NCBI GenBank assembly: GCA_964519305.1
Contig: CAZFHY010000012.1
Span: forward strand, 32,001 to 96,000
Direction: 5' to 3'
Source: Candidatus Undinarchaeota archaeon
GTDB lineage: Archaea > SpSt-1190 > JASMDC01
Length of the DNA: 64,000 nt
Shown piece by piece: positions 1 to 64,000 of the stretch (positions are counted from its first letter, which is position 1; each line of letters starts with the position of its first letter). The position numbers and the translations under genes are program-made. The notes below the pieces were generated by a model. It was given only the letters and a program-made list of their open reading frames with translations. It was not told the origin of the DNA and did not search any database.

Positions 1-589
1 CCAGAGCGTTCTTTATACCCTGGCGAAGGAGGTTGATGACGTCCGCCCTACCCTCGACGATGATGATCTCGTCAGAGGTGAGGAGGTTGGGTCCGGAGGG
101 GAGCCTCTCGGGCCCATAGTCCACGAGCTCCTCCACCCTGACCGCCTGCTTGACCTCATCGGAGATCTCCTGGGAGTCGGGGAGGATGTCGCTCATCATC
201 TGGGCCAGCAGCTCCTTGGCGCGGTCCACGATGTACTTGCGCTTGGCCATACGAACGTCCTCGATCCTGCCAACGGCGATCTTGGAAGTGCACGGGCCGA
301 TACGGTCTACTGTCTCGAGAGCCGCAGCGATGATGGCGGTCTCGGACTTGTCGAGCGAAGAAGGGACCATTATGGAACCGATGGACTTTCCTGATCGGCT
401 CTTGAGGGTTACCTCTATCCGGCCGATCCGGCCGCTACGCTGGAGCTCACGAAGCTCTAGGTCCGGGCCTAGGAGTCCTTCGGTCTGGCCGAAGACGGCA
501 CCCACTGCATCGGGCTTCTCCACGATGCCATTGACCTCAATCTCTGCGTTGATAATGTACTTTGCTGCAATCGGGCTGATTTTTCCCAT
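1..589 (-). CDS. dnaG: Archaeal DnaG-like primase / exosome-associated protein (5' part; runs off window start)
   Basis: Manual translation from ATG at 589: [60 protein letters not shown], the archaeal DnaG N-terminus; GGTGA RBS upstream. Not in the ORF track because it is truncated. Confidence 0.95.
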
Positions 590-636
590 GTGTATCACCC
601 CTGTGGCAGGGTGCCCATTGGGTAGAAGGGCCGTGC

Positions 637-1032
637 TCACTGGTTACGTAGACGCGCAAGACGCCGTGGAAGTCCCTCGACGTGCGAGGCGCGGGTAAGC
701 CCCCTGAGCCGGTTACGGATGCCTGTTTCGACAATGACGCCGTGTGAGATCAGCAACCTTTCCAGCTCCTGAGCGAGGGAATCCCCCTGATTATCGAAGT
801 CGGTGAGCATGATGGCCTCTTCTGCCTGGATGGACAGAGTCTCCGCCAACATAGGTAGGCTCGTGGCAGCCGAGCCAATCTTATAAACCTTTCCAAGGAC
901 CCCCAAAGAGCGCAATGCGGCCTCGTCCTTCGGTCCTTCGACGATTACAGGGACCCCTTCTTCAGAGAGATTTCGTAGCTGTTCGAGCACCTCATCTATC
1001 CGCTCGAGCACCGGTCGCCGACGGGCCATCAC
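637..1032 (-). CDS. Small TOPRIM domain protein
   Basis: [12 protein letters not shown] and [14 protein letters not shown] motifs; adjacent to dnaG. Confidence 0.85.
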
Positions 1033-1322
1033 CCCTCACCCAAGACGGTGAGCACCCGGTCCCTGGACACTCCGGGGAGGAACAACCGCTTCCGGCGGGA
1101 GGTCGCGCCTGCCACGAGCGAGGCCTTCACGTCAAAGAGCTCTGAGAGATATGAAACAAGTACGGCGTTCGCCTTTCCCTTCACCGCTCGTGCGGCCACC
1201 CGGACACGCAGGCTGCCCGTCCACTCGTCCCACGCGGTCGAGGCCGCGTCCGCTCCGGGAACGGCATGCACGGCGATGAGACATCCGTCCTCCCTCTCCT
1301 CTATATCGGGAGCGGCGACCAT
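1029..1322 (-). CDS. DUF167 / UPF0235 family protein
   Basis: VHAVPGA...LRVRVAARAVKGKANAVLVSYLSELF...GATSRRK pattern; likely ATG at 1322. Confidence 0.85.
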   Translation of the reverse strand: MVAAPDIEEREDGCLIAVHAVPGADAASTAWDEWTGSLRVRVAARAVKGKANAVLVSYLSELFDVKASLVAGATSRRKRLFLPGVSRDRVLTVLGEG

Positions 1323-1374
1323 AAGTCCGAGGATGTGAGCAAGAGTTAAAAATGGTGCCCGGCTCCCCGCGGCC

Positions 1375-3111
1375 ATGGACGATGACCAGCTGCGACGGCT
1401 CATCCTTACCCATGCACTTGATAATGCTCAGCGCCACGATGGCGCGGCCCAGATCGGTGCGGTCATGGGATCGCTCATGGGGGGGTCCCCGGAGCTACGG
1501 CCCCGTGCCAAGGAGGTAAAAGCGCTCACGCTCGAGATCATCGCTGAGGTCAACGCCATGGACGAGGCCACACGGGAGGCCAAGCACGCCGAGCTAGTTC
1601 CCGAACCCATGGGCAAGAAAGAGAGCAAGCGGACGGGTCTCCCCCCGCTCGCTGGCGCCGAGGACGGGAAAGTTGTCACGCGGTTCCCACCCGAGCCGAA
1701 CGGCTTCCCCCACATCGGTCACGCCTACTCGGCCCTCATCAACTACCTATACGCCAAGATGTACGATGGCAGGCTCGTGCTCCGGTTCGAGGACACCAAT
1801 CCCCGAAAAGAGGAGGTGCGGTACTACGACGCCATCAAGGAAGGCCTCACCTGGCTGGGTATCGAGTGGGACGAGGAGCTTCGGGTGTCGGACGAGATAC
1901 CTCTTATCATAGAGCAGGCCGACAGGCTCCTGCGGGGCGGTCATCTATACATATGCGACTGCCCGGCAGAGACCATCAGCGCCAACCGCCGTGCTGGACG
2001 CCCCTGCAGCCACCGTGACCGGTCCATCGAGGAGAACGTGGCACTGTGGGAGAGCATGAACGCCCGAATGGTCGGCGAAGGTGAGATCGGTGTCCGCCTG
2101 AAGGCGGACATGGAGGCCGAGAACATGGTGATGCGTGACCCTATGATGCTCCGCGTCATCGACCATCCGCATCCTCTGCACGGCGACAAGTACTATGTCT
2201 ACCCGACGTACGACTTCGCCGTGGCCATCCAGGACTCTCGCCGCGGTATAACCCACGTGCTCCGGTCCAACGAGTTCCAGCCGCGCATCGAGCTGCAGGA
2301 GTATATCCGCGGCCTCCTGGGCCTCCCCAATCCCAGGATCATGCAGTACTCACGTTTCTCACTGGAGGGCACTCCGACCTCCAAGCGCCTCATCAAGGCC
2401 CTCCTCGACGAGGGTGTAGTTGAGGGGTGGGACGACCCGCGGCTCTCCACTCTCGCCGGTCTCCGCAGACGTGGTATCGTCCCCAAGACCCTGGAGGACC
2501 TATCCGTCGAGATAGGACCTTCCACCGCAGAGCCCGTGATCAGCTGGAAGCTGCTGGCGGGCATCAACCGCAAGAACATCGATCGCCTCGCGTACCGGGC
2601 CTTCGTCGTCGTGGACGCCATCGAGCTCAACGTCGAGGAGGCTCCCGAGCGGACGGCGCGGTTGAAGCGACATCCGGGCAATCCCGAGATGGGTGAGCGG
2701 ACGTTCGAGACAGGCGCTCTGTTCTGCATAACACGGGAGGACGCGGACAACCTCCAGGAGGGGGACGTGGTCCGCCTCAAGGACCTTTACAACGTCCGCA
2801 TCGAGGGTCGTGACGAGCACACCGGACGCATCCTCGCCGTGTACGACGGCGATGAGGTCGTCCGAGGCATGACCAAGCTCCACTGGGTCCCCAAACGGAC
2901 CGCTGTCAAGGTCCACGTGTACTTCCCGGGGATGCTGGAGGACGGTAACGGTGAGCGGATCGCTGATTCCATGCCCGTCAAGCGTGCTCTTGGCGAGCCC
3001 CCGCTAAAGGTCGCCCATCCCGGCGACCTCGTCCAGATGGAGCGTATGGGCTTTGGCAGGATAGACCGGATAACCGACGGCGTGGTCCACATCATCTACG
3101 CGCATGACTGA
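1375..3111 (+). CDS. gltX: Glutamate--tRNA ligase (archaeal type)
   Basis: TRFPPEPNGFPHIGH, LRFEDTNP, YPTYDFA, GWDDPRL motifs. Confidence 0.97.
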   Translation: MDDDQLRRLILTHALDNAQRHDGAAQIGAVMGSLMGGSPELRPRAKEVKALTLEIIAEVNAMDEATREAKHAELVPEPMGKKESKRTGLPPLAGAEDGKVVTRFPPEPNGFPHIGHAYSALINYLYAKMYDGRLVLRFEDTNPRKEEVRYYDAIKEGLTWLGIEWDEELRVSDEIPLIIEQADRLLRGGHLYICDCPAETISANRRAGRPCSHRDRSIEENVALWESMNARMVGEGEIGVRLKADMEAENMVMRDPMMLRVIDHPHPLHGDKYYVYPTYDFAVAIQDSRRGITHVLRSNEFQPRIELQEYIRGLLGLPNPRIMQYSRFSLEGTPTSKRLIKALLDEGVVEGWDDPRLSTLAGLRRRGIVPKTLEDLSVEIGPSTAEPVISWKLLAGINRKNIDRLAYRAFVVVDAIELNVEEAPERTARLKRHPGNPEMGERTFETGALFCITREDADNLQEGDVVRLKDLYNVRIEGRDEHTGRILAVYDGDEVVRGMTKLHWVPKRTAVKVHVYFPGMLEDGNGERIADSMPVKRALGEPPLKVAHPGDLVQMERMGFGRIDRITDGVVHIIYAHD

Positions 3112-3152
3112 GCACAGTAGCGGACTGCGCCCACGTCATTCGTTCCGGGCGT

Positions 3153-3896
3153 CTACTGCTCTTCCTGCTCGGGTTCCTTCTGCACACCGATCATCGGGAA
3201 GTGGTGGCCGTGGGCGGCCTTCTCATAGGCTTGTGCCACGTAGAGGAAGTTCTCATCGTCCATCTCCTCGGCGAGCTCGCGGGCGCGGAGGTTGAGCGTC
3301 TGGTAGGCAAGGGACTTCTCGGCCATCTTGTCCATGATCCGCTCCCTGACGTCCTTGGGCGGGACGATCTTCCGGAAGAAGCTGAGCTGGCCGATCTCCC
3401 GATGGATCTCAGCATCGATACTAGGTATGTCGAGATCGTTGTACAGGTCATGTAGCTCGGACAGACCCTCGGACTTCTCGGCATGGCCTTTGACGATGTT
3501 CTTCTCAAGGCGCTGTCCCTCCTTCATGAGACCGTAGGACTTGAACGCGTCGACAGCGTTCATGGCGGAGACGACCAGACCGTAGGGATAGAGGAAATAG
3601 CCCCAGATAGCTGCTCCAAAAGCATCGCTCTTGATCTTCGCAACAGCGGAATCCTGTGTGTTCTTGGACAACGTGCGGAGTTCGTTCACATCGTAGGTGG
3701 ATCCTGATTCGGTGTAGAGAGTATAAGAGGCGCCATCCTGTTCGAGGGCATCGTTGAGGTTGTGAAGGACATCCTTGTACGTGGGCCCTTTGCTGAACAC
3801 ACCGGGGGGCTCCATCCGCGGTTCGGCCACCACATAGGTGTTCAGACCGGGGACATCGTAGATCTCGATATTCTCAGTTTCGATGATGTCTTCCAT
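3153..3896 (-). CDS. Hypothetical acidic protein with one central hydrophobic segment
   Basis: Long ORF with host-like codon use; TATA-like element near 3940-3950; likely start MEDIIETENIEIYD. Confidence 0.7.
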   Translation of the reverse strand: MEDIIETENIEIYDVPGLNTYVVAEPRMEPPGVFSKGPTYKDVLHNLNDALEQDGASYTLYTESGSTYDVNELRTLSKNTQDSAVAKIKSDAFGAAIWGYFLYPYGLVVSAMNAVDAFKSYGLMKEGQRLEKNIVKGHAEKSEGLSELHDLYNDLDIPSIDAEIHREIGQLSFFRKIVPPKDVRERIMDKMAEKSLAYQTLNLRARELAEEMDDENFLYVAQAYEKAAHGHHFPMIGVQKEPEQEEQ

Positions 3897-4179
3897 GATA
3901 ATCACTCTCTTATGGAGCGCGGGAGCCCGAAGACCGTCTTTTATAGTTTTCCTTTCGACGTGCGCCCCCATCGCTGACCAGGGAGGTTGTTTGGATAGTC
4001 TAATCTACAAGCTCCTGTTTTGGCCCACAGGATCCAGAAGTCTGATCTACACTAACGTATGAGTCAACCACTGCATCCGACCTGGAAGTACAGATGTGAG
4101 TATATTGTAGTGAGCCACTGGCGCCAACAAATACCTCGCACGATCGTCGAACGACGAGAACGAAGCAATATCGGGGCTT

Positions 4180-4287
4180 CTAGATGCGGCGCGCCTTGCG
4201 CTGCATCTTACGGCGCCGCTTCTTGCGCCACTTCCAGCGGCTCTTCTTGCCGACCCGCTTCTTCCATGGGTGACTTGTTTTCGACAA
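4180..4287 (-). CDS. rpl41e: Ribosomal protein eS32 (eL41)
   Basis: TTG-start 35 aa MSKTSHPWKKRVGKKSRWKWRKKRRRKMQRKARRI with GAGTGA RBS; WKK...RWKW.KKR pattern of archaeal eL41. Confidence 0.8.
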   Translation of the reverse strand: MSKTSHPWKKRVGKKSRWKWRKKRRRKMQRKARRI

Positions 4288-4401
4288 GTTATATCACTCG
4301 TAAGCGACTGTGGAGTGGATAGCTCTTTTAAGGGTTTCGGCTCGGGCGGGCCCCGAGGGAAGATACATAAAGATTTGCCCACTCGAAAGTCAAGCCTTCA
4401 T

Positions 4402-4476
4402 GGGCTCGTGGTGTAGTTTGGATAGCATGGGGGCTTGCGGAGCCTCAGATCGCGGGTTCAAATCCTGCCGGGCCCA
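4402..4476 (+). tRNA. tRNA-Arg(GCG)
   Basis: Acceptor GGGCTCG/CGGGCCC, anticodon arm GGGGC-TTGCGGA-GCCTC, T-arm GCGGG-TTCAAAT-CCTGC; no intron, CCA not encoded. Confidence 0.95.
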
Positions 4477-4477
4477 T

Positions 4478-4500
4478 CCGGGGGGGACCTTCCCCCCCGG
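4478..4500. terminator. GC hairpin downstream of tRNA
   Basis: CCGGGGGGG-ACCTT-CCCCCCCGG inverted repeat. Confidence 0.5.
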
Positions 4501-4846
4501 TTAACACCCACTTAACAGTCGTAGGACTCGTCGCCATTTTCACGCGCTCAGGTTAGTTTTTACCAGCTCATACAGGTAAGAATCGCTGTACGGGATACAT
4601 GCCCTATAGTCCAGCACACTATATATAGCATCGAAGTATGCGGTCCGAACGAGGCCTTTTGGGGGATATAGATGTACTGAACTCCCACTCCGGAGATAAA
4701 TCGAAAGCCAAGAATCTTAATAAGGCTTAATAACGCTTAATTAGGTGAATTAAGCCATATTCGTGCGATTTAGGCGCACAGGCGACGGAAAAGCTTATAA
4801 ACAGGTATTCGATGGTTCGCTATTAGTAAGAAAGCAGGTGACAATC

Positions 4847-5038
4847 ATGCTCATCATCGATCCGGAAATGTACGATGCCTACCAGGCCACTCATGGCGTA
4901 GTAGGCGCCGAGCCCAATACCATCTTGGACATGGGCTTTGGTAACTACAATCCCTTCGATAGATCCGAGAACGACTACGTCGTTAAGGGTTACTGGGAGC
5001 CTGTCTACCAGCCCGAAGAGGACCTTGACAAATATTAG
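4847..5038 (+). CDS. Small acidic protein, MLIIDPEM family copy 1 (63 aa)
   Basis: AGGTGA RBS, TATA at about 4795, paralog at 5356. Confidence 0.8.
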   Translation: MLIIDPEMYDAYQATHGVVGAEPNTILDMGFGNYNPFDRSENDYVVKGYWEPVYQPEEDLDKY

Positions 5039-5069
5039 ATATCATTCTTTTTTCCGTACCCCGTCCCCC

Positions 5070-5110
5070 ATCGATCCCGCCTCCCCGGCGGGATCGATAC
5101 CCCCCTTTTC
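5070..5110 (+). terminator. 12-bp stem-loop plus C/T tract
   Basis: ATCGATCCCGCC-TCCCC-GGCGGGATCGAT then CCCCCCTTTT. Confidence 0.65.
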
Positions 5111-5355
5111 CCAATCGCCTCCCTGTGTGAGCTGTTCCCCACGTCACAGGTGTTAAAGTAGCGTTAAGATGGACCGTTCCGACAATATGTCGTATCACAC
5201 AAGTATGCGGTCCGAACGAACTTCTAATAACCCTTAATATTACTTAATTTGGCGAATTAAGCCATATTCGTGCGATTTAGCCTCATAGGCAAAGGAAAAC
5301 CTTATAAACCGGCCAAGAATGGTGTGAGAACCGTCCGAAAAAAAAGGTGAACGCG

Positions 5356-5550
5356 ATGCTAATCATCGATCCTGAGATGTTCGAGGCGTACCAGCGCACC
5401 CATGGTGAGCTGGGCACTGAGCCCCGACCGGAGTTGGATCCGGGTTTTGGGGACCTCGATATATTCAGGAACGATCTGTCCGAGCATCCGATGTACGGGG
5501 AACAGGACCATAAGGACGACCCGTACAAACAGGAGGACACGTATCACTGA
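5356..5550 (+). CDS. Small acidic protein, MLIIDPEM family copy 2 (64 aa)
   Basis: AGGTGA RBS, TATA at about 5302; MLIIDPEMFEAYQRTHG...DPGFG similar to copy 1. Confidence 0.8.
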   Translation: MLIIDPEMFEAYQRTHGELGTEPRPELDPGFGDLDIFRNDLSEHPMYGEQDHKDDPYKQEDTYH

Positions 5551-5581
5551 TCATACTTTTTTATCCGTACCCCGTCCCCCC

Positions 5582-5620
5582 AACGGCCCCGTCCTCGTGG
5601 CGGGGCCGTTCCCCCCTTTT
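5582..5620 (+). terminator. 12-bp stem-loop plus C/T tract
   Basis: AACGGCCCCGTC-CTCGT-GGCGGGGCCGTT then CCCCCCTTTT. Confidence 0.65.
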
Positions 5621-5914
5621 TCCTTGCTTATCCCGCCCGGATATATCTATCTTCACGGGAAGGCCCTTCGCTTGAACGCCGTTCCATCCGTATTAAGTAT
5701 TAACAAACCCCGATCACCAACAGTACACGTAGGTCAACTGAAAAAAGCCTACGGATTTCGTAATCCCTGCAGCCCCACCTACGAGACGCCATGAGGTGTG
5801 CGGTTAAAAGACAGACGGAAAGACAATCCTTTTAAGGCGACCATGACTCGTGGCCACCGCCCGCATGGGCAAGCAAAAAAAGATGCATAGAATGGAACAA
5901 AGGAGGAATGCGAA

Positions 5915-6061
5915 ATGCTTTCACTGGTTCCCGGCCCGATGAACATCCAGCGGCCCATCGATACAATGACCCTACAACACTACACGAGCGACGAGTACGA
6001 CCACCCAGAGGTCAAAGCACCTCTAAACCGTTTTCTTGATGATGACCTGACCACGTTCTAG
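5915..6061 (+). CDS. Putative small acidic protein (48 aa)
   Basis: AGGAGG RBS then MLSLVPGPMNIQRPIDTMTLQHYTSDEYDHPEVKAPLNRFLDDDLTTF; TTTTAA element near 5830. Confidence 0.5.
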   Translation: MLSLVPGPMNIQRPIDTMTLQHYTSDEYDHPEVKAPLNRFLDDDLTTF

Positions 6062-6088
6062 ACGATCCACGGATATGTCAGAACAGGC

Positions 6089-7450
6089 TCATTCCTGTTT
6101 CTGCGGGGGCCCGTCACCGACACGCGCCCACACATCACCCAAGTGGTTGACAAGGACTATGTCGTCCTTGGCCTTCTTCTCCAGCCCCTCCAGCAGATCC
6201 AGCGTGCGCTCGATCTCGGAACGGGCTGCAATAGGTCCGGCCGCAGGATCGTAGATGTCCTGCCAGACAAGACGGATGAACACCGCCCGCCCCGGAGTGC
6301 GGAGGTCATAGAGATGGAGATACTCCCGGGTCAGAGTACTGCGCAGCCCACAACACCAGAGGAACTCCACTTCCACAGTGCCATCGAGCACGGCCGAGAG
6401 CTCGCCCTTGCTCTGGGGTACGATTATCTCCCCCTCTACATCCTTACGGGGTACTACGAAGAACCATTGATCCATGCGAACGGGATCGTCCGGTACCGGG
6501 AACGCTGTCAGCGCGCGTTCGCCCAGGTGTGTCCTGATGAGATCGAGCACGTTCGGAGCCGCCAGGTCGTGGCGGCGCCGGAACTCGGCGGCTTCCTTCA
6601 GGCTCTCCAAGAGGTTCTTGACGCGCTGGTCCTCCTCGTCGAGCCCCAAGGCCATCTGTGCGCACTCTACGGCACGGTCCAGCTTCCCGAGCTCGTCGCT
6701 GCATACCGCCAGGTTCAACCATGCCTCGCGGAACGACGGGTCCAGGGCCACGGCCCGCTCGAAATCCTGGACCGCACCCTTGAGCTCTCGACGCTCCATA
6801 TGGAGGGCACCGAGATGGAAGTGTGCATCGCTGCTGTTCGGATCGGCCTCAATGGCCTTGTGATAGGCGGCCCTCGCGCCGTCGACATCCCCCGAACGTA
6901 ACAGGCAGAGGCCCAGGTCGAGCCATCCCTCGATGAGGGTGGACCGCATCCCTACAGCACGTTCGAAGGCCTCACGTGCCTCCTGCCATTTCCCGAGAGA
7001 GGCGAGGCCGACACCGAGGTTGAGCCAGAACTCGGCCCGTGCGTCGTCGATGGACAAGGCCATACGGGAGCACATCACTGCCTCCTGATGCTTGTTCTCC
7101 TCCACGAGCCAGATGGCGAGGTTGTTCCAGGCCACGCAGTCCTGGGGGTTCTTCTCGATGGCCTTGCGGCAGGCCATCTCGGCGCGTGTGTACTTCCCCT
7201 CACCTGCGAAGTAGAGGGCGAGGTAGTCGTAGGCCTCGTTCTCCGGATTGGACTCGAGAAGGCGCTTGAAGCACCGCCGCGCACCCTTCTCGTCCCCGAG
7301 CTCCCCCAGGGCGAAGCCTAGGTAGATGAGCACTTCCGGTGCGTCTGGTTCGATACGGAGAGCGGTCCGCAGCAATCGGGCGGCCTCCTCGTACTCCCCA
7401 TTGCGGTAGTGCTCCTTCCCATCGAGGAGGAACACGCTCTTGGCGCCCAC
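6089..7450 (-). CDS. Tetratricopeptide repeat protein with unknown C-terminal domain
   Basis: Multiple TPR units (AWNNLA, FWLNLG, AHFHLG, AWLNLA); probable GTG start at 7450. Confidence 0.85.
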
Positions 7451-7501
7451 GCCACGCTTCGGATGGCCAATTATATAAAGGCCCACGGCAGAGGTCCCGG
7501 C

Positions 7502-8191
7502 ATGAAGAAGGCGGTCATCCTCCTCTCCGGCGGTATGGATTCATGCGTTACGGCGGCCATCGCCCGTGACCAGGGCTACGAGCTGTGCTTCCTCCATCTC
7601 ACCTACGGTCAGCTCACCAGCGAGCGTGAGCGTCGGGCGTTCGATGCCATCGCCGACCACTGGAGTGTCCGCGAGCGTCTCGTCGTCTCCACAGATCACC
7701 TCTCCCGGATCGGGGGTTCCTCGCTCACCGATCCATCCCTGAAAGTGACCGACGCGGATCTGGAGGCGGACGATATCCCCGACTCCTACGTCCCCTTCCG
7801 CAACGCGAACATCCTTGCCATGGCGGTGAGCTGGGCAGAGGTCCTGGGTGCCGAGGCGGTGTTCATCGGTGCCGTCGACGAGGATTCGTCCGGCTACCCT
7901 GACTGCCGTCCTGCGTTCTACGATGCGTTCAACCGTGTCATCGAGCTGGGCACGCGCCCTGAGACGAACATCTCCATCAGGACGCCCATCATAAAGATGT
8001 CAAAGCCACAGATCATCCGCGAGGGGCTGCGTCTCGATGCACCGCTCCACCTCACGTGGTCGTGCTACCGCGCGGAGGACAAGGCCTGCGGTACGTGCGA
8101 CTCGTGCGCCCTGCGTCTCCGTGCCTTCGAGGAGCTCGGGGAGAATGATCCCATCCCCTACCATGAGCGGCCGAGCTATCTCAAGAAGTGA
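7502..8191 (+). CDS. queC: 7-cyano-7-deazaguanine synthase
   Basis: [23 protein letters not shown]...[10 protein letters not shown]. Confidence 0.97.
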
Positions 8192-8936
8192 TACGCTGCT
8201 CCTGAACTCCCATCTCGCGCACACCGTGCTCGAGCAGCGGGAGGAGATTGCGCAGGTCCTCGATGTTGTACTTCACGAGCGTGTCGAGCGCATGAGGATC
8301 TCCGTTCTTGTGCGCGTACCAGAGCCTAACTGCATCCCGGCCGGACAGACCGTCGGTCTCATCGCTCCGCTGGACACCGAGCTCGTGCTCGATGGATTTC
8401 AGACCTCCGCTGAGCCCCAGACGTCGCAGGAAGAAGCAAAGGTCGATGTGGAACGGGGGGAACCTCGCGTCAGGGTAGCGGTCGCGAAGGAACGGGACAT
8501 CGAACCCGGAGCCGTAGAACGTCACGAGGATGGTCTTTGAACCGACCACATCGACGAAGTCGTCAAGGTCCTGGCCCGCGACGAATACATGGGGCTCTCC
8601 CTTTCCGTCCCAGGTACCGACGACCGACACCTCCGCTGACCGCGAGAGACCGGTGGTCTCAATATCGAGGAACAGTGCCTCGTCAGCTAGCTCGGGCCAG
8701 GCTCGCCAGTGATCGCTCATAGGGAGCTCGCGACCCAGCCACGCCCAGTCACGTGCATCGTACCGCCGCACGGCCTCGTCAGTCCATTCGAGAAGGTGTT
8801 GCCACGTGGTCGTGCCTATAGGAGGTCGGCCCTCCCAGGAGAGGATATCGCCCCATGTACGGACACCGGCATCGAGGAGCTTGCACCGTGATCCACGACC
8901 CAGACCTTGTACGTGCTTGATGGCGGTGTCGAGCAT
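8181..8936 (-). CDS. YprB-like RNase H-fold exonuclease
   Basis: [39 protein letters not shown]. Confidence 0.9.
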
Positions 8937-8997
8937 ATCGCCACGGATGGGGGGCCTATGAATATAAAGTCCTCGGCGGTGGCGGGCCGGTACCCGA

Positions 8998-9435
8998 TCA
9001 CTTGTGGTCGTGGCCGCAACCGCAGCCCTTGCCGTGTTTGTGCTCGTGCTGCATCTTGGCGAACTGCTTGCGCTCCTCTATGAGGTGGGTGATGAGATGC
9101 TCGACCGTCCACTCGACGTTCGATTCGGTGAGTATACAGAAAATTGGCCGCTGCAGGCTCTCGCTCACCGGGAACCGGACGATCGCCTCGTGCATCTGGT
9201 CGCGGTCGAAGCCCAGGAACATGCAGAGCTGGTCGTCCCTCACTTCGAATGCACCTCCAGGACCATCGTCGATCACGGCGAACACGGAGTCCCCTGTACG
9301 CCCATCTGCGCCGATTACGTCCACAGGCCCTCCGATCGCCTTGCTGAGGGCATCCTTGATGACCTCCGCCTGGTCCTTGTCATAGCCGTAGATCATGATT
9401 GCCGGCCGTGTGCCAGCTGGCGCGGGTTCTTCCAT
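8998..9435 (-). CDS. DUF3783-like protein with His/Cys-rich tail
   Basis: RPIFCILTESNVEWTVEHLITHLIEE pattern; tail HEHKHGKGCGCGHDH. Confidence 0.7.
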   Translation of the reverse strand: MEEPAPAGTRPAIMIYGYDKDQAEVIKDALSKAIGGPVDVIGADGRTGDSVFAVIDDGPGGAFEVRDDQLCMFLGFDRDQMHEAIVRFPVSESLQRPIFCILTESNVEWTVEHLITHLIEERKQFAKMQHEHKHGKGCGCGHDHK

Positions 9436-9473
9436 GGCCTCCAACCACTCAGCAGGGCTTTAATGTGTTTGCC

Positions 9474-10274
9474 TCAGGGCGCATCGGCACCGATGACCGT
9501 CATTCTCGGATCATCGATCCCTGCGAGCGCCCCCCGGGTCCTATGGGACGTGTGGGTGACGACCATGGTCTTCCCGGTGAACCTGGAAAGAAGCTCCCTG
9601 ATATCCGCCGGGCAGAGATGGCCGAACCTCTCCAGTGCGGGTCCACGGGAGGGCATGGCGCACTCGGTGACCAGCACCTCGCTCTCCAGCGCATGCTCGG
9701 GGATCCCAGCCAAGGTCGTGTCCCCCGTGACGGTTAACAGCGGTATCTGGCCCGTACACTCTACATCCTCACCGGCGCGGGCCTTTTCGGCGATCTCGTC
9801 CTGGGATAATCCCTTGAGCGACGGCAGGAGGTGCGAGGTCCGACCCCACACGGTCCACCCACGGGACGGGATGGCATGCTGTGTGGTGAAGGGACGCGCC
9901 ACAAGGTCGCTCCGGACCGCGACATCGTCGCTCGGGCGCACGTCCAGTGCCGCGAACAGCGCCGGGATGTGGTCGAACGCCGCCAGCTGGCCGAAGAGCT
10001 CAGGGAGACGCTCGGCGTCCTCTGGTGAGGTCCACACGGGGACCGTCCGCTCAGTCTTCTTGGCGTAGAGGGCGAGCTTTGCACACCCGTGCAGGACATG
10101 ATCGAGATGTGAGTGTGTGAGGAGTACGTTGCGGACGCCCGCCATGTCAGGGAGCATGAAGTCACCCAGGTCCACCAGCAGCCCCCACTCCCGGACGAAC
10201 ACGCACTGTGAATAGAGGCTGTCCGACACGACAAGGGTGAGCTCACCTTGCGAGGTGGCCACCTGAAGCTTCAT
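9474..10274 (-). CDS. MBL-fold hydrolase, RNase Z-like
   Basis: THSHLDH, HAIPSRG, TGDT, VTEC, GHL, THTSHR motifs. Confidence 0.75.
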   Translation of the reverse strand: MKLQVATSQGELTLVVSDSLYSQCVFVREWGLLVDLGDFMLPDMAGVRNVLLTHSHLDHVLHGCAKLALYAKKTERTVPVWTSPEDAERLPELFGQLAAFDHIPALFAALDVRPSDDVAVRSDLVARPFTTQHAIPSRGWTVWGRTSHLLPSLKGLSQDEIAEKARAGEDVECTGQIPLLTVTGDTTLAGIPEHALESEVLVTECAMPSRGPALERFGHLCPADIRELLSRFTGKTMVVTHTSHRTRGALAGIDDPRMTVIGADAP

Positions 10275-10476
10275 GGAGGATGGAGGGGCCGGTAAACCCT
10301 AAATAGGCATGTTCCGTGACATGCAATCGCACGACAGAGGGGCACAAGGCGCATGTGTATATCCTCAGTCCTGAATGCGAGTACACGGGCGATTTCACTG
10401 TTCGCGAGGGACAGAAGCCTTTTTATACTTAAAGCTGCTCCGGGAGCCGCTTCAAGCAGAACAGAAGGGACGGGAC

Positions 10477-11295
10477 ATGTACGAGTTAGAAGTTGCGGCC
10501 TACGAAGACCGCCTTGAGGAATTCGCGACCAACTACGAGAAGGACTTTGGTGTAACTTTCGGCGAACGGCCTAATGTAACCGTCGCTAACGCCAAGGACT
10601 ACCGCGCTTATCTCGAGGACCTGGGCCGGGAGAGCGGTATGGATCTCGGGAGCCCCGAAGAGCTCGATAGCATGGCACAGAGCATGTACTACCAGGCCAT
10701 GGGCATGTACGACGACATCAACCACCAGGTGCTCATCTCAGACTACGTGATGGGCAACGGTGACGATGTGGACCAGGGCATGTTGGACTACGTACTTGCA
10801 CATGAGCTCGTGCACGCCTACCAGCACAACCACGGTACCACCATGAGCACCGTGGAGCTTTCCAAGGAGATCGACAAGAGGTTCGGAAGCGGGGGCGACC
10901 TGCAGAGCCAGCTCCTGTCAGCGACCTGGAGCTTCCCCGTCATGGCCATCGCCGAGGGTCAGGCCGAGTACATGTCGATCAACATGCTCAAGGAGCATGC
11001 CGCGGACAACGAGCGCAACGCTGCCGCCTGGGAGGCCGCTTCAGGTAAGTACCAGGAAGGCTACGTTGGCGCAAAGGACTACTACCGCGAGAACATCGAG
11101 GCGCTCGTCGAGGTGGAAGAGCGCGCCAAGCGCGGTGAGGTCGGGTTCATGGACATGTTCATCCTGGGCCAGATCAAGATGGCCCAGTACGTGCTGGGCA
11201 TCGGCTACATCGAGGATGTCGTCGAGCGCGACGGTACGACCATGGACGAGCTCCTGGACAACGGTCCGGAGACGCTCTCCGACTTCTTGAAGTAG
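10477..11295 (+). CDS. Zincin-like metalloprotease (gluzincin pattern)
   Basis: LAHELVHAYQ plus downstream AEGQAEY. Confidence 0.8.
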   Translation: MYELEVAAYEDRLEEFATNYEKDFGVTFGERPNVTVANAKDYRAYLEDLGRESGMDLGSPEELDSMAQSMYYQAMGMYDDINHQVLISDYVMGNGDDVDQGMLDYVLAHELVHAYQHNHGTTMSTVELSKEIDKRFGSGGDLQSQLLSATWSFPVMAIAEGQAEYMSINMLKEHAADNERNAAAWEAASGKYQEGYVGAKDYYRENIEALVEVEERAKRGEVGFMDMFILGQIKMAQYVLGIGYIEDVVERDGTTMDELLDNGPETLSDFLK

Positions 11296-11315
11296 GAACT
11301 CGTTTCGATCGGATA

Positions 11316-11341
11316 GTCCCCCCGGAAAGGTCCGGGGGGAC
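11316..11341. terminator. Hairpin between convergent genes
   Basis: GTCCCCCCGGA-AAGG-TCCGGGGGGAC. Confidence 0.65.
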
Positions 11342-11356
11342 GTCCTGACTTTTTCT

Positions 11357-12664
11357 CTATCCTCTGACGCATCTGACGAAGTTGTAGATGCGGATGGCGT
11401 CGCCCTGGGGGCCTCGACCGGTCGGGTAGTCGCCGGGATCGCCCGTCTTGGGATCGCTCCGCTGCGCACCTGCGCCGTGCACGTCCATCAGCGTCGCTGT
11501 CGGTGAGAAAGGGGGCATCCGCATAAAACCCAGCGCCTCACCAAAGGCCACGTAGACCGCCGCTTCGGCCCTGCCGCCCTCGAGGTGCGTCGTCCCGGTC
11601 CAGAAGTAGGGATAGTTGGCGTTCCCCCCTTCGTCCGTGATCGATGTCGTCGCGAACACAGGATCGATCGCAGGTGAGCTCGTGGTGTCCGGCGATCTGG
11701 AATAATCGACGATCCCCTGGAGCTCCTTGGCGTTCGGGAGACGCCAGTCATCGTGCCCGGCATGGGACAAGCCCTCGCACCAGGCCAGCGCCTGTTCCCA
11801 GTTCAGACCCCCGTTCCCGTCCTTCCCGGCCTTATGGCCGCCACTGTCCTGCTGGAGCCACATCAGACCTGTGCTGTTGTCGGTGACCGTCCCGTCACCG
11901 TTGTCGGTGAAGGCGTTCTCACCGTAAGGGGTTCCACGCACGTAGCGCACGAACATCAACTTCCCCGTCCGGGACCGCGGGTCCATTTTCGGGTACCCCT
12001 TGATACGCCCGTCCACGAAGTTCACGCCGAACACCGTCGGGTCGTTGTTCATCGTCGTCGATACGTACTCTGTCGAGCTGAGGAACTGGGCATCGATGAG
12101 CCGCTCACCCGCGCTCGTGTCACCGAACCTTAACTCGAACACCGTGGTGTCAAGGTACGGTATGCTCTCGGCCTCCGTCCTACCGGACCCGCCCCGAAAG
12201 TCGATCAGGGTGTACAGTTCCTTGATCGTCGGAACGCGCCAGTCATCATGACCACCGAGCCGGAGCGTGTCCACACCCCGGACCGCCTCATCGAACGTCA
12301 CCTTGTCACCAGGGTCCTTCTGCCACATCAGGCCCGTGTTCAGGTCGGTCACGGTGCCGTCGCCGTTGTCGACATAGGAGAACGAATCGCCCTCGTACTG
12401 CGCGTCCTGTCCATAGAACGCCTCACCAGGTCGCGGGCAGGGTATCTCCTTCGAGGTGTCGTAGCACAGGTCCTGGCCCGTGTCAACTATATCGGCCGTC
12501 CTGACCATCTCCTGGTAGCCGGAGGAACGCTCCGCCTCGCTCAGGGCCGGAGGTGCCGTCGGTTCCGGAGGTCCTCGGGCGAACAACGCAATTGCGACGA
12601 GGACCACAATACCTGCTATAATGAGCGCGCCTCGCCGCCAGCTGTTTTCTTCGGTTCCTTCCAT
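11357..12664 (-). CDS. Membrane-anchored DUF1566 (Lcl) domain protein, two domains
   Basis: DNGDGTVTD..TGLMW and GHDDWR[VL]P..KEL twice; C-terminal VRCVR. Confidence 0.92.
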   Translation of the reverse strand: MEGTEENSWRRGALIIAGIVVLVAIALFARGPPEPTAPPALSEAERSSGYQEMVRTADIVDTGQDLCYDTSKEIPCPRPGEAFYGQDAQYEGDSFSYVDNGDGTVTDLNTGLMWQKDPGDKVTFDEAVRGVDTLRLGGHDDWRVPTIKELYTLIDFRGGSGRTEAESIPYLDTTVFELRFGDTSAGERLIDAQFLSSTEYVSTTMNNDPTVFGVNFVDGRIKGYPKMDPRSRTGKLMFVRYVRGTPYGENAFTDNGDGTVTDNSTGLMWLQQDSGGHKAGKDGNGGLNWEQALAWCEGLSHAGHDDWRLPNAKELQGIVDYSRSPDTTSSPAIDPVFATTSITDEGGNANYPYFWTGTTHLEGGRAEAAVYVAFGEALGFMRMPPFSPTATLMDVHGAGAQRSDPKTGDPGDYPTGRGPQGDAIRIYNFVRCVRG

Positions 12665-12831
12665 GGGGCATCACCTATTACGAATGGGCGCTGAAATGGA
12701 TTAATAGTGTTCTGTGAACACACCGGTAAGCGGTTTCACCCTGCTGAAAGCACGTGTAATCGGTAGGATCACGCCCGGCCATGCTCCCACGTTCGATAAA
12801 GCATTAAAAACTGAGCGGCGTCCGGTACACC

Positions 12832-13398
12832 ATGGGGAAAGAGGACACTTTCAAGGAGGAGGCGGCTGCCGCCTTCCGCGAACTTCTTGGCGCCAGCGTC
12901 ATGGTCGATATGAACAAGCTCGAGTTCATCCGGTTCTTCGGCCCTGGTGCGCCCATCCGGGGATTCGAGGTTAGTGTGTGGAGCACGCGGGCAGAGAGCG
13001 CTCTCCCGGTCCTGACCCGGCCGGTCCTCACCCTGAACATCCGGGCGGTCTGCAACCGCGGGAAGCGGTTGAACATGCTCCTTACCCACGAAGGCTATCT
13101 GTCCGCGCTACAGCGGGACATCCAGTCAGGTGAGAAGGCTTTCGACAAGCGGTACAACATCACCGCCGATAACGAGCAGTTCGCACAGTCCATCGTAGCG
13201 GACCCGGAGGTGCGCCGTCTGGTCGTCGCGACGGACGACGTATCCCGGTTCGAGCGCCTCGAGATCATCTGCAAGGACGATTCCCGTTCCAGCGGTTCCA
13301 CACTGGTCGAGGTGGAGTTCAGGCCCGAGCCGCTCAAGAGCGAGAACCTGCGGTCTGCGATCGAGCTCATCAACTACGTATCAAAGTTCCTGGTCTAG
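12832..13398 (+). CDS. Hypothetical protein
   Basis: ORF with coding-like composition; ATTAAAAA element about 22 nt upstream. Confidence 0.65.
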   Translation: MGKEDTFKEEAAAAFRELLGASVMVDMNKLEFIRFFGPGAPIRGFEVSVWSTRAESALPVLTRPVLTLNIRAVCNRGKRLNMLLTHEGYLSALQRDIQSGEKAFDKRYNITADNEQFAQSIVADPEVRRLVVATDDVSRFERLEIICKDDSRSSGSTLVEVEFRPEPLKSENLRSAIELINYVSKFLV

Positions 13399-13413
13399 CC
13401 GCAGGAAGCGCGC

Positions 13414-14394
13414 TCACGTCAGCCAGGTGCAGTTGAGGAGCCGGCCTGTATCCTCGATGTGCCAGTCCCACACCCAGATCTCGCCGTTCGTGTGATCGAA
13501 CGCCATCCGTGCAACTGGAAGGTCCTGATCGAGGAGCAGACTGAGCTCGTGGTCGTACACCACAACCCGGCCGTTCTCGCGACGTGAGGTCAACCCCCGG
13601 ACACCACCCTCATCGGTCTGCAGCGTAACACCTCCCGTGCTCGGGTCAAGGATGAAGGACGCCCAGTGTCCCGGTGCCGTGATGTTGACGTGGTCGCCTG
13701 CAGGACCACGACTGATCTCGGCGTCAAGTGCCCATGACACTCCAAGGCTATCGTTCAGGTATCGTCGGAGCGCTGCCACACCGGGCCCCGGTACGCTTTC
13801 CCACTCAAAGACGGGTATGGACCCGAACCGGGCGAGGAGCCCGCCCTCACCCTCCTCGAGGATCACTGTCGTTCCGGGCTCGGGGTAGTCCGTGGGGTAT
13901 GTACCGGGAACTAGCACTGCGCCGTTGAGGCATGTACCGTTCCTCAGGCCCATGACATGAGGAGGGCTCATCGTGGAAAGTACAGCAAGGGCGACCTCGA
14001 CCTCCTCCAGGTCTGTGGCCTCGAGCGCACCCTCTTCCGGCCGCCGCTCCAGAAGGGGCACTGCCGTGTCGTCCTGGAGGAGCTCGTACACCGCATGGAC
14101 TCGGCCGCTATCATCGATTATGAATCGACGGTCCAGCGTCTCGATGGTACGCACCTCGATATCACCTTGCTTGCCCTCGCCCGTGCACCAGAGGGACACT
14201 ACGTCCTCATCCTTGATGAGAGTGAAATTATCGCCCGCCCGCATGTTCGCGAGGTCCACGAACAGAGCACCCAGAGCGATCGAATCAGGTGCAGAGGGAT
14301 GGCGTGGGACAACTTCAGGCACGTCCCCTCGCAGAGATAGCGTTAGGAACATGATGGCCAGTACGACCACCAATGCCGCATCGCTACGCTCCAT
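13414..14394 (-). CDS. Hypothetical secreted/membrane-anchored protein
   Basis: N-terminal hydrophobic segment, 326 aa ORF. Confidence 0.65.
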   Translation of the reverse strand: MERSDAALVVVLAIMFLTLSLRGDVPEVVPRHPSAPDSIALGALFVDLANMRAGDNFTLIKDEDVVSLWCTGEGKQGDIEVRTIETLDRRFIIDDSGRVHAVYELLQDDTAVPLLERRPEEGALEATDLEEVEVALAVLSTMSPPHVMGLRNGTCLNGAVLVPGTYPTDYPEPGTTVILEEGEGGLLARFGSIPVFEWESVPGPGVAALRRYLNDSLGVSWALDAEISRGPAGDHVNITAPGHWASFILDPSTGGVTLQTDEGGVRGLTSRRENGRVVVYDHELSLLLDQDLPVARMAFDHTNGEIWVWDWHIEDTGRLLNCTWLT

Positions 14395-14482
14395 GCACTA
14401 TTGCGGGACGGTACACGATAAAAAGGTTTGTGAGACGCGCCTCGGGCATAACAATAAAAGCCTTCGCCGCCTGTCGCTGATC

Positions 14483-16042
14483 ATGGAAGGACGTCTTTTC
14501 AGGAAGCTCGCTGTCATCCTCCTCGCTCTCGCTCTCCTTCCATTCCAAGGTTGCGCTGATTCGACGGACATCTACGTTATCGCGCCTTGGGAGATCATCA
14601 TCGGATGGACGCTCGATGTGCCCCCGCACGCCGTGCTCACCATCACCCTCCCGGACACGGCAACCGTGAAGGGCATCAAGGACGCAGGAGGGGATGTGAA
14701 GTACGAGCAGGACGGAGCGAGCTTCAAGATCACCATCGGCGAGCACCCGCAGATCCTCATCCTCTACGCCATGGGGTACGATGAGAAGCCCTATATCTCA
14801 TACGGAGGGGCCTTCCCCACCGACAACGTCACTGTATGGGTCCCTGAGGACATCTCCATCGTCACCATCAACTCCGAGGAGCAGCCGGTGACGAAGTCGG
14901 GATGGACCGGGTACGTTGCCCCCTCGGACGTGAGCTTCACCGCTATGCTCAAGGAGGCCCGTTACACGCTCTCCCAGACCGTGACCGTCAAGGGTGATAA
15001 TACAAACGACCTCTCGCTCCATGTCCTCGTGGCACAGGAGACGCGGAACCAGGAAGTACTCTCCACGGAACCGGAGGGCATCACGACGGACATCGATGGC
15101 CTCGAGTACGCGAAGATCGAGATGAAGGAGGTAACTGGTACGAAGGTCCACACGATCACGCAGGATGTCCTCGTGCGCACGTCGGACGACCTGGTGGACC
15201 ACCCCCGGGACAACGGTACCAAACCCGACAGCACGTTCTGGTCAGTGACGCCTGCCATGGACCTCCGCCTCAAGGAGATCTCCGATCCCAAGAAGGTGTT
15301 CGACTGGGTGGCCGGTAACATCGAGTACATCAAGATGCAGGACCGGATGGGATCCGACTGGGCCTACACGAACCGCAAGGGCGACTGCAACGAGTTCACT
15401 GACCTCTATCTCGCGTTCACGCGCGCCCAGGGCGTTCCCGGCCTGTCCATGTCCGGTATCACCGGCGACACGGGCCACGCCTGGGCAGCAAGCTACCTTA
15501 ACGGCAAGTGGCGTGGCATCGATGCCACATGGGACATCTTCGGCTACTCGCCCGCATCTCACGTCATTCTATCGTACAGTACTGAGAGCGCTGTATCCAA
15601 TATCAAGTTGTCGTTCTACGGCGACCGCCCCGAGATCGTTCACGACTACACGCTCATGTACAGCAAGGGGACACCCCTCACCACGGGCATCGATACCCTA
15701 CCGCTCGCCGATCTGGAGCGGGGGGAACCGGCCGCCAGCGGTGCCGAGCGCGTTGTCCCCATCGACACGCCCATCGAGGTGACGGACACTCCCTCCCTTA
15801 AAGAGGAGGTCCCCTCTCCCGCCGTGGACGAACCGCACCAGGCCCAGCGCATCGAGCCGGGCAAGGCCGTCGGTAAGTCCTTCGCGAAGCAGAACGTCGA
15901 AGCGGCGTACGACTTCGGTAAGGACGCGGGCGTCACACTCAAGTCGGAGGGGCTATCCCTGTCCACGACCGAGGCCGCCGTTGCGGGCGGTGCAGTCGGG
16001 GGCTTCATACTGATCATGCTTATCGTAGTCTTCAAGAGGTGA
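14483..16042 (+). CDS. Secreted transglutaminase-like protein with C-terminal TM anchor
   Basis: Signal peptide; GDCNEF, GHAW, DATW Cys-His-Asp triad; C-terminal TM plus KR. Confidence 0.88.
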   Translation: MEGRLFRKLAVILLALALLPFQGCADSTDIYVIAPWEIIIGWTLDVPPHAVLTITLPDTATVKGIKDAGGDVKYEQDGASFKITIGEHPQILILYAMGYDEKPYISYGGAFPTDNVTVWVPEDISIVTINSEEQPVTKSGWTGYVAPSDVSFTAMLKEARYTLSQTVTVKGDNTNDLSLHVLVAQETRNQEVLSTEPEGITTDIDGLEYAKIEMKEVTGTKVHTITQDVLVRTSDDLVDHPRDNGTKPDSTFWSVTPAMDLRLKEISDPKKVFDWVAGNIEYIKMQDRMGSDWAYTNRKGDCNEFTDLYLAFTRAQGVPGLSMSGITGDTGHAWAASYLNGKWRGIDATWDIFGYSPASHVILSYSTESAVSNIKLSFYGDRPEIVHDYTLMYSKGTPLTTGIDTLPLADLERGEPAASGAERVVPIDTPIEVTDTPSLKEEVPSPAVDEPHQAQRIEPGKAVGKSFAKQNVEAAYDFGKDAGVTLKSEGLSLSTTEAAVAGGAVGGFILIMLIVVFKR

Positions 16043-16050
16043 AGGTGAAT

Positions 16051-16290
16051 ATGGTATTAGCAGCTGAAATGAACCAGCAGATCGTCAATGCAGGGTTCGC
16101 GGTGTTCTGGGGGCTCATTGGTATCCTTCTCTACGCGATGGGATGTCTTGTGGCCATCAAACTGTGGGACAAAGCCACCCATGGCATAGACGAGATCAAG
16201 GAGCTGAAGGACAACAATACGTCCGTGGCCATGATCTTCTCCGCCCTTATCCTGGGCATGGCCTACGTCCTCGTCAACATCATGAAGTGA
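16051..16290 (+). CDS. DUF350 membrane protein
   Basis: Two TMs with IDEIKELKDNNTSVAMIFSALILG. Confidence 0.85.
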   Translation: MVLAAEMNQQIVNAGFAVFWGLIGILLYAMGCLVAIKLWDKATHGIDEIKELKDNNTSVAMIFSALILGMAYVLVNIMK

Positions 16291-16390
16291 GGATGAGGCA
16301 TTTCCCCGGCGGGCGGGTCGTTAGATTGAACTCGGCCCCGTCCTGTCGGACCCGGGTAGAGAGCGGTAGAAGGTCGGTCGCGTGTATAGC

Positions 16391-17098
16391 ATGAGGGATG
16401 AACGGATGTTGCGGCTCAGGCTCCTCCTCACTGTCATGGTCGCAGCCATGGCGCTCGGAGCATCAGAATCCGTCCTACTTCTTGATGTGTCCCCCGACCA
16501 GCTCTCCCTGGATCCCGGCCAGGCCGCAGAGCTCCATGTCAACATCACAAACTCAGGCGACGAGCATGCGCGGAGCCTCAAGCTCTATGCGTCCGGAACG
16601 CTCGCGCGCAGACTGCCCGATATCGCTCCAAAGAGCTCGCACGAGTTCACCTACAACTACACCGGACAGGCACCCGGGACCGTCGTCCTCGGGCTCTCCC
16701 TGCGCAGGGCCAGACGGGAGCTGGTACGCAGGGACGTGATCATCGATGTCGTTGGCGAGGTGCTGCCCCCGCCCGAGCGCCCCACCGAGCTCCCGACTGT
16801 GACGCCCAACGTAACGTCATCACCGGACACGACGGTCGAGATCAGGCCCCCACCTAGATCCGCACCCCGAGCGGGTCTGAAGGACATGATCACACCCGGG
16901 CCCGTCATTGCCCTGGTCCTGGTAGCTACGCTCGTTCTCGTGCTAATGCCCCACCGTTCGCGTGGTGTTGCCATGCAGCCCCGGCCCGAACAGGCCATGG
17001 GGTACCAGACCGCCTACGGTTACCAACAGACATACCCCCCCCAACAACAAGTGCCGCAACAGCAGACCTATCAGGGGACCTGGCCGCCCGAGCAGTGA
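16391..17098 (+). CDS. Membrane protein with Ig/CARDB-like domain, Pro-rich linker and Gln/Tyr-rich tail
   Basis: Signal peptide, VNITNSG motif, TM segment, low-complexity tail. Confidence 0.65.
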   Translation: MRDERMLRLRLLLTVMVAAMALGASESVLLLDVSPDQLSLDPGQAAELHVNITNSGDEHARSLKLYASGTLARRLPDIAPKSSHEFTYNYTGQAPGTVVLGLSLRRARRELVRRDVIIDVVGEVLPPPERPTELPTVTPNVTSSPDTTVEIRPPPRSAPRAGLKDMITPGPVIALVLVATLVLVLMPHRSRGVAMQPRPEQAMGYQTAYGYQQTYPPQQQVPQQQTYQGTWPPEQ

Positions 17099-18208
17099 TC
17101 ATCCGAACGTCATGAGGGTGACATCCGGTTCCTCGGTGGACGACATTCGCCATAGCCAGGACACCGGTGACACGCGGTCCGGGCCCCCGCTCGCCATCCC
17201 CATCAGAGTCACGACACCGGGCTCGAGCGTCTGGACCGATGCTGGTGTGAATAGCACTGACGACGCTGGCAGGTCCGAGGTCCGTGCGATCGGACCTAGG
17301 TCCCACGCGCGCATGGTCCCGTCCTCACCACCGGTGAAAAGGCGTGCTCCGTCGGTCGCGAGCGCCCAGATAGCGGAGCCCGCTCGTACCGTTGCGAGTT
17401 CCTCGAATGTGGTGCCGTCGAGAATTCGGACCTGACCGTTCTTCAGGCCCACGTAGACGTAACGCGGACCTACAAGGATGGAGTAGACCGCGGTCCCCAT
17501 GTCGATGAAGGCCTGTCGTTCGAAAGTAGTCTTGTCGAACACGCGCAGCCACCCGTCCTGGGCTCCTGTCAGGATCAGGTTCCCGTCGACGACGACCGTC
17601 CAGATGAAGGAAGGGGTCGGGATCCGGGTCACCAGGGTAAGGTCGTCCTGCTCCCAGATGGTCACTCCCCCGGGGGCATCGTCGCATCCACAGGGATTCC
17701 CACCGCCACCTGCATAGATGTAACGACCATCGGCCACGGCCCAGTGGAAGAACGCTTCTCCGAACAGGCGCCCGCGCTCCGCGAGCGTCACCGCGTCGAA
17801 CACGACAACAGGTCCCCCCTCGGTGGCACCGACCACCACCTGCGCGTCTGCGAACACGGAGTGCACGGGAGCGCCCAAGGATAGCCGGGAGCGTTCGACC
17901 AGATCACGCCGGTCCACGACCGCGATCGTGCCGTCATCGTTCCCGATGAATATGTCGCCACCCGATTCGGCAATGGCGGACGACCAGCCGTCGGTGATCG
18001 GGAGGGAGCTCAGCTGGGCATGGTCGCTCGTATCGAACACGCGTAGACGGCCGTTCCCACCGACCGTGTACACCTCGCCGTCGCCCTGGAGGATGCCGAA
18101 CACCTCGCTCGTGTGGACGATCTCGCCCGCAGGCCTCACCTCAAAGGCAATGCTGGGGACCATCAGCAGAAGATATACTATGATGAAAAGCCTATGAAAC
18201 GAGCCCAT
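17099..18208 (-). CDS. Secreted WD40/beta-propeller protein
   Basis: Repeats TGAQDGWLRVFD, VGLKNGQVRILD, TGGEDGTMRAWD; signal peptide. Confidence 0.85.
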   Translation of the reverse strand: MGSFHRLFIIVYLLLMVPSIAFEVRPAGEIVHTSEVFGILQGDGEVYTVGGNGRLRVFDTSDHAQLSSLPITDGWSSAIAESGGDIFIGNDDGTIAVVDRRDLVERSRLSLGAPVHSVFADAQVVVGATEGGPVVVFDAVTLAERGRLFGEAFFHWAVADGRYIYAGGGGNPCGCDDAPGGVTIWEQDDLTLVTRIPTPSFIWTVVVDGNLILTGAQDGWLRVFDKTTFERQAFIDMGTAVYSILVGPRYVYVGLKNGQVRILDGTTFEELATVRAGSAIWALATDGARLFTGGEDGTMRAWDLGPIARTSDLPASSVLFTPASVQTLEPGVVTLMGMASGGPDRVSPVSWLWRMSSTEEPDVTLMTFG

Positions 18209-18305
18209 TCAACGCCCTCCGACCGGTCGACCCTGTCCAATATATTCTAAGTCGTTACAGGGCAATAAACCTTTCGGCAGGGGTGCCCGGAGGGCAGATG
18301 GGTCC

Positions 18306-18527
18306 CTATGATATGGAGTTCAGGAAGTAGCCGGAACGGCGTCCTCGGAGCACCTTACCGACGTCCCCACGGACGAGAAGTCGCTGGAGAGCGCGACCGA
18401 CGTCCCTGTGTCCCATCCCGGTGGCACGGGCGAGGGCTGTCAGCCCGACAATGCGCGTATCACCGTCAGCCTGCATCCCGGCCATCTTATGGATCACTTC
18501 ATTCTCTATCTCTCTCGCTCGGTACAT
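18306..18527 (-). CDS. Small winged-helix protein
   Basis: GLTALARATGMGHRDVGRALQRLLVRGDV HTH-like pattern. Confidence 0.55.
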   Translation of the reverse strand: MYRAREIENEVIHKMAGMQADGDTRIVGLTALARATGMGHRDVGRALQRLLVRGDVGKVLRGRRSGYFLNSIS

Positions 18528-18644
18528 ATTACCTCACCAAGCCCATTCGACTCTACAAGATTGGTTTTAAAGATTCCCTTTAGACGTCCGCAGAGAGGAT
18601 CGTGGGGGATACCAATTTAACTCCTAGCAGGCACACCGTGAACG

Positions 18645-19202
18645 ATGGATAGTGATAGGAGTGGCGTCGTGTTCGTCGCAGCTATCCTCGCAGCTTTCCT
18701 CGCACTCCTCTTTATCACCAATTATCTCGCATCATCCCCCATCGCGGGTGAGGCCGCACGTGACTGTATGTCCGAACCGTCCGGGACACGAAGAGACCAG
18801 TGCTATATCGAGGTGGCTTCGGAACTGGCGCGTACGGACCCTGAGGGTGCAAAACAGCTCTGTCTCGATCAGATAGGTGATCCTGGACGGGTTGAACCCT
18901 GTCTCGCCCAGGCCGCAGTATCCCGGAGCGAAGGGAGCGCAGGAGTGGAGGCGGGGATCACCCTGTGCGTGGGCGACCGCAGGGAAGGCTGCCTGCTGGA
19001 CCTCGCACGCCGTTCCTCACTGAGCGATCCCCAAGGATCGATGTTCGTGTGCCGCGCCATTCAGAACACGGGGCTCCGTGACTCCTGTATCCTCCATATC
19101 GTGAGCACACGCAAGCTCCCACTAGGGCTCGCCGAGGTAGCTTGCAGGAACGTGAACGGCACGATATCCAAGGAGCGATGCCAGCGAATAGCGAGTGATT
19201 AG
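18645..19202 (+). CDS. Membrane-anchored Cys-rich helical repeat protein
   Basis: N-terminal TM; repeated C...RDQCY / C...RDSCI / C...KERC units. Confidence 0.75.
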   Translation: MDSDRSGVVFVAAILAAFLALLFITNYLASSPIAGEAARDCMSEPSGTRRDQCYIEVASELARTDPEGAKQLCLDQIGDPGRVEPCLAQAAVSRSEGSAGVEAGITLCVGDRREGCLLDLARRSSLSDPQGSMFVCRAIQNTGLRDSCILHIVSTRKLPLGLAEVACRNVNGTISKERCQRIASD

Positions 19203-19657
19203 TCGCGGTCCCGCCAGGACCGACGTGCTTTATTCCTACGTTCTACGAGCATCCGGTGGTGGAAACGTCGCTTGACGTTGAAGTAGTATCCCTCAAGGAG
19301 CTGGAGCAGGTCCCATAGTTCAGAGCCCTGGAGCACCTCGACATCCACTGAGTAGTGACCGTCATCGTCCTTGAGGAGCGGCATCACCCTCCGTAGGATT
19401 AGGCGAAGTCGCTGATTGTCAAGCTCCACGCTCCGGTACAGGTCGTTGAGGGTCGACCGCGGGTGGAGGTAGATGAAGAGCATGAGGCGGACCTCGTCCA
19501 CGAAGAGGCGCTGGATCCATACACTAGCATCCAGGACCTCATTGATATGGACATCCTCATCCTCATCGACGGTCACGTCGAAGGGTCTTGTGTGCTGGAG
19601 CTTCAGCTCGAGGGAGATTAGCTCCTCCTCGATGGCCTCCCAGCCCCCGTCCTTCAT
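19199..19657 (-). CDS. Hypothetical protein, possible winged helix
   Basis: Likely start MKDGGWEAIEEEL at 19657. Confidence 0.6.
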   Translation of the reverse strand: MKDGGWEAIEEELISLELKLQHTRPFDVTVDEDEDVHINEVLDASVWIQRLFVDEVRLMLFIYLHPRSTLNDLYRSVELDNQRLRLILRRVMPLLKDDDGHYSVDVEVLQGSELWDLLQLLEGYYFNVKRRFHHRMLVERRNKARRSWRDRD

Positions 19658-19710
19658 TGAACGCGGAAAGGTGCTGAACACATTTAAAGCTACGGACGGA
19701 CGCGTCCGCG

Positions 19711-21231
19711 ATGGGCAAGGTGCTCGACCGTCTTTCCGGGCTCGCCCTCCGATACTGGGCTTTCCTTGTCGCAAGCTTCGTGTTCTCCTTCATTTTCAAG
19801 GTCACGGTAGCGGGATGGCTAGGGCCGGCGCACAACGGTGCGTTCGTCATCGGGCTCGGGCTGTGCTCGTTCATCGCTTTCGTGTCCCAGTTGGGCTACC
19901 CCTTCGCCCTGACCCGGTTCATCGCGGAGCACAAGGAGCAGGAGGACCGCGAAGCAGTGTCCGAGACGCTCTCGGGATGTCTTGTCCTGGTCATCGTAAC
20001 CGGCGGTATCGCCGGAGTAGGCCTATTCCTCGCTTCCGACCATGTGGCGACCACTGTGTACAAGGACCCTGAGCTCGCGACCACTATCGCACTGTTCGCC
20101 CTCGTCATCCCTCTCTTCGCCCTGTTCGACGCTACGTTCTACGCCCTGCGCGGTTTCCAGCGACAGGACCAGGAAGGGATGATTCGGGCCTTGAGCACGC
20201 TCGTCCAGCTCGTGATCGCTGTGGCCCTCCTCTCAATGGGCTTGGGCCTGCGCGGTGTCATCGCCGCTGTCATCGCCAGTTTCGTCGTCAGCGCGGTGGC
20301 AGGCCTCTTCCTCGTATCAAGGAACGCGGGCGGGGTCCGCCCCGTGATGCCGTCGTCCGATTCGTTCAAACGGCTCAGCACGTTCGCCATCCCGCTGGGG
20401 ATCTCCAACATGTTCGCCACGGTCTCTGAACTTGTGGACACCGCCATCATCACTCGCGTCGCCGGCAAGGCGGTCGTCGGCGCCTACCAGGCATGCTTCC
20501 CCTTCACGATCAGCCTGGCGAACCTATCCTTCTTCATCGCACCTCTCATCATGCCGCTGGCCGCAGGTCTTTCGTCCGGTGGTGACGAACGTCGGCTCAA
20601 GCGGCTGTTCGGGGCACTGGTCCGTTACCCGTGGTTCGCATTCCTCCCGGTCGCTCTGCTTGTAGCGGGGATCGCGGATCCCCTGGTCACTCACCTGTAC
20701 GCTCAGCGATACGGGCCCTACCTCCCCGAGATGGGCCGCCTGACAGCGGTCCTCGCCTTCGCCGTGCTCTTCCAGATGCTCACTCTCCTCTTCTTCCAGA
20801 TGGCCGGTGGCCTCGGGAGGTCCCAAGAGGTGCTCCGTATCAACCTTGCCTACCTCTCGATTCTCGCCGGACTGGACCTCGTGCTGGTCCCCGAACTGAG
20901 CGCCACCGGCGCCGCCATCGCACGGCTCGTGGCCGCAGGAAGCGCGGTCGCTCTCTACATCCGACTTCTGGGGAATGAGGTCGGACGACCTTCGTTCGCG
21001 GGGATCCCAACAAGCTGCCTTCTTGCACTTGTCGCGTTCGCTGCCATGCGGTCGGTACCGGTTACATCACCTGTCCCCGCCATCGCGGCACGCGCTGCTG
21101 TGGGGCTCGTCATCTACATACCAGCATTCCTGTACCTTTGCGTTACGGAGGATGACCGGACCGTTGTCAAGGAGTTCATCGGCTCCTTACCGGGGAAGGA
21201 TGTTGCCGCTGACGAGGATGTCGATGCGTGA
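19711..21231 (+). CDS. Oligosaccharide flippase (Wzx/RfbX, MOP superfamily)
   Basis: Many TMs, LGPAHNG, LGYPFALTRFIAE, ALRGFQR, VDT, VGAY, GAAIA motifs. Confidence 0.9.
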   Translation: MGKVLDRLSGLALRYWAFLVASFVFSFIFKVTVAGWLGPAHNGAFVIGLGLCSFIAFVSQLGYPFALTRFIAEHKEQEDREAVSETLSGCLVLVIVTGGIAGVGLFLASDHVATTVYKDPELATTIALFALVIPLFALFDATFYALRGFQRQDQEGMIRALSTLVQLVIAVALLSMGLGLRGVIAAVIASFVVSAVAGLFLVSRNAGGVRPVMPSSDSFKRLSTFAIPLGISNMFATVSELVDTAIITRVAGKAVVGAYQACFPFTISLANLSFFIAPLIMPLAAGLSSGGDERRLKRLFGALVRYPWFAFLPVALLVAGIADPLVTHLYAQRYGPYLPEMGRLTAVLAFAVLFQMLTLLFFQMAGGLGRSQEVLRINLAYLSILAGLDLVLVPELSATGAAIARLVAAGSAVALYIRLLGNEVGRPSFAGIPTSCLLALVAFAAMRSVPVTSPVPAIAARAAVGLVIYIPAFLYLCVTEDDRTVVKEFIGSLPGKDVAADEDVDA

Positions 21232-21332
21232 CCCGTCACCCCTTCCTAGTGACACCCAATCCAAAAGATATATATACCCCCTGTCCTGCCGATTTTGTTC
21301 ATTCAAGGACTAATGGTACACAGGTGACAACC

Positions 21333-21929
21333 ATGATTGAGCTCCCAAACGAGGGCGATGCCCCCAGTTATGACATAGGTGGAATGAAGGAAGAGATCGA
21401 TGCCTACATGGGCGTGCTGGACAAGTACAACCAGCAGATCCTCCAGGGACGTCCACCTTGGGACAAGTTCGAGGAGATGGACTGGCACACTGGTGCCAAG
21501 GACTATCTAAAGGAGCTCCATGGTAACGACGCGTCCACCGTGTACAATGCCTTGAAGAACACCGGCGACGTCACCACCTTCATGAGCTTCGGGCTGAAAC
21601 AGTCGTATGGCGGCGAGGCGGTCGACGCCTTGATGGACGAGTACGCCAATCAGACCCGCGACGCTTTCGACAAGCTCAGTGGTAAGGTGCGCGAGGCCGG
21701 GATGGAGAGCTTCGCCGAGACCTTCACGGGCATCGGCGACGGGCTGGCAAAGGTCTACGAGCATCAGCCCTCCGGCTACCTCTTTGCCGAGGGATTGCTG
21801 CATATCAGTGATCAGGCGAGCAACATCGCCAAGAGCATCGAGCAGTCCGCCGACAAGTTCACCGGCGAGCTCGAGAAGCTCACGAACCTGATCGACAAGC
21901 TGAACGAGCGGTACGGGGAGCTGGAGTAA
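21333..21929 (+). CDS. Hypothetical acidic helical protein
   Basis: AGGTGA RBS, TATA at about 21268, T-rich tract downstream. Confidence 0.75.
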   Translation: MIELPNEGDAPSYDIGGMKEEIDAYMGVLDKYNQQILQGRPPWDKFEEMDWHTGAKDYLKELHGNDASTVYNALKNTGDVTTFMSFGLKQSYGGEAVDALMDEYANQTRDAFDKLSGKVREAGMESFAETFTGIGDGLAKVYEHQPSGYLFAEGLLHISDQASNIAKSIEQSADKFTGELEKLTNLIDKLNERYGELE

Positions 21930-22036
21930 CCCTCCAGCCCCCTGCCTTTTCTTTTCCCATTTTCCACCCTGCATAGCGTGAGCTAGGACCGGCAGGGCAC
22001 GAAGCCCATTTATTCCTTTACCCACTCAAAAGCGCC

Positions 22037-23248
22037 ATGGATATCGCCAGGGCCACACATCTTCTCGAGGACGACATCACAGGGTTCTGTCAGCGACTGG
22101 TGAGGACACCCTCCCTCTCAGGTGACGAAGGAGCGGTGGCCGAGCTCCTCCTGAACCGTCTCGACAGTTCATTCGATGAGGTGTTCATCGACCCTATGGG
22201 ATCGGTAATAGGCCGGATCGAGGGTGGCGACGGTCCTTCCATCCTCTTCAATGGTCACATGGACACAGTCCCCCCCGGGGACAGGGAGGCCTGGTCGTGC
22301 GAACCGTTCTGCGGAACGGTCGTTGACGGACAGGTCTTCGGCCGCGGCGCTGTCGATATGAAGGGCGCGCTGGCGGCCATGGCCTTCATGGGCGATATCC
22401 TGGCAAAGGCCGGTATCGAGCCACCAGGTGAGCGAATTGTTTGCTTCGTCGTGCACGAGGAGACGTGCGAAGGCCTTGCCATGCGCCACCTCCTCGAGGA
22501 GGGACGTGTCCACGAGCCCGCCCTCGTGGTCCTCGGTGAGGCCACGGGTCTCGACCTGGCCATCGGTCATCGGGGCCGTGCTGAGGTCACGCTCACGACC
22601 CCGGGCGTTTCGGCCCACGCTAGCATGCCCCACCTGGGCGAGAACGCCCTCATGTCTATGACGCGGGTGCTGGACCGGTTGGACTCCGTCGAGCTGCCCG
22701 CGCACGACCTCCTTGGCGGTGGTACCCAGTGCGCCGTGGGCATAAGCTGCTCTCCTGGCGACGGACCAGTGGTCCCGGAGCGATGCAACGCCCTGATCGA
22801 CCGGCGGACCGTGATCGGTGAGACCGCAGAGGGTGTCGTGGACCAGTACCGCGAGCTTATAGAGTCCATCGGCATTGATGGTGCCACGGCCACGCTCAGG
22901 CGCCACAAGCTCAGATGTCACACGGGGCTCCAGGTGGAGGGCGAGGCGTTCTACCCGGCCTGGCTGCTCCCCGATGGCTCGCCCCTGGGCCAGGGATGCC
23001 TCAGGACACTGGAGGCCGTCGGTCTCTCACCGTCACCCACCGTGTGGAACTTCAGCACCGACGGGGCGTACACGGCCGGTGTCCGCAACATCCCCACCGT
23101 TGGTTTCGGACCTGGTAACGAGTCGCTTGCCCATCGCCCTGACGAGCATGTCCCTGTCAGCGAGATCATCCGGGCCGCTACCGGGTACGCGGCAATCGCG
23201 GCCTCTGGCATGCGTCGTGTAGGTGGGTACGAGGTGGACGACGAATAG
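22037..23248 (+). CDS. M20 family metallopeptidase/amidohydrolase (YgeY/ArgE/DapE-like)
   Basis: NGHMDTV, GRGAVDMKG, VHEE, GEAT, AHAS, FSTDG, AHRPDE. Confidence 0.93.
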   Translation: MDIARATHLLEDDITGFCQRLVRTPSLSGDEGAVAELLLNRLDSSFDEVFIDPMGSVIGRIEGGDGPSILFNGHMDTVPPGDREAWSCEPFCGTVVDGQVFGRGAVDMKGALAAMAFMGDILAKAGIEPPGERIVCFVVHEETCEGLAMRHLLEEGRVHEPALVVLGEATGLDLAIGHRGRAEVTLTTPGVSAHASMPHLGENALMSMTRVLDRLDSVELPAHDLLGGGTQCAVGISCSPGDGPVVPERCNALIDRRTVIGETAEGVVDQYRELIESIGIDGATATLRRHKLRCHTGLQVEGEAFYPAWLLPDGSPLGQGCLRTLEAVGLSPSPTVWNFSTDGAYTAGVRNIPTVGFGPGNESLAHRPDEHVPVSEIIRAATGYAAIAASGMRRVGGYEVDDE

Positions 23249-23296
23249 TACCTCGGGGTCACTGACACATACTCTACCTGACCGCCCACCACTCGT

Positions 23297-24700
23297 TCAG
23301 AACAGGAAGTACAGGTACACGAAATAGAGGCCGGCCAGGATGAAAGCGGCCTTGCGACCCACGCGACCTGTGCGCCACATGATGGCGACTGCGACAGCTG
23401 AGCAGAACAGCATGTATAGTCCGTTGCTGCGCACCAGGCCCGAGTTCACGATGATGTTCCCGCCCATGAAGGCACCGAAGCCGATTGAGAAGAGCGGATC
23501 CGTGATGTTGCTGCCCACGAGGTTGCCCAGGCTCATCTCCTCCTCACCTTTGTAGGCGGCCATGGCCGAGATGATCAGCTCTGGAAGCGAGGTACCGAAC
23601 CCGACCATCGTCATACCGATGATGAAGGCGGGTACACCGAACATGATGGCAAGGTTCACGGACGTGCGGACGAGCATGTTGCTCCCCACCACAACGAAGA
23701 TGAATCCCGCGATCAGGAGCACTATGGCCTTCTCCCGGGTAATCTTGGAATCCTGGATCACATCGGGTGGAGCGGAGTGCTTGTAGAGGTAGATCACGTA
23801 ACAGATATAGAGCAGGGCAAGGCCCAGCCCCTCGAACCGCGTGACACACCCGGTGTCGAAGGTCGCTGAGGCGGCGTTCGAGGTACATGTGGTATTTACA
23901 GTGGACAGCTGCTGGGTGTCCGGATCAAGATAGGTCACCTCGGCCGAACCTGTCTTGGCTTCGAGCTCAGTATCATATCGGACCATCACGTTCTTGCATG
24001 TAAGAGTAATATCGCCATCGTTCCCGAACTCCTTCTTGCACGTGCAGGAGTCGGTATCCACATCGGACTCGATGAGCGATATGGTCTCAGGGATGCACAG
24101 GGAGACATTGTTGAATGGAATGTCCTGTCCGGGAGGATCGTCACCCTCGCAAATGACTGTGAGCTCATTGTCGTGCATGTCGAGCCCCATGACCAGCTGT
24201 GACTTTCCGGATGCCTCGGTGTATCCAAGGTGGGATGTGAACTCACCACTACGGTCCATGCAGCGGAAGGTACCGGGACCCGGTTCGCACTGGAGCGTAT
24301 GGGCACAGGTGCCCGTGAGCATCGCTAGGATGCCAAGGGTCGCTGCCGCGAGCATGATGATACCGTCCTGGCGTACCTCGGACCGTTCCATGAAGATCGG
24401 GCGGATGAAGGCGCAGATACCCAGGATGAGGGTTATCTGGACAAGGTCCGAACCGATTATGTTTCCCCCGGACACTCCACCGTAGCCCTTGAACGCGGCG
24501 GTCGTCGAAACGGCGATCTCCGGGATCGACGTCCCCACCGAGATGAGGGTGAGGCCGATGAAGGCGGACGACACTCCGAGATAGAGCGCCATGGCCGACG
24601 CCGAGTCGACCACCCACTCACTGCCGAAATATACGAGGATGATAGCTACAACGAACTCTATGAATAGAAGGATGACAGGCAGCGTAAGCGGCAGTGCCAC
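23297..24700 (-). CDS. Calcium/sodium antiporter (CaCA, YrbG-like) with Cys-rich insertion
   Basis: Two alpha repeats GTSIPE/GNIIGS and GTSLPE/GNLVGSN. Confidence 0.92.
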   Translation of the reverse strand: MALPLTLPVILLFIEFVVAIILVYFGSEWVVDSASAMALYLGVSSAFIGLTLISVGTSIPEIAVSTTAAFKGYGGVSGGNIIGSDLVQITLILGICAFIRPIFMERSEVRQDGIIMLAAATLGILAMLTGTCAHTLQCEPGPGTFRCMDRSGEFTSHLGYTEASGKSQLVMGLDMHDNELTVICEGDDPPGQDIPFNNVSLCIPETISLIESDVDTDSCTCKKEFGNDGDITLTCKNVMVRYDTELEAKTGSAEVTYLDPDTQQLSTVNTTCTSNAASATFDTGCVTRFEGLGLALLYICYVIYLYKHSAPPDVIQDSKITREKAIVLLIAGFIFVVVGSNMLVRTSVNLAIMFGVPAFIIGMTMVGFGTSLPELIISAMAAYKGEEEMSLGNLVGSNITDPLFSIGFGAFMGGNIIVNSGLVRSNGLYMLFCSAVAVAIMWRTGRVGRKAAFILAGLYFVYLYFLF

Positions 24701-24754
24701 GATGACACTAACTACTAAGGCTTTATTAAACTTCCCAGATGCGAGCCGCTCCCC

Positions 24755-25894
24755 TCATCTGAGCTTGGAGAGGATGGGTGTGAGCACTGCAGGGATGCTC
24801 ACAAAAGTCCCTATGGTGCTCCCGATGTTCGCCGCAGCTCCTACTAGGAGCACGCGAAATGCGCTATTGGCCATGAGATCGTCCATATCCTCTATCTTCG
24901 TCAACGCCTCTAGGTCCTCGACCGTCAATCGACGCCACCATGCCTCGGCCAGTCCGGCGAACCATCCTGCGGCCAAGAACGGTGAGAGGCTAGTGATAGG
25001 GGCGGCCAGGAACGCTGTTATTATCGCGGGGATGCTCCCGCTTACGAGCAGGGTGCACAGCGCAGAGAGCACTCCGTTGATGAGCACCCACCGACCGAGC
25101 TCGGCACCGATGGCCACTCCCTTGAGCATGGCCAGTAGGAAGACGGCAAGGAACATGAAAGGGAGAGCGTACAAGAACATACGACCCCAGTGCCGGCGTT
25201 CTACTATCTCGACCTCCGGTATCTCTTCATCGGTACGCAGATGGGTGGCTATTCCGTTCGCGTGAGCAGCACCCACCACAGCGACGACTGAACTCTCCTT
25301 AGCTGCGGCCTGGATGCGACGTGCCATGTAGGCGTCCCGTTCCGCCAGCAGCACCCGGTGGGCGCCAGGGGACATGTCACGAAGCTGGTCGACAAGTTCT
25401 AAGATGGCATCGCCGTCCTTGTATGTATCAAGGAGCTCGCCCACCTCCGTCTGGAGGACCTCGTCGTCAGGGGATACCAGTTCTTTGAGTATCCCGTACT
25501 TCTCTCCAAGGCTCATCTCGTCCAACGCACGACGAAGTGTCGTGGTGATGTCCCTGTCCACGAGCACGACCTCGGCGTCCACCTCTTTCGCCGCTTCGAT
25601 CGCGGCCAGCATCTCCTCTCCGGGGCGGCTGCCGACACGTTGCCCGACCATTCGCTGGAATGCGAGCATCAACGCGTTGGCCAGGGCGATGTAAAGCCGG
25701 TCGGAGCGAAGGAGGTCGGCAATAGGCTCCTTCCGCCAGTCCTTTCCCTCAACGATTGCCTTGTAGCGCTTCTCGTCAAGTTCCACGGCGACGGCACCGG
25801 GACGTTCCTTTGAGATAACGGAACGGACCTCATCGATGGAGTCGGCAGAGACGTGCGCCGTCCCAACAATGATGATGTTACTAATCCTCTCCAC
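24755..25894 (-). CDS. TraB/PrgY family protein
   Basis: VGTAHVS, VELD, PGEEM, LVDRDI, ERDAYMA, VVGAAH; C-terminal TMs. Confidence 0.93.
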   Translation of the reverse strand: MERISNIIIVGTAHVSADSIDEVRSVISKERPGAVAVELDEKRYKAIVEGKDWRKEPIADLLRSDRLYIALANALMLAFQRMVGQRVGSRPGEEMLAAIEAAKEVDAEVVLVDRDITTTLRRALDEMSLGEKYGILKELVSPDDEVLQTEVGELLDTYKDGDAILELVDQLRDMSPGAHRVLLAERDAYMARRIQAAAKESSVVAVVGAAHANGIATHLRTDEEIPEVEIVERRHWGRMFLYALPFMFLAVFLLAMLKGVAIGAELGRWVLINGVLSALCTLLVSGSIPAIITAFLAAPITSLSPFLAAGWFAGLAEAWWRRLTVEDLEALTKIEDMDDLMANSAFRVLLVGAAANIGSTIGTFVSIPAVLTPILSKLR

Positions 25895-25921
25895 TTGGAT
25901 TGCCTCTGGAGGCCAGCGGCC

Positions 25922-26182
25922 TCAGCTCTTCTTGAGGATGAACTCGATCTCCGAACGAAGACAGGAACTGGTGGACGCGAGCCGTCCGAACTCGTCCAGG
26001 AGGGTGGAGAGGCGGATCACCATGGTGTCGTCGATCTCCCCGCCATGCTCGTCGATGATCGCGCCGAGCTTCTCGAACCAGTGAAGAGAGAGCTTCTCGT
26101 TGCCCTCCAGCTTATCGAGGACCTCTTGGAGCCGCTTCTCACCTCCGAGAACGTCCTTGAGCCAGGTCGCCGTTTCCTCCAT
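25922..26182 (-). CDS. Small hypothetical protein
   Basis: Co-oriented ORF with coding-like composition. Confidence 0.55.
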   Translation of the reverse strand: MEETATWLKDVLGGEKRLQEVLDKLEGNEKLSLHWFEKLGAIIDEHGGEIDDTMVIRLSTLLDEFGRLASTSSCLRSEIEFILKKS

Positions 26183-26281
26183 GGGTCTCACTCTCCGAGC
26201 GTGTTGTATTGATACCCGTTGATATTTATAAGGCTCGTATCGAAGGGGCCTCCTGCGAAAGTCACGGAACAGGCGTGGGCG

Positions 26282-27121
26282 TTACTCTACGACACACGAT
26301 GCGTAGCCGTTGACCTGAGTGTCGTCGTTGAGGATCTCACCTGACGTGTAGTACTTTAGCACGCGTGCCTGCTTGGCGCCCATCTCTTTACAGGCGACCA
26401 TCATCGCGCTCACGGGCGCGAATCCGCACATGGACACCTTCTTCCGCTCAATGGTCTTCATCAGGCGCTCCTCGTCGAGCTTCTCGATGTTCTGGAGCAC
26501 CAGATCGTCCAGCTCCGATGCCACGCGAGCGGGGACGAAGTGCGAGAAGTCCGATGAAGCGATGATGAGCACCTTCTTCTTCAGCTCCTCTGCAGCGTCG
26601 ACTATCGAGAAGGCGACGTCGTCGCAGGCGTCCATATCGTGGATCATCATGAGGATGGGCACGATGGGCACGTCGGGGAGCACGTACTGAAGGAACGGTA
26701 GCTGTGTTTCGATGGATGGCTCGTACTGGTGCGCCATCTCGTCCAGGTCGAGCATCTCACCGTGCTTCACGATGGCCTTGGCGAACGCCTCGTCCACCTT
26801 CACTTCCCCTAACGGCGTTTTCCATGCACCGCTCGGGTAGACGGCAAGTCCAGCCCCGGTGCCCGTATGATTAGGGCCGATGATGATGACAACGTCCGGC
26901 TTCGCGGACTCGCCTATCAACTTGTAGGCGTGGGCTGCGCAGGCACCTGAGAACATGAACGCCCCGTGGGGAACGATAATACCGTGGACACGCTTGTCCG
27001 AGCGCTCTCCAGGGAGCGCTCCGGGCCCCAGCTCATGGGTGAAGCTGTGCTTGATCTGGAGCTTGAGCTTATCTGTGTCGGCAAAGTAATGCTGTCCCGC
27101 CACTGCCGGGAGCCTAAGCAT
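26282..27121 (-). CDS. MEMO1 family protein (AmmeMemoRadiSam protein B)
   Basis: R.PAVAG, GPNHTG, WKTPLG, SSDFSH, SMCG. Confidence 0.95.
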   Translation of the reverse strand: MLRLPAVAGQHYFADTDKLKLQIKHSFTHELGPGALPGERSDKRVHGIIVPHGAFMFSGACAAHAYKLIGESAKPDVVIIIGPNHTGTGAGLAVYPSGAWKTPLGEVKVDEAFAKAIVKHGEMLDLDEMAHQYEPSIETQLPFLQYVLPDVPIVPILMMIHDMDACDDVAFSIVDAAEELKKKVLIIASSDFSHFVPARVASELDDLVLQNIEKLDEERLMKTIERKKVSMCGFAPVSAMMVACKEMGAKQARVLKYYTSGEILNDDTQVNGYASCVVE

Positions 27122-27124
27122 ATC

Positions 27125-27721
27125 TTACCCTCCGAACTCTTCTACGGGTACTTCGTACTCGACATCCGGGGGAAGGGTTCCACGCTCGATGAGCATCTCC
27201 TTTGCGATGATCCAGTAGACCAGCCCGAGCGACTTCCGCCCCTTGTTGTTGGAGGGGATGATGAGGTCTATGTTCTCCTTTATGTGGTTGGTATCGCAGA
27301 GAGAGACGATGGGGACACCGACCTCCATAGCCTCAGTGATACACTGCTTGTCAGCGATCGGATCGTTGACGAACACGACCCTAGGCTCAATGTACTTCTC
27401 GTAGGCGGGATTGGTAAGGGTCCCGGGCATGAACCGTCCGATACAGGGGGTACAACCCGTGGCCTCAGCGAACTTGCGGACCGGTTTCTTGGCGATCTCA
27501 CGGGCGGCCACGACAAGAACCTCGCTCGGATCGTACCGGGATAGGAACCGGGAGACGACCCGCAGGCGCTCGTCGATCTTCTGGATGTTCATCACGGCCA
27601 GACCGTCAGGACGGAGCTTGTAAATGAACTCGCTCATATCCTTCATCTTCTGGCGGGTGCCGATGTGTACGCCACTGACAAGGTACTTCTCCAACGGCAC
27701 AAGTTTCCTTTGCCTACTCAT
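27125..27721 (-). CDS. rps2: 30S ribosomal protein uS2
   Basis: GVHIGT, GRFMPGTLTNP, IPSNNKG. Confidence 0.97.
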   Translation of the reverse strand: MSRQRKLVPLEKYLVSGVHIGTRQKMKDMSEFIYKLRPDGLAVMNIQKIDERLRVVSRFLSRYDPSEVLVVAAREIAKKPVRKFAEATGCTPCIGRFMPGTLTNPAYEKYIEPRVVFVNDPIADKQCITEAMEVGVPIVSLCDTNHIKENIDLIIPSNNKGRKSLGLVYWIIAKEMLIERGTLPPDVEYEVPVEEFGG

Positions 27722-27736
27722 CGCCAAGCCCACCAC

Positions 27737-28510
27737 CTAGGTTTTTTTAAACCTTGCTACGGCGGTGAGGACACCATCACTGAGCGTCGGAACAGTCCTC
27801 TTCGCGAGCGCTATGGCCTGTGATACCTTATCGGGCGAGAGCGGGCCCCGGCCACCGGCCGAGACCTGCGCAATAGCGCCGTCCGGCAGGAAGGTAACGC
27901 GGACCTTGGCGTCGGTCACTGCTTCTTCCTCCCGGGTGAGGTCGGCCACGAGCTTCCCGTCCACCAGGCCAAGTGTGCAGGTGACGGGCAATCCGTCCAC
28001 CATCAGTGGGCCGACCCGCTCGTCCCGGACCACCCTCCCGCTGTCAAAGCGCGGCATCCGCGCTGAGGCAAGAGCCGCAACCGATGCCAACACACAGGCG
28101 TCGACCAGAGAACCGTCATCGTTGATGCAGCGTACGTCGAGCTGCACGTGCCACACCGTCCGTCCGGGCTCGATGCACAGACGCATGAGATCAATGGCCT
28201 CAGCATCGCGAAGCGCACGCTCCACGGCCCGGGCAAGAGGAGCATTATCCTTGCCAGCATGGACAAGTAGCACCCCCTCCACAGGATGGTCCGCCACGGG
28301 TGGAGCGGCCTCGAGCCGGACACCGGCAATGACATGGGTCCTCCCTAAGAAGACCTGAGCGGAGCCCTCGGCCACCGGTGCCACGTCGCACATGACCTTC
28401 ACAGGACGGACATCGCCCATGCCCCTGCCATCGAACCGCTGACCGTTCGCCAGAAGGCGTCGTACAGTCCGACGGACCATAGTGCAATCCACCAATCGGG
28501 CAGGCATCAT
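27737..28510 (-). CDS. rrp42: Exosome subunit Rrp42 (divergent)
   Basis: RFDGR, AEGSAQVFLG.T.VIAGV, LCIEPG..VW, DDGSLVDA; operon position. Confidence 0.88.
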   Translation of the reverse strand: MMPARLVDCTMVRRTVRRLLANGQRFDGRGMGDVRPVKVMCDVAPVAEGSAQVFLGRTHVIAGVRLEAAPPVADHPVEGVLLVHAGKDNAPLARAVERALRDAEAIDLMRLCIEPGRTVWHVQLDVRCINDDGSLVDACVLASVAALASARMPRFDSGRVVRDERVGPLMVDGLPVTCTLGLVDGKLVADLTREEEAVTDAKVRVTFLPDGAIAQVSAGGRGPLSPDKVSQAIALAKRTVPTLSDGVLTAVARFKKT

Positions 28511-29217
28511 TTGTCCTCACCTCTGGGCTCGTACCGACGGAGGAACGAGTCGGTCATTAGGTCACGGACAGAACCCATACCGCGTGCTGCGAGGCCTAGA
28601 GCGCTCTCGAGCTCGACCGGCGAGTGCCTGCCGTTGGCGAAGAGAAGGACCAGGTCCCCTCCATGACATGTGAAGCATGCGGTTATCGTGGATGACGCCC
28701 ATGTAGCCTCGATCTCCGACGGGTCCAGGGCGATGAACCGCTTCCCTTGTGCATCATGGATTATGACCACGTCAAGGGCGGCCACCAGATCGCGCATGGG
28801 CACGCCTGCGTCCGCCAGTGCAAGAGAGGCTGCGGTGAGTGCTGTTGCGAGAACGCTGGCACCAGAGGCCACGAGCTGGATGTGTACATCGACGACACAG
28901 CCGGGGAGGTCTTCGAAGAGCACCAGTGTGCTCAAGGCATCCTCCATCCGTTCGGTGAGATCGTCATGTTGTACAGGACCGATGAACGATGGCATATCGA
29001 TCGTGCACCTGACGGTCTTGAGATCATCTTCATTCTCTTGAGGCTCATGCGGTCCGTTGACCGTGACGAGCACCTTCGTACCGCATCGCTCGACCTTGGC
29101 GGATCCGTCGACCCGGGGTATTATCCCGGTCTCGGCCACAGCAGAGCTCATCGCATCGAGGGCTCGGCCATCGAGCCGTCTACCGTCGACGTAAAGGCTC
29201 TCAGCTCGCCTACGCAT
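28507..29217 (-). CDS. rrp41: Exosome subunit Rrp41 (divergent, catalytic motifs absent)
   Basis: RLDGR, DGSA, V.GP.E, AASLALADAGVPMRDLV; position between rrp4 and rrp42. Confidence 0.88.
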   Translation of the reverse strand: MRRRAESLYVDGRRLDGRALDAMSSAVAETGIIPRVDGSAKVERCGTKVLVTVNGPHEPQENEDDLKTVRCTIDMPSFIGPVQHDDLTERMEDALSTLVLFEDLPGCVVDVHIQLVASGASVLATALTAASLALADAGVPMRDLVAALDVVIIHDAQGKRFIALDPSEIEATWASSTITACFTCHGGDLVLLFANGRHSPVELESALGLAARGMGSVRDLMTDSFLRRYEPRGEDK

Positions 29218-29884
29218 CACGGCGTGCACCCTCCAGGAAACCCCGAACTGAGTCTGTCAATCCGCGGGTGTGAACATTCGCCTCGACGAGCCCTACGGCC
29301 CGTGCGGCCAGTAGCTGAGCACCGGGTGCCCCCTGAATCAGGACACGTCCGTTGAGACCGACGATGATGGTGCAGCCGGTCAGCTCACGGATCATGCCCA
29401 CCATGCTCCCACTTCGCCCGATGAGGCGGGCGACCTTGGGTGCCGGTATGTCGATGAGGATCCCCTCGGAGATAGGGCCGTGGTCCGTTCCACCTATATC
29501 GAGCATCGCATGCTTTTCCTCGTCCATACCGCCCACGGCCGCGAGCACTGCGTCACCCTTCCGCCAGCCACGCTCCGGTCTCCGGGTATCGCCCTCCTTC
29601 AGCTCCAGGTCCGCGGACCATGGGGCCTTGATATCGACCTCTATCCATGTTCCGCGCACGGCCGTGACGATACCGATGATAAGATCGCCCTTGGACGGTT
29701 GGTAGAGGCCTCCCAGAGGGATGACACCCACATCGCCACCGCGCACCGAGGCCAGACCTACGACCGTGGATAAGAGCGAATCTCCATCGAGCCGGGTGCC
29801 GGGAGAGACTCGTCCCTCCACACCCGATGACAGAGGTGTGCCGGGAACGACAAGCTGCCGAGGTTTCACAAGGATGCGGGCCAT
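29210..29884 (-). CDS. rrp4: Exosome RNA-binding subunit Rrp4
   Basis: LVVPG, IPLGG.Y.P..GDLIIG (S1), KVARLIGRSGSM and GLNG (KH). Confidence 0.93.
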   Translation of the reverse strand: MARILVKPRQLVVPGTPLSSGVEGRVSPGTRLDGDSLLSTVVGLASVRGGDVGVIPLGGLYQPSKGDLIIGIVTAVRGTWIEVDIKAPWSADLELKEGDTRRPERGWRKGDAVLAAVGGMDEEKHAMLDIGGTDHGPISEGILIDIPAPKVARLIGRSGSMVGMIRELTGCTIIVGLNGRVLIQGAPGAQLLAARAVGLVEANVHTRGLTDSVRGFLEGARRDA

Positions 29885-29899
29885 CGAAGTCACCAGGGA

Positions 29900-30604
29900 T
29901 CAGGGGAAATGCTCCAGCACGCGCGTCTCGGCCTCGCCGTGCGTGATACCGGCGAGCTTACCGAAGAACTCGTCCTGCATCCCCGCTGGGATCTCCACCA
30001 CGGCGACCCATGATCCGTCCTTAAGCCACTGGTCCTGCTTCATCTCGCCGAAGGTACGGACCTCTCGCTGAGCGTGACTTGCATAGCTCGGAGGGATCTT
30101 CAGCGCGATGATTCGCTTCTCGAACTTGAGGGGCAGGAGCGGTCTTAGCACCTTGACAACATCGGCCATCTGCTGCTCGGCGTCCTTGAAGATATCGCAG
30201 TGCACCTTTGCCTCTTCCATAGCACGCTCGATGCGAACCACAGGGTGCGGAGTACCTGTCTGTGGATTGATCGCATTACGGGATATGAGAGCTGCTACCT
30301 GCTTGAACTTCTCCTCCGCCATGTGACGCTTCTGCTCGGTGGTGAGCTGGATCTGACCCTTGTCGAGTATCTTCTTTGCGACCTCGAACGTATCGGTGGT
30401 CTCGAACACCTTCAACAGCGATTCCTCGCCGCACCGGTCTCCACTATGAGCGTCCTTGAACACGTCCTGTGCTGCCAGGAGCTTATCGAAATCGACCTTC
30501 TTGCCCTCCTTGTACTCCCGAGCAACATCGGGGTCCACGAGTATCTCGAAGGTCGATCCGAACTTCTGGAGCCGGGCGATTACTGCCCGATCGACATCGA
30601 CCAC
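29900..30604 (-). CDS. Ribosome maturation factor SBDS/Sdo1
   Basis: FEILVDP, GQIQLT.EQ, NPQTGTPHP..RIE.AM. Confidence 0.97.
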   Translation of the reverse strand: MVDVDRAVIARLQKFGSTFEILVDPDVAREYKEGKKVDFDKLLAAQDVFKDAHSGDRCGEESLLKVFETTDTFEVAKKILDKGQIQLTTEQKRHMAEEKFKQVAALISRNAINPQTGTPHPVVRIERAMEEAKVHCDIFKDAEQQMADVVKVLRPLLPLKFEKRIIALKIPPSYASHAQREVRTFGEMKQDQWLKDGSWVAVVEIPAGMQDEFFGKLAGITHGEAETRVLEHFP

Positions 30605-30617
30605 GCTGGTCGCCTCC

Positions 30618-31361
30618 TTAGTCCTTGTCCTTTTCGGGCTCGAGCTTCTTGAGGTGCTTGAGGAGCCGGCCCTTCTCCAGTTTGGTGAACTTCCGGTCCT
30701 TGGTGGTGATCACACCGGCCTCGATCTTCTCGGGCTCGATCGGCTCCTTCATGATGCGCTGGAGCGCCTTGAACACCAGACCAATTCCCTTGTCGATGGA
30801 GATGTCGTCCTTGTAGTTGTCCTTGAGGAACTCAAGGACCTCTTTGCGACCCTCCCCCACAGCAGTAGCCTTCCACTCGGTAGGCGTACCGCTGGGATCG
30901 GTCTCGAAGAGACGGGGTCCGGACTCATCCACACCTGCAATAAGAAGGGATACACCAAAAGGCCTGAGCCCTCCGTACTGTGTGAAAAGCTGCTTGATGT
31001 CGCAGATGCGCTTGACCAAAGAGGCGATCTCGATGGCCTCGTCGAACACGATGTGGTTGCGTTGGGATTCGAGGCGCGCGTCATCCACGAGCTTGCGCCC
31101 ATCGGCCACAAGTCCGGAGGTGGCGACTCCAACATGGTCGTCCACTTCGAAGATCTTCTCGACGAAGCTGTGGACCATGAGCACATTGGAGATGCGCTTG
31201 TCCGCCGCGAGCACGACCCCGTCCTTGCAGACGATGCCGATGGCCGTGGCGCCCCTCCGCACCGCTTCCATGGCGTACTGGACCTGGAAGAGGCGTCCGT
31301 CCGGAGAGAAGACGGTACTCGCACGATCATATCCCATCATTTCAGGAGTCATTAGTTCCAT
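30618..31361 (-). CDS. psmA: Proteasome alpha subunit
   Basis: GYDR..TVFSPDGRLFQV, TQYGG.RPFGVS, ETDPSG. Confidence 0.98.
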   Translation of the reverse strand: MELMTPEMMGYDRASTVFSPDGRLFQVQYAMEAVRRGATAIGIVCKDGVVLAADKRISNVLMVHSFVEKIFEVDDHVGVATSGLVADGRKLVDDARLESQRNHIVFDEAIEIASLVKRICDIKQLFTQYGGLRPFGVSLLIAGVDESGPRLFETDPSGTPTEWKATAVGEGRKEVLEFLKDNYKDDISIDKGIGLVFKALQRIMKEPIEPEKIEAGVITTKDRKFTKLEKGRLLKHLKKLEPEKDKD

Positions 31362-31728
31362 TCATATCACCCGTGAACTTTTGCGTTGCTGTGCTGATCG
31401 AACCGGAGACGCCCAGAGTATCGATGCGGACCCGTGCATCGCCGATCTTGGTCACGAGGGCCAGAGAGGCCCTGACCTGATCGACCCGTTCATGCACACA
31501 GCGGACGAGCCCATGTCCGGTCACAGGATCGTACCGGTCCTTCATGACCCACATGCCGGCCTGGGCCGCCCCATGGTCGCCGAGAAATGACCGGACGGAT
31601 GACCGGATGGCCCTGTCCACATCGTTGAACCCTGGGGTAGGGTTCCCGGCTGGCCAAACTTGGTACACTATATATCTCTTTCGTTTTCGCAAATGCGCCG
31701 GCAATCGCCGCTTAGTCTTTTCGTTCAT
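31342..31728 (-). CDS. rnp2: RNase P protein Pop5/Rpp14
   Basis: LR.RKRYIV, G..G, GVSGSI; operon position. Confidence 0.92.
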   Translation of the reverse strand: MNEKTKRRLPAHLRKRKRYIVYQVWPAGNPTPGFNDVDRAIRSSVRSFLGDHGAAQAGMWVMKDRYDPVTGHGLVRCVHERVDQVRASLALVTKIGDARVRIDTLGVSGSISTATQKFTGDMNGTNDS

Positions 31729-32441
31729 TCGATCACCCGCACCCCTGGCGCGATGATGCGCTCGTCCTGTCGGTCCAGTGCCCTTTTCACGACCTTACAT
31801 GGCACAGTGCTAACAGCATCCAGTGCGTCCTCATTATCCATCCCGAGGCAGGTGGCGAACGCGGCAAGGTCCTGTGGCACACGAAGACCGAGCATATCGA
31901 CGGCACCGCTCGAAAGCACTAACTGGGCATCGAACGCGTCTGCATATTCGACGAGCTCTGCTAGCCGTCGGAGGAGACCGATCCTGCCACCTGTGGGTGC
32001 GATCACGTCAGCGAACGAGAGCTCCAACGCCACACCGTTCCGGGCAGCGGCCTCCGCTACTACCTTGTCAACGCCCGAATCACGCCTGCCACGATAAGGG
32101 GCACGGAGCACATCCGTCCCGCGCGACTCGACCGCGTACTTGTTTATCGCCAGGTCACCGCCCAGCACCGCGACCATGTCAGCGAGCTTCCTCGCCCGGC
32201 CGAGGAGGCCGTGGAGACTGCCCTTGGAGCCACCGATCACGTCGAGCTCGGCGCCGATGAGCGTCCCTTCACCGAGGTCCTGGTCCTTGAGCGACCTTAG
32301 GAGCGCCAGCCCTTCCTTTCCACGGACCGGTACGTTGAGGCACACGCGGTGAAAGCCTATGCGCTTGGCCTCGGCGACGAGCTGCCTGGCATCCTCGGTA
32401 GTTCCGGGGTACCGGAGGCCGATGTCGTGGAAGCGGCGCAT
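31725..32441 (-). CDS. rnp3: RNase P protein Rpp30
   Basis: GGDLAINKYAVE, AARNGVALE, SSGA....LR.P.DL. Confidence 0.9.
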   Translation of the reverse strand: MRRFHDIGLRYPGTTEDARQLVAEAKRIGFHRVCLNVPVRGKEGLALLRSLKDQDLGEGTLIGAELDVIGGSKGSLHGLLGRARKLADMVAVLGGDLAINKYAVESRGTDVLRAPYRGRRDSGVDKVVAEAAARNGVALELSFADVIAPTGGRIGLLRRLAELVEYADAFDAQLVLSSGAVDMLGLRVPQDLAAFATCLGMDNEDALDAVSTVPCKVVKRALDRQDERIIAPGVRVIE

Positions 32442-32502
32442 CGGGCGGGGTTGGGGAACACTCCTTAAATGCCTTTGCACGGGACGCGGTATTACCACGG
32501 TT

Positions 32503-32562
32503 TATATAGTACCTTGCATCCCAATGCAAAGGTATATATAGTACCTTGTACTACAAGGTACT
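32503..32562. promoter_or_regulatory. Tandem inverted-repeat operator overlapping TATA elements upstream of PadR
   Basis: AGTACCTTGT-ACT-ACAAGGTACT (32540-32562), imperfect TACCTTGCAT...ATGCAAAGGTA, and direct repeat TATATAGTACCTTG (32503, 32535). Confidence 0.75.
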
Positions 32563-32597
32563 GTGCATTCAACAAACCTTCATGAGGTGATGATATC

Positions 32598-32918
32598 ATG
32601 AACATCCAGTTCAAGAAAGGCGTACTGGAGCTCTGCGTGCTCGCCCAGCTGACGCGTAAGGACTGCTACGGCTACGAGCTAGTGGCCGAGATCTCCAAGA
32701 ACATAGCCATCTCGGAGGGCACTATCTACCCCCTTCTCCGCCGGTTGAAGAACGACGGCTACGTCACCACCTACCTCCAGGAATCCCAGGAGGGACCGCC
32801 CCGTAAGTACTACAAGCTGACATCAGAAGGGAAGACTATGAAGGACGAGCTCACAGACGAGTGGCTGACCTTCGTCGAGCGTGTGAACCACTTCCTGGAG
32901 GGAACCAGGAATGAATAG
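32598..32918 (+). CDS. PadR family transcriptional regulator
   Basis: [37 protein letters not shown]. Confidence 0.96.
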
Positions 32919-33486
32919 GAAGGAGTACATCAGAACTCTACGGAGGTATTTGCGAGGCGTCCCCAAGGACGAGCTCGAGGACATCCTCGATGACTACCGG
33001 GAGCACTTCGAGGCAGGGCTCGAGGCGGGACGGAGCGAGGATGGTATCGCCCGTGCTCTCGGGAGCCCGAAGGCCCTGGCCCGCCAGCTCAAGGCGGACT
33101 TCATGGTCCAGCGGGCCGAGGACTCGGCTTCGGCAGAGAACGTTCTGCGGGCGGTGCTCGCGGCGGCCGGGCTCGGCGTCCTCAATCTGGTATTCGTCCT
33201 CGGACCGTTCCTAGCGCTCGTAGGTGTGCTCTTCGCGCTCTTCGCAGCGGCCGTGGGCATCACCTTCGGCGGGCTCACCGGCATCGTCGCGATCATCCTG
33301 TCAACGATTGGCGGGTTCGGCTACTCTATCGGGAGCAATCCCGTGGTAGGGATCATCTTCATGGTCGGGCTCACCCTCGGTGGGCTGCTGTTCATCATGG
33401 TGGATATGTACCTGGCCAAGGCTTTTGCAGGCCTGACGGTCAAGTACCTGAAATGGAACGCGAGTATCATTAAACAGGAGGGATAA
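32911..33486 (+). CDS. DUF1700 / HAAS domain membrane protein
   Basis: [12 protein letters not shown]...LGSPKALA followed by TMs. Confidence 0.92.
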
Positions 33487-33488
33487 GG

Positions 33489-34943
33489 ATGGAACGTACT
33501 ATGAACCGGACACTGCTTACGATCATCTGCTTGTTCGTGATGATCGGCTCCGTCGCTGCGTACACGCTGGCAACGGGGGATGAGACCGTCACCATCGGGA
33601 GCGACGGGAAGGCCATCGACGACAATGTCTACAGTGCCGGGGAGGACGTGCGCGTCACGGCACCAGTCAACGGGGACCTCATAGTCTTTGGAGGGGATAT
33701 CGAGGTACTTGCGCCAGTACGTGGCGACATCCTCATCGCCGGAGGCCACGTTTCCATCCGCGACAACGTCGGTGGCGACGTGCGCATCGGTGGTGGCAAC
33801 GTAGACATCAGGGGGAACGTCTCAGGTGAGGTAGTAGCCCTCGGTGGGGAGATAGACGTCGGTCCCGCAGCAGTAATCGACGGGGAGCTCATCGCCTTCT
33901 GTGGCGAACTGAGAATGGACGGCACCGTACTCGGTGACCTCACCGCGAACGCGGGGGACGTAAGGCTCGGCGGGAAGGCCCTTGCGAACGCCACGGTCAA
34001 CGCGGGTTCATTCCACATCTCACGCGACGCCATCATCGGTGGCAACCTTGCCTATAGTATTGACAACGAACCGGGGAACCTGGACCGTGTCCAGGGGAAA
34101 GTAGAACGCGTCGAGCATCTTGACGAGGAACTGCCGTTCGATCTCGATGAGGGCGATTTCGCCCGGAACCTCCCCTTCATTGGAGGAATCATCGCCATCG
34201 GCGCCATGGTCCTGTTCCTTCTCGCCATCGCGTTCGTCGTGGCCTCGCTCGGCCTCGGCCTTGCTGTGGTGCACTGGGGTGGTACTTTCCTCGACCGCAC
34301 GTCCGAGGCCATCATGGACGAGCCACTGTACACGGGGGCCATAGGTTTCGGTATGCTCGTCGGTGTACCGATCGGGCTCTTCCTCCTGTTGTTCACCATC
34401 ATCGGCATCCCGGTCTCGCTCTTCGGTGGCGTTCTGTTCGTCATCGCACTGTTCCTGACCACCGTGGTCGTCTCGATGCTCATCGGCGAGCAGACCATGC
34501 CCGCACAGAACCGGTACTTACAGTTCGTCGCAGGCTGGCTAATCTACACTGCGGCCCGCTGGCTGCCCATCGTGGGCGAGTGGGTCACGTTCCTGGGTAT
34601 CATTATCGGCCTAGGCGCGATGACCACCGTAGCCCTCACATGGGGTCAGGGGAACGGCACCGAGGACGAGGATGAAGTGGTCCGCCGGCGGCGACGGCGG
34701 GTGCGGAAACCGACCACAGAGGAGGACCTCGATGTCGTGGAGCTCCGCGCCGAGGACGTGAAGAAGAGGCAGACCACAGAGGAGGACGAGCGGACGAAGG
34801 AGTGCCCCTATTGTGAGAGCTCGATACTCCAAAGATGCGTCAGGTGCCCCAAGTGCGGGGGCGACCTACGGACGCTCGACGAGGACGATACAGAGGTGAA
34901 AGGACGTGGGCGAAAAGAGAAGAAGCAAGGAAAGAAGCGCTAG
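33489..34943 (+). CDS. Bactofilin-like beta-helix membrane protein with C-terminal zinc ribbon
   Basis: V.GDL...GG.V.I repeats, TMs incl. LFTIIGIP, CPYC...CPKC. Confidence 0.85.
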   Translation: MERTMNRTLLTIICLFVMIGSVAAYTLATGDETVTIGSDGKAIDDNVYSAGEDVRVTAPVNGDLIVFGGDIEVLAPVRGDILIAGGHVSIRDNVGGDVRIGGGNVDIRGNVSGEVVALGGEIDVGPAAVIDGELIAFCGELRMDGTVLGDLTANAGDVRLGGKALANATVNAGSFHISRDAIIGGNLAYSIDNEPGNLDRVQGKVERVEHLDEELPFDLDEGDFARNLPFIGGIIAIGAMVLFLLAIAFVVASLGLGLAVVHWGGTFLDRTSEAIMDEPLYTGAIGFGMLVGVPIGLFLLLFTIIGIPVSLFGGVLFVIALFLTTVVVSMLIGEQTMPAQNRYLQFVAGWLIYTAARWLPIVGEWVTFLGIIIGLGAMTTVALTWGQGNGTEDEDEVVRRRRRRVRKPTTEEDLDVVELRAEDVKKRQTTEEDERTKECPYCESSILQRCVRCPKCGGDLRTLDEDDTEVKGRGRKEKKQGKKR

Positions 34944-35220
34944 CGACTATGTCGAGGAGTACGAGCTCGATGTCGGGGAGCTGGTGCAAAGCCTCAAGGA
35001 ACTCTACCATCAGGGTACAGTACGTCGCGTCATCGTTCGACGGCCCACCGGGGAGAAGATGCTCGAGGTGCCCCTTTCAGGTGGTATGGCGATGGGGGGA
35101 GCGGTGACGGTCTTCGCGCCCCATCTGGCCGTCCTGGCCGCAGTGGCCGCGCTGGTCACCAAGGTAAAGGTGCAGGTCGTGCGGATCGTCGATGACAAGG
35201 GTGGACCTTTGGAGAAATGA
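34906..35220 (+). CDS. DUF4342 protein
   Basis: GELVQSLKEL.HQGTVRRVIVR...LEVPL; GTG start with GAGGTGA RBS. Confidence 0.85.
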   Translation: MGEKRRSKERSASDYVEEYELDVGELVQSLKELYHQGTVRRVIVRRPTGEKMLEVPLSGGMAMGGAVTVFAPHLAVLAAVAALVTKVKVQVVRIVDDKGGPLEK

Positions 35221-35459
35221 CTATGAGTTGGTTGCATAACTGGCATAGCGGGCTCAAGGGAGTCGCTTTCGTCCTCGTGCTCACAGGGACGGTCTACTTC
35301 ATCGCGTTCATGACCGCTTTCGGGAATCCCACTCCTGCAGCACGGGCGACGCTCGGTGCCATTGAGGTGTTCTTCCGGTTAGCTAATCCTCTGTATACGC
35401 TCCCAATAGCGTACATAGCCGGAGCATACCTTGGGGACAGAGCGGACACAAAGGAGTGA
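35217..35459 (+). CDS. Small membrane protein
   Basis: ATGA overlap with upstream gene; two hydrophobic segments. Confidence 0.6.
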   Translation: MTMSWLHNWHSGLKGVAFVLVLTGTVYFIAFMTAFGNPTPAARATLGAIEVFFRLANPLYTLPIAYIAGAYLGDRADTKE

Positions 35460-35530
35460 TATGTGCCCATCCCGCTGAACACGTCCCCGTCCTCGCAATC
35501 TTTTTAAGCCCCGGCCACCATGCTCTGACC

Positions 35531-36454
35531 GTGACCGACCTCGCACTTGAAGGACCGGACGATGCGATCACTGCGGCCCTGCTGGCCCCGACCATCGAGG
35601 TCAGTGCCCATCCCAAGCCAGGGAACGTGTCGCCTGTCGCCTCGTTCCCCGACATCGCTCACGCCCATTTTCTCGCATCTGCAGCCGCACTGCACGGACC
35701 GCTCCACGCGCTGGCTTCCCGTGCCACCGGAGAGCCTTCCGCCGCCGGCCTCGGGCGGGCCATGGAGGAGGCCGTTCTCAATGGCACGCGATGGCATCAT
35801 GGCGGGAACACACTCCTAGGGACCATCTTCCTCATCTTCCCCCTGGCCGCAGGTGCTGTGCGCACGCTCGCACATGACGACCGTACCCTCGATGGGCTCA
35901 TCAGCGCCGCACGCGAGCTCGTGCGCGAAGCCACATCGGAGGACACAGGAGCGATCTACCGCGCCATCGCCGCGGCCAGTCCCGGCGGGCTCGGCAGGAC
36001 GGAGCGTTGGGACGCCACGGCACCCGACGCCGCTGACCAGGTAGTGTCCCAGGGCGTCACACCTCTGGTCGCCTTCGGTGAGGCCGTGTCGCGGGACGAC
36101 GTGGCCCGGGAGCTCGTGGAGGGCTTCCCCCGGTCCCGTCGTTGCTGCTCCTACCTCCTCGACCGTGACAAGTTGGAATCCGAGGCAGTGGTACTGGCCT
36201 ACATGGACCTGCTCGCCGAACGTCCTGACTCGCTGATCAGGCGCAAAGCAGGCGACGAGGTGGCCCGGGAGGTCATGAACGCTGCCAGGTCGATCGTGAC
36301 CGGGTTAGAACCGCTCTCAGTTGACTGGTGGCACGGGATTCGGTCGCTGGATGATGAGCTCCGCAAGGACGGGAACCGCCGCAATCCCGGCACGACCGCC
36401 GACATCACCGCCGCCGGCCTCTTCCTCGCCCTCTGCTGCGGACTGCGTCCATAA
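35531..36454 (+). CDS. citG: Triphosphoribosyl-dephospho-CoA synthase family protein
   Basis: PKPGNV, NTLLG, PGGLG, PDSLIRRK.G, RNPGTTAD. Confidence 0.9.
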   Translation: MTDLALEGPDDAITAALLAPTIEVSAHPKPGNVSPVASFPDIAHAHFLASAAALHGPLHALASRATGEPSAAGLGRAMEEAVLNGTRWHHGGNTLLGTIFLIFPLAAGAVRTLAHDDRTLDGLISAARELVREATSEDTGAIYRAIAAASPGGLGRTERWDATAPDAADQVVSQGVTPLVAFGEAVSRDDVARELVEGFPRSRRCCSYLLDRDKLESEAVVLAYMDLLAERPDSLIRRKAGDEVAREVMNAARSIVTGLEPLSVDWWHGIRSLDDELRKDGNRRNPGTTADITAAGLFLALCCGLRP

Positions 36455-36491
36455 GGCCGTCGTCGCCGTGACAAAACGTTAATAAAAGAGG

Positions 36492-37034
36492 ATGTCGCAC
36501 TATCAGACAGACGGTATTACCGCTGAAATGGGACACATCATGGCCACCGACGACGACACAGTCATCGCCCCGGGGAACATCCGAGTGCGGGGCATCCGCT
36601 CCGCCGTCATCACCGGTGACTTCATCGCTCGTATCGAGCGGATGTTCCAACGCATGGCAGGACGCGGTTCGTCCCCCATCGCCTTCGATGCTGGTAGGGA
36701 GATGGGATTGCGACTTGTGACCGAAGGTCTCGAGGCGTCCCTCGACGAGGCTGGCTCATTCCTATCGGAGACGAACGTCGGCACCCTGAAGGTCGTATCG
36801 CTGGACACAGGCCACAAAGGAGGCATCCTCCGGGTCGAGGACTCGTTCTTCGCAGTCTCGTTCCTGGAGCACGCAGGAGAGTCCCAGCGACCGGTATGCG
36901 ACTACCTGCGCGGACTCTTCGCTGGAGTGTTCGAGGGGCACTACCACGAGCGGTTCCTGTGCCTTGAACGCCATTGTGCCGCGCGTGGCGAGTCCGCCTG
37001 CGAGTTCTCCATATATCCCTCACACCCCGTCTAG
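36492..37034 (+). CDS. V4R (4-vinyl reductase) domain protein
   Basis: PVCDYLRG.FAG, E..C.A.G...CEF; start may be 36528. Confidence 0.88.
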   Translation: MSHYQTDGITAEMGHIMATDDDTVIAPGNIRVRGIRSAVITGDFIARIERMFQRMAGRGSSPIAFDAGREMGLRLVTEGLEASLDEAGSFLSETNVGTLKVVSLDTGHKGGILRVEDSFFAVSFLEHAGESQRPVCDYLRGLFAGVFEGHYHERFLCLERHCAARGESACEFSIYPSHPV

Positions 37035-37045
37035 GAGGTGAACGC

Positions 37046-37333
37046 ATGGAAGAACGCGTGCGTGCCCACGTGATCGTGTCAGGCCTCGTCCAAGGGGTGT
37101 TCTTCAGGGTCACTACACGCGACGTCGCCGATGACCTCGGCCTCACGGGACTTGTCCGCAACCTACGCTCCGGTGACGTTGAGATCATCGCCGAAGGTCC
37201 CCGGGAAGCGGTCGAACGCCTCATCTCCTGGGCTCACAAGGGGCCGCGCCTCTCCAGGGTGGACGATGTGAGCACGACCTGGGAAGAGGCCACTAGCGAG
37301 TATCCACGGTTCGACGTAGCGCGGACGCTCTAA
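37046..37333 (+). CDS. acyP: Acylphosphatase
   Basis: VSGLVQGVFFR, G.VRNL..G.VE..AEG. Confidence 0.95.
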   Translation: MEERVRAHVIVSGLVQGVFFRVTTRDVADDLGLTGLVRNLRSGDVEIIAEGPREAVERLISWAHKGPRLSRVDDVSTTWEEATSEYPRFDVARTL

Positions 37334-37366
37334 GAACGGTTTCTTACCGGTCCTGAGCAGGCAACG

Positions 37367-38017
37367 CTACCTGATGTTGATCCTGAGCACCGGTAGGCCG
37401 ATGCGGACCTGGACGCCAGGACCTCGGTAGTGGCGACCGTGCCATCTGTGGTGGTGGTGGGGGCCAGGATGGGAGTACGCGTTGCGCGGGTTGCTCCCGC
37501 GGAACACCTCGTCGCCATCGGACCAGCCGTCGCCGTCAGTGTCCCAGTGGGTCAGGTCGGTGCCGTGGTAGACCTCCTTCCCGTCCTTGAGACCGTCCCA
37601 GTCCGTGTCGATCGAACGTGGGTCGCTCCCGTACCGGTGCACCTCGGTGCCGTCGTTGATGCCGTCACGGTCCGTGTCCATGATCCGTGGGTTCGATCCG
37701 TAGGTGTTTATCTCGGCATGGTCGCTCAGTCCGTCGCCATCGGTGTCGATACCACTGCCAGCGCCACTATCGCCCTGGTAGTTGTTACCGCCACCGTTAG
37801 TATCGTAATTCCGCCATCCGCCGGACTTGCTGCCGCCCTTGTCGCGCCAGCCCTCCTGGGCGTTGGCCTCCTCTGCGAGAACGCACACGCCGACTATGGC
37901 ACCGGCCAATATTGCCGTGCCGGCCATACCGTAGGATGAGAGATCGTCAGTCTTATGGTAAGCGTCCGCCTTCTCGGCGGTAGCGACACCATCGGTTTCC
38001 AGGTCAAGACCGTACAT
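37367..38017 (-). CDS. Leader-bearing protein with DTDGDG (TSP3-like Ca-binding) repeats
   Basis: Four DTDxDGxxDxxE repeats; DLE/DD leader plus hydrophobic helix; His/Arg-rich tail. Confidence 0.85.
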   Translation of the reverse strand: MYGLDLETDGVATAEKADAYHKTDDLSSYGMAGTAILAGAIVGVCVLAEEANAQEGWRDKGGSKSGGWRNYDTNGGGNNYQGDSGAGSGIDTDGDGLSDHAEINTYGSNPRIMDTDRDGINDGTEVHRYGSDPRSIDTDWDGLKDGKEVYHGTDLTHWDTDGDGWSDGDEVFRGSNPRNAYSHPGPHHHHRWHGRHYRGPGVQVRIGLPVLRINIR

Positions 38018-38086
38018 GAGGGATTCCCGGCCCTCGGTCTGTTAATAAAGTTTTCCTTTAGTTGTCACCGGCGAGTGACGGCATAC

Positions 38087-38809
38087 CTACCTGAAGGTGA
38101 ATCTCAGCCCTGGTAGCCGGATTATGACCCGTCCCCCACCGGAGTGGTGTGGGTGGTGGTATCGCCCGTTGCGATAGCGCCATCCGCCATGGTGGTCCCG
38201 CGACCGGTGTCGTCTGTTCCAGCCGGGGTTGGAGCGTGAGTTGCGCGGGCTGGTACCGTAGCGCACCTCGTCACCGTCGGACCATCCGTCGTTGTCCGTG
38301 TCCCAGTCCGTAAGGCTCGTACCGTGGTAGATCTCCCTTCCATCCCAGAGGCCGTCGCCGTCCGTGTCCCTGCTCAGGGGGTTCGAGCCGTGCCTGAACA
38401 CCTCGGCACCGTCGCTGATCGAGTCACCATCGGTGTCGTAGATGCGGGGATTTGTCCTGTAGGTGTGGACCTCCTTGTAATCGGAGATACCGTCGCCGTC
38501 GGAGTCCCTGGTGTAGTTGATGTTCGGCTGCTGGTGGACGTGCTCTTGAACGTGATTTGTCTCGGGCTGGGGCTGATAGACCGGCTCTTGAGGCTGGTCA
38601 GGAAGGTTCCCGTTTTCGTCCTGGCCGACGTCGTAGTTACGCCAGTCGCGTGCCTCCGCCTCCTCTGCGAGCACACCGAGCCCGATTATGAGACCCGCCA
38701 TGGCGACACCGCCAGCGACACTGTAGGATGAAAGGTCGTCGGCTTGTCGATATCCGTCGGCCGACTCAGTAGCAGCATATCCTTCCGATTCGAGGTCAAG
38801 AGCGTCCAT
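38087..38809 (-). CDS. Leader-bearing protein with DTDGDG repeats (paralog)
   Basis: Four D[ST]DxDxxxDxxE repeats; same leader and tail as 37367-38017. Confidence 0.85.
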   Translation of the reverse strand: MDALDLESEGYAATESADGYRQADDLSSYSVAGGVAMAGLIIGLGVLAEEAEARDWRNYDVGQDENGNLPDQPQEPVYQPQPETNHVQEHVHQQPNINYTRDSDGDGISDYKEVHTYRTNPRIYDTDGDSISDGAEVFRHGSNPLSRDTDGDGLWDGREIYHGTSLTDWDTDNDGWSDGDEVRYGTSPRNSRSNPGWNRRHRSRDHHGGWRYRNGRYHHPHHSGGGRVIIRLPGLRFTFR

Positions 38810-38962
38810 GAAGCGTGTCAGAGCATGGCAGGGTTAATAAAGATTGTTACTCCGACGAGCGGAAACTGCGACAGAACAAGCGCTGAGTAAAGCGATTACT
38901 GCGTACGTAGGTCTACGGAACTCCGGGCAGGTCCCCGGCCGGGATTGTCGAGAGACCGGTCC

Positions 38963-39367
38963 CTAGAAGTTCTCCTCTTCCCTGCGGCGGGATGCGTAGC
39001 CGAAAGCGTAGGAACCGCCGACTATCGAGACCAGCAGTCCTCCCGCCATATGTCCTCCGTACTGCGCGAGCGTATTGTCCGCGACCATGTGAACGGAGTC
39101 CGACGGTATCCCGATAAATGATCCGTCGCCGTTGTCCAGGAAGTAGTCCGAGTCGAACAGACCGGTCTCGGCGAGCACGGGATTTCCCTGGGCGTCCTCA
39201 TAGTGCCACTCAGCATCGCCTATCCCGATGAGGCAACCCGCTGCCGTGGCAGCTAGAGCGATCCCCGCACCTGTGGCAATGGCGATATCGTTAAGGTCAT
39301 CGGTGATAGCATAACCGCCCGTGGTCGACGCGTCCGCATAGCCCGTCGTCTCCAGGTCTACGTCCAT
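38963..39367 (-). CDS. Leader-bearing small membrane protein
   Basis: MDVDLETTGYA...GGY..TDDL leader, second TM followed by RRR. Confidence 0.75.
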   Translation of the reverse strand: MDVDLETTGYADASTTGGYAITDDLNDIAIATGAGIALAATAAGCLIGIGDAEWHYEDAQGNPVLAETGLFDSDYFLDNGDGSFIGIPSDSVHMVADNTLAQYGGHMAGGLLVSIVGGSYAFGYASRRREEENF

Positions 39368-39438
39368 GGCCACGCTCCGCCCATCGAGCGAATAATAAGG
39401 ATTCAGAACCCCCCCAGAGGTGGTGCTCTCACTGGGAG

Positions 39439-40245
39439 CTAGGCAGACGGGTCCTCACACTCGACCGGCTGCATCTTATCGTGCCGTCGGGCATACCATT
39501 CGCCCGAGCCGAAGTCAGAGGTTATCTCGTTGTCCCGTACGCGATAGGCGACGTTGAAGTACGGATCATCGGTACCATCCACGTCGAGCTTGGCATGGTA
39601 GTTCTCGATTATGAGGGGTGCGTCAGGTTCATGCTCCTCGCCCACCCGGTAGGCGATGGATTCGAGGACGGTCGTCGCCTGGCGGTCCCATGCGCATGCG
39701 AGTTCACCGGAAGCATATCCCGGAAGCATTTCGCTGAGGAACAAGTAGACCTGTTCGTCGATGACCACACCCTTCTCGTTCAGGACATCATTTATACTCC
39801 CCTCGAGGTATCCCTTGGTCTGCTCGTCGTCGAGATGTGAGGCCTTATAATCTCGATAGCGCGGTGATCCCACGACCACCGTCCGAACAACGGACGCATC
39901 CGCTCCTTCAGGACTGTTCAGGTAGAGGACCGCGTACGCGTCGTCCTCATGCACCAAGGGCCGCCCGTCGTTACCTTGCGTCACCCGTCGACAGATCTCC
40001 ACCTGGAAGATGGACTGGTCCATACCCTCCCCGTCACCCACACCGTACTCGTCCAGTTTATACACGTCAGTCACTCCGTACGAGATGGGCTTCTCACCGC
40101 TCTGGTAGGGCTGGGGGACGATGACTTCCTCAAGGGATTGTTCCGTGGTGACGCCGAGAGGACCGTTCGGACCGTTAACCCGGGGCTCTCGGTAGAGGTC
40201 CGAGACGATGACACCCGGATCAAGTGTGACCTCAATGTACGTCAC
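39439..40245 (-). CDS. Hypothetical acidic protein
   Basis: GTG start with GGAGG RBS; TTTATAT element at about 40286-40292. Confidence 0.7.
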   Translation of the reverse strand: MTYIEVTLDPGVIVSDLYREPRVNGPNGPLGVTTEQSLEEVIVPQPYQSGEKPISYGVTDVYKLDEYGVGDGEGMDQSIFQVEICRRVTQGNDGRPLVHEDDAYAVLYLNSPEGADASVVRTVVVGSPRYRDYKASHLDDEQTKGYLEGSINDVLNEKGVVIDEQVYLFLSEMLPGYASGELACAWDRQATTVLESIAYRVGEEHEPDAPLIIENYHAKLDVDGTDDPYFNVAYRVRDNEITSDFGSGEWYARRHDKMQPVECEDPSA

Positions 40246-40331
40246 ATCATGTCCTCCTGACAGGTGAGTGGGCCAAGAATCCCCCATATAAAGGTTCCCA
40301 AGGGTCACCGGCCACGAGTTCACGAGGGCGT

Positions 40332-41585
40332 CTACCCGGTCTGCCCCTCGCGGACTATCTCACCTTCCTTGATGACCGTGTCCACAAGGTTTATCCCGAA
40401 ATGGTAGGGGAGATGGATGTGGTTCGGAGCATCGAGGATTATCATGTCCGCTTTCTTCCCGACGTCGAGGCTCCCGACCTCGTCCGCCCTGTTGATGGCG
40501 TAGGCCGCGTTGAGCGTGGCGGCGACGATGGCCTCGGCGGGCAGCATACGCATCTGGACGCACGCCAGTGATATCATGAGCGGCATGCCCTCGGTCAGGC
40601 AGTTGGGATTGAGGTCGGTCGCGAGCGCCAACGGCAGCCCCTGTTCGACCATGTACCTGGCCCGCGGATAGTCGGTCCTCAGCACGAACGGCGTCCCAGG
40701 AAGGAGCACGCCCATGACACCCTCGCGCGCCATGGCCCCTATCCCTGCGTCCGAGGCCATGAGAAGGTGGTCGGCAGACACGGCACCCACCTCTGCCGCG
40801 AGCTCCGAGCCGCCCAGCTGTGAGAGCTCGTCAGCGTGGAGCTTCGGTGCAAGTCCTGCCTCGGCCGCTGCGCTCAGTAGTTTCCGGGACTGGTCAACGG
40901 AGAACACGCCTTTCTCACAGAACACGTCACAGAACTCGGCCAGCCCCTCGCTGGCGACCTTCGGGACCGCTTCGTGCACGAGGAGTTCGATGTAAGCGTC
41001 GGGATCTGTCCTCTCGGGCACCGCATGCGCTCCCAGGAAGGTGGACACGATGTCCGCAGGATGTTCTTTCCCGAGCCTGAGTGCGGCACGCAGGCACTTG
41101 AGCTCGTCCTCGACGGTAAGCCCGTACCCGCTCTTGGCCTCGACAGTGGTCGTCCCCCAGGTGAGCATGCGGTCGAGCCGTCGGCGTGCCTGGTCAACGA
41201 GCTCGTCCTCGGTGGCAGTACGGGTCGCTCGCACGGTGGAGAATATACCGCCCCCGGCCTCCATTATCTCCATATAGCCCTTGCCCTCGAGCTTCATCAC
41301 GTACTCGTGCTCGCGCGAGCCACCGAACACCAGGTGCGTGTGGGGGTCAACGAACCCGGGCATCACCACGCGTCCACCCGCATCGAGCTTCTCTCCGGAA
41401 AAACTGGCGAGCACGTCCCGGGTCCTCCCTGTACCGATGATCCGGCCGTCCGTCACCGCTACGGCGCCGTCGCGCACGATACCCAAATGGCCCTGCGCAG
41501 GTCCCGTTCGAGGACATCCCCCGTCGGGGACGGTGAGAAGCTCCGCTGCGTTGGTGATGATGAGGTCGGCGGCGATGCGTGCCAT
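40332..41585 (-). CDS. hutI: Imidazolonepropionase
   Basis: PGFVDPHTHLVFGGSREHE, GGGI, EAKSGYGL, FLGAH, HADEL, SADHL, ATD.NP. Confidence 0.96.
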   Translation of the reverse strand: MARIAADLIITNAAELLTVPDGGCPRTGPAQGHLGIVRDGAVAVTDGRIIGTGRTRDVLASFSGEKLDAGGRVVMPGFVDPHTHLVFGGSREHEYVMKLEGKGYMEIMEAGGGIFSTVRATRTATEDELVDQARRRLDRMLTWGTTTVEAKSGYGLTVEDELKCLRAALRLGKEHPADIVSTFLGAHAVPERTDPDAYIELLVHEAVPKVASEGLAEFCDVFCEKGVFSVDQSRKLLSAAAEAGLAPKLHADELSQLGGSELAAEVGAVSADHLLMASDAGIGAMAREGVMGVLLPGTPFVLRTDYPRARYMVEQGLPLALATDLNPNCLTEGMPLMISLACVQMRMLPAEAIVAATLNAAYAINRADEVGSLDVGKKADMIILDAPNHIHLPYHFGINLVDTVIKEGEIVREGQTG

Positions 41586-41640
41586 GACGTGGGCCACGGG
41601 CGGGTAAATCTTCATTAATCTGATGGGTGATAAAGTGGTC

Positions 41641-42210
41641 ATGTCCGACATGAACCTCGAACCCAAGCTTACCAGCATTATCAACGAACTCCCCCAAGCC
41701 GTCGTGAAGGGTGACAGCGTCAAGCTCGCCAACGTACGGGTGGCCGCGGACGAGGCCATTGGTGATGTCCGCGAGTTCATCCAGGCCGCCCAGCAGCAGC
41801 AGATGCAGACGGTCATCACAAAGCTCAACCAGGACCAGGCCCTCACCAACGATGAGGCGGCCGTGGTCGAGGACTTCTTCGTTGGCGACGCCGAGGCCTA
41901 TATGAAGGCCGAGAACAACGTGGAGGAGTGGAATACAGAGCTCAAGCGTCTCCATGGTGTCGTGCGCACGCTCACACAAAGGTTCCAGGCCAATCCGAAC
42001 GATCTCAAGATGCTCCACGATCTGGGCGCGGCCCTCCAGGACCTGAGTCAGACGTCCATAAGCCTCCTGTTCTTCCTCCAGGCAAAGGACCGGATCGACC
42101 AGTTCAAGCTCTATCAGGGCCGGCTCACGAGCTCAGGTGACATGTGCAAGGAGGAACGTCAGGCGCTGTCCCAGTCCCTCATGGCCATGCTGACCTCGCC
42201 CGACTACTGA
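41641..42210 (+). CDS. Hypothetical helical protein
   Basis: Coding-like ORF divergent from hutI. Confidence 0.7.
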   Translation: MSDMNLEPKLTSIINELPQAVVKGDSVKLANVRVAADEAIGDVREFIQAAQQQQMQTVITKLNQDQALTNDEAAVVEDFFVGDAEAYMKAENNVEEWNTELKRLHGVVRTLTQRFQANPNDLKMLHDLGAALQDLSQTSISLLFFLQAKDRIDQFKLYQGRLTSSGDMCKEERQALSQSLMAMLTSPDY

Positions 42211-42221
42211 GCAAGGTGATA

Positions 42222-42683
42222 ATGATGGGCGAACTTGACTCACTGGACACTGACAAGCTCCACAAGATGATGGAGGAGCTGGAGAAGGCGGTCATCATCC
42301 TCTCCGAGGAGGAGGATTACGCCACGGCGAAGGAGCACCTGCTCTCTCTCATCAAGCGGGCACGGATGCAGGTGTACGACACGCTCGATCTGGACGGGTC
42401 CTACACGTTGTTCAGCACCGTGCTGGCGCTCAACGCCACTGGTTTTCTATACCTTGCCCTGGCGGGAGAGTCCGCGGGTACCGACAAGGAGAAGGATTAC
42501 CTCACAAGGGCCTCGGGCGTGTTCGAGATGATCAACGCCGTGTTCGATCCCATCATGTCCAAGGACAAGGACCTACCGGTGGACGTGCGGGAAGGCCTCG
42601 ACAAGGTATCCGACCTGGCCTCGGACGTGGCCGCACAGCTCCTGCGAAAGCACGGTGTGTGGGTAGATATGGACTTCGTGTGA
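42222..42683 (+). CDS. Hypothetical helical protein
   Basis: AGGTGA RBS; follows previous gene closely. Confidence 0.7.
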   Translation: MMGELDSLDTDKLHKMMEELEKAVIILSEEEDYATAKEHLLSLIKRARMQVYDTLDLDGSYTLFSTVLALNATGFLYLALAGESAGTDKEKDYLTRASGVFEMINAVFDPIMSKDKDLPVDVREGLDKVSDLASDVAAQLLRKHGVWVDMDFV

Positions 42684-42698
42684 TCAGGGACGGCCGGA

Positions 42699-43121
42699 TC
42701 AGATCGTCGGAGGAAGCTGCTGCATCTGCATGCTCAGCTTCAGCTGCTGGAGGTCCTCGCTCAGATCATTGAAGGTCTTCTCCAAGCCTTCCTGACCTTT
42801 CTCGAGGTTCTCGAGCTGCTTGTCGATGAACGTGATGCTCTCAGGGATGCTCCTGCTCCCCACTACGCCCCCGATGTTGACCATGACCTTTTTTGTGTCC
42901 TCGATCTTGGTGTAGACGTACACACCCGAGCCGATAGGGACGAGCGCCTCGCCGCCCTTCTTCAGGTCCTTTAACCGCTCGAGCGCGTCACGGGTCACCG
43001 CTAGGCTCTCGCGCGTCTCGACGACCTTCATGAGCTGGAGCTGGATCTGCTGGGCCTTCTCCTTGAGGATCTCGATCTCGTACATCCGCTGCTGCATATC
43101 GGCGGCATTGGGGTCGGTCAT
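42699..43121 (-). CDS. pfdA: Prefoldin subunit alpha
   Basis: Coiled coils flanking LVPIGSGVYV...KVMVNIG hairpins. Confidence 0.92.
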   Translation of the reverse strand: MTDPNAADMQQRMYEIEILKEKAQQIQLQLMKVVETRESLAVTRDALERLKDLKKGGEALVPIGSGVYVYTKIEDTKKVMVNIGGVVGSRSIPESITFIDKQLENLEKGQEGLEKTFNDLSEDLQQLKLSMQMQQLPPTI

Positions 43122-43169
43122 AGCGCATGCTGGGACGCGCGGGATTGATAAAGGTTTCTGGGGCGACGG

Positions 43170-44036
43170 TCACGCCTCAAGGAGCTTTTGGACCCGTTGC
43201 ACCACGGGTGGAACGTCCTCCGGCAAGAACGGATCATGCTCGAGCACGACGGTGCCATGGAACCCTTGGAGACCCTCGAGGAAGCGCTCCACCGGGCATG
43301 TCCCCTTCCCCAGGGGCAGGTGAATGTCGCCCCATCCTCCCTCAGGATTGTTCTCTCCCTCGGGATGGACACGCCCCATGTTGTCGTGGACGTGGATATG
43401 GACTATGCGTTTCTTGAGGAGCTCTACGAACTTCTCCGGCTCGAACTCATGGTGTGATGCGGACACCCATCCGTGGCCGATGTCCAGACATACCGGAAAA
43501 TCGAGGTCGACGACCTCCTCGGGACGCTCGAACACGGACACCCTGACGGGATCGACGTTCGAGTTCTCTATCACAAGCTGGACCGAGGAATCGTGGGCCA
43601 GTGCGGGCACGGTGCGCTTCGCCTCCGCTACGGCCTCTCCGCCCTCGATCGACTCCTCGTCCCGTCCGTCCGGGAACACCTTTCCAAGGTGCGTGATCAG
43701 GGGGAACGCATCGATCCGTTCGCACGTATCGAGGTAGAGACGGAGCAGTTCCAGGCTCTTGCGACGCACGCTCTTGGACGGGTCCGCAGGATTGAGCCGG
43801 AAGCCATCCTGGTAGATCGCAGCGTGGGCCGAGAGGGTAAGGCTGTAGGAGGAGAGGAGGTCCTGAAAATCTCTCAGGGCCTGAGGCTTGAAACGTAATC
43901 CCTCGCGTGGTAGAGGTATGTCACCGAACCGCAGTTCAGCATGGCGCACACCCAACCGCTCGAAATCGTCCAGCCTCTGGGCGACATCGTCCATGGTGAT
44001 CTCACTTGTCGTGAAGACAGCAACACCTATTCGCAT
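43170..44036 (-). CDS. Sugar phosphate isomerase/epimerase (AP endonuclease 2 TIM barrel)
   Basis: IEN, CLDIGH, HIHVHDN.G, D.HLPLGKG, LE. Confidence 0.9.
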   Translation of the reverse strand: MRIGVAVFTTSEITMDDVAQRLDDFERLGVRHAELRFGDIPLPREGLRFKPQALRDFQDLLSSYSLTLSAHAAIYQDGFRLNPADPSKSVRRKSLELLRLYLDTCERIDAFPLITHLGKVFPDGRDEESIEGGEAVAEAKRTVPALAHDSSVQLVIENSNVDPVRVSVFERPEEVVDLDFPVCLDIGHGWVSASHHEFEPEKFVELLKKRIVHIHVHDNMGRVHPEGENNPEGGWGDIHLPLGKGTCPVERFLEGLQGFHGTVVLEHDPFLPEDVPPVVQRVQKLLEA

Positions 44037-44091
44037 TCCTGTCCTGGTGCCGTAGGTAACATTTTTTAAGTGGTGTGCCCTCCCTCCCACC

Positions 44092-44562
44092 ATGCCCCGG
44101 GTCCGCCCGAACGACGTCCTCCGTGCCGTGTTCGAGCAGGGACGCGTTCCCACGATAGAGGAGATCGCTGCGCTCGACGCCAGGTCCGAGGCGGTCGCGA
44201 ACTACAAGCTCTTCGTCGATGATGAACGAGTGGAGCGCTTGTTCGAGCCCAAGTCACTCAATGAGCGGTTCGGGATCGAGCTGGACCACAATCCCTGGGA
44301 GTCCCCGCAGGACGCCGACTACGGCGCCCTCCGCAAGGTGAACTCCCGATCGGTGACCGCTCTCCGCGCCCTTGGCCGTGGCTCCGATATGGAGGAGATC
44401 CGCGACCTGACCATCCTCGCCACCGTATCGGCAACGCTCATGGCCCTGATCATCAATAAGGAGGAGCGCGAGGGTGTCGGCAATTCTTGGGAGCGGTACG
44501 GTGAGAGAGAGCTGGGATGGATGCGACAGATCGGGGGTGAACGGCCACGGCGGAAGCGATGA
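44092..44562 (+). CDS. Hypothetical protein
   Basis: First gene of an overlapping operon (ATGA coupling with next gene). Confidence 0.65.
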   Translation: MPRVRPNDVLRAVFEQGRVPTIEEIAALDARSEAVANYKLFVDDERVERLFEPKSLNERFGIELDHNPWESPQDADYGALRKVNSRSVTALRALGRGSDMEEIRDLTILATVSATLMALIINKEEREGVGNSWERYGERELGWMRQIGGERPRRKR

Positions 44563-45683
44563 GCAGCCCTGACGTGCATGCAGTCGTCAAGGAACTGGCG
44601 GTCCTCGAGGGGGCACGTGTGGACAAGGTGTTCCAGTTCGAGGACGAGATCCGCATCCGTCTCTACTCCCGTCTGACGGGCCAGGCCGAACTGGTCGTGG
44701 TCCCCGGCAGGAGCGTCCACCTCAGCGTCACGCGCAGGAGCGCTCCTATCCAAGCAACAGCACTTGCCATGCAGCTACGCAAGCACCTTGGCGGCCTGGT
44801 CATCAAAGGAGTGCGACAGCACGATTTCGACCGCATCGTCGAGGTCGACCTGGGGGACCGCGTGCTGGTGCTCGAGCTCTTCAGCAAGGGCAACCTGGCG
44901 TTATTGGATTCTGAAGGCCGCATCATCGGTCTCCTCTCCCGTCAGAGATGGCGGGACCGTGACGTGCTCCACGGGAAATCCTACGAGTACCCTCCGAGCA
45001 ACTCCGGTAATCCTTACGATCTTGACGAGGAGGGATTCGTCCAAATGCTGTCTGCCTCCGAAAGGGACCTCGTCCGCGCCCTGGCCGTTGAAGTAGGGCT
45101 CGGTGGGCGATACGCGGAAGAGGTCTGCCTGAGCGCGGGCGTGGAGAAGAACGCGCCAACCACCGAGGAGGTGGCACGGAAGGTGTTCCCGTTCCTGACC
45201 GCCTTCCTCAAGGCGATCGAGGGTGAGCTCAAACCGAACACGCCTGCCGGCGGTAGACCCGCGCCTATCGAGCTCGGGATCGACGGGGAAACAGAACGTG
45301 AGACGTTCGACACATTCAACAAAGCCCTGGACGAACACTACACCGCGCACGCTGGTGGCAGGGCTGAAAAAGCGGCAGAGGATAAGCGACAATCAAAGGT
45401 GCGCTCGCTGGAAGAGACCCTTGCGAAACAGGAACGGCTCCTCGAGGGGTTCAAGGCCTCGTCCGTGGAGGACCGCAAGCGCGGCGACCTCATCTTCGCC
45501 AACCTCCAGCTAGTGGAGAACATCCTCGCGAACCTGCTTGCGGCCCGGCGACGTCTGGGCTGGGACGAGATCAAGGAACGTCTGGAGGAGGGGAGCAAGG
45601 CCGGAGTCCCCGAGGCCAAGGCGGTCGTGGAGATCAAGGAGGAAGAGGGACGGATCGTCCTGAAACTGGAGGACGCATCATGA
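44559..45683 (+). CDS. NFACT/RqcH (Rqc2) family protein, N-terminal half only
   Basis: MSSPD, AMQLRKHL.G, QHDFDRIV, ELFSKGN, GLGGRYAEEVC, FNKALDEHY. Confidence 0.88.
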   Translation: MSSPDVHAVVKELAVLEGARVDKVFQFEDEIRIRLYSRLTGQAELVVVPGRSVHLSVTRRSAPIQATALAMQLRKHLGGLVIKGVRQHDFDRIVEVDLGDRVLVLELFSKGNLALLDSEGRIIGLLSRQRWRDRDVLHGKSYEYPPSNSGNPYDLDEEGFVQMLSASERDLVRALAVEVGLGGRYAEEVCLSAGVEKNAPTTEEVARKVFPFLTAFLKAIEGELKPNTPAGGRPAPIELGIDGETERETFDTFNKALDEHYTAHAGGRAEKAAEDKRQSKVRSLEETLAKQERLLEGFKASSVEDRKRGDLIFANLQLVENILANLLAARRRLGWDEIKERLEEGSKAGVPEAKAVVEIKEEEGRIVLKLEDAS

Positions 45684-46174
45684 CCTATCTCACCGTTCCA
45701 TGGAAGGGAGAGTACGTCCGCGGTGAGCGGCCAGAGGGATGCATTCTCTGTGCGGTCCGCGAAGGGGTCGATCCCAATTTCGAGGTGTACCGCAACGACC
45801 ATACGATGGTCGTGCTGAACATCTACCCGTACAACCCAGGCCACATCCTCATCATCCCACTGCGGCATGTCGAGACGCTTGCCGACCTCCGACCGGACGA
45901 GCGCGACTCATTCTACACCCTCATGGAACGGGGTGTGAAACTGCTCGAGGAGGTGTTCACGCCCAAGGGCTTCAACATCGGTATCAATCAAGGGGTGTTC
46001 TCGGGGGCGAGCATCCCGCACCTGCACGCTCACGTGGTCCCCCGATACCCGAACGAGATGGGCTTCATGGACATCGCAGCAGGGACCCGCATCCAGATCG
46101 AGCCCCTGGAGACCGTGGTAGAGAAGCTCCGGGCGCGGAGGGACATCCTTGCCGGTGACCAGGGAACGGGCTGA
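45680..46174 (+). CDS. HIT family hydrolase
   Basis: CILC, LNIYPYNPGH, GFNIGINQG, HLHAHVVPR. Confidence 0.95.
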   Translation: MTYLTVPWKGEYVRGERPEGCILCAVREGVDPNFEVYRNDHTMVVLNIYPYNPGHILIIPLRHVETLADLRPDERDSFYTLMERGVKLLEEVFTPKGFNIGINQGVFSGASIPHLHAHVVPRYPNEMGFMDIAAGTRIQIEPLETVVEKLRARRDILAGDQGTG

Positions 46175-46685
46175 GGAGCTCCTGACCTCGTCGGGTCTGG
46201 AGGACCATGTCATCGACCATTCCCGGACCGTGGCCTCTCTGGCCTGTCGGGTCGCCGAAGCGCTGATCGGGCGCGGGCATCCTGTGGACCTGACGCTGGT
46301 GGGGACGGGTGCTCTGCTCCACGACATCGGTCGGTCGCGCTCCCACGGGATCGACCACTGCCTCGAGGGCTACCGCATGCTCCGCGATGAGGACGAGACC
46401 ATCGCGCGGATCGCCCTCGTCCATATTGGGGCGGGCATCGACCGGAATGAGGCGTCCACCGTGGGCCTGCCGCCACGCGACTATCTACCCGAGAGCCTGG
46501 AGGAGCGGTTGGTCGCCTTCGCCGATAACCTGGTCTTCGGTGTCCGCGTCGGCACTCCCGAGGAGGCGGAATCGCGGTTCGTGCGCGAGCTGGGTCCTGA
46601 TCACACTGCCACTGACCGTGTGCGCCGGCTCAACGCATGGTTCCTCGACGCTCTCGGCCCCGAACGGCCCTGGGAGACCGTCTGA
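46149..46685 (+). CDS. HDIG domain phosphohydrolase
   Basis: HS..V, ALLHDIGRS, H.GAG, EERLVAFADNL. Confidence 0.92.
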   Translation: MPVTRERAEELLTSSGLEDHVIDHSRTVASLACRVAEALIGRGHPVDLTLVGTGALLHDIGRSRSHGIDHCLEGYRMLRDEDETIARIALVHIGAGIDRNEASTVGLPPRDYLPESLEERLVAFADNLVFGVRVGTPEEAESRFVRELGPDHTATDRVRRLNAWFLDALGPERPWETV

Positions 46686-46775
46686 GGGCGCCACCGCCCG
46701 GCCAAGGACAAGGTTATATGCTTTTCTTTCGTTCCCCGCCACAAGGGCGTACAGCCCGAGGTGGGGTCGTTTACC

Positions 46776-47717
46776 ATGATGCGTATCTACCGTAAGCACG
46801 CAGCGGACGAGACCCTCCAGCTAGTCGATGATGTCAAGCCCGGCGACTGGATCGACCTGGTCCGGCCGACCCCTGACGAGATGGGGACGGTGCTCGGGAA
46901 CACCACCGCCGTAGAGGACCACGTGCTCTTCCCCCTCGACGACGACGAGCGCTCCCGCCTCGATATCGAACCTGGAAGCCGCCTCTTCATCATCCGTATC
47001 CCCATCAAGAGCGAGAAGGAGGGCGGCAGGCTCAAGCTATCCACACTCCCCCTCGGCATCATCCTCGCGGAGGAGCACGTCATCACCGTCTGTCTCGAGG
47101 AGGAGACGGTGCTCCACTCGTTCAGGGACGACAAGGTGCGATCGTTCGCCACCTCGAAGACAACACGCTTCCTCCTCCAGGTCCTCTCACGCAGCATCGT
47201 CGCCTACCTACGCCATCTGGCCAGCATCGAGCGTGAGATGCAGAACATAGAGACAGGTCTTCTCAGCTCCATCCGGAACGAGGAGATCATCGAGCTCATG
47301 GAGCTGCAGAAGGACCTCATCTACTTCCGCACGGGCATCGTTGGTAACGGGAACGTGCTCGCACGCCTTGTCCAGGGCAAGGTCGTCAAGCTCTACGAGG
47401 AGGATGAGGACCTCCTCGATGACCTCATCGTCGAGAACCAGCAATGCATCGAGATGGCCAACATCTTCTCGAACATCCTACAGGGGACGATGGAAACGTA
47501 CTCTTCTGTGGTCTCGAACAACCTCAACACCGTGATGAAGATACTCACGTCCATCACGATCATCCTATCGCTCCCGACCCTCGTATCGAGCATCTACGGG
47601 ATGAACGTGACCCTTCCTCTCGAACATACACCCCACGCGTTCTGGATCATCATGCTCATCTGCCTGCTGTTCTCCGCGGTGGCTGTCGTCTACTTCATCA
47701 AGCAGGAGTGGCTGTAG
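46776..47717 (+). CDS. corA: CorA family Mg2+ transporter
   Basis: NNLNTVMKILT, YGMNV signature, two C-terminal TMs. Confidence 0.96.
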   Translation: MMRIYRKHAADETLQLVDDVKPGDWIDLVRPTPDEMGTVLGNTTAVEDHVLFPLDDDERSRLDIEPGSRLFIIRIPIKSEKEGGRLKLSTLPLGIILAEEHVITVCLEEETVLHSFRDDKVRSFATSKTTRFLLQVLSRSIVAYLRHLASIEREMQNIETGLLSSIRNEEIIELMELQKDLIYFRTGIVGNGNVLARLVQGKVVKLYEEDEDLLDDLIVENQQCIEMANIFSNILQGTMETYSSVVSNNLNTVMKILTSITIILSLPTLVSSIYGMNVTLPLEHTPHAFWIIMLICLLFSAVAVVYFIKQEWL

Positions 47718-47844
47718 GGATACGGACGCCCCGATAGTGGGGTGGACGGTCTTTCGAGGTCTTTTCAACAATCCCCTATTGCCTGTGCTCTCCCCGACGA
47801 AGTCTATTTATATTTCGAGCCGTTAGCCCGCCCGGGTCGTTCAT

Positions 47845-57800: not shown

Positions 57801-59976
57801 GGAGGAGGGACCACGCGTCCGCGCGTTCTTCCCCGAGACGCTCTACGTCAATCCCCAGGTCATCACCGACGCACAGGGAAAGGCCGATATCTACGTCCCC
57901 TTGGCCGATTCCATCACGACCTGGAAGGTGGGTGCGATGGCCAACGCCATGAGCGGGGAACTGGGCTCGACCGAGGCAGGGATCCTCGTGTTCCAGGACT
58001 TCTTCGTTGACATCGACTTCCCCGTGTTCCTCACCCAGAACGATACCGTGAGCGTACCGCTGACGATTTACAACTACCTGGACACCGAGCAGGAGGTGCG
58101 GCTGGTAGTGGAGGAGGATCCTGACGACCGGTGGTTCACTCTCCAAGATAGGCTGCTGCCCCTGAGCGATCCATCGAAGCGCGAGATCATAGTCACGCTC
58201 GGTGCCAACGACATAATCTCGGCACATCTTTCCCTTCGGGCGGACACCATCGGCAAGCACAACCTCACCGTGTTCGCCTACGGGACCGGATCGTCCGATG
58301 CCGTGCGCCGTGAGGTGGAGATCCTGCCCAACGGCCGCGAGTTCCGCACCAGCACATCAGCCCGTTTGGATGAGGGTTCAGTGACCGTGCCCCTCACCGT
58401 TCCGGCCGATGCGATCCCTGACAGCTACAAGGCCGTTCTCAAGCTCCACCCCGGCGTGATGAGCCAGATCGTCGAGGGGCTCGACGGGATGCTCAAGATG
58501 CCCCACGGATGCTTCGAGCAGACCTCGTCCACGACGTACCCCAACATCATGGTGCTCCAGTACCTGCGCGAGACAAAGCAGGCCAATCCCGAGCTGGAAC
58601 TGAAGGCCGAGAACTTCATCGGCGTGGGCTACCAGCGCCTACTGAGCTTCGAGACCTCGACGCCCGGCGGGTTCGACTGGTTCGGCAGACCGCCTGCCAA
58701 GCTCCTGCTCACGGCCATGGGCCTGCAGCAGTTCAGCGACATGGCCAAGGTGTACGAGGTGGACCCGGACGTCATCGACCGGACACAGAGGTATCTTCTC
58801 TCAGAGCAGAAGCCCGATGGCTCGTGGGAGCCGCAGGGTGCCATGTTCGAGATGACCACACGGGAGAAGTCACTGACGGGCACCACGTGCTATCTGGTGT
58901 GGAGCCTGCTCGAATCAGGCCTAGACCATGATCACAGGGCGTTCTCCCGTGCGTTGGGCTATATCCGGGATAACATCAACCCGGCCACGGACGACATGTA
59001 CACCATCGCTCTCTGCGTTAGCGCAATGGTCGAGTACGACGTCTCCGATTCGCTCACGACCGAGCTCCTCGACCAGGCCGTCGACAGGGCTACGGTCAAG
59101 GACGACATGGCGTGGTGGGTCTCTAAGGATATGGGCGAGCCGCGCGGGTTCACGGGTTCGGGCGGCAAGACCAAGAGCCTCGAGGATAGCGCTATGATCG
59201 CGCTCGCCCTCATCAATGCAGGCCACTCCCCCCAGCTGGTCACCAAGGCACTGGCGTTCATCACATCGGAAAAGGACAGCTTCGGCAAGTGGGGCTCCAC
59301 GTACGCCACGGTGCTCAGCCTCAAGGCGCTGATGGGCTCGTCGCTCAAGGCCAAGGAGAGCGCTGATGCCACCATCACCGTGAAGGTCGACGGCACCGAG
59401 GTCCGCACCCTACACGTCACGAAGGAGAACGCCGACATCATGCACCTGGTATCCCTGGGCGACGAACTGGCACCTGGGGCGCACACCGTCGAGCTGGTCA
59501 CAGAAGGCGGCGGGCTGCTCCACTATCAGGTCGTGGGCTCGTACTACCTGCCATGGTCGCACCCGACGGTGCTCGCCGAGCGTTCCGCGCAGGACATGGT
59601 CGGGTTCTCTCTCAAGTACGACAGGACCGAGCTGGCCACCAACGACATGGTGACCGCTGACGTCAAGGTATGGAACAACGGCGCCGGCGTGGCGCCCTTC
59701 GTCGTCGCCGACATGGGCATCCCGCCCGGATTCGCCGTCGTGGCCGAGGACCTCGAGGCCCTCAAGCAGAAGGGTATCATCTCGCGATATTCGGTCAAAC
59801 CGCGTCAGGCCATCCTCTACATCCAGAACCTGGACAATGAGGGGCTGAGATTCGACTACCGGCTGGTGGCTCTCTACCCTGTGAAGGCCACCGCCCCACG
59901 GTCCATTGTGTACGACTACTACCGCCCGGACGCCAAGACCGAGGCACCGCCCGTGGACATGATCATCACGGGATAA
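54838..59976 (+). CDS. Alpha-2-macroglobulin family thioester protein with internal polytopic membrane domain
   Basis: STDKPLYQPG, YVLPKF, TDRGVYRVG, VDESVFAL, VRAFFPETL, LADSITTW, PHGCFEQT, DGSW, YDYY.P; N-terminal signal/anchor; ATG 54838. Confidence 0.95.
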   Translation: MGRYLVAIMLVILFLGANHFMAYRASTMEERIDQYDTIVLGQAAVQPGAPQAIRVVARHVGTDKPRPDEAVKVYIASKDKPREKKLMFEGKTNTEGTSAPKFVAPEEEGTYTLIIESGTDTHEAVLTVKRKAKVLLSTDKPLYQPGQLVHVRALALSSIDARPLAATNATFELEDPKGNKVYRKVITTSEYGIASVSIALAPELILGRYRVTVTANGVESQKSIRVERYVLPKFRVALETDRSFYKPNDKLEGTITARYFFGKPVSKGEAEVVFYTVDIAERELHSWKGTTDEMGQVKFTYTLPAAFHGTELEKGSALLFLNVSVTDRGDHAEEIVRQFPISTSDIVIDIIPESGHLNFNFLNVMYVATSTPDGVPVPATVEVNGDTDFTTTIKTGNLGLGSFKFRPENSNPLLILEATDAERRTGSKKWRYREGRERRDYELERSTILVRTDRGVYRVGDTATVTVLHSGASPAAYVDLVKDGQTVDARSISLKEGQGEAVFDIDASMAGQLIVHAYHTTRSTTVERATRRIVVLPADQLAVSVGTDRESYKPGEFAKLSVATERKGEGVPAAVGLTIVDESVFALEEAKAGFERMAFYLGRELAKPRFTVYGFNPMAPERPAPVPDVVKVEEDIQIAEQVFLARNAPDAKIGKFGIQVSTREEKEAQVKEAKRSFYRNQSLLLSLVCLLAGLASVGAFVRGTEEGRWAAIKDLVKGVVLVGVVIGSLIAFVYMLDWVDDGIRDINYRERGGPQGVLLLTFFLMSVTLWRLQHVRAAGFYARFIAGILFPIAVLGIMAAGTMVRSPIVIVACVAVLGAYVLRSLFTLYNAAVTDTVLSGVKNHLFALVVFMMVIIAMPVIFSYTHDNPFDEDRTTVVFLLASTLLMLPFSGLAARNMRQHTKLALPMLISAFGIALPLLILSFFMMAMPAIRSVNMGMQDEVSDTMRERILNDIKSAPEKQIMTSFSMGKGDMEVEFLDEAGGDGAEEEGPRVRAFFPETLYVNPQVITDAQGKADIYVPLADSITTWKVGAMANAMSGELGSTEAGILVFQDFFVDIDFPVFLTQNDTVSVPLTIYNYLDTEQEVRLVVEEDPDDRWFTLQDRLLPLSDPSKREIIVTLGANDIISAHLSLRADTIGKHNLTVFAYGTGSSDAVRREVEILPNGREFRTSTSARLDEGSVTVPLTVPADAIPDSYKAVLKLHPGVMSQIVEGLDGMLKMPHGCFEQTSSTTYPNIMVLQYLRETKQANPELELKAENFIGVGYQRLLSFETSTPGGFDWFGRPPAKLLLTAMGLQQFSDMAKVYEVDPDVIDRTQRYLLSEQKPDGSWEPQGAMFEMTTREKSLTGTTCYLVWSLLESGLDHDHRAFSRALGYIRDNINPATDDMYTIALCVSAMVEYDVSDSLTTELLDQAVDRATVKDDMAWWVSKDMGEPRGFTGSGGKTKSLEDSAMIALALINAGHSPQLVTKALAFITSEKDSFGKWGSTYATVLSLKALMGSSLKAKESADATITVKVDGTEVRTLHVTKENADIMHLVSLGDELAPGAHTVELVTEGGGLLHYQVVGSYYLPWSHPTVLAERSAQDMVGFSLKYDRTELATNDMVTADVKVWNNGAGVAPFVVADMGIPPGFAVVAEDLEALKQKGIISRYSVKPRQAILYIQNLDNEGLRFDYRLVALYPVKATAPRSIVYDYYRPDAKTEAPPVDMIITG

Positions 59977-59985
59977 AGAAAGGAT

Positions 59986-60014
59986 GGGGAGGGGACGTGC
60001 CCCCTCCCCTTTCT
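59986..60014. terminator. Hairpin between convergent genes
   Basis: GGGGAGGGG...CCCCTCCCC followed by TTT. Confidence 0.6.
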
Positions 60015-60027
60015 CAGATATGCGCGG

Positions 60028-60600
60028 CTACTCCTCGATGACCTTGATGGTCGGCCGCATCTTGTAGCTGTCCTTGCCAGCGGCGTGGATCGACTCGGCG
60101 GCGTCGAAGTCCAGTGTGAGCACCTTCTCCTTCCCCTCCTCGAGGGTGAAGGGCTTGATGAGCTTCACCGTACCCGACGATATCTCCAGGTCGTGCTCGG
60201 TACCGTCGATGGTCACCTTTGCGCTGTCCACGGTCAAACGGATCTGCGTGTACTTGCCCGCGGTGAGGTTAGCACTGCCGAGCATCTCCTTGACGCCCTT
60301 GATTGCGATCAGGTCGAATGTCTTCGCCTCCTCGACGATGACCGACCAGCCGGTCTCGGTCGTTACGTTCGGGTCCTCGTCCGCCGATCCGGCGATGTGG
60401 ACCTGCACCTTCGAGATGGTCACGATGGCCTTCTCGATGTTCAGTTCGGGTGGAGCGTCGGTTATCTTCATCGTCAGAGTAGCAAAGCTCCCCGATGTAT
60501 CTCCGGCGTCCACCTCCGGCGCATCGCCCCCGCTGGTACATCCGGTGACGGCCACGAGGCCGATGAGCAGCAGCGCTGCGATCAGTGTGTTCCTTTCCAT
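60028..60600 (-). CDS. DUF4382 lipoprotein
   Basis: Lipobox VAVTGC, ITDAP, FDL, AGKYTQIRL, LDFDA..S. Confidence 0.92.
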   Translation of the reverse strand: MERNTLIAALLLIGLVAVTGCTSGGDAPEVDAGDTSGSFATLTMKITDAPPELNIEKAIVTISKVQVHIAGSADEDPNVTTETGWSVIVEEAKTFDLIAIKGVKEMLGSANLTAGKYTQIRLTVDSAKVTIDGTEHDLEISSGTVKLIKPFTLEEGKEKVLTLDFDAAESIHAAGKDSYKMRPTIKVIEE

Positions 60601-60764
60601 GTTGTTCAGCTCTTTAACATGCCCGCCTTGGCCACCAGGGGCAGGTACCCGGCTCGACATCGAGCTTTAAATGAGTATTGTCGGGGTGAAGAATCGAAAA
60701 AAGGGTGAGAAGGGGGACACAAGGTCCCCCCTCCCGTTCTCTTGACCACCAGGATCTATATGTC

Positions 60765-61304
60765 CTATTCCTGGATGATCTTGATGGTCGGCTTCAGCTG
60801 GTACTTGTCGCCAGCAGCGTGGATCGACTCGGCAGCATCGAAGTCCAGGGTCAGAACTGTCTCCTGGTCCGCAACGATATCGAAACCCTTGGTAAGCTTG
60901 AGCTTGTCCGAGGGTACGTTGAGATCGTGCTCGGTGCCGTCGATGGTCACCTTTGCGCTGTCAAGGCTCAGGCGGACCTGAGTGTACTTACCGGCCTCGA
61001 GGTCGGCGGTACCCAGCATCTCCTTGACGCCCTTTATCTCGATAAGGTCAAAGGTCTTGGACTCCTCGACCACAGTGTGCCATCCGGCCTCCATGGTGGC
61101 GTTGGGGTCCTCATCGGCCCCGCCAGCCTTGTGCACCTGGATCTTGGAGAGGGTCACTACGGCCTTCTCGATGTTCAGCTTGGGGGGCGCGTCCGTGATC
61201 TTCATGGTGAGCGTCCCGGTGCTTCCACCTTCCCCGCCAGTGCAGCCTGAGAGGGCCACGATACTGACGAGCAGCAGCGCTGCGATCATTGTGTTCTTTT
61301 CCAT
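60765..61304 (-). CDS. DUF4382 lipoprotein (tandem paralog)
   Basis: Lipobox VALSGC; highly similar to 60028-60600. Confidence 0.92.
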   Translation of the reverse strand: MEKNTMIAALLLVSIVALSGCTGGEGGSTGTLTMKITDAPPKLNIEKAVVTLSKIQVHKAGGADEDPNATMEAGWHTVVEESKTFDLIEIKGVKEMLGTADLEAGKYTQVRLSLDSAKVTIDGTEHDLNVPSDKLKLTKGFDIVADQETVLTLDFDAAESIHAAGDKYQLKPTIKIIQE

Positions 61305-61403
61305 ATCTTCCAACTCACATAGCGCCCTTCCTTTGCCACCGTAGGCCGCTGGTCGGGCCTGTGACCTCTAGCATTTAAGAACTTATGTTCGAGTGGCCTC
61401 ATC

Positions 61404-61889
61404 ATGGACCCTGACCCCGGGACACAAGGGATCACCGTACGTCCACTGGACCCCGCCGACCGTGACGATGTGTCCTCTGTCATCGAGCTCGACCGGGCCT
61501 TCACCACAGAGTTCTTCCCCGACAGGGTCTGGGACGGCGACGGACGGGAACGCGAGCTGTGCGAGAGCCTTGCGAGGGGCGAGCGCGTGGTGGTGGCCTG
61601 CGATGGCGAACGCGTCATCGGGGCCGCATGGTACAGGTTCACCCGCGACCGGTGGAGCGGCGAGCAGGTGTGCCGCCTCTCCTTCATCGCCGTCGACCGG
61701 GACGCTCGTAACAAGGGTGTGGGTCGGTCGCTGATGGACCACGTCAAGGCCGATGCACAGCACGAGGGATGCTCCGTTCTGGAAGTATCGGTGAACTATG
61801 GCAACGACCGGGCCGCCGGTTTCTACGAGCTCTGTGGCTTCGTCCCCGCGCGGCGCGTGCTCCGTCTCCCCTTAAAAACCAAGCTATAA
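61404..61889 (+). CDS. GNAT acetyltransferase
   Basis: IAVDRDARNKGVGRSLM, N..A..FY...GF. Confidence 0.93.
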   Translation: MDPDPGTQGITVRPLDPADRDDVSSVIELDRAFTTEFFPDRVWDGDGRERELCESLARGERVVVACDGERVIGAAWYRFTRDRWSGEQVCRLSFIAVDRDARNKGVGRSLMDHVKADAQHEGCSVLEVSVNYGNDRAAGFYELCGFVPARRVLRLPLKTKL

Positions 61890-61955
61890 AAAACACGAGC
61901 GCGGATTGTACTCCTAGCAGGTAGAAGAAGGTCTATCGAGCGGAGGGTACTGATA

Positions 61956-64000
61956 GTGGAAGGACCGGTCGGGAAGCGTGGTATTCTTCTTCTACTTACT
62001 GCGCTCCTCGTCCTGTACCTTCTGCCCGCCCCAGGCCTTGCCGCCTGCGATCCCGCATGTAACGACTGTCAGGACTGCGTCAGCGATGCCTGCCAGGCAA
62101 AGACCGGCGGTAAATGCTGCGGTGGCACCTGGTACAGCGGGAAGGACTGCTGCAACGACAACGACTGCGGTGGATGCGAGAAATGCAGCAACCGCAAGTG
62201 CGAGAACGTAGGATGCAGCTCATGCAAGGAGTGCAACAACAACCACGGGTGCCAGGACAAGAGCGGCGGTGAGTGCTGCGGGGGTACGTGGTACTCGGGA
62301 GGCAATTGCTGCTCGAACTCGGATTGCGGTGCGTGCAAGAAATGCAACAGCCAGAAGAAGTGCACCGGCTGGAAGTGCGGTGGCGGGGGCTACAGCTGTG
62401 CCGTTGGGAGCGCCAACTGGTGCTCGAAGTGCGCCAACAGCAACGGGGACAACGATGCCAACAGCTGCGTGTGCAAGGGTGGCGTGTGGAAGGCCGACAA
62501 GTGCTGCGGCGACGACGGTGCATCGGACGACTATTGCTCGGGCACGAACTATTGCTTCGATGGCAGCTGGTATACTAATCCCGATAACAAGAAGTACGGG
62601 TGCGAGACCTGCGCTAGCAAGGTATGGCTCAACAGCAAGTGCTGCGGCGATGACGGTGCGTCGGACGACTACTGTGCTGGCACCGTGAACTTCTGTCTCG
62701 ATGGCGTAAAGTACACCGATCCTGACAAGAAGAAGTACGGGTGCGAGACCTGCGCGTCCAAGACCTGGCTCGACAGCAAGTGCTGCGGCGACGATGGCGG
62801 TGCCACCGACACCTACTGCGAAGGGACCGGTAAGTACTGTGAGGCGGGCACCCCACACAACGATCCTGACGAGTCCGAGTACGGGTGCGTCACCTGCGGG
62901 AGCAAGATATGGCTCAGCGACAAGTGCTGCGGTGACGACGGAGGGACCACCGACACCTACTGCGGTCCGGTCAACAAGTACTGCGAGTCGGGCGTCTACA
63001 AGACGGACTATGATAAATCGTCCTACGGCTGCCAGACCTGCGGCTCAAAGCTCTGGTCGACCCAGGAAACCACATGCTGCGGTGACGACGGGGCCCCCGA
63101 CGATTTCTGTGCCGCCACCTCGTCCTGGTACTGCCTGACCGGGTCCAAGACCGTGGACGGCGATGACTCGGCGAACGCGTGCACCTGCATCTTCGGTGCC
63201 GACCACTGGGCCCGCTCCACGTGCTGCGATGATCAGGGGGAGGACTTCTGCCAGAGCGCCACCTCCGGTGCAGGCACTTGGTACTGCGACGACGGTACAC
63301 GTGAGCCCGATGCCGACACGAGCCAGCCCGCCTGCGACTGCGAGGCCGGTGCCAACCTCTACACCAACAAGAACAGCGGTAGCAAGCGCTGCTGTGGTGG
63401 CAACGCCGAGGAGGCGGGGGAGACCTGGTGCGAGAGCCCGACGGCGGGCAGCGGCACCTGGTACTGCGACGGCGCCGTGCGAATGGATGACGCCGACTAT
63501 AAGCAGGAGTACTGCGACTGCGAGGCCGGCCTGAACCTCTTCACGGCAAAGAACGCAGGTGCCAACAAGTGCTGCGGCGGCGTCAACGAGGAGGCCGGAG
63601 AGACATGGTGCGAGAGCCCTACTGCTGGTAGCGGTGACTGGTACTGCGAGAGTGCTACTCGCAAGGACGATGCCGATGCCAAGGTTGAGTACTGTGACTG
63701 CGAGGCCGGCCTCAACCTCTACACCACGAACAACGCGGGCTCGAACAAGTGCTGCGGGGGGACCAATGAGGAGGCCGGCGAGACATGGTGCGAGAACCCT
63801 ACGAACGGTGCCGGCACCTGGTACTGTGACGGCGCCGTGCGAATGGACGATGCCGACTACAAAAAGGAGTACTGCGACTGCGAAGCGGGCACCAGTCTTT
63901 ACTCGGCCAAGAACAGTGGTGCGAACAAATGCTGCGGCGGTGTCAACGAGGAGCCCGGCGAGATATGGTGCGAGAGCCCTACGCCCGGTGAGGGCGACTG
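61956..64000 (+). CDS. Large secreted Cys-rich repeat protein (partial, runs off window end)
   Basis: GTG start with GGAGGG RBS; signal peptide ...LLPAPGLA; open frame to 64000 with CCGG, CCGDD and 60-aa repeats. Missing from the ORF track because there is no stop. Confidence 0.9.
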   Translation, partial: MEGPVGKRGILLLLTALLVLYLLPAPGLAACDPACNDCQDCVSDACQAKTGGKCCGGTWYSGKDCCNDNDCGGCEKCSNRKCENVGCSSCKECNNNHGCQDKSGGECCGGTWYSGGNCCSNSDCGACKKCNSQKKCTGWKCGGGGYSCAVGSANWCSKCANSNGDNDANSCVCKGGVWKADKCCGDDGASDDYCSGTNYCFDGSWYTNPDNKKYGCETCASKVWLNSKCCGDDGASDDYCAGTVNFCLDGVKYTDPDKKKYGCETCASKTWLDSKCCGDDGGATDTYCEGTGKYCEAGTPHNDPDESEYGCVTCGSKIWLSDKCCGDDGGTTDTYCGPVNKYCESGVYKTDYDKSSYGCQTCGSKLWSTQETTCCGDDGAPDDFCAATSSWYCLTGSKTVDGDDSANACTCIFGADHWARSTCCDDQGEDFCQSATSGAGTWYCDDGTREPDADTSQPACDCEAGANLYTNKNSGSKRCCGGNAEEAGETWCESPTAGSGTWYCDGAVRMDDADYKQEYCDCEAGLNLFTAKNAGANKCCGGVNEEAGETWCESPTAGSGDWYCESATRKDDADAKVEYCDCEAGLNLYTTNNAGSNKCCGGTNEEAGETWCENPTNGAGTWYCDGAVRMDDADYKKEYCDCEAGTSLYSAKNSGANKCCGGVNEEPGEIWCESPTPGEGD

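What the first reader, a model, noticed from the sequence alone, without database searches (positions are those of the whole stretch)
28507..29217. Exosome Rrp41 lacks all phosphorolytic active-site motifs
Established: active archaeal Rrp41 has P.RR, the phosphate-binding ADGG[TS]R and catalytic LD....ED..G.AD. Seen: the equivalent segments read PSFIGPVQHDDLTE, VASGASVL and LDPSEIEATWASST, while structural motifs (RLDGR, DGSA, AASLALADAGVPMRDLV) persist and the frame is intact in the canonical operon. Inference: a catalytically inert exosome ring, paralleling the inactive yeast/human core, or one that is repurposed or decaying. Rrp4/41/42 look more drifted than neighbouring SBDS and PsmA.
Basis: partly seen in the sequence, partly recalled or inferred. 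Interest (0 to 1): 0.75.

Follow-up and report, generated by a model that had tools for sequence, protein, structure and literature searches.

The report
Dead exosome ring beside borrowed PNPase
This uncultured marine archaeon keeps the three core genes of its RNA-degrading exosome under selection although the catalytic subunit has lost every residue needed to cut RNA, while a bacterial-type enzyme (PNPase) elsewhere in the genome can do that job: a natural archaeal parallel to the inactive exosome core of yeast and humans.

Summary
Rrp41 (window 28507-29217/29229, minus strand) aligns over its full length to solved archaeal Rrp41 chains. It lacks the phosphate binders R99, S138 and R139, both Mg ligands D182 and D188, and the neck arginine R67. 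It also has an 8-residue loop deletion.

All 28 other archaeal Rrp41 sequences I aligned keep these residues. Only the window's genome (G000) and its one congener (G001) lack them.

The gene is not decaying. dN/dS between the two species is 0.16 (95% CI 0.11-0.25), the frames are intact, the genes are translationally coupled, and the fold and the Rrp42 dimer are confidently predicted. Rrp42 is remodelled too (a 15-residue loop deletion), whereas the Rrp4 cap is normal.

There is no second rrp41 and no RNase R. The genome does carry an intact bacterial-type PNPase on a clearly archaeal contig.

In a separate Thermoplasmatota class, 17 of 20 PNPase-bearing genomes have no canonical-level Rrp41: 3 are degenerate and 14 have no real match. 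Of 231 PNPase-free genomes in the same sample, 228 keep a canonical-level Rrp41.

Best reading: a selectively retained, non-catalytic ring whose phosphorolytic role passed to PNPase.

This scan had already noted the PNPase here (e1-4842568) and the same displacement pattern on other DNA (e1-5242849). This lineage is an independent case. My literature searches found no report of it.

The parts
28507..29229 (-). rrp41, catalytically inert form (240 aa from GTG 29229; 236 aa from ATG 29217, which has a GGAGG 12 nt upstream)
29023..29049 (-). Former 'neck' loop: HEPQENEDD replaces the consensus REvHP[RK]H. The Sso R67 position is N66 (29032-29034), and there is a 3-residue deletion
   Evidence: role of R67 from PMC4824110
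28966..28971 (-). Q87-H88 in place of R98-R99 (phosphate/RNA 3'-end binding), directly after an 8-residue deletion of the (E/D)RKRPGP loop
   Evidence: PMC3539426
28849..28866 (-). S-G-A-S-V-L in place of the phosphate loop A-D-A-G-[TS]-R (Sso G137, S138, R139)
   Evidence: PMC3539426
28687..28707 (-). A175 and T181 in place of the Mg-coordinating D182 and D188
   Evidence: PMC3539426
27737..28510 (-). rrp42, remodelled: 15-residue deletion of the conserved AEL..FEPGPP loop, 18 of 48 conserved columns changed, basic instead of acidic. Its ATG overlaps the rrp41 TGA (ATGA)
29210..29893 (-). rrp4 cap subunit (S1 + KH), conserved positions normal (3 of 28 changed). Its stop codon lies 2 nt downstream of the rrp41 ATG
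29900..32498 (-). Upstream genes of the superoperon: SBDS (29900-30604), PsmA (30618-31361), Pop5 (31342-31728), Rpp30 (31725-32498)
27125..27736 (-). Ribosomal protein uS2 gene directly downstream of rrp42
1..589 (-). 5' part of the archaeal DnaG gene (an exosome-associated protein in other archaea). The whole gene is G000:C12:31321-32589
   Evidence: (NF003108, 496.5 bits, cut-off 300)

Best explanation
Rrp41 of this archaeon is a phosphorolytically dead but selectively maintained subunit. It still pairs with Rrp42, and presumably still carries the Rrp4 cap, so the cell makes a non-catalytic exosome-like complex. The 3'-5' phosphorolytic (and tailing) activity that Rrp41 normally supplies is provided instead by a horizontally acquired bacterial-type PNPase encoded on another contig.

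Once PNPase was present, selection on the ring's active site, on its RNA-threading neck and on the chamber loops of both ring subunits lapsed. Selection continued on the fold, and the cap was left unchanged. The complex therefore most likely survives as an RNA-binding or adaptor platform (Rrp4 S1/KH cap, perhaps with DnaG) rather than as a nuclease.

Shown: loss of the residues, purifying selection, absence of a paralog, presence and integrity of PNPase, and the same association in another archaeal lineage. Inferred: that PNPase took over the job, that the ring assembles in vivo, and what the ring now does.
For: - Active-site loss. All six functional residues are replaced in G000 and G001 and kept in 27-28 of 28 other archaea. 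Their roles come from PMC3539426 (Pi bound by R99, S138, R139; D182 and D188 coordinate Mg; D182A abolishes activity) and PMC4824110 (R67G lowers RNA affinity about 1000-fold).
- Selection. dN/dS for G000 against G001 is 0.164 for Rrp41 (bootstrap CI 0.111-0.247, none of 200 replicates above 0.28), 0.18 for Rrp42 and 0.18 for Rrp4. SBDS, PsmA and uS2 give 0.08 and PNPase 0.09.
- Gene integrity. The frames are intact and the start/stop codons overlap.
- Fold. AF2 gives mean pLDDT 87.5 and pTM 0.87. The top Foldseek hits are archaeal Rrp41 chains, TM 0.84-0.89.
- Dimer. The Rrp42-Rrp41 model scores 0.68 against a best control of 0.01. That mark was reached by 58 of 80 solved complexes and 2 of 110 mismatched pairs; the runs agree in at least 94% of contacts and the partner pLDDT is at least 79. 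This is a textbook pair, so the pass may reflect likeness to solved structures.
- No other RNase PH or RNB enzyme. The genome holds four RNase_PH domains only: Rrp41, Rrp42 and two in a 757-aa PNPase. No RNB/RNase R match exceeds the cut-off.
- PNPase integrity. TIGR03591 scores 817 bits (cut-off 525). It scores 623 bits against 5yjj, with the RRE.GHG, SNGSSS and D.ED..G.MDFK stretches aligned residue for residue.
- PNPase belongs to the archaeon. It is flanked by PAN, prefoldin beta, RpoN, L13 and L18e. G001 has a 95% identical ortholog.
- Association with PNPase. PNPase was found in 2 of 41 relatives, G000 and G001 only. In a 251-genome Thermoplasmatota sample, 20 genomes have PNPase. Of those 20, 3 have a degenerate Rrp41 (motifs inspected), 14 have no real Rrp41 match and 3 are at canonical level (for G045, G055 and G064 the motifs are intact). 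Of the 231 without PNPase, 228 have a TIGR02065 match at E <= 1.6e-89.
- Independence. G000 lies apart from that class in the aCPSF1 and Rrp42 trees.
Against: - No biochemical or expression data exist, and no RNA run holding the stretch was listed.
- dN/dS of the three exosome genes is about twice that of neighbouring housekeeping genes, and the Rrp42 stem branch is very long (1.91 against a median end branch of 0.42). Relaxation is therefore real.
- Predicted dimer-interface positions are not better conserved between G000 and G001 than the rest: Rrp41 20 of 26 against 179 of 214, and Rrp42 17 of 27 against 204 of 230.
- Six PNPase-bearing genomes (G042, G043, G045, G055, G056, G064) keep an intact Rrp41, so PNPase does not force inactivation.
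- The PNPase-bearing Thermoplasmatota all belong to one class, so the counts are not independent events.
- With the neck arginine and both chamber loops gone, RNA threading through the ring, which is the eukaryotic scaffold model, is doubtful. That leaves the retained function unexplained.
- The 9 relatives with an Rrp41 match but no fetched locus were not inspected. The motifs of the 228 canonical-level Thermoplasmatota hits were not inspected either.
Confidence: 0.65

Rival explanations
1. Relic on its way out: after PNPase arrived the ring became useless, and the genes are simply slow to die, as in the PNPase-bearing archaea that have already lost them.
For: - Fourteen of 20 PNPase-bearing Thermoplasmatota genomes have no real Rrp41 match.
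- Evolution of Rrp41 and Rrp42 is accelerated: 31 of 61 and 18 of 48 conserved columns are changed, and the stem branch is 1.91.
- dN/dS is twice that of the neighbours.
- Eight of the 29 changed, once-conserved columns (gaps excluded) still differ between G000 and G001.
Against: - dN/dS is 0.16, with an upper bootstrap bound of 0.25 over dS of about 0.6.
- There is no stop or frameshift in either species, and translational coupling is kept.
- The fold is confidently predicted.
- Rrp4 is at normal conservation.
Confidence: 0.1
2. Still an enzyme: catalysis persists through a rebuilt active site (other residues in Rrp41, residues contributed by the now basic Rrp42, or a hydrolytic mechanism).
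For: - Purifying selection.
- Rrp42 switched from acidic to basic: pI 8.6 and net +3, against a median of 4.97 and -9 in 28 others.
- H88 and R94 lie near the old phosphate site.
Against: - Both Mg ligands, all three phosphate-binding side chains and the phosphate loop are gone, and three alignment methods agree on this.
- D182A alone abolishes activity (PMC3539426).
- Rrp42 shows no gain of the ADAG[TS]R or ED..G.AD patterns.
- Rrp41 has only 23 K+R against 33-45 in the others.
Confidence: 0.05
3. Neofunctionalised ring unrelated to RNA decay as such, for example a regulator or docking site for PNPase, aRNase J or aCPSF1, a ribosome-biogenesis factor, or a binder of another ligand in the former chamber.
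For: - Both ring subunits are remodelled in a coordinated way: matching loop deletions and a charge swap.
- The genes remain in the SBDS/RNase P/proteasome superoperon.
- DnaG, aCPSF1 and an RNase J-like protein are present.
Against: No positive evidence for any partner or ligand. The Rrp4 RNA-binding cap is unchanged, which points to a continued RNA-related role.
Confidence: 0.2

Closest known systems
Canonical archaeal exosome core (S. solfataricus, A. fulgidus, P. abyssi, M. thermautotrophicus, T. acidophilum Rrp4-Rrp41-Rrp42; e.g. PDB 2br2, 2je6, 2ba0, 2pnz, 2wnr, 8xie)
   Same: Same genes in the same operon order. Same fold (TM 0.84-0.89). The Rrp41-Rrp42 dimer is predicted. The Rrp4 cap is normal, and DnaG is present.
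   Different: All phosphate, Mg and neck residues are replaced. Chamber loops are deleted in both ring subunits. The TIGR02065 score is 116 against a cut-off of 319, and PF03725 is no longer detected in Rrp41. The charge of Rrp41 and Rrp42 is inverted.
Yeast/human Exo9, the catalytically inactive eukaryotic exosome core that relies on Rrp44/Dis3 and Rrp6
   Same: An RNase PH-type ring kept under selection after loss of phosphorolytic residues, with RNA degradation supplied by another nuclease.
   Different: - The replacement enzyme is a PNPase, itself a phosphorolytic RNase PH ring, and not an RNB hydrolase; none was found.
- No evidence shows that the PNPase docks on the ring.
- The RNA path (neck arginine, chamber loops) is also lost here. 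As I recall it, eukaryotic Exo9 keeps a conserved RNA channel; the highlights of PMC3838930 in the search listing mention a conserved RNA path.
- The ring is still a 3x2 homotypic hexamer built from two genes.
Exosome-less archaea (Halobacteria, some methanogens) that use RNase R instead
   Same: A replacement of the archaeal exosome's 3'-5' activity by a bacterial-type exoribonuclease (stated for RNase R in PMC7144898, passages read).
   Different: In those archaea the exosome genes are absent and the substitute is RNase R. Here the genes are retained in an inert form and the substitute is PNPase.
PNPase-bearing Thermoplasmatota with dead or deleted exosome
   Same: Same association, re-found here independently. 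Of 20 PNPase-bearing genomes, 3 have a degenerate Rrp41, 14 have no real match and 3 are at canonical level. The PNPase of G000 belongs to the same archaeal PNPase clade (SH-aLRT 100).
   Different: The host lineage is different. In the aCPSF1 tree G000 falls in the half that holds its small-genome class-level relatives (SH-aLRT 98), joined with them at a drawn-open fork of 89, while the five Thermoplasmatota rows form their own clade (100) in the other half. The substitutions differ, and there are loop deletions in both subunits. Here a congener allowed a selection test.

Membership tests
Archaeal exosome Rrp41 (TIGR02065 ECX1 equivalog) | RNase PH two-domain fold | tested here: met
   PF01138 scores 65.6 bits. 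The AF2 model has pLDDT 87.5 and matches Rrp41 chains at TM 0.84-0.89. PF03725 (the C-terminal domain model) was not detected at E <= 0.01.
Archaeal exosome Rrp41 (TIGR02065 ECX1 equivalog) | Score above the curated equivalog cut-off | tested here: not met
   115.9 bits against a cut-off of 318.7.
Archaeal exosome Rrp41 (TIGR02065 ECX1 equivalog) | Gene placed between rrp4 and rrp42 in the superoperon | tested here: met
   The same order is seen in G001 and in the relatives.
Archaeal exosome Rrp41 (TIGR02065 ECX1 equivalog) | Phosphate site R99, S138, R139 (Sso numbering) | tested here: not met
   H88, V126 and L127 stand in their place. Roles from PMC3539426.
Archaeal exosome Rrp41 (TIGR02065 ECX1 equivalog) | Mg ligands D182 and D188 | tested here: not met
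   A175 and T181 stand in their place. G001 has G and T.
Archaeal exosome Rrp41 (TIGR02065 ECX1 equivalog) | Neck arginine R67 that holds RNA in the pore | tested here: not met
   N66 within EPQENEDD. Role from PMC4824110.
Archaeal exosome Rrp41 (TIGR02065 ECX1 equivalog) | Heterodimer and hexamer with Rrp42 | tested here: inconclusive
   The dimer model scores 0.68 against a best control of 0.01. This is a prediction only and may reflect likeness to solved complexes. The hexamer was not modelled.
Eukaryote-type inert exosome core (Exo9 plus an associated nuclease) | Ring subunits without phosphorolytic residues but under selection | tested here: met
Eukaryote-type inert exosome core (Exo9 plus an associated nuclease) | Associated RNB-family hydrolase (Rrp44/Dis3) | tested here: not met
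   The best PF00773 hit in the genome scores 11.4 bits, E 0.25.
Eukaryote-type inert exosome core (Exo9 plus an associated nuclease) | Conserved RNA channel through the ring | tested here: not met
   The neck Arg is lost, the loops are deleted in Rrp41 and Rrp42, and Rrp41 has a net charge of -13. This was judged from sequence only.
Polynucleotide phosphorylase (TIGR03591), for the G000:C9 gene | Score over the cut-off, two RNase PH domains plus KH and S1, catalytic stretches intact | tested here: met
   817 bits against 525. Full-length alignment to 5yjj at 623 bits with the catalytic stretches conserved. The relatives carry the Pfam domains PF01138, PF03725, PF00013 and PF00575.

The most novel reading that the evidence does not exclude
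The inert Rrp4-Rrp41-Rrp42 complex has become a dedicated substrate-recruiting adaptor that physically hands RNA to the acquired PNPase (or to aRNase J or aCPSF1). That would be an archaeal, independently evolved equivalent of the eukaryotic 'inactive core plus peripheral nuclease' architecture. It would have arisen at least two or three times in archaea after PNPase capture, giving a living model of the enzyme-to-hub transition that is currently studied by ancestral reconstruction.
Probability: 0.12. Interest if true: 0.9.

Novelty: new variant of a known kind. Interest (0 to 1): 0.7.

Why it matters
Textbook and review accounts describe the archaeal exosome as an active phosphorolytic machine whose catalytic centre is Rrp41, and PNPase as the bacterial counterpart (PMC7144898 passages; PMC7667871 abstract).

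How an active ring became the purely structural Exo9 of animals and fungi is an open question. A 2026 preprint addresses it by ancestral reconstruction (10.64898/2026.03.16.711897, passages read).

These archaea offer extant, simple (two-gene) rings at three stages: active, inert but selected, and lost. All three occur in lineages where the timing of a replacement nuclease (PNPase) can be read from genomes.

Several points become directly testable:
- what an inert ring is kept for;
- whether loss of catalysis precedes loss of the RNA channel;
- whether redundancy from horizontal transfer is enough to trigger the transition.

Tried and rejected
- Second rrp41 or RNase PH paralog: none. There are only four RNase_PH domains in the genome.
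- RNase R/RNB: not found above the cut-off.
- Csl4: no match over the cut-off in G000, nor in any of the 17 genomes of its class. The best class hits are the rrp4 genes themselves. Its absence is therefore not specific to the inert lineage and was dropped as an explanation.
- Contamination as the source of PNPase: rejected. Archaeal marker genes lie within 5 kb, and there is an ortholog in the second MAG.
- Activity moved to Rrp42: no catalytic pattern gained.
- Expression: no RNA holder was listed for window 27737-29893, and read laying was not run.
- Interface conservation as support for assembly: predicted interface residues are not more conserved than the rest, so this was not used as support.
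- G112, G211 and G260, the low-scoring Rrp41 genomes without PNPase: G112's gene is split over two frames, G211's lies at a contig end, and G260 has no RNase_PH match. None is a clear inert form.
- Careful PNPase tree: it did not finish in the time allowed, so only the quick tree is reported.
- Literature: four searches found no paper describing an inactive archaeal Rrp41 or PNPase displacing the exosome in archaea. Subscription-only papers, among them the 2018 FEMS review cited in PMC7144898, were not searchable.
- Residue-level structural superposition: the tools return no coordinates, so a structure-based realignment of the active site could not be made.
Full report
**What is there**

On the minus strand the window carries the archaeal superoperon Rpp30 (31725-32498), Pop5 (31342-31728), PsmA (30618-31361), SBDS (29900-30604), Rrp4 (29210-29893), Rrp41 (28507-29229) and Rrp42 (27737-28510), followed by uS2 (27125-27736).

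The Rrp41 frame is open for 240 codons from a GTG. That ATG lies 2 nt upstream of the rrp4 stop codon, and the rrp41 TGA overlaps the rrp42 ATG as ATGA. The three genes are therefore still translationally coupled.

**Checking the observation**

phmmer against all PDB chains aligns the protein end to end with archaeal Rrp41, E 2.6e-26 to 1.3e-18. Counting along the alignment to S. solfataricus 2br2_B gives these replacements:
- R67 -> N66
- R98/R99 -> Q87/H88
- G137/S138/R139 -> S125/V126/L127
- D182 -> A175
- D188 -> T181

The D182A mutant entry 2je6_B differs from 2br2_B at exactly the D182 column.

The residue roles come from papers, of which I read passages:
- In PMC3539426, Pi is bound by the side chains of R99, R139 and S138 and the main chain of G137-R139. 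D182 and D188 coordinate the divalent ion, and D182A abolishes activity.
- In PMC4824110, R67G in the neck lowers RNA affinity from 11.7 nM to 27 uM.

MAFFT of 30 Rrp41 sequences and hmmalign to a profile built from the 28 canonical ones give the same picture. The 30 are G000, its congener G001, 14 genomes of the same class and 14 other archaea. Only G000 and G001 lack the residues. The 28 others keep R87/R88, R127 and D181 in 28 of 28, and T126 and D175 in 27 of 28. Nine further relatives had an Rrp41 match but no fetched locus and were not inspected, and two had no match.

**How far the remodelling goes**

| Subunit | Columns >=90% conserved in the others that G000 changes | Leave-one-out range in the others |
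|---|---|---|
| Rrp41 | 31 of 61 | 0-6 |
| Rrp42 | 18 of 48 | 0-8 |
| Rrp4 | 3 of 28 | 0-6 |

- Besides the catalytic residues, Rrp41 has lost an 8-residue loop ((E/D)RKRPGP) and three residues of the neck loop. It has also lost many basic residues: K+R is 23 against 33-45 in the others, and net charge is -13, pI 4.9.
- Rrp42 has a 15-residue deletion of its conserved AEL..FEPGPP loop. It has turned basic: pI 8.6 against a median of 4.97.
- Rrp4 is ordinary.
- In 5.8 billion proteins only three clusters (100%, 83% and 83% identity) share this Rrp41 form. The next hit is at 36%.

**Not a pseudogene**

| Gene | dN/dS, G000 vs G001 (NG86) |
|---|---|
| Rrp41 | 0.164 (dN 0.099, dS 0.606; bootstrap 95% CI 0.111-0.247) |
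| Rrp4 | 0.179 |
| Rrp42 | 0.182 |
| SBDS | 0.077 |
| PsmA | 0.077 |
| uS2 | 0.080 |
| PNPase | 0.094 |
| Rpp30 | 0.252 |

- AlphaFold2 with a 36-row alignment gives mean pLDDT 87.5 and pTM 0.87. Confidence is lower only at the shortened loops.
- The best Foldseek matches are archaeal Rrp41 chains, TM 0.84-0.89.
- A model of Rrp42 with Rrp41 scored 0.68 against a best control of 0.01. That mark was reached by 58 of 80 solved complexes and 2 of 110 mismatched pairs. The runs agree in at least 94% of contacts and the partner pLDDT is at least 79. Like complexes are solved, so this shows likeness rather than binding.
- Against assembly: the predicted interface residues are not better conserved between the two species than the rest.

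**What does the job instead**

- The genome (3.63 Mb, 99.8% complete, 4.3% contamination) has four RNase_PH domains only. Two are Rrp41 and Rrp42. The other two lie in one 757-aa ORF on contig C9.
- That ORF is a full PNPase. TIGR03591 scores 817 bits. It scores 623 bits against Staphylococcus PNPase 5yjj, with the catalytic stretches conserved.
- Within 5 kb it is flanked by PAN, prefoldin beta, RpoN, L13 and L18e. G001 has a 95% identical ortholog. It therefore belongs to the archaeon.
- No RNB/RNase R was found.
- aCPSF1, an aCPSF2-like protein, an RNase J-like protein and archaeal DnaG are present.
- Csl4 is not detected in any of the 17 genomes of the class.
- In a quick tree the PNPase falls in a clade of 23 rows (SH-aLRT 100). 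The clade holds all 13 rows from records named as Thermoplasmata or Thermoplasmatota, 7 unnamed rows and one row labelled as a Eubacterium. It is sister to Patescibacteria-type rows.

**The same pattern elsewhere**

*Relatives of G000.* Among 41 relatives, PNPase occurs only in G000 and G001.

*The class of a Thermoplasmata MAG with a related PNPase (27 genomes).*
- 24 have PNPase, counting one that has it only in fragments.
- Only 10 have an Rrp41/Rrp42 pair, and two of those ten lack PNPase.
- I inspected the motifs of these ten and of one further MAG, G042. Eight are intact: G042, G043, G045, G052, G053, G055, G056 and G064.
- Three are degenerate, and all three carry PNPase:

| Genome | Phosphate loop | D182 position | D188 position | RR motif |
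|---|---|---|---|---|
| G047 | ASIGIR | EL | TL | kept |
| G048 | ARSGTV | EK | TV | lost |
| G049 | AGAGLM | EL | SL | lost |

*An evenly drawn sample of 251 genomes of that phylum.*
- 20 have PNPase. Their best TIGR02065 hit is at canonical level in 3, intermediate in the 3 degenerate ones, and only a cross-hit at E 1e-23 to 1e-29 in 14.
- Of the 231 without PNPase, 228 have a hit at E <= 1.6e-89 (motifs not inspected).
- The three exceptions are a frame-split gene, a gene at a contig end, and one genome with no RNase_PH match.
- All PNPase-bearing genomes belong to one class, so these are not independent events.

*Independence.*
- In an aCPSF1 quick tree, G000 and G001 fall in the half of the tree (SH-aLRT 98) that holds the small-genome families of their class. 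The fork joining them to those families has support 89 and is drawn open.
- The five Thermoplasmatota rows form a separate clade (100). Within it, G048 and G049 are sisters (100) and G047 pairs with the intact G045 (90).
- The Rrp42 tree also keeps G000 apart from them (97), despite long branches that would favour false attraction.
- G000 shares a 5-residue insertion before the LD motif with its class relatives and not with the Thermoplasmatota sequences.
- Inactivation therefore happened at least twice, and probably three times.
- After I had these results I found the scan's note e1-5242849. It reports PNPase displacing the exosome, with dead or deleted exosomes in relatives, on another genome. 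My counts agree with it. This window adds an independent lineage and a selection test.

**Interpretation**

The most economical reading runs as follows. PNPase capture made the ring's phosphorolytic site redundant. Selection then lapsed on the site, on the neck and on the chamber loops, yet continued on the fold and left the cap untouched.

What the inert complex does is inferred, not shown. With an intact S1/KH cap and DnaG still encoded, an RNA-binding or adaptor role is the likeliest. Threading RNA through the ring, as in eukaryotic Exo9, looks unlikely given the lost neck arginine and the acidic Rrp41.

The rival readings are given with their evidence in the Rival explanations section:
- a slowly dying relic;
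- a rebuilt active site;
- a function unrelated to RNA decay.

**Comparison with the literature**

- Reviews and papers I could read describe archaeal exosomes as active, with Rrp41 as the catalytic centre. They describe replacement by RNase R in halophiles and some methanogens, and treat PNPase as bacterial (PMC7144898 passages; PMC7667871 abstract).
- A 2026 preprint studies how Exo9 turned from an enzyme into a hub and places that transition within eukaryotes (passages read).
- Four full-text searches found no description of an inert archaeal Rrp41 or of PNPase replacing the exosome. Subscription journals are not covered by these searches.

Noticed in passing
window 27737-29229: Charge inversion within the ring. 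Rrp41 is acidic (pI 4.9, net -13; others have median pI 7.9) and Rrp42 is basic (pI 8.6, net +3; others have median pI 4.97, net -9). Both values lie outside the range of 28 other archaea.
   Followed up: partly
G043:C38 (L163), G050:C11 (L164); also ORFs of about 250 aa in G048, G049, G051, G062, G065, G066, G067, G068: Several PNPase-bearing Thermoplasmatota also carry a single-domain, bacterial-type RNase PH-like gene. In the two I inspected, the QADGG[TS]R and D..D motifs are intact. G000 has none.
   Followed up: partly
window 1-589 and the whole class: Archaeal DnaG is present and scores well over its cut-off, yet Csl4 is not detected in any of the 17 genomes of the class. In S. solfataricus, DnaG is reported to need Csl4 to bind the exosome (PMC3672285, title and abstract in the search listing).
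   Followed up: no
P0171 in the PNPase tree: A PNPase labelled '[Eubacterium] cellulosolvens' by its source nests inside the archaeal PNPase clade next to a Thermoplasmata MAG (SH-aLRT 100). This is a possible mislabel, a contaminant or a back-transfer.
   Followed up: no
G112:C19:8326-8723 (L168, L169): The rrp41 of a 1.3-Mb Thermoplasmatota genome without PNPase is split over two overlapping frames. This is either a frameshift or an assembly error.
   Followed up: no
G000 and G001 versus G002-G016: G000 and G001 (3.6-3.8 Mb, about 60% GC in the window) are placed in the same class as genomes of only 0.6-1.2 Mb. This is an unusually large-genome member or sister of a small-genome (DPANN-type) group. 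The public title of G001's record names it as an Undinarchaeales archaeon.
   Followed up: partly
G000:C9:54782-57052 (L036:8783-11053): The PNPase ends in an Arg/Gly/Asp-rich repeat tail (RSGGRDRDRRGGGRDRRGGRDRDRRSRDRRD) beyond the S1 domain.
   Followed up: no
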